This document shows positions 1 to 64,000 of a DNA stretch of 64,000 nt, in pieces (the first letter of the stretch is position 1; each line of letters begins with the position of its first letter). Position numbers and translations under genes: made by a program. This stretch comes from a virus (taxonomy: Duplodnaviria > Caudoviricetes), in IMG/VR virus record IMGVR_UViG_3300037067_019009, positions 1 to 64,000 of that record. One strand, given 5' to 3'. Below the pieces are notes generated by a model. That model had not been told where the DNA came from. It saw only the letters and a list, made by a program, of their open reading frames with translations, and did not search any database.

Positions 1-18
1 AGACTTATCTTTAGCTAT

Positions 19-1938
19 GTGGTAAGAGATGGCGATGGGGCGGACCCTCTGGATGTGTACTCGAATAGCCTGGTTCTCGGCAACTGGAGCATGGCCGACA
101 GCGTCGGTAATGAGGTCACCACTACTCTTTACGCTTCTGGGGAGTCTGGATGCCTTTCTGAAAATGTTTACATCGTAGTAGGAAGCGGGTATCCCACAAC
201 TCCCACAGGTGCGGAAGACGTCTTCGAGGCTGGAAGTTCTACTACCGGTATGGTGCCTGTAAGCAGAAGCCTTACCGATCTACACAGCGGGATAGGTGAT
301 GGGGATGATCTATTAGTAAATATAAAACCCAGTGTAGACGGTAAGTGGTATCCGCTGATCCATTCCGGGTGGTACTACTTAGGTGAGGTGGAACGTTACC
401 TATTTACTGACAAAGAGCGGAAGGTATTTAATGTCCCGGTCGGTCCTGGGACAGTATCTGTATCTTCCAATGTGGATCACCCAGATTGCCCAGAGCCGAT
501 AATAGTGAAATACATGAGTGGGGTGCCCTTCACTAGGGTATTTTGTTCTCCCTACATCGAAGAACTTTCTAGTTGGACACTGCTGGCCGGGACTACGGAT
601 AAGTGGCAGATGCAGCTAACGAGATATCCACTAGAGCTTTATAGAGACTCATTTACCTACCCTATGTCTAAGGTGTGTGTCGGTGTTAGCGATACGCTGG
701 TGGATAACTACTTTGCCATAGTAGACGATACTCAGTATACGCTAGAAACCGAGCCAGGAACAGCAAGTGTAGCATACACTGTTACCGTTGCCGCGACTGG
801 TACACCAACGGTGTACGCAATGATACTGCCCACCACATCAAGCCGTGTTAGCGATGGATTGGACAGCCTCTTGAAACAAACTGAGGTTGGGGTAGTTGAT
901 AGTTACGGAAATGTGCGTACTATGTATGAAACACCATCGCTGACTCCTCCATATGATGTTATGGTATATACTATGGAGAACGGTGTAGTAACCAGCGCAA
1001 CTGCCTCAGCGGATTGTGTAGGTAACCTAATCGATGTGACTGGTCTTGGCATAGGAGCAGCCCCGGGCGACAGAGTCGCCATGACTTACTATGTCGATGA
1101 CTCTTATGTTGTCAATACGAATAATGGCATACTCTACTTACTCGGCACGATTGGTGGCAGCGCCACTTTGGATTATGAGTATTCAAACGAGGAGTGGTGG
1201 TTAGGAGCCAGTGATGCTAGTGGTGGAAATACCGAGCTGCAGTTCAATCCTATATACTCCGGTATTTCAAGCGGCTTTTTGTATGTAGAGGAAGACACTG
1301 GACAGATTCCAGATAACTACTCCATAACTATGGACGTGGCTCCTAAGGTAGTTTCCGTGACGGCGGGCACGGGACCACCTGTAAGGATCAGGCTGAGGGC
1401 TTTTGACTCCGATAGTAATCCGGTAAAGGGTTTACCTATAGCGATAGGGGCTTCCGGGCAAGGCAGCCTTGGAGCGCCCATACCGGGGACTGGGTTGACA
1501 GATTGGAGGGGTGAGGTAGTATATACCTGGACCCCGACGGCAAGCGGAACTACTACACTGACTGCGTCGGCGTCTAGTGTGTCTGCTACGGGAGCGATTC
1601 ACCAGTACTCGCTAACAGAGTATTCAAGCAGAGAGACTTACGCCGAGGCGAGAAAAGTCTACCTACACATAGATAGCTCCGCGGTAAAAGATGGCAGAGC
1701 TCCTGTGACTGTTTTTGCTACGACCTGTGACGGTCTCTGCCCAATTAAGGGGCAGGTAGTTAGCCTACGTAGTCTGAAAAGTAAATTTACATGTGCTAAT
1801 AATAGTGTTACGACAGACAAGGACGGAGTGGCAAAGACCACCTACTATTGGGTTGATGATGATAGACTAGTAGCTTTTGCCTCTACTGGTAGTGGAAGGC
1901 GTATTTATTCTAACATAATACATGTAGGTAGAGGATAA
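19..1938 (+). CDS. Virion structural protein with C-terminal Ig-like (Big_1/invasin-type) domains; probably 5'-truncated by the window
   Basis: Long beta-rich ORF. Two Ig-like signatures (AFDSDSNPVKGLPI...TDWRG; VTTDKDGVAKTTY). The frame is open to the window start. Confidence 0.6.
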   Translation: MVRDGDGADPLDVYSNSLVLGNWSMADSVGNEVTTTLYASGESGCLSENVYIVVGSGYPTTPTGAEDVFEAGSSTTGMVPVSRSLTDLHSGIGDGDDLLVNIKPSVDGKWYPLIHSGWYYLGEVERYLFTDKERKVFNVPVGPGTVSVSSNVDHPDCPEPIIVKYMSGVPFTRVFCSPYIEELSSWTLLAGTTDKWQMQLTRYPLELYRDSFTYPMSKVCVGVSDTLVDNYFAIVDDTQYTLETEPGTASVAYTVTVAATGTPTVYAMILPTTSSRVSDGLDSLLKQTEVGVVDSYGNVRTMYETPSLTPPYDVMVYTMENGVVTSATASADCVGNLIDVTGLGIGAAPGDRVAMTYYVDDSYVVNTNNGILYLLGTIGGSATLDYEYSNEEWWLGASDASGGNTELQFNPIYSGISSGFLYVEEDTGQIPDNYSITMDVAPKVVSVTAGTGPPVRIRLRAFDSDSNPVKGLPIAIGASGQGSLGAPIPGTGLTDWRGEVVYTWTPTASGTTTLTASASSVSATGAIHQYSLTEYSSRETYAEARKVYLHIDSSAVKDGRAPVTVFATTCDGLCPIKGQVVSLRSLKSKFTCANNSVTTDKDGVAKTTYYWVDDDRLVAFASTGSGRRIYSNIIHVGRG

Positions 1939-1944
1939 TTATAA

Positions 1945-3498
1945 GTGAGTGACGTAAAATTAAAGTTTGGGCATAGAGTTCCTGATGGAGCTGTTAACCT
2001 CGCGTGGATAGCTCCTCCTCCACTAACACCAGAGAACAACGTATTTGTGTCTGATGTGGCAGCTACTATATCTGCGAACTCATTCTTGCTTTATGACACT
2101 ACGCTATCAAGCGCGGTCACAGCTACCACATTCATTCTCGATAGTTACGATGATAGCACCAGGATCAAGTCGGGGGAGCGCGATATTGTATCTATCCATG
2201 TACCTATAGAAGTAAAGTCGGTAGTGGAGGACGAAACTGGAGCATGGTACCTGCAGGTAACTGATGGTTTAGTGCAGCAGCGAGTAGTGTTGGATGTAAT
2301 CGAGCTTGACCAGGATAGCAGTAGCTGGCTAAAACTAGCGGCTGATGATGCTGGCTGGGAAGAAGGTGATGAGTTAGTAGCGGTATACTCTCTACAAGAT
2401 GTACTATTCGCTATGGCCGATTATGCCGTATACCAGTTTTCGTCATCCGTGAATTACACAGCTAAAGCGGGGTATAAAGAAAACGTAGAGTGCGTTATAC
2501 TGAATAATAAAGAGATAAAGATACCGCATGACTACGTGTACAGAATATACTCCCTTACTATAAACGGCACAAAAACCGTGACACAATCGGACTTCGCGCA
2601 CTCCAATAGTAGAGATCCTCTAATAATAGAGTCCGTAGATTGGGCCAATGGGATTGTTCGCCTAAAGAACGCACTGCCATTATCTTCTTCCGTGCAGGCT
2701 ACTTTCACTCATAGGATAACTGAGTATACCTACCGTGGTTATTATGACGAGGACGCCGGTGTCTACCAGGATCTGGACCTGAACCCAAGTTATGGGCACA
2801 CCTATGGAAGAGGTACCTCCGGCAGCAGCCTTTTAAGCAGTGTGGTGTATATTTATCTACTGCCTGCGGCGGCCTACAGGCTGTCAGACGCGAATACCAG
2901 TGGGCAGGTGCGCATTTTCAGGGCCGTGGACTATGGAGTTAACCACCTTTTGCGGTGGGAGTCCGGCCCAGCTATAGCTGTACCAAAAGAAGATGACTCT
3001 TTAGCAAGAGGATGGGATATAAACGTATACGGTGCCGCGTTATATGACGAGTCCATGTTCTCTGATCGTTTGCCAACTGACTTCCCTGGAGTGGGAGACG
3101 TCAGTAGTCCGGTAGGAACGCAACTTCTTGCCGGAGGCACAGGAACCTTAAAGAATTATCCATCGGCTTTGGTACTTGCCAAGATATACACGGCCAGTGC
3201 CGGTAATATATCATCAGTTAAAGTGGTGGATACTCGCACTCGCGGCGGTGGGTTAGGCGATGATTTTGTAGAGAGAAAGGCAAAACTGGTAGGAGAGCCC
3301 GCCATCGAGGCCGAAGCCTGCTGGGACGTGTCTGGTTGGGATGGTACTCCGGTCATGCTTAATGGGGTCGTAGTATTCGATATGCCTAAATCCCTACTAG
3401 TAAGCGAAGGTGGGGGGTTTACCGAGCGAGAAATTGAAGCCATCGTATCAAAACACATAACGGCCGGAGTTCTTCCCATCATAAGGTATGTAGATTAA
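1945..3498 (+). CDS. Putative virion structural (baseplate-region) protein
   Basis: 517-aa ORF in a tightly packed structural operon, with a conserved-looking C-terminus (DTRTRGGGL...WDVSGWDG...AGVLPIIRY). Confidence 0.5.
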   Translation: MSDVKLKFGHRVPDGAVNLAWIAPPPLTPENNVFVSDVAATISANSFLLYDTTLSSAVTATTFILDSYDDSTRIKSGERDIVSIHVPIEVKSVVEDETGAWYLQVTDGLVQQRVVLDVIELDQDSSSWLKLAADDAGWEEGDELVAVYSLQDVLFAMADYAVYQFSSSVNYTAKAGYKENVECVILNNKEIKIPHDYVYRIYSLTINGTKTVTQSDFAHSNSRDPLIIESVDWANGIVRLKNALPLSSSVQATFTHRITEYTYRGYYDEDAGVYQDLDLNPSYGHTYGRGTSGSSLLSSVVYIYLLPAAAYRLSDANTSGQVRIFRAVDYGVNHLLRWESGPAIAVPKEDDSLARGWDINVYGAALYDESMFSDRLPTDFPGVGDVSSPVGTQLLAGGTGTLKNYPSALVLAKIYTASAGNISSVKVVDTRTRGGGLGDDFVERKAKLVGEPAIEAEACWDVSGWDGTPVMLNGVVVFDMPKSLLVSEGGGFTEREIEAIVSKHITAGVLPIIRYVD

Positions 3499-3500
3499 CA

Positions 3501-4940
3501 ATGCAAAATACTTCCAGCTTTAATAAAGACCAGATAGACTCGTTTGATAACGTGGTTTCTAAGTCCGTAGTGAGAGCCGAGCACGCGAACCTAATGGCTT
3601 CCGCCGTTATGCAAGCACAAACCAAGGCTTCCGGCGGTTTAATGTTTACTGACAAGGACGTTGGGTACGGCGCCGGATTTGTGAAGGGGAAGCGCGTGGT
3701 GCTATGTGGACATGCATGGAAACAACTTCCTACGGCAGGTGTCACCAACCATACGCATAGGATAGACGTAGCCATAGCTGATGACAAAGGAAACGTAGTT
3801 AAGGGGGCATGGAGTGATCCACGCTGGGCCATTTATGTAGATGTGGTCCTACTTAATCCAGGTTTTATAGAGGTGCCCAAAAGCGCCGATGATATACTGC
3901 CGGGCAGTAATCTGTATACAGCGACTCCGGCCAAGTTTTCTATAGTGGATTACGATTCCACTTATACAACGGCACGGATATATGTAAAATCCACCGCGTT
4001 GAAGCAATCTGCGCTGGTTACATGGACAGCGGTATCAGAGGCCGATGAGATTACCAGCAGTTATCATGCTCGTTCCCCCTACTCCGACGGAGGCTATTTG
4101 GATCCAGGCGAACAGGATACAGGTAACGATGGTTCTGGTATAGTAGGGGATGGGACAGGCATACCGGATGATGATTCTCCGGGGTTTGTAAATGAGACAA
4201 GGCTCACCAAAAACCTTATACGTAACTCAGATTTCTACACTGGAAGTACGGACTGGGACATAAAACCCTCCGTCTACGATGTTCCTGGAAGTGCTAACAA
4301 AGAAAAGCTGGCTTATATGCTGGCTACTAGAAGAACTCCACAGCACGGCCTTGATAAGAATAGTTCCGCATATACGTTCGATTGGACGGACTATCGATGG
4401 TCGGATTTAATAACACCGATAGAAGGCGCAGGGCCTAAATATATTGGAGACTCTTGGGATTATATGCAAGATGGAAGAGGTGCTTCCACTGCTATAGAGT
4501 TTAAAACCATAGGAGGATCTAACCTCACGATAAGCTCTCCCTACCATGTGGGAGTTCTTGAGTTTGAGTGGGCTTTAGGGGCCGCGCACATAGACGAGCT
4601 TACTAAACACGGGCAGGACAACTTCTTCGGGTACGTTCATATGTATTGGTTCAGCAACTCTTGGGAGCAGCTTGGCGTGAGTCGTTTCCGGCTGGAGGAT
4701 GAAATTAAATATGATCTCGGAGACAAGGACAAGAGGAGCTGGATAACCAAATTCAAATATATCCATCGGGTACCTCTACATAAGTCTGTAATAGAAGTAA
4801 AGCCTCCGATAGGAGCAAGACATTGTGTGCTGGGTTTGATGTGCATGGTGGATGACCCACTTGGTCCGATGAGCGAGGACTACGCTCTAATTGTCGATAA
4901 CATAGTTTTTTCCATATGGCATAAGGAGCTAATAGATTAG
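3501..4940 (+). CDS. Fibre/receptor-binding-like protein with N-terminal attachment module and C-terminal CBM4/9-like domain
   Basis: N-terminal IDSF...AEHANL motif; NLIRNSDF...W and IVDNIVF bracket a CBM-like jelly-roll. Confidence 0.5.
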   Translation: MQNTSSFNKDQIDSFDNVVSKSVVRAEHANLMASAVMQAQTKASGGLMFTDKDVGYGAGFVKGKRVVLCGHAWKQLPTAGVTNHTHRIDVAIADDKGNVVKGAWSDPRWAIYVDVVLLNPGFIEVPKSADDILPGSNLYTATPAKFSIVDYDSTYTTARIYVKSTALKQSALVTWTAVSEADEITSSYHARSPYSDGGYLDPGEQDTGNDGSGIVGDGTGIPDDDSPGFVNETRLTKNLIRNSDFYTGSTDWDIKPSVYDVPGSANKEKLAYMLATRRTPQHGLDKNSSAYTFDWTDYRWSDLITPIEGAGPKYIGDSWDYMQDGRGASTAIEFKTIGGSNLTISSPYHVGVLEFEWALGAAHIDELTKHGQDNFFGYVHMYWFSNSWEQLGVSRFRLEDEIKYDLGDKDKRSWITKFKYIHRVPLHKSVIEVKPPIGARHCVLGLMCMVDDPLGPMSEDYALIVDNIVFSIWHKELID

Positions 4941-4941
4941 T

Positions 4942-7260
4942 ATGAGTGGGTTGTTAGTAGACGGTACCGATAGCGCGGCATTAGTTGGCGGAGTCGATGA
5001 CTTTTCCACAAGGGTGGTTACAAATGACTACTACAGATCTAACTGTGTAAACGCTGATCTTTGGAATGACGTAGCTCATGGCATAGTTGCGCTGGAGAGA
5101 CGCCTAACATCCAGCACCACATCGACAGAGGAATTATCATTTCCAGTAGGCATTGCTATAAACACCACGGATAGCATCGTTTATGTAGCAGACGCCTGGG
5201 CGTCTATCTGTGCGGCGTATGGTGCCAGTGGAAATATGCTGACTACGTTTGGTGGACCCGGTTCCGCGGCTGGCAGACTGAAATATCCCACATCGGTTGC
5301 CGTGGATGGCTCTGGTAATGTGCATATATCCGATTCCTTGAACCATAGGATACAATCTTACGATAAGTACGGTACATATTTGTTGACTTATTGCGGAAAC
5401 CAGACGGCGACGGGGACCATATCATATGCGTGGTCCATAGCGTATGGTAGTTATGGCGGGCAGCCGGCTATATGGGCCTATGATTGGTTCAACTACAGAC
5501 TCATAGCGTTTAATCCCACCAGCGGCGCGGTAATGACTTCAAAGCTGCCAAGTACAACAGCCCCTGGGTCACGTGGACTGGCTTTCAGTTCTGTTGGCAG
5601 CGGTAAACTTATTATCGCGGACCCATCGGGTAACAGGGCACTAGTATACGATTTAGCCACAAGCACGACCACCATCACAGCGACTGGTATAACGTCTCCC
5701 CTCGGCGTTCATGTAGACGCCAGTGGAGCAGTATGGATGACTAGCAGTACGACTCCACATATTTGCAAGTACACGTTATCCGGTAACAGCTTAGTCTACT
5801 CTGGAACCTATGTGGATTTGGAAGGAAGTGCGCGTCTAATCTATGGAGTATCAAGCATGACGTCCTATGGAGAAACGAGCCTTTATGCGGCGGATAGCGA
5901 CGGGCATGAAGTGCAAGTAATAGGTACGGTCAGCGGTGATACTAAGACGGAAATTACGGATGTAGATGTAGACCCCTACTGGTTGGTCAAACCTTTCGAT
6001 GTTGCGGTAGACGCTAACGACTGTATATACATAATAGACAGCCACACGTGCCAACTCACTAAAGTAACAGGCAGTGGCAGCAGTACGCTTAGGTTTGGCG
6101 AAAAGGGTTATGGAATCGGCGAGTTTCAGAACCCAGTGTCGGTCTCCGTTTCAGTGTCCGGCGACATCTACGTGGCGGATATGGCTCGTCACTTAGTGAC
6201 TTACCATACAGCTACGGGCGCCTATTCAGGTTGTATAACCGGAGCTACCCTATCAACCCCAACAGCACTGCGTATCAGCAGTGACGGGAGCTGGATAGTA
6301 GTTGTCGAGGAGTCGGGTACACGTGTAACCAAATACACTAACAGTGGAGGTACGTGGTCCGGCGCAGCTATTGGTAGCCACGGAGCCGGCACTGGCCAGT
6401 ATACATGGGTAAAGGACGTAACGATTGGCAGCGACGATAGTATATATCTGCTGGATGGATATAATGGCCGTGTGCTTGTATACGACTCTGGCGGCAGCTA
6501 CACAACTATGTACTGGACAGGCAGCGCTCTTACTGGGTTTACCGGTATAGCAATAGATGTGTCCGGCCTCATCTATATTACGGACGCCGTGACCCATAAG
6601 CTCAGAACCTACAATCCATCTACGGACGAGTGGGAGTTGTATACTGTGACCGGAGCTTTGAGGCTGTGGGGAATAGATATAGATTCTTCCGGTTATGTAT
6701 ATATTTGTGACCCAGACAATTCGAGGGTAGTGGTCCTAGACTCCAGCCTCGACTACCACACACAGTTCAAATTCACTAACAACAATGTTTTCGATCCAGT
6801 AGAAGCTGGAGGCTCTAAACTGGTATCTCCTCTCAGAGGATTTAATAGTAATCTGTTAGACCCTGATGAAGCCGACCCGATATCTGAGATGTATGAGCGT
6901 ACATATTCATGGAATACAGTGATGCTTACTTCGAGCGCATTAGTAACCAGCGCTGGGGCATCTGCCAGCATTCCATTCTATATGAGTTTTGATGTGGATG
7001 AGGATACCTTCATTTTTCCGGTTGACTGGAGAACCAGTGTTAGGACAACTAATACGGGTGTCACCGGTATGCCGATAGTTACACTGGTGCGACCCGCTAC
7101 TGGAGATGGAGAAGCGGAATACATCACGGCTGTAAGCTCCGATACTGACAGAATAACTTTCATGTGTGCTCTATCTAATAGAGACGGCACTGTCCTTCCG
7201 GCCTTACCAGGCGAGTATCCATGTGTGGTTAACGCTTTTGTCCAGGCGATGCGTAGGTAA
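4942..7260 (+). CDS. NHL-repeat beta-propeller virion protein
   Basis: Many NHL repeats, e.g. YPTSVAVDGSGNVHISDSLNHRIQ, FQNPVSVSVSVSGDIYVAD, WGIDIDSSGYVYICDPDNSRV. Confidence 0.8.
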   Translation: MSGLLVDGTDSAALVGGVDDFSTRVVTNDYYRSNCVNADLWNDVAHGIVALERRLTSSTTSTEELSFPVGIAINTTDSIVYVADAWASICAAYGASGNMLTTFGGPGSAAGRLKYPTSVAVDGSGNVHISDSLNHRIQSYDKYGTYLLTYCGNQTATGTISYAWSIAYGSYGGQPAIWAYDWFNYRLIAFNPTSGAVMTSKLPSTTAPGSRGLAFSSVGSGKLIIADPSGNRALVYDLATSTTTITATGITSPLGVHVDASGAVWMTSSTTPHICKYTLSGNSLVYSGTYVDLEGSARLIYGVSSMTSYGETSLYAADSDGHEVQVIGTVSGDTKTEITDVDVDPYWLVKPFDVAVDANDCIYIIDSHTCQLTKVTGSGSSTLRFGEKGYGIGEFQNPVSVSVSVSGDIYVADMARHLVTYHTATGAYSGCITGATLSTPTALRISSDGSWIVVVEESGTRVTKYTNSGGTWSGAAIGSHGAGTGQYTWVKDVTIGSDDSIYLLDGYNGRVLVYDSGGSYTTMYWTGSALTGFTGIAIDVSGLIYITDAVTHKLRTYNPSTDEWELYTVTGALRLWGIDIDSSGYVYICDPDNSRVVVLDSSLDYHTQFKFTNNNVFDPVEAGGSKLVSPLRGFNSNLLDPDEADPISEMYERTYSWNTVMLTSSALVTSAGASASIPFYMSFDVDEDTFIFPVDWRTSVRTTNTGVTGMPIVTLVRPATGDGEAEYITAVSSDTDRITFMCALSNRDGTVLPALPGEYPCVVNAFVQAMRR

Positions 7261-7264
7261 CAAT

Positions 7265-7888
7265 ATGCAAGAACAAAATGTAGGCAAGACAAGTCAATTT
7301 CCTTTGGCTATCGATGAGTTTTTTGAGAAGAGCAATGCCAAGTATAATCCCCTCACCCAAGATTTGGAGGGGGATATAATATCTTCTATGTATAAGAATA
7401 AGCTCGATGATGCTCTCTATAATATAGAAGCCGAGCTTTTGAATGCCCCGGTTAATATGGACTCTTCCCTGGATCTAAGAGTCGTGGCAGTTACCTCGGT
7501 AATAAAAGAGGCTGTCATAAGTGTGCCATATCTATTTCGTATATCAGAAGCGGCGGCGGATTTCATAGGCAGGGCGAATCTCGGGATATCTGAGTCGGTA
7601 ACGGCATATCTTACAGGCGTACGCCCTTACTACCTGGAGTACACGGACACATCGCAGATTGCCCTTGTTAAAGGCATGTGGAACACGCTTGTGTATACCG
7701 ATCCACTGTTACATCAGTTCTCATGCACACTTAGTAGCACTGATCCACAAAGTGTAAGTATAACCTTCTGCCCAGCGGAAGAGATTACATTGAGCACTGC
7801 TTGGGATGATGTTTATAATATCGCCGTTGGACACGCTGGAAACTTTATATTATCTCTTATAATCATATCTCAGCATGCGAGAGGCTAG
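7265..7888 (+). CDS. Virion protein with N-terminal attachment module
   Basis: Start moved to the ATG at 7265, just after the upstream stop. Motif FPLAIDEF...NKLDDALYNIEAEL. Confidence 0.55.
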   Translation: MQEQNVGKTSQFPLAIDEFFEKSNAKYNPLTQDLEGDIISSMYKNKLDDALYNIEAELLNAPVNMDSSLDLRVVAVTSVIKEAVISVPYLFRISEAAADFIGRANLGISESVTAYLTGVRPYYLEYTDTSQIALVKGMWNTLVYTDPLLHQFSCTLSSTDPQSVSITFCPAEEITLSTAWDDVYNIAVGHAGNFILSLIIISQHARG

Positions 7889-10800
7889 CCAGTTGCAAGA
7901 TTACATTAATGCTATAGATACCGCACTTCCTGAAACACAGCGCTTGGCGCTCAGGACGTTTATATCAGCAGCCAAGGAAACCGGGTTATCAACGGAAGCA
8001 CTTTCTAAAGTAGCGTCAGTTGGCGCGAAGGTGCTGTCTGTTCCCGATGACATAACCAAACCTGACGCTTATAACACCGCCATCATGGCTGGTATTACTG
8101 ATATAATGGCTCTCTACACCGGGCTGGACACGGTGGCCGGGGTGGTTAGATCCAATAACGCCATAAACGATGGTGAAGCAGACAGGATGATGGCTGAGCT
8201 CGGCAGAATGGAGCAAGTACTCTCTAAATCCATTCGCCTACATGGTAGTTCCGCTGACTATACACATGTAATACATCACACGTTTGATACAGATGATGGC
8301 AGCAGTTCGCTGCTTCCTCCGGATCTGCAGCGCCTCACCATCGATACTAAAGACTTCGCACTCAAAAGACCGATGGGACTTGATATATCTATGGTTATGC
8401 CCAACGGTAAATATAAGATGTGTGAGGTATCTGTGGATAAGATGCTTGGCTTATCGGCGGAAACCAGGCACGGCGTGTCGGAAGCCATAGATGGATCTAC
8501 CGATACATGTTGGAGGGAGGTAATTTATACCGATGCTCCGATATTCTCCAGCCCAAAAGTTGTATCATGGCTCCCTTCCAACTATCGTGGTGGAGCGGCT
8601 GTGCGACTTAAGTTCGAGTTCGAGTCTGTAGTTACGGTGTCGGACCTGGTTATAAAGGGGCTGACCCCTTATCCAATGGATATACTGGAAGTCGCTTGGG
8701 CCAGCCCGTCACGTGGTTCTAAAGAGACGGGGGGAACAGTATATACTAATGGCAATTTCGGCACGCTGTCTGGATGGACGGAGGATGGGGACAGTGACGC
8801 TACCGTATCCATAGTATCTCAGGGCAGCCACAATGGCACATCCTGCGTGGCTTTCGCATTTCCAGATAGTGAAAGTATGATAACCAGATCCGTAAGCAGA
8901 GGAGTCAAGTTGACTCCCAGCACCCAGTATACTGTAAGTTTTTATGCCTGGGGAAGCGGGATAAGTAACCAAATACAGATTTCACTTTCTACATTGAGCA
9001 GTAGTGGGGGTAGCGTGGTGAGGGAGGAGCCGGCGTTTACGGAATCTTCTCCATACTGGGTAAGTTCTCGGTTGGGATGGACTAAGTATTCCCATACCTT
9101 TACTACAAGCTCTAACTGCTCCACGGCTGATCTGCTAATAGAGGTGTCCAGCGAAGGTGGCGAAGTAAGAATAGATGATCTGCAAATATCTAGTGACTAC
9201 TTTACGTTTACACCAAGGCTGACTACAGCGGGAGCAGTCACTACCATTCCATTAGTTTCGACTAACGGGCAGCCTATCTCCACTAGAACAATTTGGCTGA
9301 CGCTGGCGCAGCCTAACTTTGCTGTCCGGCATATGTCCATACCAAAATCCATGTTAGATTTGAATGAGATGTGGACACTGGCTCTGGATTCCGAGGGCGG
9401 GGCTGTTTACACGCCGGAAGAGGCAGATTGGCGCGGCTCTTTTGCGGAGTCTCCTAACCACCAGATTATAGATGGGGACTCCACTATTGCACGCCTTGCC
9501 TCCAAACTAGGCGGAAGAATCAAGACGATGCTGCTGAACCTTCTGAGCCTGGCTTATCCGACTAATGAGACAGTATCAGTAGTTAAATACGAGTATGTTA
9601 TCGGGGCATGGGAGATAGACTTCAGGTTCAGGGATTATACTCCGACTGGATACTGGGCGTCATGGCCTCTCGGGTTGACCGGGGAGCTAAGGCAGTTGAC
9701 ATTAGTGCCGGACTCAGATCCTGCTGAGGAAGGTAAAATAAACTATTACATAGCAGCTAGAGCGGACGAGTCTTTAGATCCGGATAACCTCTATCAGCTC
9801 CAGGCAGATAAGACAGTTTACTTTAAGGGTGTATACGAAGAAGAGTCTTCGTTATCTATGTGCGTCAGCGGGGATGAGTCATTGGTAATGCGCGTGCATC
9901 CGAAGCCAATGAAGTTTACGGAGCTCGGCACGGACAGATATAACAAGCTCAGGTTACCAAGTTATCCAAGCGTGGATTTGGACAAGATAATTGGTATCCA
10001 TAATACTCTTAGAACCGTCGTGTCTTTGGGTGGGGAGAATCCGAATAGGTACAATCATTACGACCCCAACGCCGTGTTTCCATGCTATGTTCGGACCGAT
10101 TCGGGAGCCCCGGCGACCGGAGCCATTGACAGTATCGATGGCTACGTGCCAATTAAAGTGACCCTGAAAATAGGTGATACGACAGTACCACCGGATACAG
10201 TTGGGGTTCCTTATTATACACGTTACAGGCTGGTGGAGGCGGAGGAGCTTACGTCGGTTACTGATGGTATGGTCATAAAGTTGGCCACGCTAATACAGGA
10301 GAACCAAGGCAGCACTGGTAGCTCCATCACTAAACTTTCCAAAGAAACCATAGAACGGGTCGCTAAACAACTTGGCATAAGCACCAGCGCCGTCACTTCC
10401 TTGGTCCAAAAAACGGCAGAGAAGTCTACTACTAGTACGCAAGAATCTACACAGAGGGTGGAGACTTACATAACTAAGTACCCAATCGTTTGGGTAGAGG
10501 GGCTGGGTCCGAGATTAGCACTTTACTGGAAGGATGTAAGTACTAGCGCTTTAGAACTTATACCACCATCTACATATAATATACGATGGAGCCAGAGCGT
10601 AGCTACAGTCGGCTATAAAAGGTATGGTAATAAGAAGCAGACGGAGATTAAAAGTTCCAGTAGGATAGAACTAAACATCACGGATCTGGCTAAGTTCAGT
10701 GAAACTTTAGAAGACGGATCTGCTAAGTATAAAATACTAGCGTACTATAGAACTGAGATACCTACACGACCCTCAGTAGGAACTAACACGGACGAGTACA

Positions 10801-11165
10801 CGTTGTTCACTGCCGCGGATAACTCGATGATCCCTCTGGTCAGCTTACAGAACTATCCAGTCACGAGAAATATGACTGACTACATATCGGGGACTATACC
10901 GACTCTTACTCCAGCGGACATGAATCCTACCAGTAGGGACTATTACCCGGTGTTCGAATACTACTTGGACTCTTCTGGAAACCTGGTCTTCGCTAACGAC
11001 CTGTTCACTTATGGAGACACTCCCGCAGTCATCGATGTAGAGTACGAGACCCTGGACATAAACCCGATTGTAGTCGTGGAATACTCTGATCCGGTGGCCG
11101 GCTCGTCAGCTTGTCGTACTCCAGTACTTCATGGGTACACTCTCCTTTTGAATGTAAGGACATAA
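7875..11165 (+). CDS. Large structural protein with discoidin-like and CBM4/9-like domains
   Basis: EAIDGSTDTCW (discoidin-like) and TNGNFG..GW...LTPSTQYTVSFYA...WTKYSHTFTT...IDDLQI (CBM4/9-like). Confidence 0.6.
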   Translation: MREASQLQDYINAIDTALPETQRLALRTFISAAKETGLSTEALSKVASVGAKVLSVPDDITKPDAYNTAIMAGITDIMALYTGLDTVAGVVRSNNAINDGEADRMMAELGRMEQVLSKSIRLHGSSADYTHVIHHTFDTDDGSSSLLPPDLQRLTIDTKDFALKRPMGLDISMVMPNGKYKMCEVSVDKMLGLSAETRHGVSEAIDGSTDTCWREVIYTDAPIFSSPKVVSWLPSNYRGGAAVRLKFEFESVVTVSDLVIKGLTPYPMDILEVAWASPSRGSKETGGTVYTNGNFGTLSGWTEDGDSDATVSIVSQGSHNGTSCVAFAFPDSESMITRSVSRGVKLTPSTQYTVSFYAWGSGISNQIQISLSTLSSSGGSVVREEPAFTESSPYWVSSRLGWTKYSHTFTTSSNCSTADLLIEVSSEGGEVRIDDLQISSDYFTFTPRLTTAGAVTTIPLVSTNGQPISTRTIWLTLAQPNFAVRHMSIPKSMLDLNEMWTLALDSEGGAVYTPEEADWRGSFAESPNHQIIDGDSTIARLASKLGGRIKTMLLNLLSLAYPTNETVSVVKYEYVIGAWEIDFRFRDYTPTGYWASWPLGLTGELRQLTLVPDSDPAEEGKINYYIAARADESLDPDNLYQLQADKTVYFKGVYEEESSLSMCVSGDESLVMRVHPKPMKFTELGTDRYNKLRLPSYPSVDLDKIIGIHNTLRTVVSLGGENPNRYNHYDPNAVFPCYVRTDSGAPATGAIDSIDGYVPIKVTLKIGDTTVPPDTVGVPYYTRYRLVEAEELTSVTDGMVIKLATLIQENQGSTGSSITKLSKETIERVAKQLGISTSAVTSLVQKTAEKSTTSTQESTQRVETYITKYPIVWVEGLGPRLALYWKDVSTSALELIPPSTYNIRWSQSVATVGYKRYGNKKQTEIKSSSRIELNITDLAKFSETLEDGSAKYKILAYYRTEIPTRPSVGTNTDEYTLFTAADNSMIPLVSLQNYPVTRNMTDYISGTIPTLTPADMNPTSRDYYPVFEYYLDSSGNLVFANDLFTYGDTPAVIDVEYETLDINPIVVVEYSDPVAGSSACRTPVLHGYTLLLNVRT

Positions 11166-11169
11166 TCTA

Positions 11170-13136
11170 GTGTTTGTTCATGACCACATATTAAATTTGC
11201 ACGAAAGAAAGGCTCAAGACGCTGTAACTCGCCTGGCCGCGTTAGTCGACTCGAGTGGGGTAGGTAATGACGTAGAACTGCTGCAGAAAGTATCGGAAGA
11301 ATACACTACCTTTTATAATAACCTTGCGAAGCCCACGATTACCCCCGAACCAATGGTAAAGGATGGCCTGCTTTATATTTCCGCTATCCGTGACCCACTG
11401 ATAGAGTTGAGCGCCGATCTCGATTCCGGGTATACACAGTTATCCAGACTATCCGACGCGGCCACTATGCTTATAAATATGTCCATAGCCAAGAGAAGCG
11501 GCCTATCTGACTTGATGGAGGAAGCTTATGCGGCGGTAGATGCAGTAAAGCTTTGGGCATCAGATTCAGACCCAGATTTCCAGTATACCAGCAACACATT
11601 CAAAAGTACACAGTATATTAATCAGGCTTCTACTACGGCGCGGGTTTCTACGACTTCCGGCATAGCAACACTAGCTGTCGAAGCTGAATCTACGTTGGTC
11701 GATAACATAGTAAGTATAGTCCTTACGCACTCGACTTCCCAGCAGCTCTACGCTTCAGGCCTACCGGGAAATACGCTGGAAGTATCGAATATCGGATGGA
11801 ATACTAACCCGGAAGAAACTCCAGAACCTGTTAATCCGACGTTCATCGGAGCTTCCCACACGGAATCGTCTAACCTGGCAAGTATGTTCGACAGCAATCC
11901 TTCTACTTGGTTTGAATGGGAAAAGTATCTAGTGCCATCTATGCAAAAACTGACTGCCGCCGGTAACGCTTATGTGTGCGGTTCTGGCGGCGCCGGTACT
12001 CAAGTATTCGGGGAAGAGTCATTACCAAAAACTACGGGTGGTATTATACTATAAGGTGGCCGGGTGATAGCGCGGGAACAGAATCCAAACATTGGATAGC
12101 CACGCCTTGGAACAATTATACGGTTCGTCCCGATGGGGATAAAAACGCCCTAAGGCTTGAGCTGCTCATCACGCTGAAAGAACCAAGTCCACTTAGCTGG
12201 ATGGAAATAGTTCCCTACCTTCCCGCCTCTCCAGCTGGAGGTAACACATCGCCAGCCAGAGTGACCGAGGTTTTAGTCAGTACTGACGGTACCAGCAACT
12301 GGGTCAATTTGATTAAAACTCGAGACGGTATCTATCTTGCGCCTGATATCCGACAGCCAATAAATGATATAGAAGAGGGCCTTCCAGTAAAAGACCACAC
12401 AGGCACGGCCGTAATTCCATGCGGCGTGACGGAAGTTAAGGCCATTAAGCTAGTCATAATACAAGACACTCCATATCTGACTAAGATCGGTCACCCATTC
12501 TATATAAAAACTTCGCAGGTAGTAGACAAGAAGAAAGGCCTTTTCGGCACAAAGACTCGTACCTGGTACGAGTACCAACGGGTGCCTAATGAAGAAGCGC
12601 AGACTATTTATTCGGAGGGAACCTCTACCGCCGAGGGCCTACTCGGAGCCGGACTTGGGGCATGGCTTATTGGTGGAGCGGTCGGGGCCGTGATAGGCGG
12701 GATCTTCGGATTAGGTTCCCATTCCAAAACTATAACCGATGTAGAGATCTCTACATATTATGATATTTTAGAGGCCTACCGTTATTGCATAGGTATAAGG
12801 GAACTTGGCCTATACAACAGAGTATACGCGGAGACCGGCACCATAGTTTCGAAGGCGCACGTGTTCAAAACGCCAGTACGGTCGCTGTCCTTGATCGTTG
12901 GTGAGGAAATTCCAGCCAGTTGGGATAGGGGCACCAAGTGGCTGACATATCAACTGTCGGCGGATGGCATTGTGTGGTACGACGTTGTTCCACAAAACGC
13001 GGGTGAAACTGATTCGACGGTCGTTACTCTTCCCGAGCTAACCAATTCAGTTTATGTGCGTATAATCTTGAAGCGCCCACCAGATACTCCCACTGATAGT
13101 CCAGTAGTGAACTATTATGCGGTGAAAGGAATATAG
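11170..13136 (+). CDS. Structural protein split into two frames (11170-12054 and 11976-13136), joined by a -1 shift near 12025-12031
   Basis: The N-half and C-half together reproduce the architecture of paralogues 7875, 13144 and 15643. An A5 run lies in the overlap. Confidence 0.6.
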
Positions 13137-13143
13137 CAACTAT

Positions 13144-15390
13144 ATGCTTTCCGAACGGCAAAAAAACAAAGTAACCAATTCAGTTATCGCTGGGTTGTTG
13201 AAAAGCGGAATCTATCCAACGTGGACTAAGATCCTTTCCGGCATTACCGCGGTAATGAGAGGAAAGTCATGGGGCAAGCCAACCGCTGCTCTTAGACCTG
13301 CTATACAGGGGTACAAGGTCGGCGGCCTAGACGGCAAAGACATAGAACGCACCTACGAAGAACTACGTAGTGATATGGAACTCTATACTGAGGCATCTGT
13401 GTCGCTTGCTGATACGATGTTGGTTACGTATGATACCTTTGAGGCTAAACTGTCCCTAATAAAGAGTAGGTTATCCAATCTGATTCAGTTGTCGCGTGGC
13501 GCGGTAGAAGCCTTTGTGAACGGAAGCTGGATCGTAATTCAAGATACGTTCAATACGAGCTCCAAAATAGACATGCTAAAAACGGACGCCGAAGTAAATC
13601 TGGATGCCGGTTACGTTACCTTGCCCACGTCTATGAAAGAGCTGATTCCACTAGGGGCAAACAGCATACGAGTAGATAAAGAAGAGTACCCGGGAGACGG
13701 GCTGCATGGAAACCTCATGAGTGCCCTCTCTGACGCGTCTAATACCGCGTGGTACGCTTCTCTAGGAGGAGGGACGTTTGCCGGAACATTTAGTTTCTTG
13801 GGAGAAGATGGAGCCACTAAGACGACCATGTTGAACGGCATTTACGTTGACCCCCTAACCCCGCTGACGATAATAATACAGTATTCTTCAGACGGCTATA
13901 ACTTTACCGACCTTACTCCTGCTGAGAAGATTTATCAGGCAAAGACATGGAACTTCGGTAACGTCGATGCTTGCTCCCTGCGTATTATGGTTTCTGGTAA
14001 GTCTGTAGGAATACGGCGTATACAGCCTCTCCGGGCTGGGTATGCTAATAAGGCCACTCTATATTCTAGTAGTATGATGGCCGCCGATATTTCCAACAAA
14101 CCTGTGCCGATAGAGACAGTGAAGTTGTCTGTTGAGGCAGACCTTCCCGCCGGAACTAACATATCTTATAAAGTAGCTCCGGTGACCACGGAGGGTAAGG
14201 TAGGAACCTTTGTCAGCTTAGACACAAACCCAATTACACTCAGTCAAGCGAGTACAAAAACATTTTCTGTCAAGACCGTAAAAGCCGACAATGCAAGTGC
14301 GACCAGAAAGTTTTACGTAGCGTGGCTTGCGGCATCATCCGGTATTCCTATGCTCTCTACTGGAGAACTGACCAGAGGAGCCAACCAGATTTACGCTGAC
14401 TACACTAACTATAATTGGGAGAGCGACGAGGGTAGTCTGGTCCATCTGCCTTATGCCGCGGATTGGAGCCGATTACCGACAGCCACATCCGGCTATTTCA
14501 GAACATTACCCTATGAGGTAGGAGAGGACCCGCTGCTGGATGGGGAGAGGCCGTTTGGATCTAATGCCTCGTCGTCTTACAAGGGGATGTTATACCAAGC
14601 GGATCAGGTCTATCCAGACTTGCCGGTAGGATCTACAGTTTCTTCAGTAGAACAGCAGAAGTGGTTAGGAATAGCGGTCCGTTGTTCCGGGGCATACGTA
14701 ATGAACCCGTACGGAAACTACAGATTTACATTTTACATTTATATGCCCGAGGAAACAATCCTTACCAACCAGGCGTGCACGGTCCTAAACTTAGGAGGCA
14801 GCGCTTCAGGAGACACACCCATAGTTCCGGTCAGCGTCTATCTGAATGACGAGGCGGTGGCCACCTATTATAGTTGTTCCGCGAGCGCCATAACCAGCCC
14901 AACGCAGCTGGATTTCAAGGCCAACTACTCATTCAAAGCTGGGTGGAATAAGCTACAAATCTTAGTTTACGTAAGAACTGGCTTGGTGGATGGTATCGGT
15001 GATAACATTGGTATTCTGATTGAGCCTAATCCATTCAAGCTGGCTGCGGATAATCCGGCAATAAAGATACAGACGGATCCAGGATCGATGAAACGGGTAT
15101 CGGAATTTCAACTACGCAATACCGTGAAGTCTGGAGATATTGGGAGCTGGGCCTGGCTGGATAGAACTACTGGCACCTATCCTTACGGTGTCATGTTTAA
15201 TCACAACCCGACAACAATCACAGGAAAGTTGGATACTATAACTACTCCAGTAGCGCCAAGCCTACAACTCACGTATCGTCAAGATTCGGCAAATCACGCC
15301 AGGGGTCTTATATTCAGGGCCGATCTCGAGAAGGAGATAAGCAGCATGAATGTGCCTAAGTTATATTCATATAAACTGCATATAAACTAG
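13144..15390 (+). CDS. Structural protein (paralogue of 7875/11170/15643)
   Basis: Helical N-terminus, DTFN...IDMLKTDAEVNLDAGYVTLP, ALSDASNTAW, C-terminal PKLYSYKL. Confidence 0.55.
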   Translation: MLSERQKNKVTNSVIAGLLKSGIYPTWTKILSGITAVMRGKSWGKPTAALRPAIQGYKVGGLDGKDIERTYEELRSDMELYTEASVSLADTMLVTYDTFEAKLSLIKSRLSNLIQLSRGAVEAFVNGSWIVIQDTFNTSSKIDMLKTDAEVNLDAGYVTLPTSMKELIPLGANSIRVDKEEYPGDGLHGNLMSALSDASNTAWYASLGGGTFAGTFSFLGEDGATKTTMLNGIYVDPLTPLTIIIQYSSDGYNFTDLTPAEKIYQAKTWNFGNVDACSLRIMVSGKSVGIRRIQPLRAGYANKATLYSSSMMAADISNKPVPIETVKLSVEADLPAGTNISYKVAPVTTEGKVGTFVSLDTNPITLSQASTKTFSVKTVKADNASATRKFYVAWLAASSGIPMLSTGELTRGANQIYADYTNYNWESDEGSLVHLPYAADWSRLPTATSGYFRTLPYEVGEDPLLDGERPFGSNASSSYKGMLYQADQVYPDLPVGSTVSSVEQQKWLGIAVRCSGAYVMNPYGNYRFTFYIYMPEETILTNQACTVLNLGGSASGDTPIVPVSVYLNDEAVATYYSCSASAITSPTQLDFKANYSFKAGWNKLQILVYVRTGLVDGIGDNIGILIEPNPFKLAADNPAIKIQTDPGSMKRVSEFQLRNTVKSGDIGSWAWLDRTTGTYPYGVMFNHNPTTITGKLDTITTPVAPSLQLTYRQDSANHARGLIFRADLEKEISSMNVPKLYSYKLHIN

Positions 15391-15393
15391 TAT

Positions 15394-15639
15394 ATGTACA
15401 CACCAGATAATAATCATCGTTTTGCTGGGTGGAGAGAGTCTGTGAAATTGGTGACTCTTTCTAAGGGAGCTCTATCTGATATAGCCTACTTATCCAGAGC
15501 TTCATTATTCTTACAAGGAAAATATACCTTAGGGGTGGAGCCGCTTCTAGTGGATGGCAGTACCAATGTAATAGATCAGGCCCAGTCTACAGTACAACGC
15601 GCTCGGGTATTATTATCCTTTATACGGGAGGTTTCATAG
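15394..15639 (+). CDS. Small hypothetical structural-operon protein
   Basis: Fills the gap with 3-nt spacers to both neighbours. Confidence 0.5.
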   Translation: MYTPDNNHRFAGWRESVKLVTLSKGALSDIAYLSRASLFLQGKYTLGVEPLLVDGSTNVIDQAQSTVQRARVLLSFIREVS

Positions 15640-15642
15640 TAT

Positions 15643-16776
15643 ATGGGGACAGATATTTCATATCTCACAAGCCAAACAGTGCTTGAGACAGCCAACAACC
15701 CAACCATAAAATACGGGGGCCGATCCAGTTCCTCGGCGCTTAATACAATAGGTAATAACACCAGAGCAGATATTTTAGCTATTGCTACCAGACTGGATGA
15801 CATTACGACAGATATGGCACTGCTGCAGCAGCTGATGAGCGTACAGGCAGCTGCCCTACAAAGTCAGGTGTCAAGCCTGACAAGTTCGATCTCTCAAGCG
15901 ATCAGCGCCATGGTGGATTCTGATACCCTATACGTGGATATGTACTCCGATAGCCTGGTCACTGAGGACAGCACCGCTAATATAAATACTGTATATGGCC
16001 AAGCTACCCTCGGGGTACGGGCGGAGCAGGATAAACTTGTTTACGTTGATACCGAAGGCAGCGTGTGGATTCCTGATGCCAGCAGCATAAAGTATAGGTA
16101 CACTCTGAGTACGGCGGCCAGGTCTACTTCCAAGTCGGCCTACAAGAGTGGCGTCAACTATACATATGCCCTCGATAAGCGAGACGATACTACGTGGGCA
16201 CAAACAAGAACTAATCTTGCTACTCAAGAAGACATATGGATATACGTTCAAGTCCCGATAGAGACTCTTACTGAGGCATACGCGAATACTTTAATCCTCC
16301 ACCCATTTCCTGTGTTTACCCACAACCTGAAGGGGGCATGGTACTGCGACTATAATGGTACATGGAGGAGCATTGATCTAAGTTATCAACCCGGCTATGT
16401 GGTGGACACGAGTCTTGAATCCGGTGGCAGGGTAGACGCGTTCGGTAACACCAGGCTCTTTTTCGAGCCTGCGTATGTTTCTGCTGTTATTCTTCATATA
16501 GGAGGCAATGCGGCCCAGGCAACATGGGGGTTCACTGCAATAGAACTTAAAATGCTTGACTTCATGCCGAGCTCCACGTTAGAGGTAGACCTCTCTACCG
16601 TGATCCCAGCGGGGGCAACTCTTTCACCTTCCAGTACAGTGCTGCACGGAAAATATCCAGCGGAACTAGCACAACTGCCACTGACGATAGACGACAAGGT
16701 ATTATCTTACGCGATTGAGCAACATGTATCCGGGGTATCACCAGTAGTGGTAGGCATAGAAACATCATGGGTATAA
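15643..16776 (+). CDS. Structural protein with coiled coil (paralogue of 7875/11170/13144)
   Basis: Heptad segment, TANINTVYGQATL, ALDKRDDTTW, C-terminal SPVV. Confidence 0.55.
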   Translation: MGTDISYLTSQTVLETANNPTIKYGGRSSSSALNTIGNNTRADILAIATRLDDITTDMALLQQLMSVQAAALQSQVSSLTSSISQAISAMVDSDTLYVDMYSDSLVTEDSTANINTVYGQATLGVRAEQDKLVYVDTEGSVWIPDASSIKYRYTLSTAARSTSKSAYKSGVNYTYALDKRDDTTWAQTRTNLATQEDIWIYVQVPIETLTEAYANTLILHPFPVFTHNLKGAWYCDYNGTWRSIDLSYQPGYVVDTSLESGGRVDAFGNTRLFFEPAYVSAVILHIGGNAAQATWGFTAIELKMLDFMPSSTLEVDLSTVIPAGATLSPSSTVLHGKYPAELAQLPLTIDDKVLSYAIEQHVSGVSPVVVGIETSWV

Positions 16777-16795
16777 CTCTAAATAATTAGTGCTT

Positions 16796-16811
16796 ACTTG
16801 CCTATAATATA
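16796..16811 (+). promoter_or_regulatory. Promoter-like motif ACTTGCCTATAATATA (copy 1)
   Basis: Contains TATAAT. An identical 16-mer lies at 17499-17514; both are intergenic and upstream of an SD and ATG. Confidence 0.65.
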
Positions 16812-16870
16812 AAGTGGAGCGCACATCCTGATAAAAGTGCGGCGAGATTCCAACCGCTAAGGAGATTAAT

Positions 16871-17473
16871 ATGGAACAAAAAACAGAGATCAAAAGAAAC
16901 ACCAAAATTACTCGTATCGACACTAAGGGAAAGATCCTCGACTTTTCCGACATGATGGACATCAAGAAGAAAGACGAGGCCCTAAAAGAAGGAAAAATAG
17001 TTCTAAACTTTACCGAGTACGATACCACCACCAATAGGAGCAAGGGAAGAATTACTTACTATCTAGACGCGGCTAAGGCCAGGGTAGTCTTCGATGACAT
17101 ACTTAATGGAAGGTTTTATCCCGATGCTCAAGGTCACTATACGCTACTCAATGACTACGGTGGGGGGACCGGATCTGCTGCCGGCCACGAGGAGTGGCCA
17201 TGGTGTTGGAGACACCTGGAGATAACCTACAACACGAAAGACTCCGCGGGTAACGCGCTCAAAACTGGTCCGTCTATACGGTTCGCGTTTGAGATAAGCG
17301 AAGGCCTGAAGATGGAGTTAGGGCAGTTTTCGCCAAAGCCGGGAGCAGAAAAGACACGGTTTTTCATCCAGGCCCCGACATCTAACGTTCGCATTTCTAG
17401 TGCAGCCGTGTTGGCTTACATACAAGCAAAGCTTTCTGCTTGGGTACTAGCAAATACTGATCTAACAGAATAG
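16871..17473 (+). CDS. Hypothetical protein
   Basis: SD (AAGGAG) and its own promoter motif. Confidence 0.7.
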   Translation: MEQKTEIKRNTKITRIDTKGKILDFSDMMDIKKKDEALKEGKIVLNFTEYDTTTNRSKGRITYYLDAAKARVVFDDILNGRFYPDAQGHYTLLNDYGGGTGSAAGHEEWPWCWRHLEITYNTKDSAGNALKTGPSIRFAFEISEGLKMELGQFSPKPGAEKTRFFIQAPTSNVRISSAAVLAYIQAKLSAWVLANTDLTE

Positions 17474-17498
17474 CCACTTAGTATAATTTTCTCATCCA

Positions 17499-17514
17499 AC
17501 TTGCCTATAATATA
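17499..17514 (+). promoter_or_regulatory. Promoter-like motif ACTTGCCTATAATATA (copy 2)
   Basis: Identical to 16796-16811. Confidence 0.65.
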
Positions 17515-17555
17515 TTATGTCCGGACGCTAACTGGGCATTTTATGGGGAGGTTGG

Positions 17556-18224
17556 ATGAGACCCGCGACTAAAGACGAGCTTCGAATACTTACCACTTTT
17601 TATCGTACTGCTGGGTTAAACCTTGGGCTGTTCGATAGAGCAACCCGGGGGCTGATTCCCGAGGCGCAAACAGATCCAAGGTTTGTTAAGAACTTGGAAA
17701 TTCTTCGTGAGATGAAGAAAGCTCGAAGGAACGACGTAGAGGCTTCCTGTAGAGCTGCGCTCAAGAATAACATTAGGTGTATGTGGATATCTGATGTTCC
17801 TTCAATAGCTGATGGACTCGATATGGCTACCAATCTATTGACCGACTCTACCGTCGGGCTGCACAGGTTACTACAAACAGTAGAGGTTCCAGCGGTCAGG
17901 ATGGAATTCGGGTCAGACAAAACTACGGAAGCGCTTGAGGAACCGACTGTTACACGTGTAGAGGAATTCACTCTAGAGCTACTGTTAGATACATTCGCTA
18001 GTGCTTTTAGCATAAGCAGAAGCACTGATCGTGATAAGATCTGGGCTGGAGCTTTTGACTACCTGTTAAGATCTTACTCACTCGATGTTATTCTATTCGC
18101 AATCGATTTTGCAATTGACTCGGATGATTATCCACAGTCACCACTTGACTTGCAGGGCGAGTATATAGCGGAAGCTGAGGCTTATGTGAAAGATATTCAG
18201 GGGAGGGGTAATGGAAGGCAGTAA
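17556..18224 (+). CDS. Hypothetical protein upstream of helicase (possible replication initiator/loader)
   Basis: GGAGG SD and overlap with the dnaB start. Function inferred from position only. Confidence 0.5.
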   Translation: MRPATKDELRILTTFYRTAGLNLGLFDRATRGLIPEAQTDPRFVKNLEILREMKKARRNDVEASCRAALKNNIRCMWISDVPSIADGLDMATNLLTDSTVGLHRLLQTVEVPAVRMEFGSDKTTEALEEPTVTRVEEFTLELLLDTFASAFSISRSTDRDKIWAGAFDYLLRSYSLDVILFAIDFAIDSDDYPQSPLDLQGEYIAEAEAYVKDIQGRGNGRQ

Positions 18225-19596
18225 TCTTTCGCTTCCTGACGTAAGGCAGAGGGCAAGAGACGTCTACATATCGGATCTAGGCAACCCGGAAAAGTTTATA
18301 GACTTCGGCAGCCCACTACTCAATGAGGCTTTCCTTGGCCTGGACTCTGGCGTCTTCCTGGTGGCTGGTCCGCCGAACTTCGGTAAGTGTCTTGCTAAAG
18401 GTACTAAGGTTTCCCTTAATGGCGGTAAGGCCAAAGCTATAGACGGCATGCGGCGAAGCAGTGACGTAGTCACAGTAAATACTGCTGCAATGTGCTTGAC
18501 CACAAAGATGGCCAGCCCAGTAGTCTGTAGTGGTAAGCATAAATGCTGGAAGCTTAGGACGATTTTGGGAGACGAGATAACTGCCACCAAAGATCATCCA
18601 TTCCTTACTCTTCGTGGCTGGGTACCTCTAATAGAACTCAGATCTGATGACAGAATAGCTGTAGTCGATGAAGGTTTTATTACGTGGAGACTTATGGAAG
18701 GCCGGTCTTATGTCGGGGTATGTGACACCTACGATATAGAGGTTCCAGACACCCACAACTTTATAGCTAACGGGTTCGTTGTACATAACAGTACTGTTGT
18801 GCGCTGTCTGTATCAGCAGGTCATAGTTAATTCTCCTGACCGAGTAGTGCTCGACTTATCACTGGACGACGATTTCAGTGAGAGGGTCAGATTTGCTGTA
18901 GCTTCCATGGCTAAGATCCCTATAAACTGGGTCAAACTGCCTCATGGTATACCAGACGAGGCCAAAGAGGCACGTAACCTGGGGTACAAAGCATGGAATG
19001 ACAGTATAGCTCCGAGGCTTACGATAATAGATGAGACCGACTTCGATGGGGCAGCCAACAAACTTTCTACTATTAGGGCGGCTATAGAGATTTGGACAAG
19101 TAATTTGCCATCTAGTGCTAAACCTCTAATCGTGATAGATGGTTTTCACAACATAGAGGTGGACGACGCGTTTGGCATGAAGGACCTTGAGAAACAGGTC
19201 TACTTGTCCTCAGCTCTAAAACATATAGCTGCTATGACTAAGTCTATTATCTTAGCCACATGCCACATCCCTAAGCAGAGAGCGCGAAGAGGATTAGACC
19301 ACACTGCGGTAAAAGGAGCAGGCAACACCGGCTATGATGCTAAGGTTATAGCTAATATCTATTCGGACTATAAGGCCAATAGAAACAACGCTAGCGTGTA
19401 TTTCGACGCCTACCTTCAGCATGAGCCAGAGCTAAGAAAAAGGCAGCCAGTCATAGAGCTGGACGTTAGGAAGAATAAGGCTGGAGACTTCTCTGACGTG
19501 ATTTTCTTCCGGCACTACCCGGAGTATTCCTATGTTGAAGAGGCTCCGGATAACTTTCAAAAACTGTGGAGACAGACGATTTACGGAGGAGACTAG
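18211..19596 (+). CDS. dnaB: DnaB-like replicative helicase containing an intein
   Basis: Walker A GPPNFGK/S (interrupted), LSLDD, Walker B IVIDG, KGAG..GYDAKVI, VRKNKAG. Confidence 0.85.
   Translation: MEGSNLSLPDVRQRARDVYISDLGNPEKFIDFGSPLLNEAFLGLDSGVFLVAGPPNFGKCLAKGTKVSLNGGKAKAIDGMRRSSDVVTVNTAAMCLTTKMASPVVCSGKHKCWKLRTILGDEITATKDHPFLTLRGWVPLIELRSDDRIAVVDEGFITWRLMEGRSYVGVCDTYDIEVPDTHNFIANGFVVHNSTVVRCLYQQVIVNSPDRVVLDLSLDDDFSERVRFAVASMAKIPINWVKLPHGIPDEAKEARNLGYKAWNDSIAPRLTIIDETDFDGAANKLSTIRAAIEIWTSNLPSSAKPLIVIDGFHNIEVDDAFGMKDLEKQVYLSSALKHIAAMTKSIILATCHIPKQRARRGLDHTAVKGAGNTGYDAKVIANIYSDYKANRNNASVYFDAYLQHEPELRKRQPVIELDVRKNKAGDFSDVIFFRHYPEYSYVEEAPDNFQKLWRQTIYGGD
18388..18789 (+). mobile_element. 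Mini-intein (134 aa, no homing endonuclease) in the helicase P-loop
   Basis: Starts CLAKGT, block B TKDHPFLT, block F YDIEV..THNFIANG, ends VVHN followed by Ser. Removal restores GKS. Confidence 0.92.
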
Positions 19597-19599
19597 AGA

Positions 19600-19920
19600 A
19601 TGGAACAGTATACATTGACATTGGTGGCATGCGTTGGCGTGCCGGTAATAGCCGCTTTTATTACTAGGTGGTTTGTAAAGAGAGGAACCATAAAGCTTCC
19701 GGCGGAGTACATAGAGATCCTGAACAAGTTCACATGGGATAATCTTGTCGATGCTTATAGAGAAGCTGATACCAAAGCGGCCGATAGCACTAAGCGCACA
19801 GCATTTGCCTCGATTATTCAGAAGCTGGCCAAGGATAGACTAGGTTACGAATTATCAGACCACACCCTGAACTTCATACGAGAGTACGTAGTCGCCCTCT
19901 GTAAGTTGGATGAAAGCTAA
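19600..19920 (+). CDS. Putative holin (LL-H-like)
   Basis: Single N-terminal TM helix followed by a charged helical domain resembling LL-H family holins. Confidence 0.4.
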   Translation: MEQYTLTLVACVGVPVIAAFITRWFVKRGTIKLPAEYIEILNKFTWDNLVDAYREADTKAADSTKRTAFASIIQKLAKDRLGYELSDHTLNFIREYVVALCKLDES

Positions 19921-19922
19921 AC

Positions 19923-20672
19923 GTGATGCCTTTTCTTCAGTTCGTAAAAACCTATCGTAAGACGCTCATTGTCATGGTAATCATACTCGCGGCTATACTG
20001 CTAGGCAGGATGTTCGATGTGAGTAAACCAGTGCTCGTTAACAAAGCTGCAGAAAAGGCAACCACAACAAAAAGTGCATCGGAGGAGACTACTAGCAATA
20101 GCAAAATATATGAAGTACATGAAAATACTACAGTGGCTGGGGTGACTGCCAAAGCCAAAGTAGTCAACAAAGACAAGAACATAACCAAAGTAACTACAAC
20201 TACCGAATATGACCCTACGACGGGGACCAAGATAAAAGAAACAACAGAGAACGTTGTTGTTACAAACAAAATTATAGTAGAGGATAAGGAAAGTAGCAGC
20301 TCGATCACAAATGATGTCAAATCCGCAAAGACTATCGAGACTTCCAACACTACGAAAGATTCAACTACTGAAGCAACAACTTCCGAGAAGACGACGGAAG
20401 TATACGAAGAGCCACAGAAAAATTCTCGATTCGGGGTAGCCATGGCTTACCCGGCTGGTACATTGGCTACTTATGATGTGGTTAAATTGGGAGATCTATC
20501 ATTATCCGCGACTGCTAGTATCGACGTAAAACAGCATAAACTATCCGGCGTTGGAGCAGCGGCTCTAGTAGACATTGCAAAAGAGGGCCGATATTACGCG
20601 GGAGTTTACGGAGAGTACAAACTACAGAAACACTCAGCCGAGGTGGGAGTTTGTGCGGGAGTAAGATTTTAA
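19923..20672 (+). CDS. Membrane-anchored protein with Thr/Lys-rich linker and C-terminal amphipathic beta-strands (spanin candidate)
   Basis: TM helix LIVMVIILAAILLG; ends RYYAGVYGEY...AEVGVCAGVRF. Confidence 0.5.
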   Translation: MMPFLQFVKTYRKTLIVMVIILAAILLGRMFDVSKPVLVNKAAEKATTTKSASEETTSNSKIYEVHENTTVAGVTAKAKVVNKDKNITKVTTTTEYDPTTGTKIKETTENVVVTNKIIVEDKESSSSITNDVKSAKTIETSNTTKDSTTEATTSEKTTEVYEEPQKNSRFGVAMAYPAGTLATYDVVKLGDLSLSATASIDVKQHKLSGVGAAALVDIAKEGRYYAGVYGEYKLQKHSAEVGVCAGVRF

Positions 20673-20686
20673 GGGGGTTACAATAA

Positions 20687-21052
20687 GTGAAGCAGTTACG
20701 ATCTCTGCTTTGTAATGATGCCGTTATGGAGTATGCACTTTCCGTTCCCAGAGTCAGTGTCTCTATTCTTGTTAAAGATGAACCTTTAAAAAGATTGTTG
20801 GCTATAGCGAGGGATGTGGGTTGGGGGAACCTCGAGTACATGAACCTGAGGGACTGCGCCATTAAGCTAGTTAACGGCTCAAGTATCAGAGTCATAGAAA
20901 GTCCTTGGGGTGAGGAAATTACCCTAACACAGCACTATTCTGGCGGTGATATCAAATTAGTCGCAGCGCCTAACGAGAACGCGAATAAGGAGATGCTAGC
21001 TACACTAGGCAGAAGAGGATATCTCGCAGAGTTAAAGGAGCAGGTAAACTAA
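20687..21052 (+). CDS. Hypothetical protein
   Basis: Operonic ORF. Confidence 0.55.
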   Translation: MKQLRSLLCNDAVMEYALSVPRVSVSILVKDEPLKRLLAIARDVGWGNLEYMNLRDCAIKLVNGSSIRVIESPWGEEITLTQHYSGGDIKLVAAPNENANKEMLATLGRRGYLAELKEQVN

Positions 21053-21249
21053 TGGCGCTAAGAGAAATAACTACGGGTATAACAGACTGCCCCAAATGCG
21101 GAGCTGGTGGCCCAATGAATTTTAGAATCGAGGAAAGAGCCTCGGTCAGGCGGCTTGATAAGAACAGTCCGACCAGGATCACAGTCGTTGAGCGTAGACG
21201 TATGCTCGTCTGCATAAAATGCGGACAAACTATTCCTCTAGATGGCTAA
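21052..21249 (+). CDS. Small zinc-ribbon protein
   Basis: CPKC...CIKC; SD AGGAG; stop/start overlap. Confidence 0.6.
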   Translation: MALREITTGITDCPKCGAGGPMNFRIEERASVRRLDKNSPTRITVVERRRMLVCIKCGQTIPLDG

Positions 21250-21718
21250 TATATTCGAGACGGAGCTTTCCAAAAGCTTCACCGCTCTCGGATGGTGGCA
21301 CCATAAGTTGTCCACATCAGTAAGCCCTTCTCCTGTTGCCAGGAGATTTATGCGTAAGACACCGTTCGACTTTTTCGCTGCAAGTGGTAGGAGCAATCCT
21401 GCCATAGAGGCCAAGTCATCTAAACGTCTAGGTAGTTTTCCATTCGAACGGGTGGAAGATCATCAGGTAGAAGGACTCAAAGATTATAAAAACCATAACA
21501 ACCCGGCGTGGATTCTACTTAACTTTAGAAAGCCGCGTAACGTTACTTACGCGGTAGATATAGATAGCTGGATAAAGCTGACAAACAAATTAGACAGAAA
21601 ATCAGTCCCGGCAGCGCTTTTAAAAGCAAAACCTTTCATAGAGATACCTAGAATAAAAATAGTCACTGAAGATATAACACAGTTGATATGGGACCTCCGG
21701 GTCCTAGAGGGGAGATAA
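21242..21718 (+). CDS. recU: RecU-like Holliday junction resolvase
   Basis: KTPFDF...AIEAKSS...FPFERVEDHQVEGL matches the RecU PD-(D/E)xK pattern. Confidence 0.75.
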   Translation: MANIFETELSKSFTALGWWHHKLSTSVSPSPVARRFMRKTPFDFFAASGRSNPAIEAKSSKRLGSFPFERVEDHQVEGLKDYKNHNNPAWILLNFRKPRNVTYAVDIDSWIKLTNKLDRKSVPAALLKAKPFIEIPRIKIVTEDITQLIWDLRVLEGR

Positions 21719-21719
21719 C

Positions 21720-22046
21720 ATGAAGAAGTTTACATTGGAACCACTCCACAATTTTTGCACGGTGGAGCCTATAGTCCAGGAAGAGAAGATTCTTGACAGT
21801 GGCCTAGTTGTAGCACAGAAAGAAAAGCCCAGGCCGCAGCTAGCCACAGTTATAGCGGTTGGGCCTGGAGCAAGAGCCCTCATGACCGGTGAGCGCATGA
21901 GTATGGACGTAAAGCCCGGGGACGTTGTAGCAATTACCCAGTACTCCTCTATCAGGGTGGAGTTTGCAGACTCGACGTACACACACATAATCGGTGAGTT
22001 AGATATCCTGGGTAAAGTGGTGTGCGAGGATGTAGAGGACGACTAA
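21720..22046 (+). CDS. groES: Co-chaperonin GroES
   Basis: LEPLH, mobile loop SGLVVA, KEKP, VIAVGPG, VKPGDVV, DILG. Confidence 0.9.
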   Translation: MKKFTLEPLHNFCTVEPIVQEEKILDSGLVVAQKEKPRPQLATVIAVGPGARALMTGERMSMDVKPGDVVAITQYSSIRVEFADSTYTHIIGELDILGKVVCEDVEDD

Positions 22047-22048
22047 CA

Positions 22049-22441
22049 TTGTATACTGCCTATGCGAGAAGGGGGTTTCTTTACCCACACCCCGGGTTCC
22101 TGGGGTGTCCACGGTTTAAGCAGTGCAAAGCATGCATGCTGTGTGAGAACTACATGCCGGCTGATGTCGTATGCCAGTACTGCGAAATGCGTAAGGTCCC
22201 AAAGCAGATATGTCAATGCACAGAGGTAAGGAAGCTCAATGTTAGGAGAATGGAGTCGATAACCGGAAGACCACTTTATGTAGATCCTCAGGTGGACTGC
22301 AAGTTCGGAACAGTGAGCAAGACAGACGTAACCGATGTGGCTGATTGGGACGAGATCGCGGAGAACTTAAGGCAGTTTAGTGCCGGAGAGCTTTCAGTAT
22401 CGGAGGTAAAAGAGCTGGCTCAGAGAGTCAGAGGGCGATAA
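22049..22441 (+). CDS. Cys-rich hypothetical protein
   Basis: Likely TTG start after the groES stop; several CxxC motifs. Confidence 0.55.
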   Translation: MYTAYARRGFLYPHPGFLGCPRFKQCKACMLCENYMPADVVCQYCEMRKVPKQICQCTEVRKLNVRRMESITGRPLYVDPQVDCKFGTVSKTDVTDVADWDEIAENLRQFSAGELSVSEVKELAQRVRGR

Positions 22442-22443
22442 TC

Positions 22444-22653
22444 ATGTCCATTGAAGTAAGATTTGTAACTAAGGAAGGCAAAATCCTAGGTGAAATAGAT
22501 ACGGATGGGACCACTCGAATATCTAAGGAGTGGGAGAAGCGTGATGCAGAACCGGAAGCCGCACCTTCAGTCTTGAAGAAACGGCCCACATCTAAATCAC
22601 GCAAGAAAAAGGTGGAGGATAAAACCAAAAGTGGCGAAGAAAAAGACAGATAG
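22444..22653 (+). CDS. Small basic hypothetical protein
   Basis: Operonic ORF. Confidence 0.5.
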   Translation: MSIEVRFVTKEGKILGEIDTDGTTRISKEWEKRDAEPEAAPSVLKKRPTSKSRKKKVEDKTKSGEEKDR

Positions 22654-23323
22654 TAAGTTACAAGAAAACCCCAACCCAAATATAGAAGGGGCAGAGATCA
22701 AAACTCTAAAAAGCTTGGAAATCACGGTGGCCTTACCAGAGAATAAGGACCTGGGCCCACCCGAGGCTGCTGCCATAAAAAAAATATTCGAAGCAGCCGG
22801 TGCGGTGCCTCAACATACAGCTAAAAAGGTATCTGCTATCGCTGCGGATATTCCCGCTGAAAATCTGGACACGCTCATGGCTTCGTTAAGAGATATCCCT
22901 GAGGTGGTAGTGAATAACGAGCTGGAGAATTATTTCACTGGCCTGATACAGGCGATGTCGCAGATATACCAGAAGCAGGATTCGGTATTTGCAATACATC
23001 TAAATACAGCGGATGTGGAATTATTCAAGAAGAAGTTCTCGGAGCTTGTATCCCCGGAGCTAGCTAATAGCATAACCATAGAGTCAAGCGATGAGTGTGG
23101 ACTTCCAAGCCTGCTGCTTAGAAGTCAGGTAGAGACCCAGTGGCTTGTGGATTACTATCGCAGAAAAGGACTCTTTAACTATCTGCAAGCGAGCGGGTGT
23201 CCGCTGCTCCCTACTGCAGGAGAGCTTAAGCTGCTTTACATGCAAGAAGCCTTAACCGCGATCTCTAACGCATCTAGCCGCAAGCCACAGATAGTAGCGC
23301 CTGGAGGGCCGGTAGTCCGGTAA
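22631..23323 (+). CDS. Hypothetical protein
   Basis: GGAGG SD before a GTG start. Confidence 0.6.
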   Translation: MAKKKTDSKLQENPNPNIEGAEIKTLKSLEITVALPENKDLGPPEAAAIKKIFEAAGAVPQHTAKKVSAIAADIPAENLDTLMASLRDIPEVVVNNELENYFTGLIQAMSQIYQKQDSVFAIHLNTADVELFKKKFSELVSPELANSITIESSDECGLPSLLLRSQVETQWLVDYYRRKGLFNYLQASGCPLLPTAGELKLLYMQEALTAISNASSRKPQIVAPGGPVVR

Positions 23324-23329
23324 TAAGTT

Positions 23330-24004
23330 ATGAGCAGCCATACCTTCAATTTTACAACTGGCAGCAAGGATGTAAAGTCCACGAGTGATTATTTAGATGG
23401 GCTGGTCAAAGAATATCGAGTGGGGGTCTCTGGAGCATCAGAGGCCCTCCTGGTAGCATTTACGCCGCTCTTGGTAAAGTACTGGCGGCTGCTCACATCA
23501 GGTCTGTGGGATATAGACGATAAGGACATAACCAAGTTTTTGCGTATGTTGGGAACAGCCGATCTGGAACTTACTTCCGAGAGGCTGGTACAGACTATGA
23601 AGGTCTATGATCCAGAGGATATATGGGGAGAGTTAGTACTTTGTCTCTACAAGACGGCTAAACGCTACACTAATATCTCATCCACCTTTAAGTACATAGT
23701 TAAGCAGCGTGTGATAACCTTAATACGGGATCCTATAGTCTATTCGACTTTAGCTGACCTGGAAACCAGCAGCACGAAAGATCCTGGGGACATAGACCAA
23801 GCATGGATAAACGGGGTAACCGCCGGAGATGGATGGGATCAGCTGACGTGTCTCGAACGCGCTGTAATAAAGCTTATCTATTGGGACGGTCTAAGTATGG
23901 CAGTAGCTGCGAAGAAACTTCATATCTCACTTTCCCAACTGAAACGGTGCAAAAGAATCGGGAAATCGATATTAGCAAAGCACTTCAATCTAAACAAGGA
24001 GTAA
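23330..24004 (+). CDS. Phage sigma-70-like factor / region-4 HTH protein
   Basis: Region-2-like N-part (FTPLLVKYW...EDIWGELVLCL) and region 4 LTCLERAVIKLIYWDGLSMAVAAKKLHIS. Confidence 0.65.
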   Translation: MSSHTFNFTTGSKDVKSTSDYLDGLVKEYRVGVSGASEALLVAFTPLLVKYWRLLTSGLWDIDDKDITKFLRMLGTADLELTSERLVQTMKVYDPEDIWGELVLCLYKTAKRYTNISSTFKYIVKQRVITLIRDPIVYSTLADLETSSTKDPGDIDQAWINGVTAGDGWDQLTCLERAVIKLIYWDGLSMAVAAKKLHISLSQLKRCKRIGKSILAKHFNLNKE

Positions 24005-24010
24005 GATCCG

Positions 24011-24334
24011 GTGAATAAGGACAGTTACTGCAGAAAAATAGTGGCATGTTTTTATGAAGACGCACGCGTATGTGCTCATTGTGGGAAAAAGCTTGCAAAC
24101 AAAAGTGGAATGCTTTATATAGTGGCTCCCTCTAGCAACACCTCCCTCGAGTATTGCTCATGGAAATGTATGTACCTTAGTTTGCGCAAAAAATTAGATG
24201 AGCGGATAGAGGCTAAGAAGCTTTATAACTCCGACCTGCTAAACAAGATGGGCTACGAACGCGAGTGGGACGGAAAAACTCCACTTAAACTTACAAAGAC
24301 GGAACTAGAATCTAAAATAGAGGATCCAAGGTAA
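24011..24334 (+). CDS. Zinc-finger (MYM/TRASH-like) protein
   Basis: CAHCGK...YCSWKC. Confidence 0.55.
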   Translation: MNKDSYCRKIVACFYEDARVCAHCGKKLANKSGMLYIVAPSSNTSLEYCSWKCMYLSLRKKLDERIEAKKLYNSDLLNKMGYEREWDGKTPLKLTKTELESKIEDPR

Positions 24335-24397
24335 AGACTTGTTGCGAACAAGCTAACTTTGGTGTAGTTAGGAACAATTGAGGCAGCGAAAAGACAA

Positions 24398-24550
24398 ATG
24401 GCTAAGTATGGAGCAGTTGTATATAGTGATGCAAAGTACGGGTCTACCGTTGTAAATAGGAATTCGATAAGGCCGAAACCAATGCCTAAAAAAGAAAACA
24501 TATTAGAAATCAAAGTAACAATATTAGATAAACGCCAATCTGCCGCGTAA
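24398..24550 (+). CDS. 50-aa microprotein MAKYGAVVYSDAKYG...KPMPKKENILEIKVTILDKRQSAA (not in ORF track)
   Basis: Hand-translated ATG 24398 to TAA 24550. The last 24 aa are identical to the C-terminus of 26762-27352. Confidence 0.6.
   Translation: MAKYGAVVYSDAKYGSTVVNRNSIRPKPMPKKENILEIKVTILDKRQSAA
24474..24549 (+). repeat. 76-bp perfect direct repeat, copy 1
   Basis: CGAAACCAATGCCTAAAAAAGAAAAC...CAATCTGCCGCGTA, identical to 27276-27351. Confidence 0.95.
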
Positions 24551-24588
24551 TACCACCCTTACCTGTCCCCCCCTCAGGAGAAAACCAC

Positions 24589-26127
24589 ATGACTTCCGAA
24601 TATCCAGGTGCAATTAAAACTTTTACAGTAAAACAAGATAACGTTGATGACATCATGGCATCGCACATGAATGATGTTCAGGACGAAATATCCGCCATCC
24701 AAACAGAACTTGGCGTGAATCCTTCTGGTGGATTTGAATCAGTTGTCCTGCGGCTGAATGACTTGGAAGCCACAACAACTGCGGCGGTCACGGCATATCT
24801 TGGTATTCTCAATAAAGCAGCGGACTCTGATCTACTGGATGGACATAATACCGACTATTTCGCTACAGCTTCGGAAGCCTCTACTCTATCCTCGCGAGTC
24901 AGCGGTACGGAAGATGATATATTGACGCTGGAGACTGATGTAGATTCAATCGAGAGCATTATAAAAGTTGGTATTCCGAATTGGAAAGACGATCCACGTC
25001 CTACTGAATGGGCAAAGAGTTACGGAGGTAAAGATTTTGTTACTGTTAATGACACGGAAGCCACAATACTAAAAATTGATTCCGGCGCTGGTGTCATCAG
25101 GAGATTTTATCTTACGTCCCAGGTCGAGAAGGTCGCAGATGCAATCATTAAAATCAAACCGGATGGTGGTGAAGCAACTTTTGTATCAACCATTTCAGAA
25201 TGTGCTTTACAGCCACGAGTATTAGCACAATCATTCTGGGAAGATTCTAGTTATGAGCTTGCGAACGGGCTTAAATATATTTCTTCTGATGATGGTTCTG
25301 GAGCTGCTGCAACTCAAGGTAAAGTAAGTCTTACATTTCCTTGGGGTATCCCGTTTAATGATGGAATAGAAATAACGATCACTTGTCCATCGGGAACATC
25401 TGGCAAAAATGTTTACGCTAATGCTGAATATTCAAGCGGCGCTCATCCTTGGCCATTGGGGGAATACGGTGTTTTACGCTGTCAACAGTATAATACCGCG
25501 TCTGGTATAATCTCCGGAGCGCCTGATGATATAAGTCTACCGTCAACATGCACGGGTTTAATAACAATCTCAGGCACAGCTGTGACAGGAGATGGCAGTT
25601 GTTTAGCTGGCATAGAGTTTGATGTAGGAGACTATATATACGTTGGTTTATATGCACTTAAAGTAATCAGTATCACTGACGAAAATCATTTCACCGTAAA
25701 CGCATCAGTATCCGTAGGAACTCCGACGGCATTCAGGGCTGCATCAGATTTTCCTGTATTTACATATAGTGGTGGCGGTATCATTATTGCCATTGCCCGT
25801 ATGATGACCGGTGATAATGATAATATCCTCGAAAATAACTGGTATCTGAAAATAGACGGGACTGAAAAGCGCAGAGGAACTGGCACTGAGGATGACCCAG
25901 ATAGTGGATATTATTATGCGTGTGTCGAATACGCTGGAGAAAATGCTGGAGTGTTGCGTAACTGTAAATTAAGAGGCTTAGACAGCCATACTTGGACTGA
26001 CTATTTGATATTTAATACAGCTGCTTGGAAGTTTAACGAGTCATTCGAGTATGGAGTAAACCCAGTCGAAACTTCTGCTACATCATATACTTTCAAAGGC
26101 ATCGTACTCTTCTACACTGAGAGTTAA
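24589..26127 (+). CDS. Tail-fibre/spike-like protein with DUF2961 (GH172)-like glycosidase domain
   Basis: N-terminal attachment module (YPGAIKTF...ASHMNDVQDEISAIQTELG) and fibre motif LLDGHNTDYFA, then GAGVIRRFYLT, IPFNDGIEIT, LENN..KIDG..GTGTED. Confidence 0.6.
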   Translation: MTSEYPGAIKTFTVKQDNVDDIMASHMNDVQDEISAIQTELGVNPSGGFESVVLRLNDLEATTTAAVTAYLGILNKAADSDLLDGHNTDYFATASEASTLSSRVSGTEDDILTLETDVDSIESIIKVGIPNWKDDPRPTEWAKSYGGKDFVTVNDTEATILKIDSGAGVIRRFYLTSQVEKVADAIIKIKPDGGEATFVSTISECALQPRVLAQSFWEDSSYELANGLKYISSDDGSGAAATQGKVSLTFPWGIPFNDGIEITITCPSGTSGKNVYANAEYSSGAHPWPLGEYGVLRCQQYNTASGIISGAPDDISLPSTCTGLITISGTAVTGDGSCLAGIEFDVGDYIYVGLYALKVISITDENHFTVNASVSVGTPTAFRAASDFPVFTYSGGGIIIAIARMMTGDNDNILENNWYLKIDGTEKRRGTGTEDDPDSGYYYACVEYAGENAGVLRNCKLRGLDSHTWTDYLIFNTAAWKFNESFEYGVNPVETSATSYTFKGIVLFYTES

Positions 26128-26136
26128 GGTAATAAT

Positions 26137-26712
26137 ATGAGCATGATAACTTCCCTACTTAGACACTTCTATACGTTTGCAACGGATTTAGCACACGTCT
26201 TTATGTCTCGTGCAGGTGTTACAGATATAGCTTTCAGAGTATATTCTGTCGCAACAGGTAAAACATTTGACTTTTACGGCAGCGGAAAACTCAAAATACA
26301 TGGACTGGGCGAGGGTTATCGCGCACCTAAATATGGGCTAAATGCTGATGGTGCAACCAATGATTTTAAGGCTGGTGAAAACATACCTGGGAACTATATC
26401 GTGATGGTTGGCGCTGATCAAACTCATGTACTTAAATGCACGGATGTTACTAAAGCCATAGGTACTAATTCAAGCAGTAGCCAAGTAAATAGTGGCGGAC
26501 TTTTCGAGATATTATTCGCGGGGACTTTACCAATCCAACTTGATAGTGCTGTTGGTGGATGTGCCGTTGGAGATTACATTGGATTATCAGGGACGGCAGG
26601 GATGGGAACTAAAGTCACATCAGGGCAATATCTTGGTATAGCGTCGAAAGCTGCTGCTGCTGACGGAGTAGCGCTTGTTATTTGGCGACCTGGCTATCTA
26701 CCAGCAGCATAG
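26137..26712 (+). CDS. Virion decoration/cement-like protein
   Basis: Gly/Ala-rich C-terminus AVGDYIG...LGIASKAAAADG resembles capsid cement (DUF2190-like) folds. Confidence 0.45.
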   Translation: MSMITSLLRHFYTFATDLAHVFMSRAGVTDIAFRVYSVATGKTFDFYGSGKLKIHGLGEGYRAPKYGLNADGATNDFKAGENIPGNYIVMVGADQTHVLKCTDVTKAIGTNSSSSQVNSGGLFEILFAGTLPIQLDSAVGGCAVGDYIGLSGTAGMGTKVTSGQYLGIASKAAAADGVALVIWRPGYLPAA

Positions 26713-26761
26713 GACGTAAGGCATAAACAATGCACACCTACGCTGACAAAAGAGCTTAACA

Positions 26762-27352
26762 ATGTCTACCACAATATTATCGCCAACAATAGCGGAAAAC
26801 GTTGCGGGAGCTGGAGTTAACTGGGTTGATCCAAGCAATGCCCTTACCGATGACAGCACTTATGCTTCAGTTGAGGTGCTCGGACTCTCTGGTAATTTGA
26901 AGCTGAAAACATTCGAGGCAGCTATTCCCAGCACAGTGGTAATCGTGTCCTTAATAGTAACTATCAAGGGTTATGCTTCCGTTGATACGCAGCCGAATGA
27001 CGGCAACATAGTCTATCTCCGGCTCGCTGATGGAACGTTAAGCCCGGGCGTTGAATTCTCATTTCCGATGACAACTCCCGATGAAGTCGAAATCGATTTA
27101 ACGGATGATGCAACCACAATAGCACTTAGCGCAGATGACATAAATGACCCCGACTTCGCAATCGAGATCGTAGCGTCTTCAGATGGTATAGCGCCACAGC
27201 ATTATTATATAGGTAGTGTAACGCTTAGTATAGAAAGTGCTTACTACGCGCCCATGGTTACAACTAGGAGCGCTACGAAACCAATGCCTAAAAAAGAAAA
27301 CATATTAGAAATCAAAGTAACAATATTAGATAAACGCCAATCTGCCGCGTAG
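26762..27352 (+). CDS. Jelly-roll virion protein ending in the repeated 24-aa tag
   Basis: WVDPSNALTDDSTYA...IPSTVVIVSLIVTIKG; C-terminus encoded by repeat copy 2. Confidence 0.6.
   Translation: MSTTILSPTIAENVAGAGVNWVDPSNALTDDSTYASVEVLGLSGNLKLKTFEAAIPSTVVIVSLIVTIKGYASVDTQPNDGNIVYLRLADGTLSPGVEFSFPMTTPDEVEIDLTDDATTIALSADDINDPDFAIEIVASSDGIAPQHYYIGSVTLSIESAYYAPMVTTRSATKPMPKKENILEIKVTILDKRQSAA
27276..27351 (+). repeat. 76-bp perfect direct repeat, copy 2
   Basis: Identical to 24474-24549 (offset 2802 bp). Confidence 0.95.
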
Positions 27353-27402
27353 CTTGGCTTCCTCTCTACTGCTTCAACTCTCACTGGCTTAGTAAAGCCT
27401 GT

Positions 27403-27440
27403 AAAACCCACCGGTATTATTATGTACCTGGTGGGTTTTT
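27403..27440. terminator. Bidirectional intrinsic terminator at the strand switch
   Basis: AAAACCCACC-GGTA...TACC-T-GGTGGGTTTTT between convergent gene blocks. Confidence 0.8.
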
Positions 27441-27451
27441 CTTTGTCTGGA

Positions 27452-28027
27452 CTATAAACTGTCTAGCACCTCTAAGCACTCGGCCACTCTATCATCCATG
27501 CTTACAGATTCCACTAGATGTAAATGTTTAGGTGGTAGGTAGTAAGCATACATACTATATAGATGAGAATCCGCATTGGTTCTCCACAAATCATCAAACT
27601 GTACCTTAGCACGCACGCCATCCACTACTGGTGTAAGTTTTGGCGGGATATGAAAGATTACATCATACCTTGGGTTTGGGTTATTAAGTTTAATCATTTC
27701 CGAGAACAAATCATCCAGTATCATAATCTCTTTAGTGTCTCCAGAAGATAACATAAAGGCATAAACCAAAGAACTAAACACCGGACCATCAGTTATTAAA
27801 ATATCAGCGTAACCAACAGAGTCTTCCCACTCCAACTGCTTTTTAAAAATCCTGAACTGCTCCCACGGCTGAGTCACAGTACCATACTTCGCTATGTACC
27901 TTCTAGCGTACTCCGATAAGAGTTCGATATTTTTTAGTTTCTCTATCCTTCTACATGTACTAGCTAATCCCCTAGCTGTTGATGTTTTCCCCGCGCCAGG
28001 AACGCCAGTAAACCCCACCCTAATCAA
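27452..28027 (-). CDS. NadR-like (AAA_28) P-loop kinase/ATPase
   Basis: GVPGAGKTS, LSEYARRYI, ILITDG, VVDGVR. Confidence 0.75.
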   Translation of the reverse strand: MIRVGFTGVPGAGKTSTARGLASTCRRIEKLKNIELLSEYARRYIAKYGTVTQPWEQFRIFKKQLEWEDSVGYADILITDGPVFSSLVYAFMLSSGDTKEIMILDDLFSEMIKLNNPNPRYDVIFHIPPKLTPVVDGVRAKVQFDDLWRTNADSHLYSMYAYYLPPKHLHLVESVSMDDRVAECLEVLDSL

Positions 28028-28125
28028 ACGTTATCTCCTTTGTTTTCATTCTACTTAGTAATTATTGCAGGGCTATAACCCTGCATTTATGCATTGCATG
28101 GCTGGAGCCTTGTAATATTAATTAG

Positions 28126-28620
28126 CTACGCTAGAATCCAGTAATCTTCCCCATCGAAGTCTACAGTGAAATAGTCCTGCTTCAACTCCTTGGCGGCGGC
28201 TTCCCAATCAATATGTCGGAAGGGCCAACCTTCAGCCTTGCCCATGTCGCATATATCAGTGGCTAGTTGTTCTGCATATTCCTCGAAGTAAGAATCCCTT
28301 ATAAGAGTTTCTCCATAATTCCACCCCGGAGAGCTGCCGGCATCTTCAGCCAGATTTTTAAGTGCTGTAAGTTCATCAGCGTCATCTGAATCATCCCAGC
28401 TCTCGAGATTGTATATTGCATCCTCCACAGCCTTCCTGAGGTTTGCATAGGGGCTATCCGGTCTCTCGTCATCTTTATCAACATCGGCCGTTTCTAGGGC
28501 TTCCTGGGCCTCATCTATGGCAAACTGAAGATTTTCTCGGTCTTCCTCCAACTCTTCTATTCTTTTTATGACATCTCTAGAATCTATGAGATCCTGCGAG
28601 TTGTATATTGATTTAGCCAT
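28126..28620 (-). CDS. Highly acidic ArdA-like antirestriction / DNA-mimic protein
   Basis: Very D/E-rich; C-terminal FEEYAEQL...IDWEAAAKELKQDY resembles the ArdA C-terminal motif. Confidence 0.55.
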   Translation of the reverse strand: MAKSIYNSQDLIDSRDVIKRIEELEEDRENLQFAIDEAQEALETADVDKDDERPDSPYANLRKAVEDAIYNLESWDDSDDADELTALKNLAEDAGSSPGWNYGETLIRDSYFEEYAEQLATDICDMGKAEGWPFRHIDWEAAAKELKQDYFTVDFDGEDYWILA

Positions 28621-28626
28621 ACTATG

Positions 28627-28845
28627 CTATACCTCCTCTTCATCTTCTTCTCTCCCTATGTCTTCTCCTCTTTCCAGTGGCTCGTACAAACCATCTAACA
28701 CCAACTCACACATAAGTTCTCTTACTGGCTGATTACGCTTCCTCGCCACGGACTTAAATCTACTATACTCTCTACGAGTAAGCCGCACAGTAAATCGAAA
28801 ATCTGCGCAATCATTTCCGCCTTTTGTAGGAAACCATCTAGGCAT
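28627..28845 (-). CDS. Ribbon-helix-helix DNA-binding protein
   Basis: FTVRLTRREYSRFKSVARKRNQPVRELM. Confidence 0.6.
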   Translation of the reverse strand: MPRWFPTKGGNDCADFRFTVRLTRREYSRFKSVARKRNQPVRELMCELVLDGLYEPLERGEDIGREEDEEEV

Positions 28846-28880
28846 ATACTATACTCCTCTAATTCGGCAGGTCTTCTATA

Positions 28881-30938
28881 CTACTCTTTAGTCCAGTAGC
28901 CCGCTACTGTATAGTCTATTTCTACTGGAACAGACTTAATCACGACTTCTCCAGCCTCTATCATGCGGGATTCCGCAATCTTAACTACCTGTTCTACATA
29001 ATCATCTCTAACTTCTATTACTATCTCATCATGTACGCAGTTCACAATAGCCGCTGGTACGCCATCATAAAATAGATCATCAGCGATCATTACCATAGCA
29101 AGCTTAGTTATATCAGCACTCGTTCCTTGTATAGGCGTATTAGCTCCCTGGTTCTTCAGGGACGCCTCAATAGCGTTGGCTACATCTGCAGGTAGTCTTT
29201 CTCTGTCTGGAAGAGTGTACCATCTTTTTCTCCCAAGCATAGTTGTGGAGTAGCCTTTGTCGAATGGGTCACTTTGTGCTGCTATTACGTAAGCTCGGAC
29301 ATTCTGAAATGCTTCAAAGTATTTGCGCTTTGCTTTGGCTGCTTTATTTATGGACTCACGCATTATCTTCTCTGATGAAGTAACGTCATATCCCAGCGCT
29401 TCTGCCAAGGCCTTATCTCCAAGACCATAGATAACCGCGAAATTCAGAGTCTTTCCTTGTGATCGTTTATCGGTTCCCTTGCCGCATTCCTCGATAGGAA
29501 CATTAAACATAGTAGATGCTGTCTGTGAGTGAACATCTCCTCCAGACCTGATGACCCTTTTTAGCGTCTCATCTCCTGCTACTTCGGCTGCTATCCTCAG
29601 CTCTATCTGTGAATAATCACAAGTCAGCAATGTGTAACCTGGTCTAGATCTGAAGCAGGTATGGAATGTGTAGTCCGGCAGTGTAGGGTCGTACTTACTT
29701 TTACTACTGCTCCATCTGGGGTCATCTTTAGGAAACGGGTTATGCGGGTTGTTAGGCACATTCTGGATATTTGGCTCTTTTGACGCGTACCTACCAGACT
29801 CAGCTCTTACCTGGTTCAGGCTCGAATGAATTCTACCCGTGACCGGGTTCTTGAACCCTATCCAACTCTCCCCATAATTGTCTAATTGCTTTTGTTTCGC
29901 TCGAAGTTCGAGCATTTTAACAGCCGCAGGATGTTTCACCTGAGATAGCGCCCGTTTATCGGTGCTGCTCAGTTGTATTCCGATGTCAGCGAAACAACGC
30001 TGGACCTGCTGTGGACTTCGTAGATTTATGGAGTAGATGCTGCCAGTTATTTCAGGAAACATCCCTAGTTGATTGGCGGAGCCTTTGAAGTAATTACATA
30101 TTTCTCCATGCAGCCGCAGCAGCTCTGCTTCCGCAAGGTCTACTATACGCATCCACATATCCCTGTCAACATAGATGCCTTCATACTCCATATCAGCAGT
30201 AACTGGTACGAGTCTATTTTCCAGAATAGCTGTTGCACTCAGACCTTCTCTACCTAACTCCTGCTCTTGTGCCAGCTTTATGTTATGCAAACAGTAAACA
30301 TCCGCTGCAGCATACTCTATATGCTCACCGGTCCAGGCAGGGCTCTCTTCGCGTTTTCTATAGGCGGCTACCAGTGACGGGTGCATCACGAAAGACGACC
30401 TCATATCCTTATCCAGCCGAAATCCGAGGTACTTCTCACACTGATCTGTTAGAGCGTTTGGCGTGTATATCGGATCACCATTCGGTTTATAGCCGCGATA
30501 CTTACCTACGGTCAGCAGGCGTCCCATTATTACTACATCATAGACTCTGCGTGGGCGTATCCCTCTAGCTCGAAGTATTTTGAGATCGAACCCTATGTTG
30601 GCTCCAAGCAGTAGATGACCCTCTATCACCTCTTTAAGTGGAAGGATATCCAACATAAAAGTATCTATCACATGCACTACATCTGAGTCCGGTCTTCTCA
30701 ACGATAGCAGCCACGAGCTGCTGGTATGTGGATCCAGTCCTGAAGTTTCCAGGTCCAAACCCAGGGATGGGGCGTCATTGTAGAACTCTGCCAGGGCATC
30801 CAACTCGTCTTGATCTGCTATGTACACCGGCTTCATTTTGGCCGTGTAGCTTTGATACGGAGATAGTGGCTTCTCCTGTGCTACAAATTCGTCAAGTAGA
30901 TGTCCTGATGTTACACGTGTATTTTTAGCCTTAACCAT
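28881..30938 (-). CDS. polA: Family A DNA polymerase (3'-5' exonuclease + polymerase, no 5'-3' exonuclease)
   Basis: ExoI DLETSG, ExoIII YAAADV, motif A DYSQIELR, motif B KTLNFAVIYG, motif C VHDEI. Confidence 0.95.
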   Translation of the reverse strand: MVKAKNTRVTSGHLLDEFVAQEKPLSPYQSYTAKMKPVYIADQDELDALAEFYNDAPSLGLDLETSGLDPHTSSSWLLSLRRPDSDVVHVIDTFMLDILPLKEVIEGHLLLGANIGFDLKILRARGIRPRRVYDVVIMGRLLTVGKYRGYKPNGDPIYTPNALTDQCEKYLGFRLDKDMRSSFVMHPSLVAAYRKREESPAWTGEHIEYAAADVYCLHNIKLAQEQELGREGLSATAILENRLVPVTADMEYEGIYVDRDMWMRIVDLAEAELLRLHGEICNYFKGSANQLGMFPEITGSIYSINLRSPQQVQRCFADIGIQLSSTDKRALSQVKHPAAVKMLELRAKQKQLDNYGESWIGFKNPVTGRIHSSLNQVRAESGRYASKEPNIQNVPNNPHNPFPKDDPRWSSSKSKYDPTLPDYTFHTCFRSRPGYTLLTCDYSQIELRIAAEVAGDETLKRVIRSGGDVHSQTASTMFNVPIEECGKGTDKRSQGKTLNFAVIYGLGDKALAEALGYDVTSSEKIMRESINKAAKAKRKYFEAFQNVRAYVIAAQSDPFDKGYSTTMLGRKRWYTLPDRERLPADVANAIEASLKNQGANTPIQGTSADITKLAMVMIADDLFYDGVPAAIVNCVHDEIVIEVRDDYVEQVVKIAESRMIEAGEVVIKSVPVEIDYTVAGYWTKE

Positions 30939-30950
30939 AATCCAACTTTC

Positions 30951-31334
30951 TTAATACTCGCTCGGCAGCATGATTACCCACAGGTCATCCTGTCTTCCGG
31001 CATAGAGTTCCAGACGGTCTAGTGGAAAATCCGTAAACTCTATTTTGTGTGCATAAAAAATCTTCTCGTCCGAGCCATTCGCGTCAGTCATTTCTAGCAG
31101 CGCTCTGTTCTTAGGTTCGGTTACCAACCGAATGAGAACAAACACATCATTTATTCTAGACAGTTGGGGTGCTACTAAATCCATCAACCAGAAAGCACCA
31201 GCGTTCTCTGCTAGGTACAAAGCCCCGTCCGTTAAGACTACTTTAGGAAAGAAGGGACTGAATTGATGGTAAGCTGTAGTTCCTATGAACTGGCTTAGGT
31301 TACTTCTAAGTTCACCGGCGGACTGTTTGCTCAT
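30951..31334 (-). CDS. DUF6876-like conserved protein
   Basis: LSQFIGT..YH, LTDGALYLAE..GAFWLMD, IEFTDFP, MLPSEY. Confidence 0.65.
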   Translation of the reverse strand: MSKQSAGELRSNLSQFIGTTAYHQFSPFFPKVVLTDGALYLAENAGAFWLMDLVAPQLSRINDVFVLIRLVTEPKNRALLEMTDANGSDEKIFYAHKIEFTDFPLDRLELYAGRQDDLWVIMLPSEY

Positions 31335-31337
31335 TTA

Positions 31338-31931
31338 TCATTCCTCCATGGGTGGTTGAAAATCAGTAGTAATATGAATCCAACCTGATTTATCAGAAAT
31401 TATTTCCTCGCACTTAATCCAAGTAGCCTCGATCCTATTCATTATCTTATCATCGTAATGCTCTTGTCTAACGTACAGAGTTAAATGTCTGCCTTCTGCT
31501 TCCGCATAAGACTCCAGGGAAAGCTGCGAGTCTGCGGAGAATTCCTTGGCCGTGGTTTCGCATAATACAAGCATTGCCTCTACTGCGTCAGGGTTATGAA
31601 TCAGAAAGTGGCATACATTCTCATAGCTGGGGATCTTAATACCTCTAGCAACTACAGTGCACAAGGCTTTCCCTATAGTAGCCTGCCTAATGGCAAATAC
31701 TTTATCCAATCCCAGAGGTATATAGGACAGGTAAGGAAGCTCACAGCCTTCTGCATCAGGAGCGTAGTCACTGCTAGTTATAGCAATATCGATACAGTTG
31801 TGGTTGAGTTTATATTCGGCCCCATGTAGTGTAGAATCTTTCGGCAAGTGTCCCATCCCAATAAGAACCCTTACTATACTGTCAACGTTTATGCGTAATC
31901 CTCTTATACCCCTTTTCGTATTATCAAACAT
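31338..31931 (-). CDS. Hypothetical protein (apparently two-domain)
   Basis: Operonic ORF overlapping the uvrD stop. Confidence 0.55.
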   Translation of the reverse strand: MFDNTKRGIRGLRINVDSIVRVLIGMGHLPKDSTLHGAEYKLNHNCIDIAITSSDYAPDAEGCELPYLSYIPLGLDKVFAIRQATIGKALCTVVARGIKIPSYENVCHFLIHNPDAVEAMLVLCETTAKEFSADSQLSLESYAEAEGRHLTLYVRQEHYDDKIMNRIEATWIKCEEIISDKSGWIHITTDFQPPMEE

Positions 31932-33801
31932 GTGTCTCTCCTAAAAACCTAGAAGGCAAGGATTTGTGCATCTTGCCATACAACTCTCTACTATCGGCTC
32001 CAGACATATACAACTTATCCACAGCTCTCGTCATGGCGACATAGCATAGTCTTCTTTCTTCTTCTATTGCCTCTTCAGAGTCGAGGCTTTTTAGGTGTGG
32101 AAGCAGCCCCTCTTCCATCCCTACCACGAATACTACCGGGAACTCTAGACCTTTAGCCTGATGTATAGTCATGAGCTTGACGGCCGGGGCCTCTTCCTGA
32201 CTAGCGAAGGCGCTAGAAACGGCAACTTTCTCTAGTATGATTGGAAGGGCCTCGCCGCATTCTCCATCATAATCGCGCAGCATATCTATAAACCTGCTTA
32301 TAGTATTGAGTCTGGAGGGGCCATTGTCAAGGGACACGACATAATCTTTCAACCGAATGGACATTATTACGTCTATAACTGATAGCAAGCTTAAAGACTC
32401 AGCCATACCTATTAGAGACTCTATTTCCTCTTTGAATGATACGAGCGTTCCCCATACCGTCTCAGCTATCCACGCAGGCCTATCCATACTTAGCGCCTGG
32501 AACATACTTACCTCATGTGCAGCCGCGTAACCTTCGAGTTTTACTACCGATCCGGACGTTGTTCCGAATGCCAACAAGAGTTTTCTGAGTGCCAAGTCAT
32601 CATTCTGGTTAAGGATAAGCCTGAGGTAGCTGATTAAAAGTTTGACTTCATGTTTGCTGGTTATGTTGGCGCCGCCAGACATCGTGTACGGGATATTCCT
32701 AGTAAGCAATGCATGCTCTATGGTAAAACATAATACCCTAAGCCTACATAAAACAGCAATCTCCTCGAACTTATAACTATCAAGTAAAGACAGTATTTTA
32801 TCAGCTACCCCTTCCGCCTCGTCCGAACCAGATTCAAACCATGCCTTAACAACCTCCCCACCTTCTTTTTCCGCGACGCTAGGGAGGTTGACGTAGCTTT
32901 TATTTCTCGATATGAGACTGTCAGCAGCGTTAACAATTCTGCTGCCTGAACGATAATTCTTATGTAAAGCATATACCTTAGCTCCCTTGTAATTTTTAGA
33001 GAAGTCAAGCATCAGCTTGTAATCCGAGTCACGAAAAGAATAGATACTTTGCGATAGATCTCCTACCACAAATATATTGTTATGAAGTTCTACTATCTTT
33101 CTAAGTAGCAACTCTTCCGCATGAGCCGTGTCTTGATATTCATCCACGCACACGCACCGGAACCTGCCATGAATTGAGGCCCGAGCCACTACACTGTTTT
33201 CCATGACGTTAATAGTGGTAGTTATAAGATCATCGAAATCCAAACCGCCTATGCGGCGAAGTTCTTTTTGATACAGCTCATAGGCCAGGCTGAGCTCTTC
33301 TATCCACCTGGGGCTTAGTAAGCCGGAGTAGAGATCTTTTATCGAAGCTAGTTTTCTTTTAGATTTGGATACGGCATGGAGCAATGTTTCCGGCTTGGTC
33401 TCAGTTTCCAACTGCTTGGCTATATTGACCATTATCTTTAAGGATTCAGCACCATCTATTATAGTAAACTCTTTGGGAACCAAGCCCAATTCCCCGAATC
33501 CTCTCAGCATTCTGGCACATATGGAATGGAAGGTACCCACCCACATACCCTTTATTCTGCTATCTATGAGTGTGGCCAAACGTTCTTTCATTTCAGTGGC
33601 CGCCTTATTGGTGAAAGTGAAGCACGCGATAGCTTCTGGAGACACCCCGTGCTCTAACATGTATGCAATTCTGTGGGTAAGCAGCCTGGTTTTGCCAGAC
33701 CCAGCTCCACTCTGCACTAACACAGGACCATTTATAATCTTCGCCGCGGTGGCTTGGTCTTTATCGAGTGAAGAAAGCAGCTTACTCCCCATATCCATCA
33801 T
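31924..33801 (-). CDS. uvrD: UvrD/PcrA superfamily-1 helicase
   Basis: SGAGSGKT, TFTNKAA, GTFHS, VDEYQD, VGDLSQSIY, NYRS, MTIHQAKGLEFP, EERRLCYVAMTRA. Confidence 0.95.
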   Translation of the reverse strand: MMDMGSKLLSSLDKDQATAAKIINGPVLVQSGAGSGKTRLLTHRIAYMLEHGVSPEAIACFTFTNKAATEMKERLATLIDSRIKGMWVGTFHSICARMLRGFGELGLVPKEFTIIDGAESLKIMVNIAKQLETETKPETLLHAVSKSKRKLASIKDLYSGLLSPRWIEELSLAYELYQKELRRIGGLDFDDLITTTINVMENSVVARASIHGRFRCVCVDEYQDTAHAEELLLRKIVELHNNIFVVGDLSQSIYSFRDSDYKLMLDFSKNYKGAKVYALHKNYRSGSRIVNAADSLISRNKSYVNLPSVAEKEGGEVVKAWFESGSDEAEGVADKILSLLDSYKFEEIAVLCRLRVLCFTIEHALLTRNIPYTMSGGANITSKHEVKLLISYLRLILNQNDDLALRKLLLAFGTTSGSVVKLEGYAAAHEVSMFQALSMDRPAWIAETVWGTLVSFKEEIESLIGMAESLSLLSVIDVIMSIRLKDYVVSLDNGPSRLNTISRFIDMLRDYDGECGEALPIILEKVAVSSAFASQEEAPAVKLMTIHQAKGLEFPVVFVVGMEEGLLPHLKSLDSEEAIEEERRLCYVAMTRAVDKLYMSGADSRELYGKMHKSLPSRFLGETHV

Positions 33802-33919
33802 TTATCTCATCTTGTTCATCTTCCAGCTCTTGCATCTCTTCAGCGGTCAGCTCATAGTAGCACTCCTCGCAGAAATTATCATAGCCTGGAATATCCTCTC
33901 CACAATTGAGACACTGCAT
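33782..33919 (-). CDS. 45-aa zinc-ribbon acidic microprotein (not in ORF track)
   Basis: MQCLNCGEDIPGYDNFCEEC...; SD GAGGAGG upstream. Confidence 0.55.
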   Translation of the reverse strand: MQCLNCGEDIPGYDNFCEECYYELTAEEMQELEDEQDEINDGYGE

Positions 33920-33921
33920 AG

Positions 33922-34107
33922 TTATTCCTCCTCTACCTCAGGTAATTCTTTATACCATTCAAAGCAGCTATTAGCATCTAGCGGGATCTCATAATCTATC
34001 GCGTCAAAGTCTCCATTCTCAGCCCGTATGATAGCCTCAGCTTCGTCCACTGCTGTTATAGTGGCAGTGGCTGGGCACACTAGCTCTCCAGCAAAACGAT
34101 AAATCAT
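33922..34107 (-). CDS. Small acidic protein (DpnD/PcfM-like)
   Basis: ITAVDEAEAIIRAE motif; SD. Confidence 0.5.
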   Translation of the reverse strand: MIYRFAGELVCPATATITAVDEAEAIIRAENGDFDAIDYEIPLDANSCFEWYKELPEVEEE

Positions 34108-34108
34108 A

Positions 34109-34291
34109 TTACTCTCCGACCTCCTCTATCTCTTGAATAACTATTTCGGCAGTCGCAGCATCTTCTACACTTAGTCTCCCATCGAGCAGCATAAGTTCAA
34201 CCTTATCCCCGGCGGCGTCGATATCCGGAGCTTCCACGATGACTTCCTTTGTAGCAGAAGTCCTCCTTGTTATAGTAACTCTATACTTCAC
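34109..34291 (-). CDS. Small acidic protein (DpnD/PcfM-like)
   Basis: MKYRVTI...VIVEAPDIDAA. Confidence 0.55.
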   Translation of the reverse strand: MKYRVTITRRTSATKEVIVEAPDIDAAGDKVELMLLDGRLSVEDAATAEIVIQEIEEVGE

Positions 34292-34601
34292 CTAATATAT
34301 CCTCCAATGCTTCTCGCACCAAAGCGATAGTTTCTTTCGCTGTATCTCCACTACCCACAGCCTCGCAGGTGAATAAGTTTTCTACGGACCACGTCCACTT
34401 ATCTCCCTCATTGAAGGCAATGATCTGAATTAGCCTCATCTTACTAGTACTGTCTACCAATTGGTAACAGGCACGCCCGTCGGATACGCCGCAGTTAATG
34501 GTTATGACTTCCGGCGCAAGCAAAGATTCTAATAAATCTTGTAGCATGCTAACAAAGGTCTCTTGGCCAGGACACGTTGCTCCAGTGTACTTAAATGTCA
34601 T
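34281..34601 (-). CDS. Hypothetical protein
   Basis: SD AGGAGG; operonic. Confidence 0.55.
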   Translation of the reverse strand: MTFKYTGATCPGQETFVSMLQDLLESLLAPEVITINCGVSDGRACYQLVDSTSKMRLIQIIAFNEGDKWTWSVENLFTCEAVGSGDTAKETIALVREALEDILGEV

Positions 34602-34635
34602 CCTCTTTCCTCCTATAGTTCCTTACTTCACTACT

Positions 34636-34920
34636 TCATTTTACTTTAGCTAGAAGCCCAGCTTTCCTGGGCTCCAATAATGCCCCCAGCCCCAATAATA
34701 ACAGATCCCAAGGCCCACCAACCAGCCTCCTAAACCCGATCACCTTGCCTGCCTTCCAGATCCCAGGTTCCTTGTTTTTATTAGTCCACTTAAACAGTTT
34801 GATTATGTAATTACCAACCCGGCGATCTCCAGTACCATCATTGATGATATGCGCTGTCCCCAGGTTCACCTTCCTGGACTCATCCCCATGAGGCCACAGT
34901 TCTATCTTTACTACTAACAT
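34636..34920 (-). CDS. Conserved phage hypothetical protein
   Basis: MLVVKIELWPHG...INDGTG...GNY pattern common in phages. Confidence 0.6.
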   Translation of the reverse strand: MLVVKIELWPHGDESRKVNLGTAHIINDGTGDRRVGNYIIKLFKWTNKNKEPGIWKAGKVIGFRRLVGGPWDLLLLGLGALLEPRKAGLLAKVK

Positions 34921-34985
34921 TAACCTAGATAATCCTCATCTGCCTCACGTAAATCTAGTCTAGTATCTCCAAGGCAAGCATACTA

Positions 34986-35252
34986 TTACTTCTCCTTCTC
35001 GGTCACCAGTGGACGATCAAGAATATCATAAGATTCCTCTTTACCGAGTGCCTCCTGAGCCTTCTCGAAATATATGTCTACACGCGTCTGCACATCGTCA
35101 GGCATAGCATCGGTATCCTCAAACATAGTATCCCAGAACTCCACAACGTAGTTATCTAGTGCCTCATAAGCCAATTCATGAGTAGTATAGACGCTTGCAT
35201 CGATTCCATCATCGTTGGAAATCATCAAAACGTAAACAGTTTTACTCTCCAA
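34986..35252 (-). CDS. Small acidic hypothetical protein
   Basis: SD, operonic. Confidence 0.55.
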   Translation of the reverse strand: MESKTVYVLMISNDDGIDASVYTTHELAYEALDNYVVEFWDTMFEDTDAMPDDVQTRVDIYFEKAQEALGKEESYDILDRPLVTEKEK

Positions 35253-35257
35253 TAGCG

Positions 35258-35473
35258 TTACTCCTTTACTAACCCGAATGAGAAGTCTATATACTCCCAG
35301 CCTCCATCTGGCTCCTCATCCCAATCTATCCTAGGGTCTGTAGTTTGTATACTAAACGTTTTAAGTCTCTCTTCAAACTCCTCCACTGTCCCAGCGAATG
35401 TACCATACAAGGTAATATCACCGGTATCGGTATAATATGATTTCTCTACTCTTACTACCTTACTCACCCCCAC
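35258..35473 (-). CDS. Small acidic hypothetical protein
   Basis: Operonic ORF. Confidence 0.5.
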   Translation of the reverse strand: MGVSKVVRVEKSYYTDTGDITLYGTFAGTVEEFEERLKTFSIQTTDPRIDWDEEPDGGWEYIDFSFGLVKE

Positions 35474-35491
35474 TTCTAAAGTATCAGCTAC

Positions 35492-36250
35492 TCAAATATT
35501 GCGCTGGTCCTCCGAAATGTAATCGTTAACATAGTCAGCGAATTTCCCGCTCAGCCTTTGGCTATCAATAAAAGCACACGCTATTTCTAAGAGGTAGGTA
35601 TCGTATACATAGCAGCCTTCCAATTTGGTTAGCATATCCCATGATGGTCTAGCGATGCCAGACACATCGCTATTACACACCGTTTTAGTAGAGAGGTTAT
35701 CTATAATTTCCTTGCTAGCTTTAATAGCCTCATCTATACCCTCGAATCCCCACTGGGAATCCTCCTCGCAGCCTTCTTCATCCTCAATAACATAGCCGTA
35801 CACTTCCCCGTTTACCCATTTAGAATACTGGCGTATTTCTTCTACTAATAGCTTCTTAACTTTAGCCTTTAGCTCGGCGGCTATGTATGTAACGTCATAC
35901 TCCCTTGCGACATCTTCTCTAGTTGCAAGTATAAAACCCACTCTTCCCGAATCCCATGGACATGGAAACCCAGTAGTATTGAACATAACTCCACCATGCT
36001 CGTACTTGTACACTGGCACATATTCGCATTCAGGGTAGTCTTCCATGACCGCCGCGTCTAGTTCATTCCACCTAGAGTATTCTTTAGGGTTGTAATTAGT
36101 GGCAGTCTCACTAATCTCAGTAACTCCATGCTTACCGAAGATTACTAACTTTCCGAGATTATCCCACTCTCTCGGGCTTTCAGCCAAGTCATCTATGAAT
36201 ATTTTTATAGTGTATTTTTTGTAACTCAACTTTTCCAAATAGTCTGTCAT
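35492..36250 (-). CDS. Conserved acidic phage protein
   Basis: SPREWDNLG, YEHGG, WDSGRVGF, GEVYGY motifs. Confidence 0.65.
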   Translation of the reverse strand: MTDYLEKLSYKKYTIKIFIDDLAESPREWDNLGKLVIFGKHGVTEISETATNYNPKEYSRWNELDAAVMEDYPECEYVPVYKYEHGGVMFNTTGFPCPWDSGRVGFILATREDVAREYDVTYIAAELKAKVKKLLVEEIRQYSKWVNGEVYGYVIEDEEGCEEDSQWGFEGIDEAIKASKEIIDNLSTKTVCNSDVSGIARPSWDMLTKLEGCYVYDTYLLEIACAFIDSQRLSGKFADYVNDYISEDQRNI

Positions 36251-36251
36251 G

Positions 36252-36557
36252 TCAACCCCCTAGTAGCAGCCATCCCATCACCCATTTACCGTCCGTGCTA
36301 TCGACTACCCTGGCGTCAGCGTCCACAGCTATATCGAAGTTGTCTTCGTAGAGACTCTTTGCTTCCGATATATCAGCTATACGTGTATGCTTTTGTGCAT
36401 CGATCTCACTCAATTCCCTGAGTAGCTCACGTATCACGTACGCACGCAACTGCCCCTCTTCAGCTGTGATGCCTAGAAATGCCAGGTCGGCCAGGGCGCG
36501 GGAAAGGACTTTATCTACCATAGGCAGTAATTCATCATCTATTCTTATCCATGCCAT
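36252..36557 (-). CDS. Hypothetical protein
   Basis: Operonic, SD. Confidence 0.55.
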   Translation of the reverse strand: MAWIRIDDELLPMVDKVLSRALADLAFLGITAEEGQLRAYVIRELLRELSEIDAQKHTRIADISEAKSLYEDNFDIAVDADARVVDSTDGKWVMGWLLLGG

Positions 36558-36570
36558 AATGTGTCCCTCA

Positions 36571-37242
36571 TTAGTGTCTGTCTATGTAGAAGTGAGATCT
36601 ACCCAAGAGAGTTAGTTTGCCTTCTCGTATGTCTAATAAATCTGCTACTATCTCTTTCGGCGTTCTTGAAAATATTAACGGCTTGGCGATAATCTCCCAA
36701 GGGGCTAAGGCAACATCCAAGCCGGAGTCCACAATCCAGTTGATGAGTGCTTCGACCTCATCATAAACATCAGCGCCCAGCGAATTTTCCCACTCTATAA
36801 ACTTCGCGTAGGCTTCGCTAGCTACAGGAGAATCTCCTCCCCAATAGAGTTTAGTATCATACGTAAGCACGTCTTTCCACCCAGTGCCGATGAATCTAAG
36901 ACTTAACTCCTTTTCCAAAACCTCGGCCACACTAGAGGTAATATCAAGCCAGCCCTCACTATTTTTATATATGGACCCAGCGGCGAATTCCTCAGGCAGG
37001 TCTCCATCCTCAGCATAGTCTCCTACCACAGCTATCCTATCACCAGCCCACCTACCTACCATCGGGTGGTATTTAAGGTCACCTCCACCCCTACCATTAG
37101 AACAGGCTAAGAGTACTATAAGAGCCGCTCCCGTCCCTGGATAGGAGGCAATTTGCTCCCAGAGCTTCAACCCACTACCAAGACCATGTGGGTTGATGAC
37201 TTCCTTCTTATCCAAATTGCAGATTTTATAATATTGTCCCAC
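36571..37242 (-). CDS. Conserved phage hypothetical protein
   Basis: MGQYY..NLDKKE, GLKLWE, GRWAGDRIAVVGDY. Confidence 0.65.
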   Translation of the reverse strand: MGQYYKICNLDKKEVINPHGLGSGLKLWEQIASYPGTGAALIVLLACSNGRGGGDLKYHPMVGRWAGDRIAVVGDYAEDGDLPEEFAAGSIYKNSEGWLDITSSVAEVLEKELSLRFIGTGWKDVLTYDTKLYWGGDSPVASEAYAKFIEWENSLGADVYDEVEALINWIVDSGLDVALAPWEIIAKPLIFSRTPKEIVADLLDIREGKLTLLGRSHFYIDRH

Positions 37243-37259
37243 TACATTACCTCCATTCC

Positions 37260-37652
37260 TTATTTGGGCGTGTTACCTGTCTTCCGGTAACCAAGTTCCT
37301 CTAGTTTAGAGAACGCCCACTCATAGGTGGACATCCAGTATTGCTTTCCTTTGTAGATCACTACGACCCCGCCGCCATAAGCATCTAATCTGGGGCTGGA
37401 GCAGCTGGCAGACCATTCTATAACCACCAGGTCTGCCTTAGGGTAATGCTCCTGGTAAGTAGATATGATAGTGGCTACTGCCTCGGGGGCATTATATTCG
37501 GAGTGGAACCAAATACTTTTGTCGCCCTGCCTTTCATACTCATAGGCCGATTCATTTTCCTCGCCGTTCTCAGCTAATGCTTCTAGAAAGTCGCATGCCT
37601 TCTTACTTACACATTCTACTTTCACGCTAAACATTGTATAATAGTTAGCCAT
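37260..37652 (-). CDS. Conserved hypothetical protein
   Basis: MANYYTMFS...CSSPRLDAYGGG. Confidence 0.6.
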   Translation of the reverse strand: MANYYTMFSVKVECVSKKACDFLEALAENGEENESAYEYERQGDKSIWFHSEYNAPEAVATIISTYQEHYPKADLVVIEWSASCSSPRLDAYGGGVVVIYKGKQYWMSTYEWAFSKLEELGYRKTGNTPK

Positions 37653-37657
37653 CTATA

Positions 37658-37885
37658 CTACCCTTCCTTACAAGCAACATTATCTATCAAATTCAACAAG
37701 TTTCCCTTGCTATCACATAGCTCCCATGGTACCTCACCTGGGTCAAACGTCCTACTAAATACGGCACCTGTGTCATCGTTAGCTAGTATTTCTTCGGGGC
37801 GTAATTTCCTGGCCTCCGCTACCGAGGCAGCGGTGATCTCATAGGTACACCAGTGCAGCTCCGGCACATTCACCTCAAATTTCAT
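37658..37885 (-). CDS. Small protein (DpnD/PcfM-like)
   Basis: MKFEVNVPE...YEITAASVAEAR. Confidence 0.5.
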   Translation of the reverse strand: MKFEVNVPELHWCTYEITAASVAEARKLRPEEILANDDTGAVFSRTFDPGEVPWELCDSKGNLLNLIDNVACKEG

Positions 37886-37898
37886 GTTATCCTCCCTA

Positions 37899-38678
37899 TT
37901 AAATGTGGCAGTCTATTCCCACTATCTTGTCTTCAGGATACTGTTTCAGAATACTCATGGCTTGGTCTTCCCACTCATCTTTTTCATCCTTAACATTACC
38001 AAACCAACCCATTTCTCCACGCTCGTACCACTTAACATCCGGGGTAAGTAGAGCAAACGGCACTTTTCCAGTGGCTATAAAATCAGACACTCTAGCAATA
38101 TTGCTCTCGAACTGTCTGTATTCGTCACCGAAGTTAAAGCCCGATGAATCATTTTCTGGTTTGCCTGCTATCTCCCCATTCCATCTACCACCATAACTCC
38201 AACAATCCCACTTAGAGTTGGGGTTATACGTAGTAGTTCTTATTCCCGAACCATGGCAGTCCTGGCAGTCCGGGTCCGGCTTATCTTTCAATGGATGAGT
38301 CTCTGCTGTACTTTGCTCAAACCTTCCACGTGGGAGGCAGTAGTCATCTTCCCATAGCTTTTGCAGCCTGTTACCGATGGAAGTTTTATTCATTATCTCT
38401 TCATCTAAGTCAGGTAAAGACACGCCGAGTTTCTCGGCTTCTGGAATCAGTACTTCCTTCCTATAGCGGTCCTGGATATCTGACCAGGTACCGTAGGCCT
38501 CATCAGCCGCGCTTCTGACAGCCTTTACCGCCTGTATCCCTACGCAAAAACAATCCTCTTCATATGCCGGAACCTGCAGGTTCTCATCAAAAGGCTCCAT
38601 CAACTCATTAACTAGGCTATCTATTTCTTCTTCCGGCGTATCTTTTGGTATTATCACACCCAACATGTAATGACTCAT
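37899..38678 (-). CDS. Conserved phage protein with CxxCxGxG zinc motif
   Basis: MSHY, CQDCHGSG, YNPNSKWD.W..GGRW, GEMGWFG, DCHI end. Confidence 0.65.
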   Translation of the reverse strand: MSHYMLGVIIPKDTPEEEIDSLVNELMEPFDENLQVPAYEEDCFCVGIQAVKAVRSAADEAYGTWSDIQDRYRKEVLIPEAEKLGVSLPDLDEEIMNKTSIGNRLQKLWEDDYCLPRGRFEQSTAETHPLKDKPDPDCQDCHGSGIRTTTYNPNSKWDCWSYGGRWNGEIAGKPENDSSGFNFGDEYRQFESNIARVSDFIATGKVPFALLTPDVKWYERGEMGWFGNVKDEKDEWEDQAMSILKQYPEDKIVGIDCHI

Positions 38679-38681
38679 CTC

Positions 38682-39617
38682 TTATCTACCCTCCTTAGTA
38701 AAACTTTCGAAAAACTTTTCTCGCGGTATAGTGAAGCCGGCCGCACTCGGATGCCCGCCGCCCCCATATTTCTCAGCCATTTTCCCAACATCTACGCCAC
38801 CCTCACTAATAGGTGTAGTAGCTCGCAAAGAAACTTTACAGAAATCCCCATCAAAAGCAAAGGCCACAACTATCGGGTAAGAACTGGTATCATCGCCAAA
38901 AGCCTCTATTCCAGCGTCACCCAAATTCAAGCACAGACATCTGTGGCCTTCTATATATGAGGTAAATGCTCTCTTCCTGGTATAGGAGGAATACCACTGT
39001 TTTTTATAGTCCTTGACAACCTCGCCCCTATCCAGTATTTTCCTGTAAGCCGTGGCCTTATCTAGAAGCCAGTACGCTGTATCAACATAACTGGGGCCTC
39101 CCAGATCGAATAGCTCCTCCCACACGCAGCTAAGGGGGTCGGTGGGTAGGGATTCCAGGCCAGAAATAAACAGTTCAGTAATAGTGCCATATTCCCACGT
39201 CCATGTATCCATATCGCTAATAAACTTTATCGCTAAAGGCACACCACACGTTTCATATAAATATTTCCATGTCAGCAGGCACGCTGACTCTTTAGTATCT
39301 CTAACGCCCATGGGATGAACGTTCGCAGATTCGTACTTTTCTAGGGCCGATCTATGATGATCTATCCATATGACATCAGCAGCTTTCTCCATAAGAAGTT
39401 TGTATTCATCAGGGCTTACCGAAAAGTCCACTATGAACACTAGATCCCCGTCATGTATATCTTCTGTTGAGATTGTAGCTGGATAATCTATTTGACAAAA
39501 GTCGCTATGCTCTACCGGTATATGATTGTCTATATGCCACTTATACACTATAGCAGCCGCACACTTCCCATCCAGGTCATCATGATAAAAACATTTCATA
39601 TCAAACTTTAATACCAA
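38682..39617 (-). CDS. DHH/DHHA1 phosphoesterase
   Basis: YHDDLDG, VDFS, WIDHH, GGGGHPSAAGF. Confidence 0.85.
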   Translation of the reverse strand: MVLKFDMKCFYHDDLDGKCAAAIVYKWHIDNHIPVEHSDFCQIDYPATISTEDIHDGDLVFIVDFSVSPDEYKLLMEKAADVIWIDHHRSALEKYESANVHPMGVRDTKESACLLTWKYLYETCGVPLAIKFISDMDTWTWEYGTITELFISGLESLPTDPLSCVWEELFDLGGPSYVDTAYWLLDKATAYRKILDRGEVVKDYKKQWYSSYTRKRAFTSYIEGHRCLCLNLGDAGIEAFGDDTSSYPIVVAFAFDGDFCKVSLRATTPISEGGVDVGKMAEKYGGGGHPSAAGFTIPREKFFESFTKEGR

Positions 39618-39680
39618 TTTCCTTCCTTATAGATGCAGCACCCACTGATTAGTTTACCTAGCAAGCCGCGCCCTTTACAA

Positions 39681-40688
39681 CTACAGCCTCTTGGCCTCCA
39701 ACAGCACATCCACCAGCTCTTCTCTACTATGCGATAGTAAAAATGAATCTATATCTATCTTACTTTCCTCGTATAAAGGCAGGAACGCTCTATATACCTT
39801 AATCCCCGCGGCACTCAGCTTTTCTCCGAGCGAATATGCGGCATAATCTACATACTTGTTATTTCTTATCTGGGAATCGAACAATATCGTGCTCTCTTGT
39901 ATCCCCTTTTCTTTGCACACCTTAGCCACTATGTCATGTGCTGAATTCATCCCAGGAAGCCCGACGCAGTGAAACCCAGCCTGCACTGCCGCCATCGCCT
40001 TGAACTCACCTTCAGTGATTATTAGATCGCATTTCCTATCTGGGTTTACAAATCCCCAGAAGTAGTTATTAGACGATACATCATAAGGCCCAAGATAATC
40101 CCCAGACGTGACTACCCCGCGGCTCCTGAAGTACCACACTTTACCATCTACCCAGTAAGGGATGAGGATTCTGTTGTTGTACACGCTGCGATGGGTAAAA
40201 GTTTTACCGCCATCCGTACAGAGTAAGCCGCATGAAATTAGGGCAGGCTCGTCGAACTTCTTCGATAGTATCTTAATAGCGCCATTAGAAGAACGCAGCC
40301 CAAACTTTGAATACGGGCTCTTTATGCCCCTCTCAGCTAACTTATCTCTATGTTCTCTAGTGAGCCCAGCTTCGTTGAACAAATGAGTATAGACATCAAG
40401 GGCCACACCTTGATCAAATCTAGAAATTGCAGTCTCTCTTTTATATAAAGAGTAACTTCCGCCTGGAGAGTCCCTCATTATGCGAGCGAACTTCACTGCG
40501 TTACCTTGACCGAGCCCATCAGGAGCCGTAGCACACTTGTGACAGTAGTACAGGCCCTCAGAGTTTACATAAAGATGCCGGCTTCTTTTTCCCTGATCGC
40601 ATCGCCAACAGTGGAAAGCCCAGACATTCCCGCACCTCTTGCCTTCACCGAGGTGTTTTTCAAAAAGCAAAAGATTATCAAGCGCCAC
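39681..40688 (-). CDS. DNA primase (zinc finger + TOPRIM)
   Basis: CWRC...CHKC, RILIPY, ITEGEFKA, LFDS, DID. Confidence 0.8.
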   Translation of the reverse strand: MALDNLLLFEKHLGEGKRCGNVWAFHCWRCDQGKRSRHLYVNSEGLYYCHKCATAPDGLGQGNAVKFARIMRDSPGGSYSLYKRETAISRFDQGVALDVYTHLFNEAGLTREHRDKLAERGIKSPYSKFGLRSSNGAIKILSKKFDEPALISCGLLCTDGGKTFTHRSVYNNRILIPYWVDGKVWYFRSRGVVTSGDYLGPYDVSSNNYFWGFVNPDRKCDLIITEGEFKAMAAVQAGFHCVGLPGMNSAHDIVAKVCKEKGIQESTILFDSQIRNNKYVDYAAYSLGEKLSAAGIKVYRAFLPLYEESKIDIDSFLLSHSREELVDVLLEAKRL

Positions 40689-40697
40689 GTCTCCTCC

Positions 40698-40904
40698 CTA
40701 CTCAGTCTTCCTAGGAACTAAGTCTTCAGCCAGTATCTCCATGCTGGACCAATAAAGCTGCTCCACATAGTCGTTTTCCATCCTCTCTGCGAGACGCTCC
40801 ATATCTTCATCAGAGGTATTAGAAGTATCGAACCCCAACATTCTAAGATCATCCCTGTGGATACGAGTAACGATGAAAAATCCATCCTCCGTATTTCTAT
40901 CCAA
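40698..40904 (-). CDS. Small acidic hypothetical protein
   Basis: SD GAGGAGGTGA. Confidence 0.6.
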   Translation of the reverse strand: MDRNTEDGFFIVTRIHRDDLRMLGFDTSNTSDEDMERLAERMENDYVEQLYWSSMEILAEDLVPRKTE

Positions 40905-40940
40905 AACCAGTCACCTCCTCAAGCCACCAATGATCATAGA

Positions 40941-41489
40941 CTATTTCTTTCGCTCTTTGTACTTCCTCTTACACCACTCCCGTTGCTTTGCCAGCTTTTC
41001 CTTATGCCTGAGTTTTGCTTCCTCTTCCTTATTTTTGTCTACACCAGCAGCATCAGCGCAACGTGTTATAGAGATGAGATCATCCAATGGGATAACTATC
41101 CATGAGCCAGCGGTCTTGAAATCAAACTGCTTGTAATGGTAGTGGCCGTAAGGATACATGCGGTGCTGCTTCTTATTCGTACAGTCTACTACCTCTTCAA
41201 TACTATAATCTTCCTGGCCTGGCCAATCTTCGAGTGGTAGCATAGCAAGAGTCCAGTAGTTATCACAGCATATACCGAGTACTGACTTTTTATTTCTGGC
41301 CGTGGCATGTTTGAGTAAGGTAATGAGCCAAGTTTCGCTTAGATCAAGAACCGGGCTTCGCCACTTAGCTTCTACCAAAAAGAACTTGTTTTGTGCGTCA
41401 CCCTTCTGCCACTTGTTACCACTTCCTATTGTCAGGTACCCATGTATCTTACGAGCTAGATCCTTCTCCAGGCGTCTCCAGTTTTCCAT
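40941..41489 (-). CDS. PD-(D/E)xK endonuclease (Holliday-resolvase-like)
   Basis: E..LA...GSG...KGD...LVEAK. Confidence 0.6.
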   Translation of the reverse strand: MENWRRLEKDLARKIHGYLTIGSGNKWQKGDAQNKFFLVEAKWRSPVLDLSETWLITLLKHATARNKKSVLGICCDNYWTLAMLPLEDWPGQEDYSIEEVVDCTNKKQHRMYPYGHYHYKQFDFKTAGSWIVIPLDDLISITRCADAAGVDKNKEEEAKLRHKEKLAKQREWCKRKYKERKK

Positions 41490-41832
41490 GCAGATCTACC
41501 AAACTCCTTATACCTTCGATAGCGGCGTAGAGAAGATCAATGCTGGCCTCTAGCTTAGAAATAGCTATTTCTACAAGGTCCGGGTTATCATCCTCTCCAT
41601 CACATCCCTCTATAAGTTCTATTACTAGATGATCTAGTAAGGAGTCTCCCGATTTAAGTTCTACCGCCTTGTTATAAGAGGTTGGGCTGACAAAGCCATG
41701 TTCTCTGCAAAACCCTTCTTGCGCTGCCGCTAATACTTTCTCCATAGGACTTAGCGTAGCGTACACGCTACGCGGTATCTTACCTTCATTATCAGTAGTA
41801 AGTTTACTCGGATCGAAGTCATGTATATCCAT
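41449..41832 (-). CDS. Hypothetical protein
   Basis: Operonic ORF. Confidence 0.5.
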   Translation of the reverse strand: MDIHDFDPSKLTTDNEGKIPRSVYATLSPMEKVLAAAQEGFCREHGFVSPTSYNKAVELKSGDSLLDHLVIELIEGCDGEDDNPDLVEIAISKLEASIDLLYAAIEGIRSLVDLHGKLETPGEGSSS

Positions 41833-41838
41833 AATTAA

Positions 41839-42876
41839 CTACATCCTCTTGGTGACAAAGTCCAGCCGTCTTTCTGCTATCTTCTGGATTGCTTTCAGCC
41901 GACCAACCGTATTAGTATCATTAAGCTTCCCAGACAGAAGTAACTCTTTGATGGCCGTATGATACATGCACATCACATCTTTAAGCTCGACTACATTAGT
42001 TGCTACATCATAATCCGGTACGGGTTTTCCAGAGGTGTCTGGTATAAACCACGTAGTTTTGTTATAATTGGGATCATCGGCCATGTCCACCAACCAATAA
42101 GCTATCTCCTCGGCAAAACTCATCTCAGTCCAGTTTCCACCTTGGTTATCCCTTTCGAACAACGCATCGAACGATACCATTCTCTCGGCTTTATCTATTG
42201 CTTCAGTCATAGAGTCAGCCTGTATATCTGGTATCATTATTCTAACAACTGGATAGACATGTACATTATACTTAGGCATACTTACCTCCGGACTAGCATT
42301 CTGTGTCATAAAATCAAAGACCTGGGCAAACAGAGCTTTTACTTTCAAGGCAAGCTCTTCCTCAGTGCCGTCATTGATAATTATGCTGTTCCATCCATCA
42401 AACTTTCTCCACTCTTGCTCAGAAACGTGCGTGTCTACGACCTCCGAAAGCCCCGGACGGTCTACCAGAATCAGGTAGCCTCCGTTGTCAGCTATATATA
42501 AAATCTCATTAGTGAATCTTATGTCAGGAATGATTACGAGTTCATGCTCCGGGCATTCACTGGACTGCAGCCACGAATCCATCCTCTTGACCCAGTAGTC
42601 CTTATCCGCTGCTCGCCTGTACTCTGTACCCCACCACTGCATGATAAGTCTCCAGCGCTCTTTTTCCCCAGTAGTGTTCATCTGTCTTAGCAGTTCTTCC
42701 TTAGGCACGCTCATCCTTTGGCTGAAGCACTCCGCTATTTCTTCCTTAACATAGTCAGCCATTCCTCTACGAATTGTTCTTATAGCATCAGCGCCAGCCA
42801 TCTTCGCAAGAAGAGCAGCCACTGTATCTTTACCGTGCTGTTTTCCACCACAAATCCCTACCAACGTAAACTTCAC
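41839..42876 (-). CDS. Deoxynucleoside monophosphate kinase fused in frame to a second domain
   Basis: GGKQHGKDT, ADYVK, RLIMQWWGTEYRR, IPDIRFTNE, HVSE. Confidence 0.8.
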   Translation of the reverse strand: MKFTLVGICGGKQHGKDTVAALLAKMAGADAIRTIRRGMADYVKEEIAECFSQRMSVPKEELLRQMNTTGEKERWRLIMQWWGTEYRRAADKDYWVKRMDSWLQSSECPEHELVIIPDIRFTNEILYIADNGGYLILVDRPGLSEVVDTHVSEQEWRKFDGWNSIIINDGTEEELALKVKALFAQVFDFMTQNASPEVSMPKYNVHVYPVVRIMIPDIQADSMTEAIDKAERMVSFDALFERDNQGGNWTEMSFAEEIAYWLVDMADDPNYNKTTWFIPDTSGKPVPDYDVATNVVELKDVMCMYHTAIKELLLSGKLNDTNTVGRLKAIQKIAERRLDFVTKRM

Positions 42877-42895
42877 TCACCTAACTTCTGATTTT

Positions 42896-43156
42896 CTATA
42901 GCTGAAGTATCTTCATGATACTTCCATCTTCATCTATATACAGCTCGCTGCCATCTTTACGCACTACTAGGCCATCTCTTATCATAGCCGCCACGATATC
43001 TTGGATATACCTAGTCTCTACTACTATATCTTCGCCTAAAGTCTGATGTTCCCCTACGTTAGCCCCTACCCAAGACTTTGCTCTATCGGAATACATGTGT
43101 AACAAATAAAAACTCGACTCATCCACGACCTCAAAGTCGACATGATCCACTGTCAT
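42896..43156 (-). CDS. Hypothetical protein
   Basis: ATGA overlap with the upstream ORF; VVETRYIQDI. Confidence 0.55.
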   Translation of the reverse strand: MTVDHVDFEVVDESSFYLLHMYSDRAKSWVGANVGEHQTLGEDIVVETRYIQDIVAAMIRDGLVVRKDGSELYIDEDGSIMKILQL

Positions 43157-43446
43157 ACTAACACTCTCCCATCAGTACCTACTAAACCCATCGCTATAGC
43201 GTTGAACAACATAGAGTAACCACAGACGGGGCATACTACGACAACGAAAGGCACGCTGCCAGCGAACCGCGTAGGGCCAAAGCCACCAGACGTGGGACAT
43301 AGAAGTATGGAGGGCACAACAGTCCAGCTTGACGGTTTACTACCACACACCACGCATTTATCACACATCTTCATTTTACTGGAGAGCCACGCCGTTATCC
43401 GCTCTTCGATTCTTATCTCAACGTCATCATTAGAGCCACAGGCCAT
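43153..43446 (-). CDS. Zinc-ribbon protein
   Basis: CVVC...CPVCGY; start reassigned to the ATG after GGAGG. Confidence 0.55.
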   Translation of the reverse strand: MACGSNDDVEIRIEERITAWLSSKMKMCDKCVVCGSKPSSWTVVPSILLCPTSGGFGPTRFAGSVPFVVVVCPVCGYSMLFNAIAMGLVGTDGRVLV

Positions 43447-43930
43447 ACTCATGCCCCTCCCAGGTAACACTCTTATCAGCATCAGTATAAGGATCGTTAC
43501 CATGAAAACACCTATACAGAAGCACACCTGCTTCTGTGGCAAAAATAGCAGCCTGCTCCGTGCACCACCGCTCTAACTGGCTGATAGGTTCCCCGTCCGC
43601 TTCAGGTACGATTCCGGATGAATCCAGTGGATCGTTTCCAGCCTCATAAAGTACCTTCGCATGCATATCTGACGTGTTTACTAGCAGTATTCTATACCCA
43701 TGAGGGTAGAACTCTCCTTTTACGTAGACAGGTTCGCCGCAATGTATTTGCGTGGCTGATTTCCTAAGCGGATTCCATACTACATCATCAACCTGCTCTA
43801 TGTAACTGCTATCTACTCCGAACATGCCTCCGGACACTACGTCCTTATAAATAGATACTCCTATGTCATTGCCGCTATCCGGATCCGTGACATAAACATC
43901 GCCCACCCAAGTAGCATTATCCTGTGCCAT
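43430..43930 (-). CDS. Hypothetical acidic protein
   Basis: SD GGAGGAG. Confidence 0.55.
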   Translation of the reverse strand: MAQDNATWVGDVYVTDPDSGNDIGVSIYKDVVSGGMFGVDSSYIEQVDDVVWNPLRKSATQIHCGEPVYVKGEFYPHGYRILLVNTSDMHAKVLYEAGNDPLDSSGIVPEADGEPISQLERWCTEQAAIFATEAGVLLYRCFHGNDPYTDADKSVTWEGHEYGLWL

Positions 43931-43943
43931 TTCACTCCTCCAC

Positions 43944-44291
43944 TTACGAATCTACGAACACCTCTCCTCTGCCTCCACACCTGGGGCAGAGTGTCCTATC
44001 CTTCGGCCCCTCTATGCTCATACCAGATATGTATGTCCCATCCGGACTGTGTATATTCTTTTTGTCATCTATCACTAAGGTATGACCATCCTCAGCCTCT
44101 ATACTCATGGCAGCGTTACTAATATTTATAGATCCATAATCGCTTATCGTGTACCCTATCTCTAAGGTATGTAAGTTATCATAGAACCAATCTTCTACGG
44201 CCTGCGTCGCAGTTTCAGCCACCACATAATAATCCGTCCAATGATTAAAGCCCCCAATAACCTCGCATATCCTTACAATAAAACCAAACAC
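43944..44291 (-). CDS. Hypothetical protein with C-terminal CxxCxGxG
   Basis: CPRCGGRG. Confidence 0.5.
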   Translation of the reverse strand: MFGFIVRICEVIGGFNHWTDYYVVAETATQAVEDWFYDNLHTLEIGYTISDYGSINISNAAMSIEAEDGHTLVIDDKKNIHSPDGTYISGMSIEGPKDRTLCPRCGGRGEVFVDS

Positions 44292-44304
44292 TCAAATAGT
44301 TCTC

Positions 44305-44718
44305 CTACTCATACACGCTAACTGCTACCAAATCTCCATTCTCATCCCTATGAATGTAATCCCCCTCGTCATCTTCAATATCGTAGTCATGGATATGAAC
44401 TGCGACTCCCGCAGGCTTCTTAACCAAGTAGGCAATGCCTCCCGACAGAGTTATTACAACTACATTATCTCCTGATATATCAGGCATAGGAAGACGTTTC
44501 GCCTCCGTTTCGGCTATCTCTTGCATTTCTTCCAGTATCGACTCTATGCCAAGCGTACCACGCATATGCGTGTTTATTCTATCCCCAAGCGATACTACAA
44601 AAGTATCTGTAGCATGACTAGCGGTAAGAGTAAGAGCCCCACATGTTGCTAGGGGCTCTTTTTCCGGGTAATCTTCAGGCACGCTTGATTTCAACTCATG
44701 TATTATATTTACTTCCAC
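44305..44718 (-). CDS. Hypothetical acidic protein
   Basis: GTG start after AGGAGG at the end of the previous gene. Confidence 0.5.
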   Translation of the reverse strand: MEVNIIHELKSSVPEDYPEKEPLATCGALTLTASHATDTFVVSLGDRINTHMRGTLGIESILEEMQEIAETEAKRLPMPDISGDNVVVITLSGGIAYLVKKPAGVAVHIHDYDIEDDEGDYIHRDENGDLVAVSVYE

Positions 44719-44720
44719 CC

Positions 44721-45317
44721 CTATCCTCCTTCCTGAGCAGCATAACTCGCGGTGCATTTAGGATGCAGCATTGGCTTACCTGCCGCCTCTAACTCTCTTG
44801 CAACGGGAATCGGCACTAACTTGTGACAATACAAGCACTCATAACTACTACCACCACCCTTTTTAGCAGCTGCTCCTGAGCTTAAGTAGCTTTTTACTTC
44901 ATCAGCTACACTGGGCGGCCTGTTATTCGGCTGCGGCTTGGTTGAAGCTTGGGCGGCTTGAGAAAATATTTCATCAGCGGCAGCTAAAATATCGTCCTCG
45001 ACTGGCGCACTCTCCGGCGCTCGATCAGGCTTCTCTTCTGCCTGCACTTCTTTTTCCCGATTAGTGCTATCAGAAATACTCTGACTACTTGCCACTCCTA
45101 TCTGCTCTACACCACCGCATAGCTCCAGCATCGATAAGACCCTGTCCATAGCGGTATCTAAGTCATCCGTGTGGCTTACTACTTCTCTATTGACACCAAA
45201 CTCTTTTATCGTTATGCATAGCTTAACTAAATCGGACCCTAGGGAAGTATAAGACATATCCCACCCAGCAAACCCATACTTACCATCCAAAAGTTTGGCG
45301 GCATCCCAATCTCGCAT
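44721..45317 (-). CDS. Hypothetical protein with low-complexity linker and C-terminal zinc motif
   Basis: CLYCH...HPKC. Confidence 0.5.
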   Translation of the reverse strand: MRDWDAAKLLDGKYGFAGWDMSYTSLGSDLVKLCITIKEFGVNREVVSHTDDLDTAMDRVLSMLELCGGVEQIGVASSQSISDSTNREKEVQAEEKPDRAPESAPVEDDILAAADEIFSQAAQASTKPQPNNRPPSVADEVKSYLSSGAAAKKGGGSSYECLYCHKLVPIPVARELEAAGKPMLHPKCTASYAAQEGG

Positions 45318-45321
45318 GATT

Positions 45322-45642
45322 TTATTCCAGCTCCTCTGCCAGTATCATTATGAGCTTATTAAGCTCCTTAGCTCTCTTTATCTCTACCCTCATCCCAGGT
45401 GAGACACCTTCACCTATATAGGCCCATACTCTGTCACATTTCTCTAACATAGCAAGCCCACATTGTATTCCCAGTTCTCTGTCCTCTCCATCCTCGGTTA
45501 GTATTTGCGGGTAAAGCAGATGTGGCGCGAATGGAGCGTACCCAGCATCCATAGCCATTCTGCAAAGCTTTCTAGCTATCTCGCTATTATGCTCCATGTC
45601 TCCATTAAACTTACTACAAATAAATACAGTTTCTTTACTCAT
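45322..45642 (-). CDS. DUF4406/nucleoside-deoxyribosyltransferase-like protein
   Basis: VFICS..., PFAPHLLYPQ, CDRVW, SPGMRVEI; start reassigned to the ATG at 45642. Confidence 0.7.
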   Translation of the reverse strand: MSKETVFICSKFNGDMEHNSEIARKLCRMAMDAGYAPFAPHLLYPQILTEDGEDRELGIQCGLAMLEKCDRVWAYIGEGVSPGMRVEIKRAKELNKLIMILAEELE

Positions 45643-45683
45643 ATTCCTCACCAAAAGTGTGGCTACAAGATATCCGCACCTAT

Positions 45684-45735
45684 ATTGGTGAGTGGGTGGA
45701 ATTACTATGCGTAAGGAATCCACCCACCAACCAAT
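45684..45735 (-). promoter_or_regulatory. Long hairpin just 3' of groEL
   Basis: ATTGGTGAGTGGGTGGA...TCCACCCACCAACCAAT; no U-tract. Confidence 0.55.
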
Positions 45736-45744
45736 TCCTATAAA

Positions 45745-47388
<1,644 letters not shown>

Positions 47389-47404
47389 TTAATAGCTATA
47401 TACT

Positions 47405-47452
47405 GCCTGCAGGGTGTGATCAGAAAGGATGGAAGAAACACACCCCACAGGC
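47405..47452 (-). promoter_or_regulatory. 14-bp stem hairpin upstream of groEL
   Basis: Minus strand GCCTGTGGGGTGTG-N20-CACACCCTGCAGGC. Confidence 0.55.
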
Positions 47453-47515
47453 TTCTAGTGCGCAACCACAGCGGTCATTTCTGGCGTAGTAAACACCCAT
47501 GGCACACGCACAAGT

Positions 47516-48301
47516 TTAGTTACTCAAATTAATACCATACTTCCATGCCTGACACTCTCTATAGTACTGACACAGCAGCTCGCTGCAATACTTGTCTCTT
47601 GGTTCTGGCGGAACTGTTCCCTCCCTCAAAGCCGACATAAGTGCAAGAGATCGTTTAGCATAACCCAAGAAGTCTTCCACATCAACGTAATCCCTTCTCA
47701 TAGAGATCACGTCTACCTTAGGCTTGTCTTTCCTCTGTACTACATGGAACTCAAAATCTACATAAGGCTTCCCAGTCAGAAACGTGTAGGTCGTGGCCTG
47801 TGTATTCGTGGCAGCTTCCTCTTCTTCATTCCACTTCTTAGTAGTAAGTTTATAATCTACTAAAGTATTATCGCTGCGAATCATATCGACGATACCTATT
47901 AAGCGGCAGTTCATTCCAGGCAAGTCTTTAGTTATTTTTACTTCGCAGGCATCCGGTGCTTGGTAGCGGCCCACCTCCGACCAATACTTTTCCACGGCGG
48001 CTAGACCATTGGCCTTGAACTTCTTTGGACTCTGGCCCGGCAAGAGCTCGAGGCTCTTGATACCCTTATCCCACTTAGAGTCGAATACCGCTATCACATA
48101 ATCGAGTTCAGCCTTGTTACCATTGCTAATAAACACCAAATTAGCCGCCTGCATAGCTTCATGGAAGCATGTTCCAGCAAACATGTATATTGTTTGAGGC
48201 TTACCGATCTTTTTGACGTACTTAAAGTACCAGGCTAAAGAGCAGTCGTCAAGCAGACTCAGCTGAGTATATGAAATAACCGGAGTCTTAAGCTCAGCCA
48301 C
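47516..48301 (-). CDS. Cas4/RecB-like PD-(D/E)xK exonuclease
   Basis: SYTQL...C, GTCFH, GIVD, VDYK, C-terminal CxxxxCxxxxxC (Fe-S staple). Confidence 0.8.
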   Translation of the reverse strand: MAELKTPVISYTQLSLLDDCSLAWYFKYVKKIGKPQTIYMFAGTCFHEAMQAANLVFISNGNKAELDYVIAVFDSKWDKGIKSLELLPGQSPKKFKANGLAAVEKYWSEVGRYQAPDACEVKITKDLPGMNCRLIGIVDMIRSDNTLVDYKLTTKKWNEEEEAATNTQATTYTFLTGKPYVDFEFHVVQRKDKPKVDVISMRRDYVDVEDFLGYAKRSLALMSALREGTVPPEPRDKYCSELLCQYYRECQAWKYGINLSN

Positions 48302-48492
48302 TATGCTATCTCCTTCAGTAGTTCAGAGTACTTGCGTTCGCACTTGGCACACCGATTACTCTCATCGGTCTGACAAGCTTCCCTGTAGATAGCTTTATCT
48401 GTATCTACCGCCTTACCGCATAAGAGTTGAGCGGGATTGTCCGGATTCATACGATGCCATTTAGTCCAGTTTCCCTCTTTAACTAACAGCAA
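48301..48492 (-). CDS. Small zinc-binding protein
   Basis: WH...LCG...CAKC. Confidence 0.55.
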   Translation of the reverse strand: MLLVKEGNWTKWHRMNPDNPAQLLCGKAVDTDKAIYREACQTDESNRCAKCERKYSELLKEIA

Positions 48493-48504
48493 ATTAATAC
48501 TCTC

Positions 48505-48999
48505 CTATACTCCATAGGTAGGCTCAGTTATTTTGAGCATCTCTATAAATATATTTACTCCCCTGTTCTTTTTCTCCGTACCGTCTTCCTTCATATCTCC
48601 GCCCGTGTACTCCAGTACTTTACACGTGTAACTGATACCGGAATCCATGGCCTGGGCCAACTGAGTAGCCAGTCCAATGCGATCAAACTCCGTGCCATCA
48701 CATTCTGAGCACGCACTGGGAGCTCCCTTACCGCGCCCAGGCATTATATAGCCGCAATCAGCGCAAGCGTATTCCGAGTTAGAGATGTAACCCAGCTGGA
48801 TAGTCTCATATCCACCCTCTTTGCTGTACAACTCTACCCATACGCCTATGGCGTCGGGGTCGTAAGCATTCTCTGGTTCACGTTCCAAGTGAAGCATAGC
48901 AGCTCCAGCCTCTTTAGCTCTGACTATCTTCTCCTGGCGGTTATCGAAAGTAGTACCAACTATTTTAGAAAATACTTTATCCGGGTATTTTGTTCCCAT
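48505..48999 (-). CDS. HIRAN-domain protein with inserted zinc ribbon
   Basis: IVGTTFDNRQ, LEREPENAYDPDAIGV, LGYI; start reassigned to the ATG at 48999. Confidence 0.8.
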   Translation of the reverse strand: MGTKYPDKVFSKIVGTTFDNRQEKIVRAKEAGAAMLHLEREPENAYDPDAIGVWVELYSKEGGYETIQLGYISNSEYACADCGYIMPGRGKGAPSACSECDGTEFDRIGLATQLAQAMDSGISYTCKVLEYTGGDMKEDGTEKKNRGVNIFIEMLKITEPTYGV

Positions 49000-49447
49000 T
49001 CTTATCCTCCCATGCCTCATATGTAGTTTCCAGCCAATCACCGGGTAGTACACAAGCCAGCTTATATCCTCTATCAGTAAAACCCGCATCAGCGGCATAA
49101 GAGATACCAAACTTCGATATCGTCATAGTGCTGAAGTGTATAATAGCTTTGCCGTTTTCTTGTGATACATCGTAATCATCAGGAAGCAGTATCGCTAAAG
49201 GCCCTTCCCCCCGTGCCGCCATGTCGTCCAACTGTTCCATCTTCTCTTCGTCGTTCAGGTCATTAAGCCAGATAATATTGGATTCATCATCGTACTCTAC
49301 GGTAAGGAAGTCCTCATCTGCTGCTGTTAGAAAGTCAACTGTTCGCGTACGCCTATTAACCTTAGTTATCAGATCTCGAGTCACCTCAAGTACAGCGTAA
49401 GCATCACCCGATGTCTGCGTTACAGCCGGTAATAGTAGTTTCATCAC
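48977..49447 (-). CDS. Acidic hypothetical protein
   Basis: Operonic. Confidence 0.55.
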   Translation of the reverse strand: MMKLLLPAVTQTSGDAYAVLEVTRDLITKVNRRTRTVDFLTAADEDFLTVEYDDESNIIWLNDLNDEEKMEQLDDMAARGEGPLAILLPDDYDVSQENGKAIIHFSTMTISKFGISYAADAGFTDRGYKLACVLPGDWLETTYEAWEDKNGNKIPG

Positions 49448-49665
49448 TACTCCTCCTTAGGTTCCATTGCGATATCTACTCGCAGAAGCCACGGGCCCCT
49501 GCGCAGCATAGCAGGTAGCTTGTGCCGACGATATCCATCTGGTAGTTTGAACCCCAATACACAATCGCCACTATCCACCTGAATATCATCAGTAGCCTTA
49601 ATACTCGGATCTTCTCCGATCTTGATGACATTACCATCTTGATAATGTCCATATAATCTAAGCAT
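49447..49665 (-). CDS. Hypothetical protein
   Basis: SD GGAGG. Confidence 0.55.
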   Translation of the reverse strand: MLRLYGHYQDGNVIKIGEDPSIKATDDIQVDSGDCVLGFKLPDGYRRHKLPAMLRRGPWLLRVDIAMEPKEE

Positions 49666-49691
49666 CTGTTGTCCTCCCTAACACATCCTAG

Positions 49692-50069
49692 TTACAATCC
49701 AAAGCTGTCTAAGAACCCACTTTCCCTCACGACAATCCATTTATCTTTCACTCGAACTTCGTACCATTCGTTTCCAGAGGCTGGGTAAACTACCAGCTTT
49801 CTGTACCCCACTGGATAATCGCGTACCTTCCTTACTTCAATATTATTTATGCTCACAGGTACTCCCTGTTTCACTTTGAAGTCGTTACGTGTCGCTATAG
49901 TTAGAATGACACCAACTACAAATAAGACCAGTCCCGTTACGACTATGCTAAGTATGCCCTTCCCATCATCACGGCTTAGATTATCATCAGTCGCCAGTAT
50001 CCCTCCCACCACTACCATCATCAATCCAACCAGTACCATATATGTTCTAACCTTTACCCTTCCCACCAA
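49692..50069 (-). CDS. Two-TM membrane protein
   Basis: Two hydrophobic helices. Confidence 0.55.
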   Translation of the reverse strand: MVGRVKVRTYMVLVGLMMVVVGGILATDDNLSRDDGKGILSIVVTGLVLFVVGVILTIATRNDFKVKQGVPVSINNIEVRKVRDYPVGYRKLVVYPASGNEWYEVRVKDKWIVVRESGFLDSFGL

Positions 50070-50080
50070 TTACTGTAATT

Positions 50081-50296
50081 TCAGCTACTCGTTAATTCTC
50101 CCTCTTCCATTATCCAGCCGTGCTTATTGGCGTAGTCGCACAATACATTATAAGCATCTTCATAAGAATCAAAAATGCCTCCTAGTTTCGCGGCACAGCC
50201 AACGCTATAACCCGGAGAAGCATAATTTATCTGCCACCTATTTCCACTACCGGCGACATAATGCCTGAATCCATGTTTACTAACCCAAAAAACCAT
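50081..50296 (-). CDS. Hypothetical protein
   Basis: Operonic, SD-like GAGGTG. Confidence 0.45.
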   Translation of the reverse strand: MVFWVSKHGFRHYVAGSGNRWQINYASPGYSVGCAAKLGGIFDSYEDAYNVLCDYANKHGWIMEEGELTSS

Positions 50297-50311
50297 TCGG
50301 TCATCACACCT

Positions 50312-50854
50312 CTATATAAACCTGACTACTATGTCTGACTCTTCTAAGAGCCTCTTAGCTAAACTATCGTACCAGTTATCAGACCCGCACACTAACTCTT
50401 TTATGCCGGCGTTAATTATCGCACCCGCACACTGCTGGCATGGAGTCACTGTCGCTGATACATATATAGTAGTCCCTAGAGTAGCCGTGCCTTGTCTGGC
50501 GGCGTTGGTAATAGCGTTCCTTTCAGCATGTTGTGCCGGGCATAGCTCTACCCCAGCTCCTGATGGCAGGTTTAGTCGCTTGCGCGGACACACACCTGAA
50601 TCCGAGCTTAGTGGAAACTGGCATAAGGATGATCCAGAGGGCGCACCATTATAACCAAAGCTTACTATCCTAGTATCCTTTACAATCATGGCCCCGCATT
50701 TCCTACTGGCACACTTAGACATACCAGCCGCTAAGTTCGCTATCGACATGAATAGATCATCCCAGTCGGACTGGCTCTTATGCCTATTAGTACAGGCGTC
50801 GATAAACTCCCTAGATTCCCACCACATAGACGGTGGTGCAAGTAACTCTGCCAA
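50312..50854 (-). CDS. dCMP deaminase
   Basis: SKCASRKCGA, GYNGAPSG, HAERNAI, PCQQCA. Confidence 0.92.
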   Translation of the reverse strand: MAELLAPPSMWWESREFIDACTNRHKSQSDWDDLFMSIANLAAGMSKCASRKCGAMIVKDTRIVSFGYNGAPSGSSLCQFPLSSDSGVCPRKRLNLPSGAGVELCPAQHAERNAITNAARQGTATLGTTIYVSATVTPCQQCAGAIINAGIKELVCGSDNWYDSLAKRLLEESDIVVRFI

Positions 50855-51268
50855 TTAGTAGTTAGCCTCCGCTTCCTGCCCCAGCAGGCCCAATACTTTC
50901 GCGACAAGGTCTATGCTCGGATCACTCTTAAGCCGTATTTCAAGCATAGTTCCCGGATATTCCCCGTTTCCTCGCGTAATGGCAGCTTCCGGCGTATTTC
51001 TGGCCCACTCTTCATACTCTTCCCAGGACATACTCTCGACTTCTGGAAACTGCCCCCTCATATCGCAGCGATCCTTATAATCCTCATTAACCAGCCCTAT
51101 CTCAAAGTAGTCATCCACCTTACCACTGACTCCAAGAGCTGATAGAAGAGTCTCCAGTAACGAACGGGCAGCCGTTACTGAACTTTTCGTGCCCCATGTG
51201 AAAATCTCAGTAGACGAGTTAGTTATAAAATCCACCACAGAATGCACATTTACTATAAAACATTTCAT
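50855..51268 (-). CDS. Hypothetical protein with N-terminal ITNSSTE motif
   Basis: HSVVDFITNSSTEIF. Confidence 0.6.
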   Translation of the reverse strand: MKCFIVNVHSVVDFITNSSTEIFTWGTKSSVTAARSLLETLLSALGVSGKVDDYFEIGLVNEDYKDRCDMRGQFPEVESMSWEEYEEWARNTPEAAITRGNGEYPGTMLEIRLKSDPSIDLVAKVLGLLGQEAEANY

Positions 51269-52237
51269 CTATTCAATCACTCCTCTCGCTTTCTCAAAAA
51301 CCTTACGCATCTTCTCTATCTCCACTTCCTGCGTGGCTACATCCCCGCGCCTTGCTACACCGGCTGGATGCATAATAACACCTACGTACTCAACGCTAGG
51401 CGGTACTCCCACTATCTCAAGATCTTTCCTTGGTGCAAACATGCCGCTAGAGGCAGTAACAGAGAACTTACTCCCGAGGAATCGTTGGGCTGCCACTCTT
51501 CCTACAAGCACTATTACTTTAGGTTGAATCAGGCGCATCTGAATATTCAACCAACGGCCGCAAGCTCGTTGCTCCTCAGTGGTCGGTGGCCTGTCCTTAC
51601 CATTATTATCTGTAGGCCTGCACTTCACTATATTAGTTATATACAGGCCCGAGTAGCTAGCAGGTTCTCCATAGAACGTCAGTCTGTTGCTCGATGACTC
51701 TCTTGGAAATATTCCATCGAGAGCAGCGTTCAATATACCAGCTGTGGAGTTAGGAGTAGGCGCCTTATCCTCCAACCTTTTCCTGGTAACGGAATCCGGC
51801 ATCTTCAAGAAGCTACACCCCACGCTCGGCAGTGGAGTTCCCCTTGTCACATACGAAGGTGGGAAACAGTTCTCATGGTTTGCGCAGTACATGAAACATC
51901 GACTATTTATATACTCATCCTTATGACAAAATGGTATAAGAGTACGCTGTTCATACTGGCCAGGACCCTCTCCTATAGCCATTACTTTCGCATGTATAGA
52001 TCCGTCGGCGAACACGGACTCCCCATACCTATTATCGCACAGGTTACACTTATCACATGAGGAACAAGCATCGGAAGCAGCAGCCAGCAGGTTTTTCCTT
52101 ACTTCTATTATAAGCTCACCGCTTGGCATACTAAATGATTCTGTTAATAGCTTATATACACGTTCAGACGTAAACACTTCCGGCCACAGTTTCGCGGCCA
52201 TAGTTACCAATTTCTCTATCAAGTCGTGCTCATTCAT
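51269..52237 (-). CDS. udg: Family-4 uracil-DNA glycosylase with Cys-rich insertion
   Basis: CDKCNL, IGEGPG, YITNIVKCRP, IQPKVIVLVG, HPA. Confidence 0.85.
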   Translation of the reverse strand: MNEHDLIEKLVTMAAKLWPEVFTSERVYKLLTESFSMPSGELIIEVRKNLLAAASDACSSCDKCNLCDNRYGESVFADGSIHAKVMAIGEGPGQYEQRTLIPFCHKDEYINSRCFMYCANHENCFPPSYVTRGTPLPSVGCSFLKMPDSVTRKRLEDKAPTPNSTAGILNAALDGIFPRESSSNRLTFYGEPASYSGLYITNIVKCRPTDNNGKDRPPTTEEQRACGRWLNIQMRLIQPKVIVLVGRVAAQRFLGSKFSVTASSGMFAPRKDLEIVGVPPSVEYVGVIMHPAGVARRGDVATQEVEIEKMRKVFEKARGVIE

Positions 52238-52269
52238 ACGATATTACCAAATCCATGTTCCACAAATGG

Positions 52270-52626
52270 CTAAGGCTCATAGTATTCTATTTCTAGATTC
52301 TCAGGTTTCATAGCATCAGCCACTCGCCTCTCCAACTCCCTATTGAAATCTTCGATTCCTCTAAGCGCCATCCCTACCGCCATTTTGTGCCAAAGCTTAA
52401 ACTTTTTGGTTTCCACTAGACGTAGAAATGCCTTACGTTTGTTTTGCAGCTGAGACCTTTCTTCCCTGCACTCCGCAACTGCTCCGGATTCCGGGTGGCG
52501 TATGCGAACTCCGGTCTCTACTTTATTTTGATTTTGTCCCCCCTTACCTCCAGCGCGAAAAGTCTCTACTATAAAGTCCCCTTTCTCTTTAGATAAGGAA
52601 AAGAGCAATTCTCTTTCTGGTTTCAC
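52270..52626 (-). CDS. Stand-alone GGQ peptidyl-tRNA hydrolase domain (RF-1/ArfB-like)
   Basis: [26 protein letters not shown]...ERSQLQNK; GTG start after GAGGAGG. Confidence 0.85.
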
Positions 52627-52630
52627 CTGG

Positions 52631-53026
52631 CTATACTGCCTCCTCGTTAGTAGCACGATTAAAATCTGCGTACTCCGCTATATAACCTTCTATAGAATCG
52701 TCAGAATACCCAAACAACTTACCAAGATACCAGGCCCTAGCTGCCTCTGGCAGACGCTCCTCAATCTCATTAAATGCTTTGATAAGTTCCTCGACAAAGG
52801 GTCGGTGCCACATCCAAACTCCTACCCAATCACAGCCAGCAAACTCTTCTACTAAGAAACTAATTCCATCTTCTTTTAGTAGATTCAAAACGTTACTAAG
52901 ATCGGCCTCATGAAGTTGTAGATAGGCGGCCAACTTGCCGCGCTTTACCATATAACTATATGCCTCAGCTTCTCCCATATGCCAGGACCCTATATCAACT
53001 GGCAGCATCATCGTTACTACCTCCAA
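52631..53026 (-). CDS. Hypothetical protein
   Basis: LGKLFGYS motif; operonic. Confidence 0.55.
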
Positions 53027-53327
53027 CCTTCTCCGTGCAGTATTTTTCCATCGCCGCTAGGTTTTCCCTAGCAACATCAGCAACCTCATCGCCAGGAAAC
53101 AATGCCGCTGCTAGAAAATCCAGTAGTTCATAATCGGATAGGCCTAACGTCACTGCAAGACGCAATAACCGCTCTCTACCTTGTACTGGGGGACAAATGC
53201 CTCTTTCAATTAGACTTATTTCCGAAGGCGATAGATCAAAATGCTTTCCAACTTCCTTCCAAAATGTCCTTAGGCTCATCTTGTTCCGTAGCCTATAAAA
53301 CTTAAGCAGTTCGCCAAAAGGTTTCAT
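52995..53327 (-). CDS. XRE-family HTH regulator
   Basis: FGELLKFYR...SLR...LSPSEISLIERG. Confidence 0.75.
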   Translation of the reverse strand: MKPFGELLKFYRLRNKMSLRTFWKEVGKHFDLSPSEISLIERGICPPVQGRERLLRLAVTLGLSDYELLDFLAAALFPGDEVADVARENLAAMEKYCTEKVGGSNDDAAS

Positions 53328-53539
53328 TGAAAATCTATACTCTCAATTCTATTAGCGGCCTCTATGAGTAAATACTTATAAGACGCATCTACCGTATCAC
53401 AAGATAATGCGTATAAGATACGACTTAGCTGCTTATTGCTCATGAAACCCATAAGCCCTTCCTGAGCCAGAGATGCGACGGACTTAGAAGCTGCTTCGAA
53501 ATCCAGTAGCACTTTTCTATTATCAGCACTCTCACCCAT
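53324..53539 (-). CDS. Hypothetical protein
   Basis: Overlaps both neighbours. Confidence 0.5.
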   Translation of the reverse strand: MGESADNRKVLLDFEAASKSVASLAQEGLMGFMSNKQLSRILYALSCDTVDASYKYLLIEAANRIESIDFQ

Positions 53540-54650
53540 CTTTACTTTCCTCCAAGCTGGCTTTTATGGCTTCGATTAGAACATCTGAACTCTTAATAGC
53601 GGCCAGAACCGCATCCTGTCCATGTAATCTCAACGGCTCATCCACCTTACCATCTGATTTCCACAGTCCTAGTGGGGCAAGAAGCTCCTTAGACATATTA
53701 AACTGATAGTAACTTTTGCTTCCTTCTACTATGGCTTTAGATATAAGCGCGACATTGAATAATAGAAGTATATTATCCGTTCCTACATTATAACGTACCG
53801 TGTACTCCGCCGTTTCATGTGGATGTCCGCCTAAACCCGCGTTATTCTTGTCAACGTATAACTTCACGGTATGTCCCACCACATGTCTGCTAGCTCCCGT
53901 CCCTTCCCAAATGAGGTCTTTCTTAGGAGCTGAGAATTTCAGAATAACTTTAGGATTAAACACCATGGCCCTTCCTCCAGGTTGTGTCTTACCGCCCCCG
54001 TAGGAATTAATATCTACTCTATCCTGGTTTATCATGACCATGGCACATTTGCCAAGGAATGGATTGATATCTCTTGTCGCTCTGCTCATAAGGCGAGCGT
54101 GTAGTCCTATGTTCTGAGACGCTATACCATCTTCCATAGTTTTATCCATTTCAGCCTTAGGTACCAGCATCGCTACTGAGTCTATAACGGCGACATCTAT
54201 TACATTCCTTGGAACTAACGTATCCTTATCTACAAGGAATTCTATAATCATATCCAAGGCCTCTTCGGCTATAGCAAACCCCTCTATAAATATGAGACTA
54301 TCTAAGTCCACACCCACCATACGGGCTTGCTCTATGGGAAACACTCCCTCTGATAGCGCGTACAGGCCAACACCACCAGCCTTCTGTGCCCCAGCTATGA
54401 TTTCCAGACCGGCGGTAGTTTTTCCGGTACCAGAATCTCCCCAAAAGACATGTATAGTTCCTCGCTTCAAACCACCATGTAGGGCTCGGTTTATGGCTAT
54501 GTTCGGCGTAGCTATAACACCAGGATTCATCAGGTCCGGACGCTCTCCAGCTATGAATACTGCTGGGCGGTCGTCTGTGGGGTGGTCTTTCTTCTTCTTC
54601 CTATTTAGTTTATCTATTACTTTAAGCAGCTCTGGATTATCTATTCCCAA
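53532..54650 (-). CDS. recA: RecA-family recombinase
   Basis: GGLKRG, GDSGTGKTT, VIDSVA.LVPKAE, ARLMS, INQ.R, PGGRA. Confidence 0.92.
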   Translation of the reverse strand: MGIDNPELLKVIDKLNRKKKKDHPTDDRPAVFIAGERPDLMNPGVIATPNIAINRALHGGLKRGTIHVFWGDSGTGKTTAGLEIIAGAQKAGGVGLYALSEGVFPIEQARMVGVDLDSLIFIEGFAIAEEALDMIIEFLVDKDTLVPRNVIDVAVIDSVAMLVPKAEMDKTMEDGIASQNIGLHARLMSRATRDINPFLGKCAMVMINQDRVDINSYGGGKTQPGGRAMVFNPKVILKFSAPKKDLIWEGTGASRHVVGHTVKLYVDKNNAGLGGHPHETAEYTVRYNVGTDNILLLFNVALISKAIVEGSKSYYQFNMSKELLAPLGLWKSDGKVDEPLRLHGQDAVLAAIKSSDVLIEAIKASLEESKDG

Positions 54651-54806
54651 TCAGCTCTCATCTCCTTATGGATAGGTACTCTGGCGACTCTATGAGTCTG
54701 GGTTATGGAGTCACTTATCAACCACCACGATTGGTCATTCACGAATGCAATCCTCTTCTAAAGCTCTTCAAAATGGGCATAAAAAACCGCGGTCTCATAA
54801 TATCGT

Positions 54807-55190
54807 TCATTGTCTATCCCATATTTCCTTAAAGTCCCTTACCCATCCAGACTTGCCCTCGCGCACTCCCAGTCCTCGAGTCTTTACATAGTTACGTATG
54901 TATTCTATATATTTCTCTGTTGGGTGGTACTCTAACCAAAACGTGATCTTATGCGTAGTGGGGTCTCTATCTTTTTCGTATTGCCTATGAATTATACTTT
55001 CATATATTACATTAGTATTCTCATCAAGAAGTTGTATAAATCCATCACTGGGTTTGGCACTAAAATCTACATCTTCATCTACAACACATGTAACAGCACC
55101 TTCTTCTATGTCGATTTCCCAATTTATTATAATAATAGGTACATCGGTTTCTTCATACTTAATAAATCCAAATTTTCCAGGAATCTTCAT
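54807..55190 (-). CDS. Hypothetical protein (AT-rich)
   Basis: ORF in a low-GC patch. Confidence 0.5.
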   Translation of the reverse strand: MKIPGKFGFIKYEETDVPIIIINWEIDIEEGAVTCVVDEDVDFSAKPSDGFIQLLDENTNVIYESIIHRQYEKDRDPTTHKITFWLEYHPTEKYIEYIRNYVKTRGLGVREGKSGWVRDFKEIWDRQ

Positions 55191-55239
55191 TTACATATTC
55201 TCCTTGTTTTTTACAGACAGCAAGTTCCCTGCACTAACC

Positions 55240-55536
55240 TCAATCCTGGACAGCCACGTGCTTGGGTTTGAAATATGGACAACGACCGCTCGCGTTTAAC
55301 TCATAACAACTACATCTATCGGTAATTTCTCCTGTTACATAGTTTCTAAAAACTGTCGTCTTTCCACTAGTACATATATGTCTATTATAAATTCCAGTAG
55401 TAACAAAGTTATCGCCTGCATAGCCGGAGGGTGGTAATACTTTATGGAATAAACAGTCGTTGCAACAAACATCTGTTTTTTCTCTTCGCTTTATACTGTT
55501 ATAAACTTTGATTGCCCTGTCTATATGATGATTCAT
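55240..55536 (-). CDS. Cys-rich hypothetical protein (AT-rich)
   Basis: CCNDCLF...C...CPYF. Confidence 0.5.
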   Translation of the reverse strand: MNHHIDRAIKVYNSIKRREKTDVCCNDCLFHKVLPPSGYAGDNFVTTGIYNRHICTSGKTTVFRNYVTGEITDRCSCYELNASGRCPYFKPKHVAVQD

Positions 55537-55541
55537 TACTA

Positions 55542-55883
55542 CTACACTCCACTATTACTAGAATCACTTTCCTGATCGAAGCTATCATAAACCTCTTTAG
55601 CTTTTTTCTGTTCTTCTTCGGTGAACACTTCAGGATTCCACATAACTTTTCTATTCAGGAACATAGTTTCTGGTTCTATACAAACTCCATCCTTAAAGAG
55701 TTCCTCAGGATAAGCAGTGAATATTGTTTCATCCTCAAACTCAACCTCGTACAACGGACCGACTTCTTCATAATCGAAATCCTCATGTGGAGCTTCACGG
55801 ATCATTCGGCATTTTTTGCCCCTATGTTCGCTGCCACCATCAAACGGCGTATCAAATCTCAAATTGTAATCATGCACACACAT
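55542..55883 (-). CDS. Hypothetical acidic protein
   Basis: YEVEFEDE...AYPEEL. Confidence 0.55.
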   Translation of the reverse strand: MCVHDYNLRFDTPFDGGSEHRGKKCRMIREAPHEDFDYEEVGPLYEVEFEDETIFTAYPEELFKDGVCIEPETMFLNRKVMWNPEVFTEEEQKKAKEVYDSFDQESDSSNSGV

Positions 55884-55914
55884 TTTGAGAATCCTCCAGA
55901 TCTCCCAATTTCAC

Positions 55915-56265
55915 TCAGACCAAACGCTCCCATGTATAGAGTATTACATGGCATTTAGTATCGCCGAATTGCACGTAGTGCTCTAGCTCTTCTCTCCCAG
56001 TACGGTCCCAATAACATGGTTCCAACGAGTGGATTACAGATATTCTAGGAAATACATGCTGTATAAGATAGTCTAAGGTAATCTCGCCTGTCGTAAACAT
56101 TATCTTCGCGGCATGCGCGTCTTCTGGATAGTACCAGAACTTAGTATCAGGAGAATACAACTCCAGCCCAGCCTTTATCCTTTCGGCCATCTGCTGCTGC
56201 TCTTTGCGCTCTGGATGCCAAAAATAAAGTTCCCTGATATAACTATGCAAGTCCTTATTCTTCAT
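55915..56265 (-). CDS. Hypothetical protein
   Basis: Operonic. Confidence 0.5.
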   Translation of the reverse strand: MKNKDLHSYIRELYFWHPERKEQQQMAERIKAGLELYSPDTKFWYYPEDAHAAKIMFTTGEITLDYLIQHVFPRISVIHSLEPCYWDRTGREELEHYVQFGDTKCHVILYTWERLV

Positions 56266-56282
56266 TAAACTCTACCACTACC

Positions 56283-57197
56283 TTATTCTGTATTATTACT
56301 GGTTGCTATCTCTTCAAACTGCTCCTCCATAATAAGCTCTTTGTACCACTCTGGCACACCTCTTGTTATGTAACGTTTTATTTTAGGCCAGGCCCATTTA
56401 AACAGCTGGTCTTTAATCCAATCCTCTTCTTCCTCTTCAACATCTTCGACAATATAGTTTATAAGCTTACCTATATCTCTAGGAGATCCTTCGATTTTAC
56501 CCTCTTCCCTAAGATGCTGGACTGACTTCAACCACCTGGCACCTGTTCTTAGTTGAGTAGCTATAAGTTCAATAGTATCCTTGCCACTAGGATTGCTAGC
56601 ACCCCACTCTTCTATGTGTTTTTCTTTGAAGGATTCCGCGACATACTTAGCCATAAGAACTTTCTTGTTACGCCCGAACACCTCATACTGTTTCAGTACC
56701 ACCCCTTCTACCGTAGTTCCACCAAGAATGGACTCCCTCTGTAGAAGTTCCCTTAGTATATCAGCGGTAACAATCCCCTGGTATAGAAGTGGAACGCAAT
56801 CCAGACCAAGCCTATCAGCTTCCACTTTCTTAGCTTCGTAGTCCAGATAGTCTTCCTCTCCGGTGTTAATATCGAAAACAATAAAGAGGTTCTTAGGCAC
56901 TCGGCCGTAGGTCAGTACATTATGTTTTGGCTTCCTTACATATTCCCCTCGATATGTCCATCCATCATGTAGATCTAGCTTAGACAGTGCTTCGACGCCA
57001 GGAGCAAACATATGCTCCGGAGCATCCCAAGGGAACTCCGCACCAGAAGACCTTACTCTTAAAAAGCCATCAAATCTTCCTATGGAGAGCTGTGAACCGT
57101 CAACCTTCTCTTCCACCTGTAACGGTAATGACATAATCTCCGCTGCTGCTTTGTGTCCCACCATATAGATCGATGGATAACTATGCCAACTAGACAT
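56283..57197 (-). CDS. ATP-dependent RNA ligase (Rnl2-like)
   Basis: Motif I EKVDGS, III RGEY, IIIa FIVFDI, IV EGVVLK, V MAKY. Confidence 0.8.
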   Translation of the reverse strand: MSSWHSYPSIYMVGHKAAAEIMSLPLQVEEKVDGSQLSIGRFDGFLRVRSSGAEFPWDAPEHMFAPGVEALSKLDLHDGWTYRGEYVRKPKHNVLTYGRVPKNLFIVFDINTGEEDYLDYEAKKVEADRLGLDCVPLLYQGIVTADILRELLQRESILGGTTVEGVVLKQYEVFGRNKKVLMAKYVAESFKEKHIEEWGASNPSGKDTIELIATQLRTGARWLKSVQHLREEGKIEGSPRDIGKLINYIVEDVEEEEEDWIKDQLFKWAWPKIKRYITRGVPEWYKELIMEEQFEEIATSNNTE

Positions 57198-57225
57198 GTA
57201 ACTTATAGTCCTTTCTTACTACCTC

Positions 57226-57438
57226 TTATACTGCGACCTCTTCCACAAGTTTCCTCATAATAAACCCCTCTTCGAACCCACCTATAGCGGGATCACGACC
57301 CGGACTTCCTGACACTAGCACCCCCATACTACACACCAATGGGGAGCCACAATCAGGGCATAGTACCGGCTCATGCTCTCCAGTTCTCCGTTTATTATCA
57401 ACCCAACCACAAAACCTACAGATAGTGTAACCACTCAT
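57226..57438 (-). CDS. Small zinc-ribbon protein
   Basis: CRFCG...CPDCG. Confidence 0.55.
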   Translation of the reverse strand: MSGYTICRFCGWVDNKRRTGEHEPVLCPDCGSPLVCSMGVLVSGSPGRDPAIGGFEEGFIMRKLVEEVAV

Positions 57439-57929
57439 TACGCTGCCGCCTCTTGCACATGTGCCATCTCACGTGCCATTTTTAGTGCCTGCTTTTTATC
57501 ACCAGCTATCCATATCGGCCTTACCTTTCGTATTATGTTGAAAGGAATACTATCATTCCCGCGTATCATATTACATACAGCACACAACGTCTGTAGGTTG
57601 CGGTAGATATCTTTGCCACCAAGAGACACTGGAAGTATATGGTCTTTGGTCAGCAGTACCGGTTCCCCGTTCTCCTCAGCATATAAATTGAGGTGTGCTA
57701 TATCTTTGGCCACCTGCAGGTCGCTAGTGTGTCTTTGCATTAGAAAGTAGCGGCCTACCAACCCACAGCACTTACACTTAAGACTTCTCCTAAATGTACG
57801 GTACCTGGCAGAACCCCCACGTACTCTGTAGACATTACCATCCGTCCCTTTGTACTTCCTAACTATGGTAGGGTCGCATAACGCAGGCAAAACATCATCT
57901 ATTTCGAGTCTTTTTAATGTTACTAGCAC
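57438..57929 (-). CDS. HNH endonuclease
   Basis: CKCCG...TKDHILPVSLGG...NLQTLCAVCN. Confidence 0.85.
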   Translation of the reverse strand: MLVTLKRLEIDDVLPALCDPTIVRKYKGTDGNVYRVRGGSARYRTFRRSLKCKCCGLVGRYFLMQRHTSDLQVAKDIAHLNLYAEENGEPVLLTKDHILPVSLGGKDIYRNLQTLCAVCNMIRGNDSIPFNIIRKVRPIWIAGDKKQALKMAREMAHVQEAAA

Positions 57930-57966
57930 CTATCGAATTATTCCTTCCACACCTCAAATACCTTGT

Positions 57967-58024
57967 AAAAAGAAAAGGCCAGCTAGTTCATCATACACTT
58001 ATATCATTGACGAGCCAGCTGGCC
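57967..58024 (-). terminator. Intrinsic terminator
   Basis: Minus strand GGCCAGCTGGCTCGTCA...TGATGAACTAGCTGGCC followed by TTTTCTTTTT. Confidence 0.75.
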
Positions 58025-58106
58025 CAGGCGCGAACAGTTCGTGGACTGGTATCCACTACCGCGCTAAGAGTGTAGTAATTGGGCTGGGTAACAGCTACGC
58101 CCAATA

Positions 58107-58766
58107 CTATGGTGGGTATACCACCATCCTTACTCTGCGTCTGCCGAAGTTGATAGCAGACTCATAACTCCCGAGTCTTATATCGACTCTGGAGCCTTTT
58201 ATACTTCCTCCAGTGTCATCAGCCAGATAGATTACGCCATCTATTTCTACCAGAGATCCCAGCTTAATAACTCTAGGATCTACCGCTATGCCTGATGTTC
58301 TGGAGTCTCTTCCGGTGGCCGTCCTTGGCCCAGTCCCCTGCCTCTTGCAGTTACCGGAGTACGCGGTAGCTACCGCGTACATTTCTATTCCTTTCGTGCC
58401 ACGTGCCTCGCCATTCTTACCCAGGTTTGCCGTTCTGTTCGGCACCAGGTAGCGAGCGGGAAGATCCCTCACGGAATTGTCTCGCGTTTTCACCGCTGGA
58501 ATGGCTTTTTTAGTTTGCGGAGATTTCCGCGCAGCTTTTGAAGACCTTGAGGCCTTCGCCGTCTCTACATTACACTTGGCATGATAGTCATCGCGTAGAA
58601 TCTTAGGTTCTTCTCTCACACTAAGCAAAGTTGCATGAGTAGCGAGACCATCATGAGCAGTGGCCGTTTTAGGTGTGTTAGCCACCTTACTGAAGGTTAC
58701 ATATGTAACAGCCAGCAAACCGACTATAAGCATGGCATAATGCAGCTTAGTGCTGTGCCATAACAC
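58107..58766 (-). CDS. Membrane-anchored 3D-domain (MltA-like) cell-wall enzyme
   Basis: N-terminal TM; ATAYS, TATG, IAVDPRVIKLGS, ADDTGGSIKG.RVDI. Confidence 0.85.
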   Translation of the reverse strand: MLWHSTKLHYAMLIVGLLAVTYVTFSKVANTPKTATAHDGLATHATLLSVREEPKILRDDYHAKCNVETAKASRSSKAARKSPQTKKAIPAVKTRDNSVRDLPARYLVPNRTANLGKNGEARGTKGIEMYAVATAYSGNCKRQGTGPRTATGRDSRTSGIAVDPRVIKLGSLVEIDGVIYLADDTGGSIKGSRVDIRLGSYESAINFGRRRVRMVVYPP

Positions 58767-58804
58767 CGTTGCGGTTGTTTTGATAGGCTATGCTCCTTTC
58801 GGTT

Positions 58805-59464
58805 TTAGTCTAGCAGCGTTGCGGAATCTTGCTCCACACCTCCAACAAATTCTTCGATTGCTGAAACACACTGCTTTATGGAGTCGGCTAGCTTACCAGC
58901 CTCTTCCATATTGTAGTTCTCTTCACTCTGTATTACTTTTATGTATGGTAACGCCCCCGCGTCCGTGAAATGACAGTAAGCCACTATCCTAGTCCCGGGC
59001 TTCACCATAATATTTAGAATAGGTTCGTACTCAGAAAGCTTCTTACTTTGAGCTTGCTTGGTAGCGGCCTCTTCTTTGAGTATGGCGGTTGTAAGCTCGG
59101 CCATATTCCATGAAGACGACAACGCCTTGTCTATCCACTCCCTGGGGTTATCCGTTTTTGCCACACAGTAACTGTACGCGACCCACGGGAGGGATAGCTT
59201 GCGTGTCTGTGGTGGAAATACGCTCGATGTCTTATGCCTGAGCCATGCCCTGGAAACAGACATTGGTATATCTCCCGAAGAGACCAGCCTACTTATAGGA
59301 GATATCCCTGGTGTAGCATAGGCTTGTACTTGAATAAGCAAGTCGCCTAATCTCCACTGAATAACACTCTCCTCTTCGGAAAGCTTCTGAATCTCACCAA
59401 CAAGTAGTGCATGATCAGAAGTTCCTGATATCATTTCTAGCATACGTTTTCTACATCTCCCCAC
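58805..59464 (-). CDS. LmbU-like DNA-binding protein
   Basis: QWRLGDLL...VFPPQTRKLSLPW...WIDKA..SWN..EL. Confidence 0.45.
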   Translation of the reverse strand: MGRCRKRMLEMISGTSDHALLVGEIQKLSEEESVIQWRLGDLLIQVQAYATPGISPISRLVSSGDIPMSVSRAWLRHKTSSVFPPQTRKLSLPWVAYSYCVAKTDNPREWIDKALSSSWNMAELTTAILKEEAATKQAQSKKLSEYEPILNIMVKPGTRIVAYCHFTDAGALPYIKVIQSEENYNMEEAGKLADSIKQCVSAIEEFVGGVEQDSATLLD

Positions 59465-59541
59465 TAATATTCCACGGCATCTTTTTTATCTGAACCCTCC
59501 GCTATTGCCCTAGTTTGCCTACCGGAGATATTTATTAGCTG

Positions 59542-59853
59542 CTAAACGCACAATAAATTAATCTCCTTGATTTCCTCACTAACAGTAGACTTGAGCCTGA
59601 CCAGCTCTCGTCTACCATGGTTGATAACTGCCTGCCTTCTGTCTCTTAGAATACCAGCGATGTACAACGCATCATGCACAGTGCCATAGGAGAGTCCCGA
59701 CCCCCTACTTATCTCTCTTATGCTAGCACCGGACAAATAGCTGCTGACCATCTCCATAGCACGGTAGATGTTAACCTTCGTAGTCCTACTATGATCTCGA
59801 AACATTATCTCAACGCTATCCTGGTTCTGCTTTCTATATGATCCTTTAAGCAC
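59542..59853 (-). CDS. HTH protein
   Basis: YLSGASIREIS...LSYGTVHDAL; true start probably further downstream. Confidence 0.6.
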   Translation of the reverse strand: MLKGSYRKQNQDSVEIMFRDHSRTTKVNIYRAMEMVSSYLSGASIREISRGSGLSYGTVHDALYIAGILRDRRQAVINHGRRELVRLKSTVSEEIKEINLLCV

Positions 59854-60281
59854 TCTATCTGCGCCATAGGATCTAGCGACGTTATAAGACTTACTATATC
59901 AGGCGCATCTGATTTAGCATAAGCAAAGAGAGAGTTTAAACACTCCTCCTTGGACTGTCTACCAAAGCTATGCCTGAATACCACATCGGCCATCAACCGC
60001 TGAGCAAACTTTATCAGAGCTTCCTTATTCCAGCCCTGAGGCAGCTCAGTCCTCAGCTCTCTTACCGTCCCGGTACTTCTTACTAGCCCATTAGCAGTAC
60101 AGTTATGTGACTTACCTACCTCATCATTTAGAGGCTCGTAACAGTTGTCACAGTAGGTTGTATACCCCTGATCCAGCAGCATATTTATACTAGGCTGATA
60201 ATCGTCCTCGTCGATGAACAAATCACTACCAAAACTGTCCAAGTTCCACTTCCTCCAATAAGTATTTGGGCGAACATTCAC
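59805..60281 (-). CDS. Hypothetical protein
   Basis: CDNC...HNC motif. Confidence 0.5.
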   Translation of the reverse strand: MNVRPNTYWRKWNLDSFGSDLFIDEDDYQPSINMLLDQGYTTYCDNCYEPLNDEVGKSHNCTANGLVRSTGTVRELRTELPQGWNKEALIKFAQRLMADVVFRHSFGRQSKEECLNSLFAYAKSDAPDIVSLITSLDPMAQIECLKDHIESRTRIALR

Positions 60282-60305
60282 AGAAGACTGGCCAGTTTGA
60301 CTGTG

Positions 60306-60977
60306 CTACTTACTCTTTAGTAGCGACTCATTATCGTCAATATCATTAGCGACATTACTCAAGAACGAAGAGGCGGCCGATGATATCGCGGAGTACGCAT
60401 CATCTAGTCCACTTCTACTGGGTATAAAGTTTCTTGTATTGAATGATGAGAATCCATAGGTCTTAGTGGCGCTTGCTATGCTCTCCTCACTAGTCCCTAG
60501 GTAGCAGAACGTCCACCTACCAGACTCTTTACACGCGCTTATCTTCCTCTTAAGTTTCTCCTCTGGGGTTGTTGAGTAATTCTCGGCGCCATCCGTCAGA
60601 GTTACGACTAGTGCTTTGGAGTCTTCGCTAGTCATAGACTCCTCAATAGTCGAGATCGCTAGCATCATACCGTCTCTTAGAGCCGTCATACCGCTTGGGT
60701 CATAGTCCTTTGAGTTGACAGGATCTAAGTTGCTTACCGGCTCGTTAGCAAATACTACTTTCGCGTGGTTAGAGAACACTATTAGCGTTACATAGGTGTC
60801 TACTCCAGTACTCTTAGCGTCTTTCTGTATCTGCTGCAGCTGCTCGTTATAATTTGAAATTGTAGTTTCCCGAAGTGGATACATAGATCCACTCTCATCT
60901 AACACTAAAGCGATGTACGCTTTCTTATCCCCGTGTTTCCTCACTCTTTGGGACTTTAGTCCTGCTCTTTCTCTCAT
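60306..60977 (-). CDS. von Willebrand factor A domain protein
   Basis: MIDAS LVLDESGSM, GMTALRD, LTDGAEN. Confidence 0.85.
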   Translation of the reverse strand: MRERAGLKSQRVRKHGDKKAYIALVLDESGSMYPLRETTISNYNEQLQQIQKDAKSTGVDTYVTLIVFSNHAKVVFANEPVSNLDPVNSKDYDPSGMTALRDGMMLAISTIEESMTSEDSKALVVTLTDGAENYSTTPEEKLKRKISACKESGRWTFCYLGTSEESIASATKTYGFSSFNTRNFIPSRSGLDDAYSAISSAASSFLSNVANDIDDNESLLKSK

Positions 60978-61051
60978 CTTATGCTTCCTTTATCTCCTTT
61001 AGCTTTCTCTGGTCTTTGAAGACCTCTGTACAATCTTTAATCGTGATATAT

Positions 61052-61765
61052 CTAATCCTCATCCTCTGGAGAGCCATAAATACGTCTCAATCCTTCATTG
61101 ATGATCAGTCTATCATAGTCGCAATACTGTTCATCGCAATAGATCAACTGCCTGAGTATTTTAACATACTCATCATTAGGTATTTCGATTAGATACCGCT
61201 TGATTGCTTCTTCTGAAGCAAGCACCATCTCTTGTCTAATATCCTCTAATGCCATATATCTACCCCCCCCCATCGCCCAGCTTTGAGGCTTAGCATAGAG
61301 TGCAATCATAAACACATCATCCATTGGGGGCCACTCTAGGGTTATCCCTGCGTTTAGGCAAGTCTTGGTTACATCCACTCCCATCGCTTCAGGGACAAAA
61401 ATTAGATGCTGCTCTTGCGGATTGCAGAATGCTAAAGCCTTCGCATGAAATATTTTACGGAAATAGCCTTGCCAATATATTGGATTCCGACATTGACGAT
61501 CATTCCATTCAGGGTGACGGCCCTTCATCATTTTCCTATAGTGCCCAAAGTCAATCCAAAGTGACACTATATGCGCTTCAGACTCATAAAGGTGATGAAA
61601 TAATGCCACACGTGGAGGACAATCCGATTTCTTTCCATAATTCGGGCAACCCCGGGGATGCCCTGGATATGGGAGACAACAATATGTCTGTATAGATTGA
61701 TCTACTTCCACGGTAACTATACCTGATATGTTGAATTCTCTACTTATATTGTCTAGCGCTGTCAT
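61052..61765 (-). CDS. DUF2284-like metal-binding protein fused through a G9 tract to a small helical domain
   Basis: GCPNYGKKSDCPP, PEAMGVDV. Confidence 0.65.
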   Translation of the reverse strand: MTALDNISREFNISGIVTVEVDQSIQTYCCLPYPGHPRGCPNYGKKSDCPPRVALFHHLYESEAHIVSLWIDFGHYRKMMKGRHPEWNDRQCRNPIYWQGYFRKIFHAKALAFCNPQEQHLIFVPEAMGVDVTKTCLNAGITLEWPPMDDVFMIALYAKPQSWAMGGGRYMALEDIRQEMVLASEEAIKRYLIEIPNDEYVKILRQLIYCDEQYCDYDRLIINEGLRRIYGSPEDED

Positions 61766-61786
61766 TGTAATGCTCTTCTAACTGAA

Positions 61787-62458
61787 CTATGCATCCTCTA
61801 CAGGCCGAGCAAGGATAAACGAGCCTCGACAATGAGGACAGGATGAATACCGGTCGTCGTAAAGTCTCTGTTTGCAGAAAGGACAATAAAAATCGCCATA
61901 AAAATCATTCAACTCATCTAACGCTCTCCAAAGATTAAGGAATATTGCTGTGTTAAATTCCTTTCGGAATCCAGGGTATTCTTGCTTGTATTTCTTATAC
62001 ATGCTTGAACCTTCGTCCAGCGAGAATTTAGTATTGGAATATCGGTCGCACATTTTGGCAAATACAGCCAAGGCGTTTTCCCTGGTTTTAGGATATGTCT
62101 TTTCAGCTCGTTCCTTTCGATTTTTGCCAAGCTCATTCGAGAGAGCGTAAACGATATCAGCGACTTCAACACCAAATTCAGTCTTAATATCGTTATACGT
62201 ACGATCGGTATCCTCAATAACATCATGCAGCCAAATGGCGGCAAGAACAATTTCCCGCTCTTCCTCACGAATTAGGTGGATATACTTTTCAGCTACCAGA
62301 GCAACCTTGATTAAGTGAACAACATAAGGATAGTCGCCATATTTAGCATGCTCATGACACCTTATGGCGTATACCATCGCTCTATCAACTAGACTCATCA
62401 TCATTATCCCCTGTATACCACTTTCCGACGGAGCATTAATTATATTCTTGGCAGACAT
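61787..62458 (-). CDS. HD-domain hydrolase of the RelA/SpoT (small alarmone hydrolase/Mesh1-like) type
   Basis: PYVVHL..VA, AIWLHDVIEDT, EFGVEVADIV..LS, KMCDR..N. Confidence 0.8.
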   Translation of the reverse strand: MSAKNIINAPSESGIQGIMMMSLVDRAMVYAIRCHEHAKYGDYPYVVHLIKVALVAEKYIHLIREEEREIVLAAIWLHDVIEDTDRTYNDIKTEFGVEVADIVYALSNELGKNRKERAEKTYPKTRENALAVFAKMCDRYSNTKFSLDEGSSMYKKYKQEYPGFRKEFNTAIFLNLWRALDELNDFYGDFYCPFCKQRLYDDRYSSCPHCRGSFILARPVEDA

Positions 62459-62714
62459 AAGTGATAATTCCTCTCTCTATCGGCCAGCTGCCCTCAAGAT
62501 AAAGATCAGCATTTACTTTTTCCTGATGATCTTCAGTGAAACTCCACCTATCCCCACTTTCCATTTCCTTTTTAACGAGAATTCTCCCATCTTCTTCAGT
62601 TTCTGCAATTACGAAGAAATTATCCACATCCCAATATTCACTATGCGAAAAATGAAAAACAAACATCTTTTCTCCTAAAACGAAACAGGTCAGTTTCCCC
62701 AGCTGACACCACAC
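62436..62714 (-). CDS. Small acidic hypothetical protein (start probably at MFVF)
   Basis: FVIAETEEDG motif; AGGAG SD before the internal ATG. Confidence 0.5.
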   Translation of the reverse strand: MWCQLGKLTCFVLGEKMFVFHFSHSEYWDVDNFFVIAETEEDGRILVKKEMESGDRWSFTEDHQEKVNADLYLEGSWPIERGIITYVCQEYN

Positions 62715-62874
62715 CTAGCTCCACTACCCATTCCAGAACCATCGAGCAAGTCTGGTGGGAATATGGCTAACACGCCTCTGGCATTGCTCATGCCACTGCT
62801 TCGTTATCCTGGTTTACATATTGGAATCCAAGGTATTCTTGATATGGCTTACACCATCACCCCATCAATTAGTT

Positions 62875-62952
62875 TGGTCTGGGTGGGAGGATTCAAACCT
62901 CCGGCATCCTGGTTCCAGGCCAGGAACTCTGATCAGGCTGAGCTACACCCAG
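62875..62952 (-). tRNA. tRNA-Pro(UGG), atypical
   Basis: CTGGGTG/CACCCAG acceptor stem, A73 and encoded CCA; D stem GCTC/GAGT; anticodon stem CCTGG/CCAGG with loop CC-TGG-AA; T stem GGAGG/CCTCC. Confidence 0.88.
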
Positions 62953-62961
62953 AAATCGAAA

Positions 62962-63114
62962 TCAGCTTCTATATATGCTAGATAACTCCCCATATTCAGT
63001 TATAATTCCAGCGGCTTGCAGCAAACGCAGCGCTTTGTCATGATCGTTAGCCACAGCCTCTTTAATAGTTAGCAACCTTTTCTTTAAAAGCTTCAACTCT
63101 TTCTCTGAACACAT
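62962..63114 (-). CDS. 50-aa hypothetical protein (not in ORF track)
   Basis: MCSEKELKLL...; SD GAGGT. Confidence 0.45.
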   Translation of the reverse strand: MCSEKELKLLKKRLLTIKEAVANDHDKALRLLQAAGIITEYGELSSIYRS

Positions 63115-63131
63115 ACGTTACCTCTACGCGG

Positions 63132-63470
63132 CTAACTAATTATCTGTAACCTACGTTTTATTCCAGTAATGCAATCTATTATATAGTAGGCCGCCTCTCT
63201 CAAGCCATAATCCACAGCATCATAGAAATCTTCCCAAGCAAATCGTAGCAACCTTACTGTGTATGACGACCAAGCTATACTACCTGAACCATTACAAAAT
63301 CTGCAAGCAGGCAAGCTAGTAGAATAATAAAACTTACCTTCCTTTACACTCAGAGTAAAGCTGCATGCAGAGTATCCGGTCCCGTCACACGCTGGGCAGT
63401 TACCAACTGGACCTAGATCAGTAACATAATAATTCAACCAATCTGGTATACTAACAGTAGTATAACCCAA
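63132..63470 (-). CDS. DnaJ-type zinc-finger protein
   Basis: CPACDGTG...CRFCNGSG. Confidence 0.6.
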   Translation of the reverse strand: MGYTTVSIPDWLNYYVTDLGPVGNCPACDGTGYSACSFTLSVKEGKFYYSTSLPACRFCNGSGSIAWSSYTVRLLRFAWEDFYDAVDYGLREAAYYIIDCITGIKRRLQIIS

Positions 63471-63548
63471 ATACTTCCCTCCTCTGCCTGTGTAGATATG
63501 CCTTTATCAGTTCGGTAAAGTTTGTCGCACCTGCCTCACGATTCAGCA

Positions 63549-64000
63549 TCACACCCATTTCTTCGCCTCCTTATAACCTTGCAGCTTATGGTTATAATTC
63601 TGCATTTCCAGCTGGATCTTAACGATATCCTTTAGCGCTAGCGCCGGGATCATAGTAGTCCTGAACGTATAAGGTAATCCACCAGAGGCTATTATACCTA
63701 TGCTGCGATGAATCGCGTTCATATCTACAGCTGTTCCGCATGCCTCATTATACTTTCGCTCATCACATAGTGGAGCCTTAATATCCATAGCAATATAAGA
63801 CACAAGGCCATCGGAACAGAGCTCAGAAATGATATCAGGATTACTGCCATTAGTGTCGAGCTTTACTTTAAAGCCTCTCTCCCTCAACACCTTTAGGAAA
63901 GGCATGAGTTCCGGCCGTACGGTAGGCTCTCCCCCAGTTATTACCACATAACATTGATTAGGCGTTCTATCAATGCGGTATTGCAGCACTTCGAGCCAAC
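63549..64000 (-). CDS. nrdG: Radical-SAM anaerobic ribonucleotide reductase activase (3' part; 5' end beyond the window)
   Basis: VITGGEPT, VKLDTNGS.P, YIAMDIKAP, FRTT. Confidence 0.85.
   Translation of the reverse strand, partial: WLEVLQYRIDRTPNQCYVVITGGEPTVRPELMPFLKVLRERGFKVKLDTNGSNPDIISELCSDGLVSYIAMDIKAPLCDERKYNEACGTAVDMNAIHRSIGIIASGGLPYTFRTTMIPALALKDIVKIQLEMQNYNHKLQGYKEAKKWV

Follow-up and report, generated by a model that had tools for sequence, protein, structure and literature searches.

The window analysed here is a 64,000-nucleotide (nt) stretch, positions 1 to 64,000 of an IMG/VR record, from an uncultured phage with a genome of 212,668 bp. It carries a small block of genes bounded by two copies of a direct repeat (R), together with two recombination genes of the phage:

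21242–21718, + strand: RecU
24398–24550, + strand: 50-aa ‘micro-YG’ open reading frame (ORF), in which residues 1–26 hold an N-terminal MAKYG..Y..YG motif and residues 27–50 are the shared tail
24474–24549, + strand: R copy 1, covering the final 24 codons of the 50-aa ORF and the TA of its stop
24589–26127, + strand: 512-aa fibre-like protein with a tail-fibre-type N terminus and a C-terminal half that weakly resembles DUF2961/GH172
26137–26712, + strand: 191-aa protein, a candidate cement-like or preneck-appendage-like protein
26762–27352, + strand: 196-aa CBM-like β-sandwich protein, with the fold in residues 1–161, then a linker of 10 residues and, at the C terminus, the shared tail of 24 aa
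27276–27351, + strand: R copy 2, at the 3′ end of the 196-aa ORF
27403–27445, no strand assigned: likely bidirectional terminator, a strong hairpin with an A-run and a U-run between convergent gene blocks
53781–54521, − strand: RecA

The two copies of R are identical at 76 of 76 nt and are offset by 2802 nt. The base preceding R is C at copy 1 and A at copy 2, and the base following it is A versus G, so that the ORFs end in TAA (24548–24550) and TAG (27350–27352) and identity stops within the stop codons. Both copies are in frame and give the 50-aa and 196-aa ORFs the same last 24 residues. The initial annotation, which had described a perfect 76-bp coding repeat with a common C terminus and an end inside the stop codon, had therefore read the DNA correctly. 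No further similarity extends beyond R, as local alignments of the 150-nt flanks scored the same as those of shuffles, and the number of such repeats expected by chance in 213 kb is, by arithmetic, about 1e-35. There are no synonymous differences between the copies in 76 nt, and the GC3 of R is 0.25 by hand count. R forms no fold on either strand (z of 0.4 and 1.1), has no match in Rfam and contains no promoter or terminator consensus. Whole-contig self-BLAST identified R as the sole internal repeat of the genome and, with a repeat search, found no second R-flanked site. Self-BLAST also shows an overlap of the contig’s own ends. A weak tag-like match at 88821–88871 was rejected, being inside an SSB-like OB-fold protein and not C-terminal.

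The 512-aa protein begins in the manner of a tail fibre. Its residues 1–90 match three fibre-like proteins from IMG/VR (L003–L005) at 35–58% identity, and its first 45 residues hold a ‘...DNVD.IMA...N..Q.EI.AI...L’ motif, after which the C-terminal part is variable. The DNVD.IMA motif recurs in L004 (527 aa) and occurs once in the phage’s own genome. An IMG/VR locus search with the 512-aa protein gave N-terminal matches only; an exact scan of IMG/VR for DNVD.IMA returned mostly unrelated proteins and no new pairs of a fibre and a YG-motif ORF. Residues 252–491 match DUF2961 (PF11175) at 21.5 bits (E of 1.8e-4), below the 27-bit cut-off. Of the earlier designation as a GH172-like fibre, the fibre-type N terminus stands, and the GH172/DUF2961 part is a lead, not a membership. 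The cement-like character ascribed to the 191-aa protein is likewise a lead, from structural neighbours only: the protein has no Pfam or PHROG match, and its neighbours in the ESM Atlas are Phage_cement_2/DUF2190 and Peptidase_G2 clusters (TM 0.52–0.55), with a TM of 0.52 by query for the Phage_cement_2/DUF2190 cluster, 40% of which carries PF09956.

The 191-aa and 512-aa genes have the two lowest GC3 values (0.30 and 0.33) of 146 genes (mean 0.463, s.d. 0.053), by which the cassette looks imported, and the tetranucleotide distance of the cassette is at the 99th percentile. The cassette was probably acquired from elsewhere. Downstream of it, the stretch 27352–27460 folds at −29.4 kcal/mol (z = −3.0).

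AlphaFold2 predicts the 196-aa protein to be a confident β-sandwich (overall pLDDT 87.8), with the tail as coil (pLDDT 53–69). Foldseek retrieves CBM4/29/35/36-like folds (E of about 4e-4 to 2e-3, TM of about 0.35–0.44), a generic jelly-roll likeness that, with the model, upholds the jelly-roll description given at first. Its 41 HMMER matches at E ≤ 1e-3 share a domain corresponding to residues about 5–163, and the protein falls in an unnamed ‘W.NP.NA...YAT ... ITVYYT’ β-sandwich family that has a domain of ~160 residues with conserved W21, P56, F132 and Y162. This domain is also found within long proteins, one of which has a Peptidase_S74 chaperone. Sequences related to the 196-aa protein stop at the last strand or lose all similarity after it, and they usually have some variable tail of 15–35 aa. 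The shared tail lies outside the fold and is predicted to be disordered. The body of the gene without R has a derived GC3 of about 0.43.

A search for the 24-aa tag across phage proteomes, as the initial annotation had envisaged, revealed no other protein that carries it. The tail is absent elsewhere in HMMER and word-based searches of billions of proteins; as a degenerate DNA pattern it occurs in IMG/VR in this phage only; and its exact core is found in JGI metagenome contigs in a landfill contig that was already known and in nothing else. Close relatives for comparisons of synteny were sought in 50,697 phage records, in which the cassette region had no match (megablast and tblastn) and polA had only matches of <30% identity. 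IMG/VR locus searches with the 196-aa protein and polA returned nothing.

The 50-aa ORF was called as a gene (P0014) by a source pipeline and has a GC3 of 0.31. Its N terminus matches that of a 499-aa protein encoded directly after Baseplate_J, and these are the only two ORFs of the genome that start with the YG motif (M-A-K-Y-G-x3-Y-x4-Y-G). In IMG/VR the motif is present at 88 loci versus <1 expected, among them ORFs of 42–51 aa: three of 48 aa (L015, L066 and L068), two of 51 aa (L046 and L047) and one of 42 aa (L038). The layout of these micro-YG ORFs is the YG motif, which also heads fibre and baseplate proteins, a linker of ~10 residues and a tail of ~22–25 residues, ~50 aa in total, and their tails align weakly. 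The 48- and 51-aa forms differ at 12 codons by synonymous changes only versus 15 replacement codons; in another phage lineage, both directly follow a fibre gene that has the N-terminal motif of the 512-aa type. No neighbouring protein shares the tail at the other micro-YG loci. The YG motif likewise opens a 209-aa XkdT/TRI-1 homologue in a different phage. An AlphaFold2 model of the 50-aa ORF, built from four sequences, was uninformative (pLDDT 57). Judged from sequence, we tentatively regard the ORF as resembling a real gene type, a class that rests on two or three independent lineages. Micro-YG ORFs would then be an unannotated class of ~50-residue tail-associated proteins, mostly missed by gene callers, that may take part in fibre attachment.

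We give somewhat better than even chances to the explanation that R is a genuine, evolutionarily young product of recombination within a horizontally acquired accessory tail-fibre module, with a cassette that can be passively lost. Youth is indicated by the lack of synonymous differences in 76 nt and of similarity in the flanks. The accessory module would consist of four genes (the 50-aa YG-motif ORF and those for the fibre-like 512-aa, the 191-aa and the CBM-like 196-aa proteins), and the 3′ end of one gene, 24 codons to the stop, would now also terminate a second gene 2.8 kb away. Most likely, the tail originated in the small YG gene, from which the CBM-like gene acquired it. It would have been fused in frame immediately after the fold of the CBM-like protein, and the second joint would coincide with a gene boundary. 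Surviving phage mosaics usually have their joints at gene boundaries. Copying from the small ORF to the 196-aa gene is weakly suggested by the GC3 of R, which is closer to the values of the small ORF and the 512-aa and 191-aa genes than to that of the 196-aa body, and by the weak alignment of the tails of micro-YG ORFs. This direction is inferred, as are the mechanism of recombination and whatever role the tail may have. With a phage RecA and perfect homology over 76 bp, an occasional crossover can delete or duplicate the three genes and spare the small ORF; this would be a passive consequence and not the work of a system dedicated to excision or amplification. If the tail is such a scar, the locus would provide a clean natural snapshot of how accessory receptor-binding modules of phages are gained and stay unstable, which is useful but expected.

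Phage genomes are reportedly assembled by the exchange of modules, in the modular theory of Susskind and Botstein, and by illegitimate recombination plus selection, as Hendrix and colleagues are said to have proposed. As in such mosaics, a foreign accessory structural block here ends a transcription block, with joints exactly at a stop codon and an intergenic leader. Unlike them, the locus has a perfect 76-bp in-frame duplication by which two unrelated proteins share a C terminus; to our knowledge, ordinary mosaic joints leave no repeat. The classical deletion mutants of T4 and T7 reflect deletion or duplication between direct repeats of 5–20 bp. In a phage with its own RecA, two direct repeats separated by 2.8 kb offer a similar route to the loss or tandem duplication of the genes between them, although here the repeat is much longer and coding in both copies, and no deleted or duplicated form was observed. 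A literature search for repeat-flanked fibre cassettes returned nothing specific.

Several points run against a young scar. No relative of the phage was found to serve for reconstructing the ancestral state or the direction of copying, and the ends of R are tidy, falling behind residue 26 in the small ORF, behind the linker in the 196-aa protein and, at the 3′ side, within the stop codon of each. Because these ends are more ordered than those of a random scar, the peptide could be selected in both proteins. The shared tail would then be a functional docking peptide that binds one partner (for instance the 512-aa fibre, the 191-aa protein or a baseplate site), with the YG end of the small ORF anchored in the phage tail, the CBM-like protein recruited to the virion through the same peptide and gene conversion keeping the copies identical. 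Both copies being in frame to the stop codon, with the N-terminal parts of both proteins intact, would fit this explanation, as would the predicted position of the tail as a flexible extension outside the fold, as expected of a docking peptide, and the variable tails usual among relatives of the 196-aa protein. The YG-motif proteins include triplex baseplate proteins of the XkdT/gpI type, and micro-YG ORFs adjoin fibre genes in another lineage. In phage E217 the corresponding triplex subunit, at the position equivalent to that of the 499-aa protein, holds the fibre (PMC10329688). However, the peptide occurs in no other protein, other micro-YG loci lack a tail repeated on a neighbour and the low-confidence model of the 50-aa ORF gives no guidance; a recent event would by itself leave the copies identical in every nucleotide, and conversion has to be assumed in addition. 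We consider a docking role possible but unlikely. A tail selected in both proteins would amount to a minimal docking peptide that can be transferred among accessory proteins of the phage tail.

An extended form of this proposal seems to us distinctly improbable. In it, one C-terminal peptide, its DNA identity kept by gene conversion, would be the common plug by which a free-standing 50-residue baseplate-anchor peptide (the YG motif) and a glycan-binding decoration protein reach the same partner, and the copies of R would double as recombination handles for gain and loss of the fibre module, making a docking and cassette system without a site-specific recombinase.

Known attachment systems resemble the shared tail in part. 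The triplex reference systems used were P2 gpI, XkdT, diffocin TRI-1 and E217 gp45 (PDB 9gb2, 9g8s, 8v3w and 9ki1; PMC10329688). The YG motif starts the 50-aa ORF just as it starts the 499-aa protein that follows Baseplate_J and the 209-aa XkdT/TRI-1 homologue, but the 50-aa ORF is the motif and a short tail without a triplex fold, and alignment to the solved triplex homologues begins after the motif. In branched receptor-binding-protein systems, such as those of phages G7C and CBA120, the known docking modules are N-terminal folded domains that are conserved across phages. The idea of a common short module that fixes several tail proteins to the same partner is alike, whereas the common part here is a 24-aa C-terminal peptide, predicted to be disordered and unique to one phage. 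Degrons of the ssrA type, which are recognized by ClpXP, end in -LAA; the shared tail is similarly a predicted disordered C terminus that ends in Ala-Ala, but it ends in -QSAA, without Leu.

The initial annotation had proposed a programmed plug-in, in which crossovers at R regularly excise, circularise or amplify the cassette and thereby vary the host range. The geometry on which it built is correct: a single crossover removes exactly three intact genes and leaves the 50-aa ORF whole, and all ORFs are intact in both crossover products. The phage does encode RecA and RecU and has no integrase nearby, and the absence of a dedicated recombinase extends genome-wide, as neither PF00589 (tyrosine recombinases) nor PF00239 (serine recombinases) had a match in the 212,668 bp, in searches in which all or most control genomes matched. 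The foreign composition of the cassette fits a plug-in origin, but excision, circle formation and amplification found no support in depth or joints. With A as the segment upstream of R, B as the cassette and C as the segment downstream, the order is A-R-B-R-C. The source run, from groundwater, was examined as a k=31 graph of contigs, not raw reads, at ~12x, at which deletion or circle forms of less than ~10% are invisible. Depths of A, B and C in this graph are flat at 11.6, 13.1 and 12.4, without the coverage step that had been anticipated; the cassette is slightly over its flanks (13.1 versus 11.6–12.4), but the difference is within noise. No deletion, circle or tandem joint was found in the k=31 contigs of four runs (~12x or lower), two of which (X3 and X4) gave only scraps that are uninformative on arrangement. 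The relatives with an empty site or different cargo that had been suggested were not found among 2.9 million viral and 241 million metagenome contigs, the genome has no second R-flanked site, and the arrangement is identical, where covered, in two samples taken four years apart from two habitats. The layout is real; nothing shows the cassette working as a switch, and we regard a programmed one as very improbable. Campbell-type integration and excision, with att sites and an integrase, is similar in that a foreign cassette lies between identical direct repeats and crossing over yields a circle and an intact ‘empty’ site, but here the 76-bp repeats are within coding sequence, the genome encodes neither a tyrosine nor a serine recombinase and circle junctions were not observed.

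The A-R-B-R-C order is not an assembly artefact. In the k=31 graph of the source run, R stands as a 76-nt unitig of its own, entered by two paths and left by two, and so exists in the reads and not merely in the assembly; A stops 30 nt into R, B spans 24520–27305 and C begins 30 nt before the end of R. An independent landfill contig (L006/L007, k=141) bridges B-R-C at 100% identity, and a contig of landfill run X2 (27090–27679) passes R copy 2 unbranched. Run X2 has no cover over 24372–24602, the region of copy 1, but at ~3x depth, where such gaps are numerous, it is no evidence that copy 1 is absent. As B is joined to C and the depths of A, B and C are equal, A-R-B-R-C is the only consistent path. 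That a 2.8-kb circle or an R-sharing strain variant was wrongly threaded into the genome is extremely unlikely, since, for all that the contig is of metagenomic origin, 76 equals k−1 for k=77, the k=31 graph alone cannot tell A-R-B-R-C from A-R-C plus a B-R circle and the landfill sample is uncovered at copy 1, a free circle cannot give the B-R-C join of the k=141 contig from another sample, and the landfill gap is one of many.

The R unitig has a depth of 35.4 versus the ~25 expected for two copies, an excess that speaks against a young scar and is not accounted for by mixing A-R-B-R-C, A-R-C and B-R circles in any proportion. Essentially every genome in the sampled populations has one copy of the cassette.

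A cassette of three genes, encoding proteins of 512, 191 and 196 amino acids, is bounded by two copies of a 76-nt sequence (R) that lie in the following setting:

21242–21718, gene for a RecU-like protein
23330–24004, gene for a 224-amino-acid protein directly upstream of the cassette, with a weak match to sigma-70 region 4 below Pfam cut-offs and assignment to PHROG 36 (transcriptional regulator)
24398–24550, + strand, 50-amino-acid open reading frame (ORF)
24474–24549, R, copy 1
24567–24573, run of seven C residues, possibly slippage-prone, within the 38-nt leader that separates copy 1 from the ribosome-binding site of the 512-amino-acid gene
26762–27352, 196-amino-acid ORF
27276–27351, R, copy 2
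27403–27439, strong hairpin terminator after the cassette, predicted by folding

The copies are identical across all 76 nt, and both are in frame, encoding the last 24 codons of the 50- and 196-amino-acid ORFs, as the initial annotation had described. The preceding base is C at copy 1 and A at copy 2; the following base is A and G, respectively, so the stop codons are TAA and TAG. Beyond R no similarity was found, the 150-nt flanks being no more similar than shuffled sequence. The window forms the first 64 kb of an IMG/VR phage contig of 212,668 bp. Comparison of this whole contig with itself recovered only two repeats, R and an overlap of the contig ends; R is the sole internal repeat of the genome and is far beyond chance. 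Within R we detected neither an RNA structure nor an Rfam family, nor any consensus for a promoter or terminator.

The order in which upstream DNA (A), copy 1, the intervening 2,726-base segment (B), copy 2 and downstream DNA (C) follow one another is real. In Logan k = 31 contigs of the groundwater run that probably yielded the phage contig, A stops 30 nt into R, R forms a separate 76-nt unitig, B spans 24520–27305 with 30 nt of R on either end, and C begins 30 nt ahead of the end of R, which is the topology that a genuine 76-nt repeat present in two contexts should produce. By itself, this graph fits A–R–B–R–C and A–R–C plus a free B–R circle alike. However, a 2,961-bp k = 141 contig from an unrelated landfill sample covers 26621–29323 at 100% identity and thus physically joins B, R and C; as A, B and C are also equally deep (11.6, 13.1 and 12.4), this leaves A–R–B–R–C as the only consistent path and makes a mis-assembly very unlikely. 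The k-mer depth of the R unitig is 35.4, compared with around 25 expected for two copies. Mixtures of full, deleted and circular forms are ruled out as the cause because R depth must equal the sum of the A and B depths. Rearrangement of A, B and C does not account for the excess either. For a unitig of 46 words, the difference is around 2 standard deviations; it may reflect noise, or a third context beyond the contigs compared.

The cassette closes a + strand block, preceded by the RecU-like gene, the sigma-70-region-4-like gene, whose product is possibly a phage late-gene regulator, and a gene for a 107-amino-acid protein. Beyond the hairpin is a block of convergent genes, among them those for an AAA_28 ATPase and for DNA polymerase A. 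Among 146 ORFs of at least 150 amino acids (mean GC3 of 0.463, s.d. 0.053), the genes for the 512- and 191-amino-acid proteins have the two lowest values (0.33 and 0.30); the 50-amino-acid ORF and the 196-amino-acid gene have values of 0.31 and 0.41. In tetranucleotide profile, the distance of the cassette from the genome reaches the 99th percentile, and the main tail module is around 175 kb away. On the basis of these three features, the cassette is probably an acquired accessory fibre module, which supports the initial annotation in this respect.

By sequence, the N terminus of the 512-amino-acid protein is of a widespread tail-fibre type: three viral contigs encode fibre-like proteins that match its residues 1–90, and there is a weak DUF2961 match under the Pfam threshold. 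The 191-amino-acid protein has no family match; its structural neighbours in the Atlas suggest, as a lead only, a cement-like or preneck-appendage-like protein. The 196-amino-acid protein has 41 distant relatives, either free-standing (approximately 180–200 amino acids) or domains within proteins of 600–1,100 amino acids, one of which carries a Peptidase_S74 fibre chaperone. AlphaFold2, with the alignment of these relatives, predicts a confident beta-sandwich for residues 1–161 (pLDDT of 87.8), which Foldseek places weakly among carbohydrate-binding modules. The conserved domain stops at a ‘YY’ strand (Y162), past which relatives end or bear unrelated tails of up to around 35 residues; residues 162–196 are modelled as coil (pLDDT of 53–69). 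The shared 24 residues therefore lie outside the predicted fold, as a flexible extension behind a 10-residue linker.

The tidy protein-level placement of both ends of R leaves room for a functional tail peptide, proposed initially as a virion-docking tag or ClpX-like degron, although we consider such a function unlikely. Protein and contig searches did not find the peptide outside this phage, and the structure model of the small ORF was uninformative. Known ClpX degrons end in -LAA, whereas this tail ends in -SAA.

The first 18 residues of the 50-amino-acid ORF resemble the extreme start of a 499-amino-acid protein (genome 203565–205064) whose gene directly follows a Baseplate_J gene, which is where the gpI/XkdT ‘triplex’ subunit is encoded. 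Besides these two, no ORF in the genome carries this YG motif. Just before Baseplate_J, within the baseplate cluster, is a glycosyltransferase gene with a C-terminal SEC-C zinc motif (genome 201093–202253). A degenerate M-A-K-Y-G-x3-Y-x4-Y-G pattern, of which we found no earlier description, marks the start of tail and baseplate proteins at 88 IMG/VR loci (less than 1 expected); at most of these, the protein has 600–1,240 amino acids. One 209-amino-acid member is clearly homologous to triplex proteins of known structure and of the XkdT/TRI-1 type (9gb2_M, 9g8s_N and 8v3w_N), and its motif precedes the aligned part as an addition in front of the fold seen in these structures. In phage E217, the fibre attaches at the subunit in that triplex position (PMC10329688).

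At six of the loci, the ORFs are merely 42–51 amino acids in length. Between the 48- and 51-amino-acid forms, 12 codons have synonymous differences only and 15 have replacements, and these forms thus appear to be maintained as coding genes; they directly follow a 233-amino-acid gene with the N-terminal fibre motif of the 512-amino-acid protein. At another locus, a long YG protein is downstream of a fibre-like gene. The alignment of the four small ORFs is gap-free as far as residue 26, with R25 invariant, and their tails show a weak likeness; in no other locus of this type is the tail repeated on a neighbouring protein. From these comparisons, which cover two or three lineages, we conclude that the 50-amino-acid ORF probably represents a genuine small gene of a recurrent, fibre-linked type rather than a random remnant. 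They also reveal a small unannotated class of such ORFs (micro-YG ORFs) adjoining fibre genes.

The absence of synonymous differences between the R copies and their sharp edges indicate that the duplication is young or that conversion keeps the copies uniform. The GC3 of R (0.25, hand count) and the weak likeness among the small-ORF tails hint that the tail originally belonged to the small gene, from which the 196-amino-acid gene received a copy. In one plausible path, a second copy of the 3′ part of the small gene would have joined the reading frame immediately after the beta-sandwich, with the other joint at the stop codon of the small gene; ordinary phage mosaics have joints at such gene-boundary positions. 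Alternatively, the path may have been a single crossover of a circular R–B fragment. Overall, we regard the arrangement as a variant of known phenomena, phage mosaicism and instability mediated by repeats.

The initial annotation regarded R as a recombination handle for an excisable or amplifiable plug-in. The first part is tenable in principle: a single crossover between the two copies would take out precisely three intact genes while sparing the small ORF, the excised circle would retain all three intact, and the genome encodes RecA (53781–54521) as well as RecU. We found no evidence of plug-in behaviour or amplification. The whole genome has no tyrosine or serine recombinase; four runs, with contigs at no more than around 12× depth in which forms below around 10% are invisible, contained no deletion or circle/tandem joints; cassette depth in the groundwater run equals that of the flanks; and among 2.9 million viral and 241 million metagenome records, no other contig has R in a different context. 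The groundwater and landfill samples, which differ in habitat and year, are 100% identical wherever landfill contigs provide cover; this includes B–R–C but not copy 1. In our reading, R passively exposes the cassette to rare loss or duplication, be it a liability or an opportunity, and is not an evolved excision system.

The contig ends overlap by 135 nt (1–135 and 212534–212668; 99.3% identity, one mismatch), which suggests a closed genome, and a Logan contig of the source run extends 17 kb beyond window position 1. Despite the overlap, the record is listed as a linear sequence with 84% completeness; a molecule of about 212.5 kb, either closed or circularly permuted, is the probable form of the genome. 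The landfill contig (L006/L007) is identical to the window as far as 29323, a position within DNA polymerase A, and continues (contig positions 2704–2961) with 258 AT-rich nt that are absent from this genome and disrupt the reading frame of polA. Either a chimeric contig end or a polA insertion, such as an intron or homing element, in the landfill variant could account for this.
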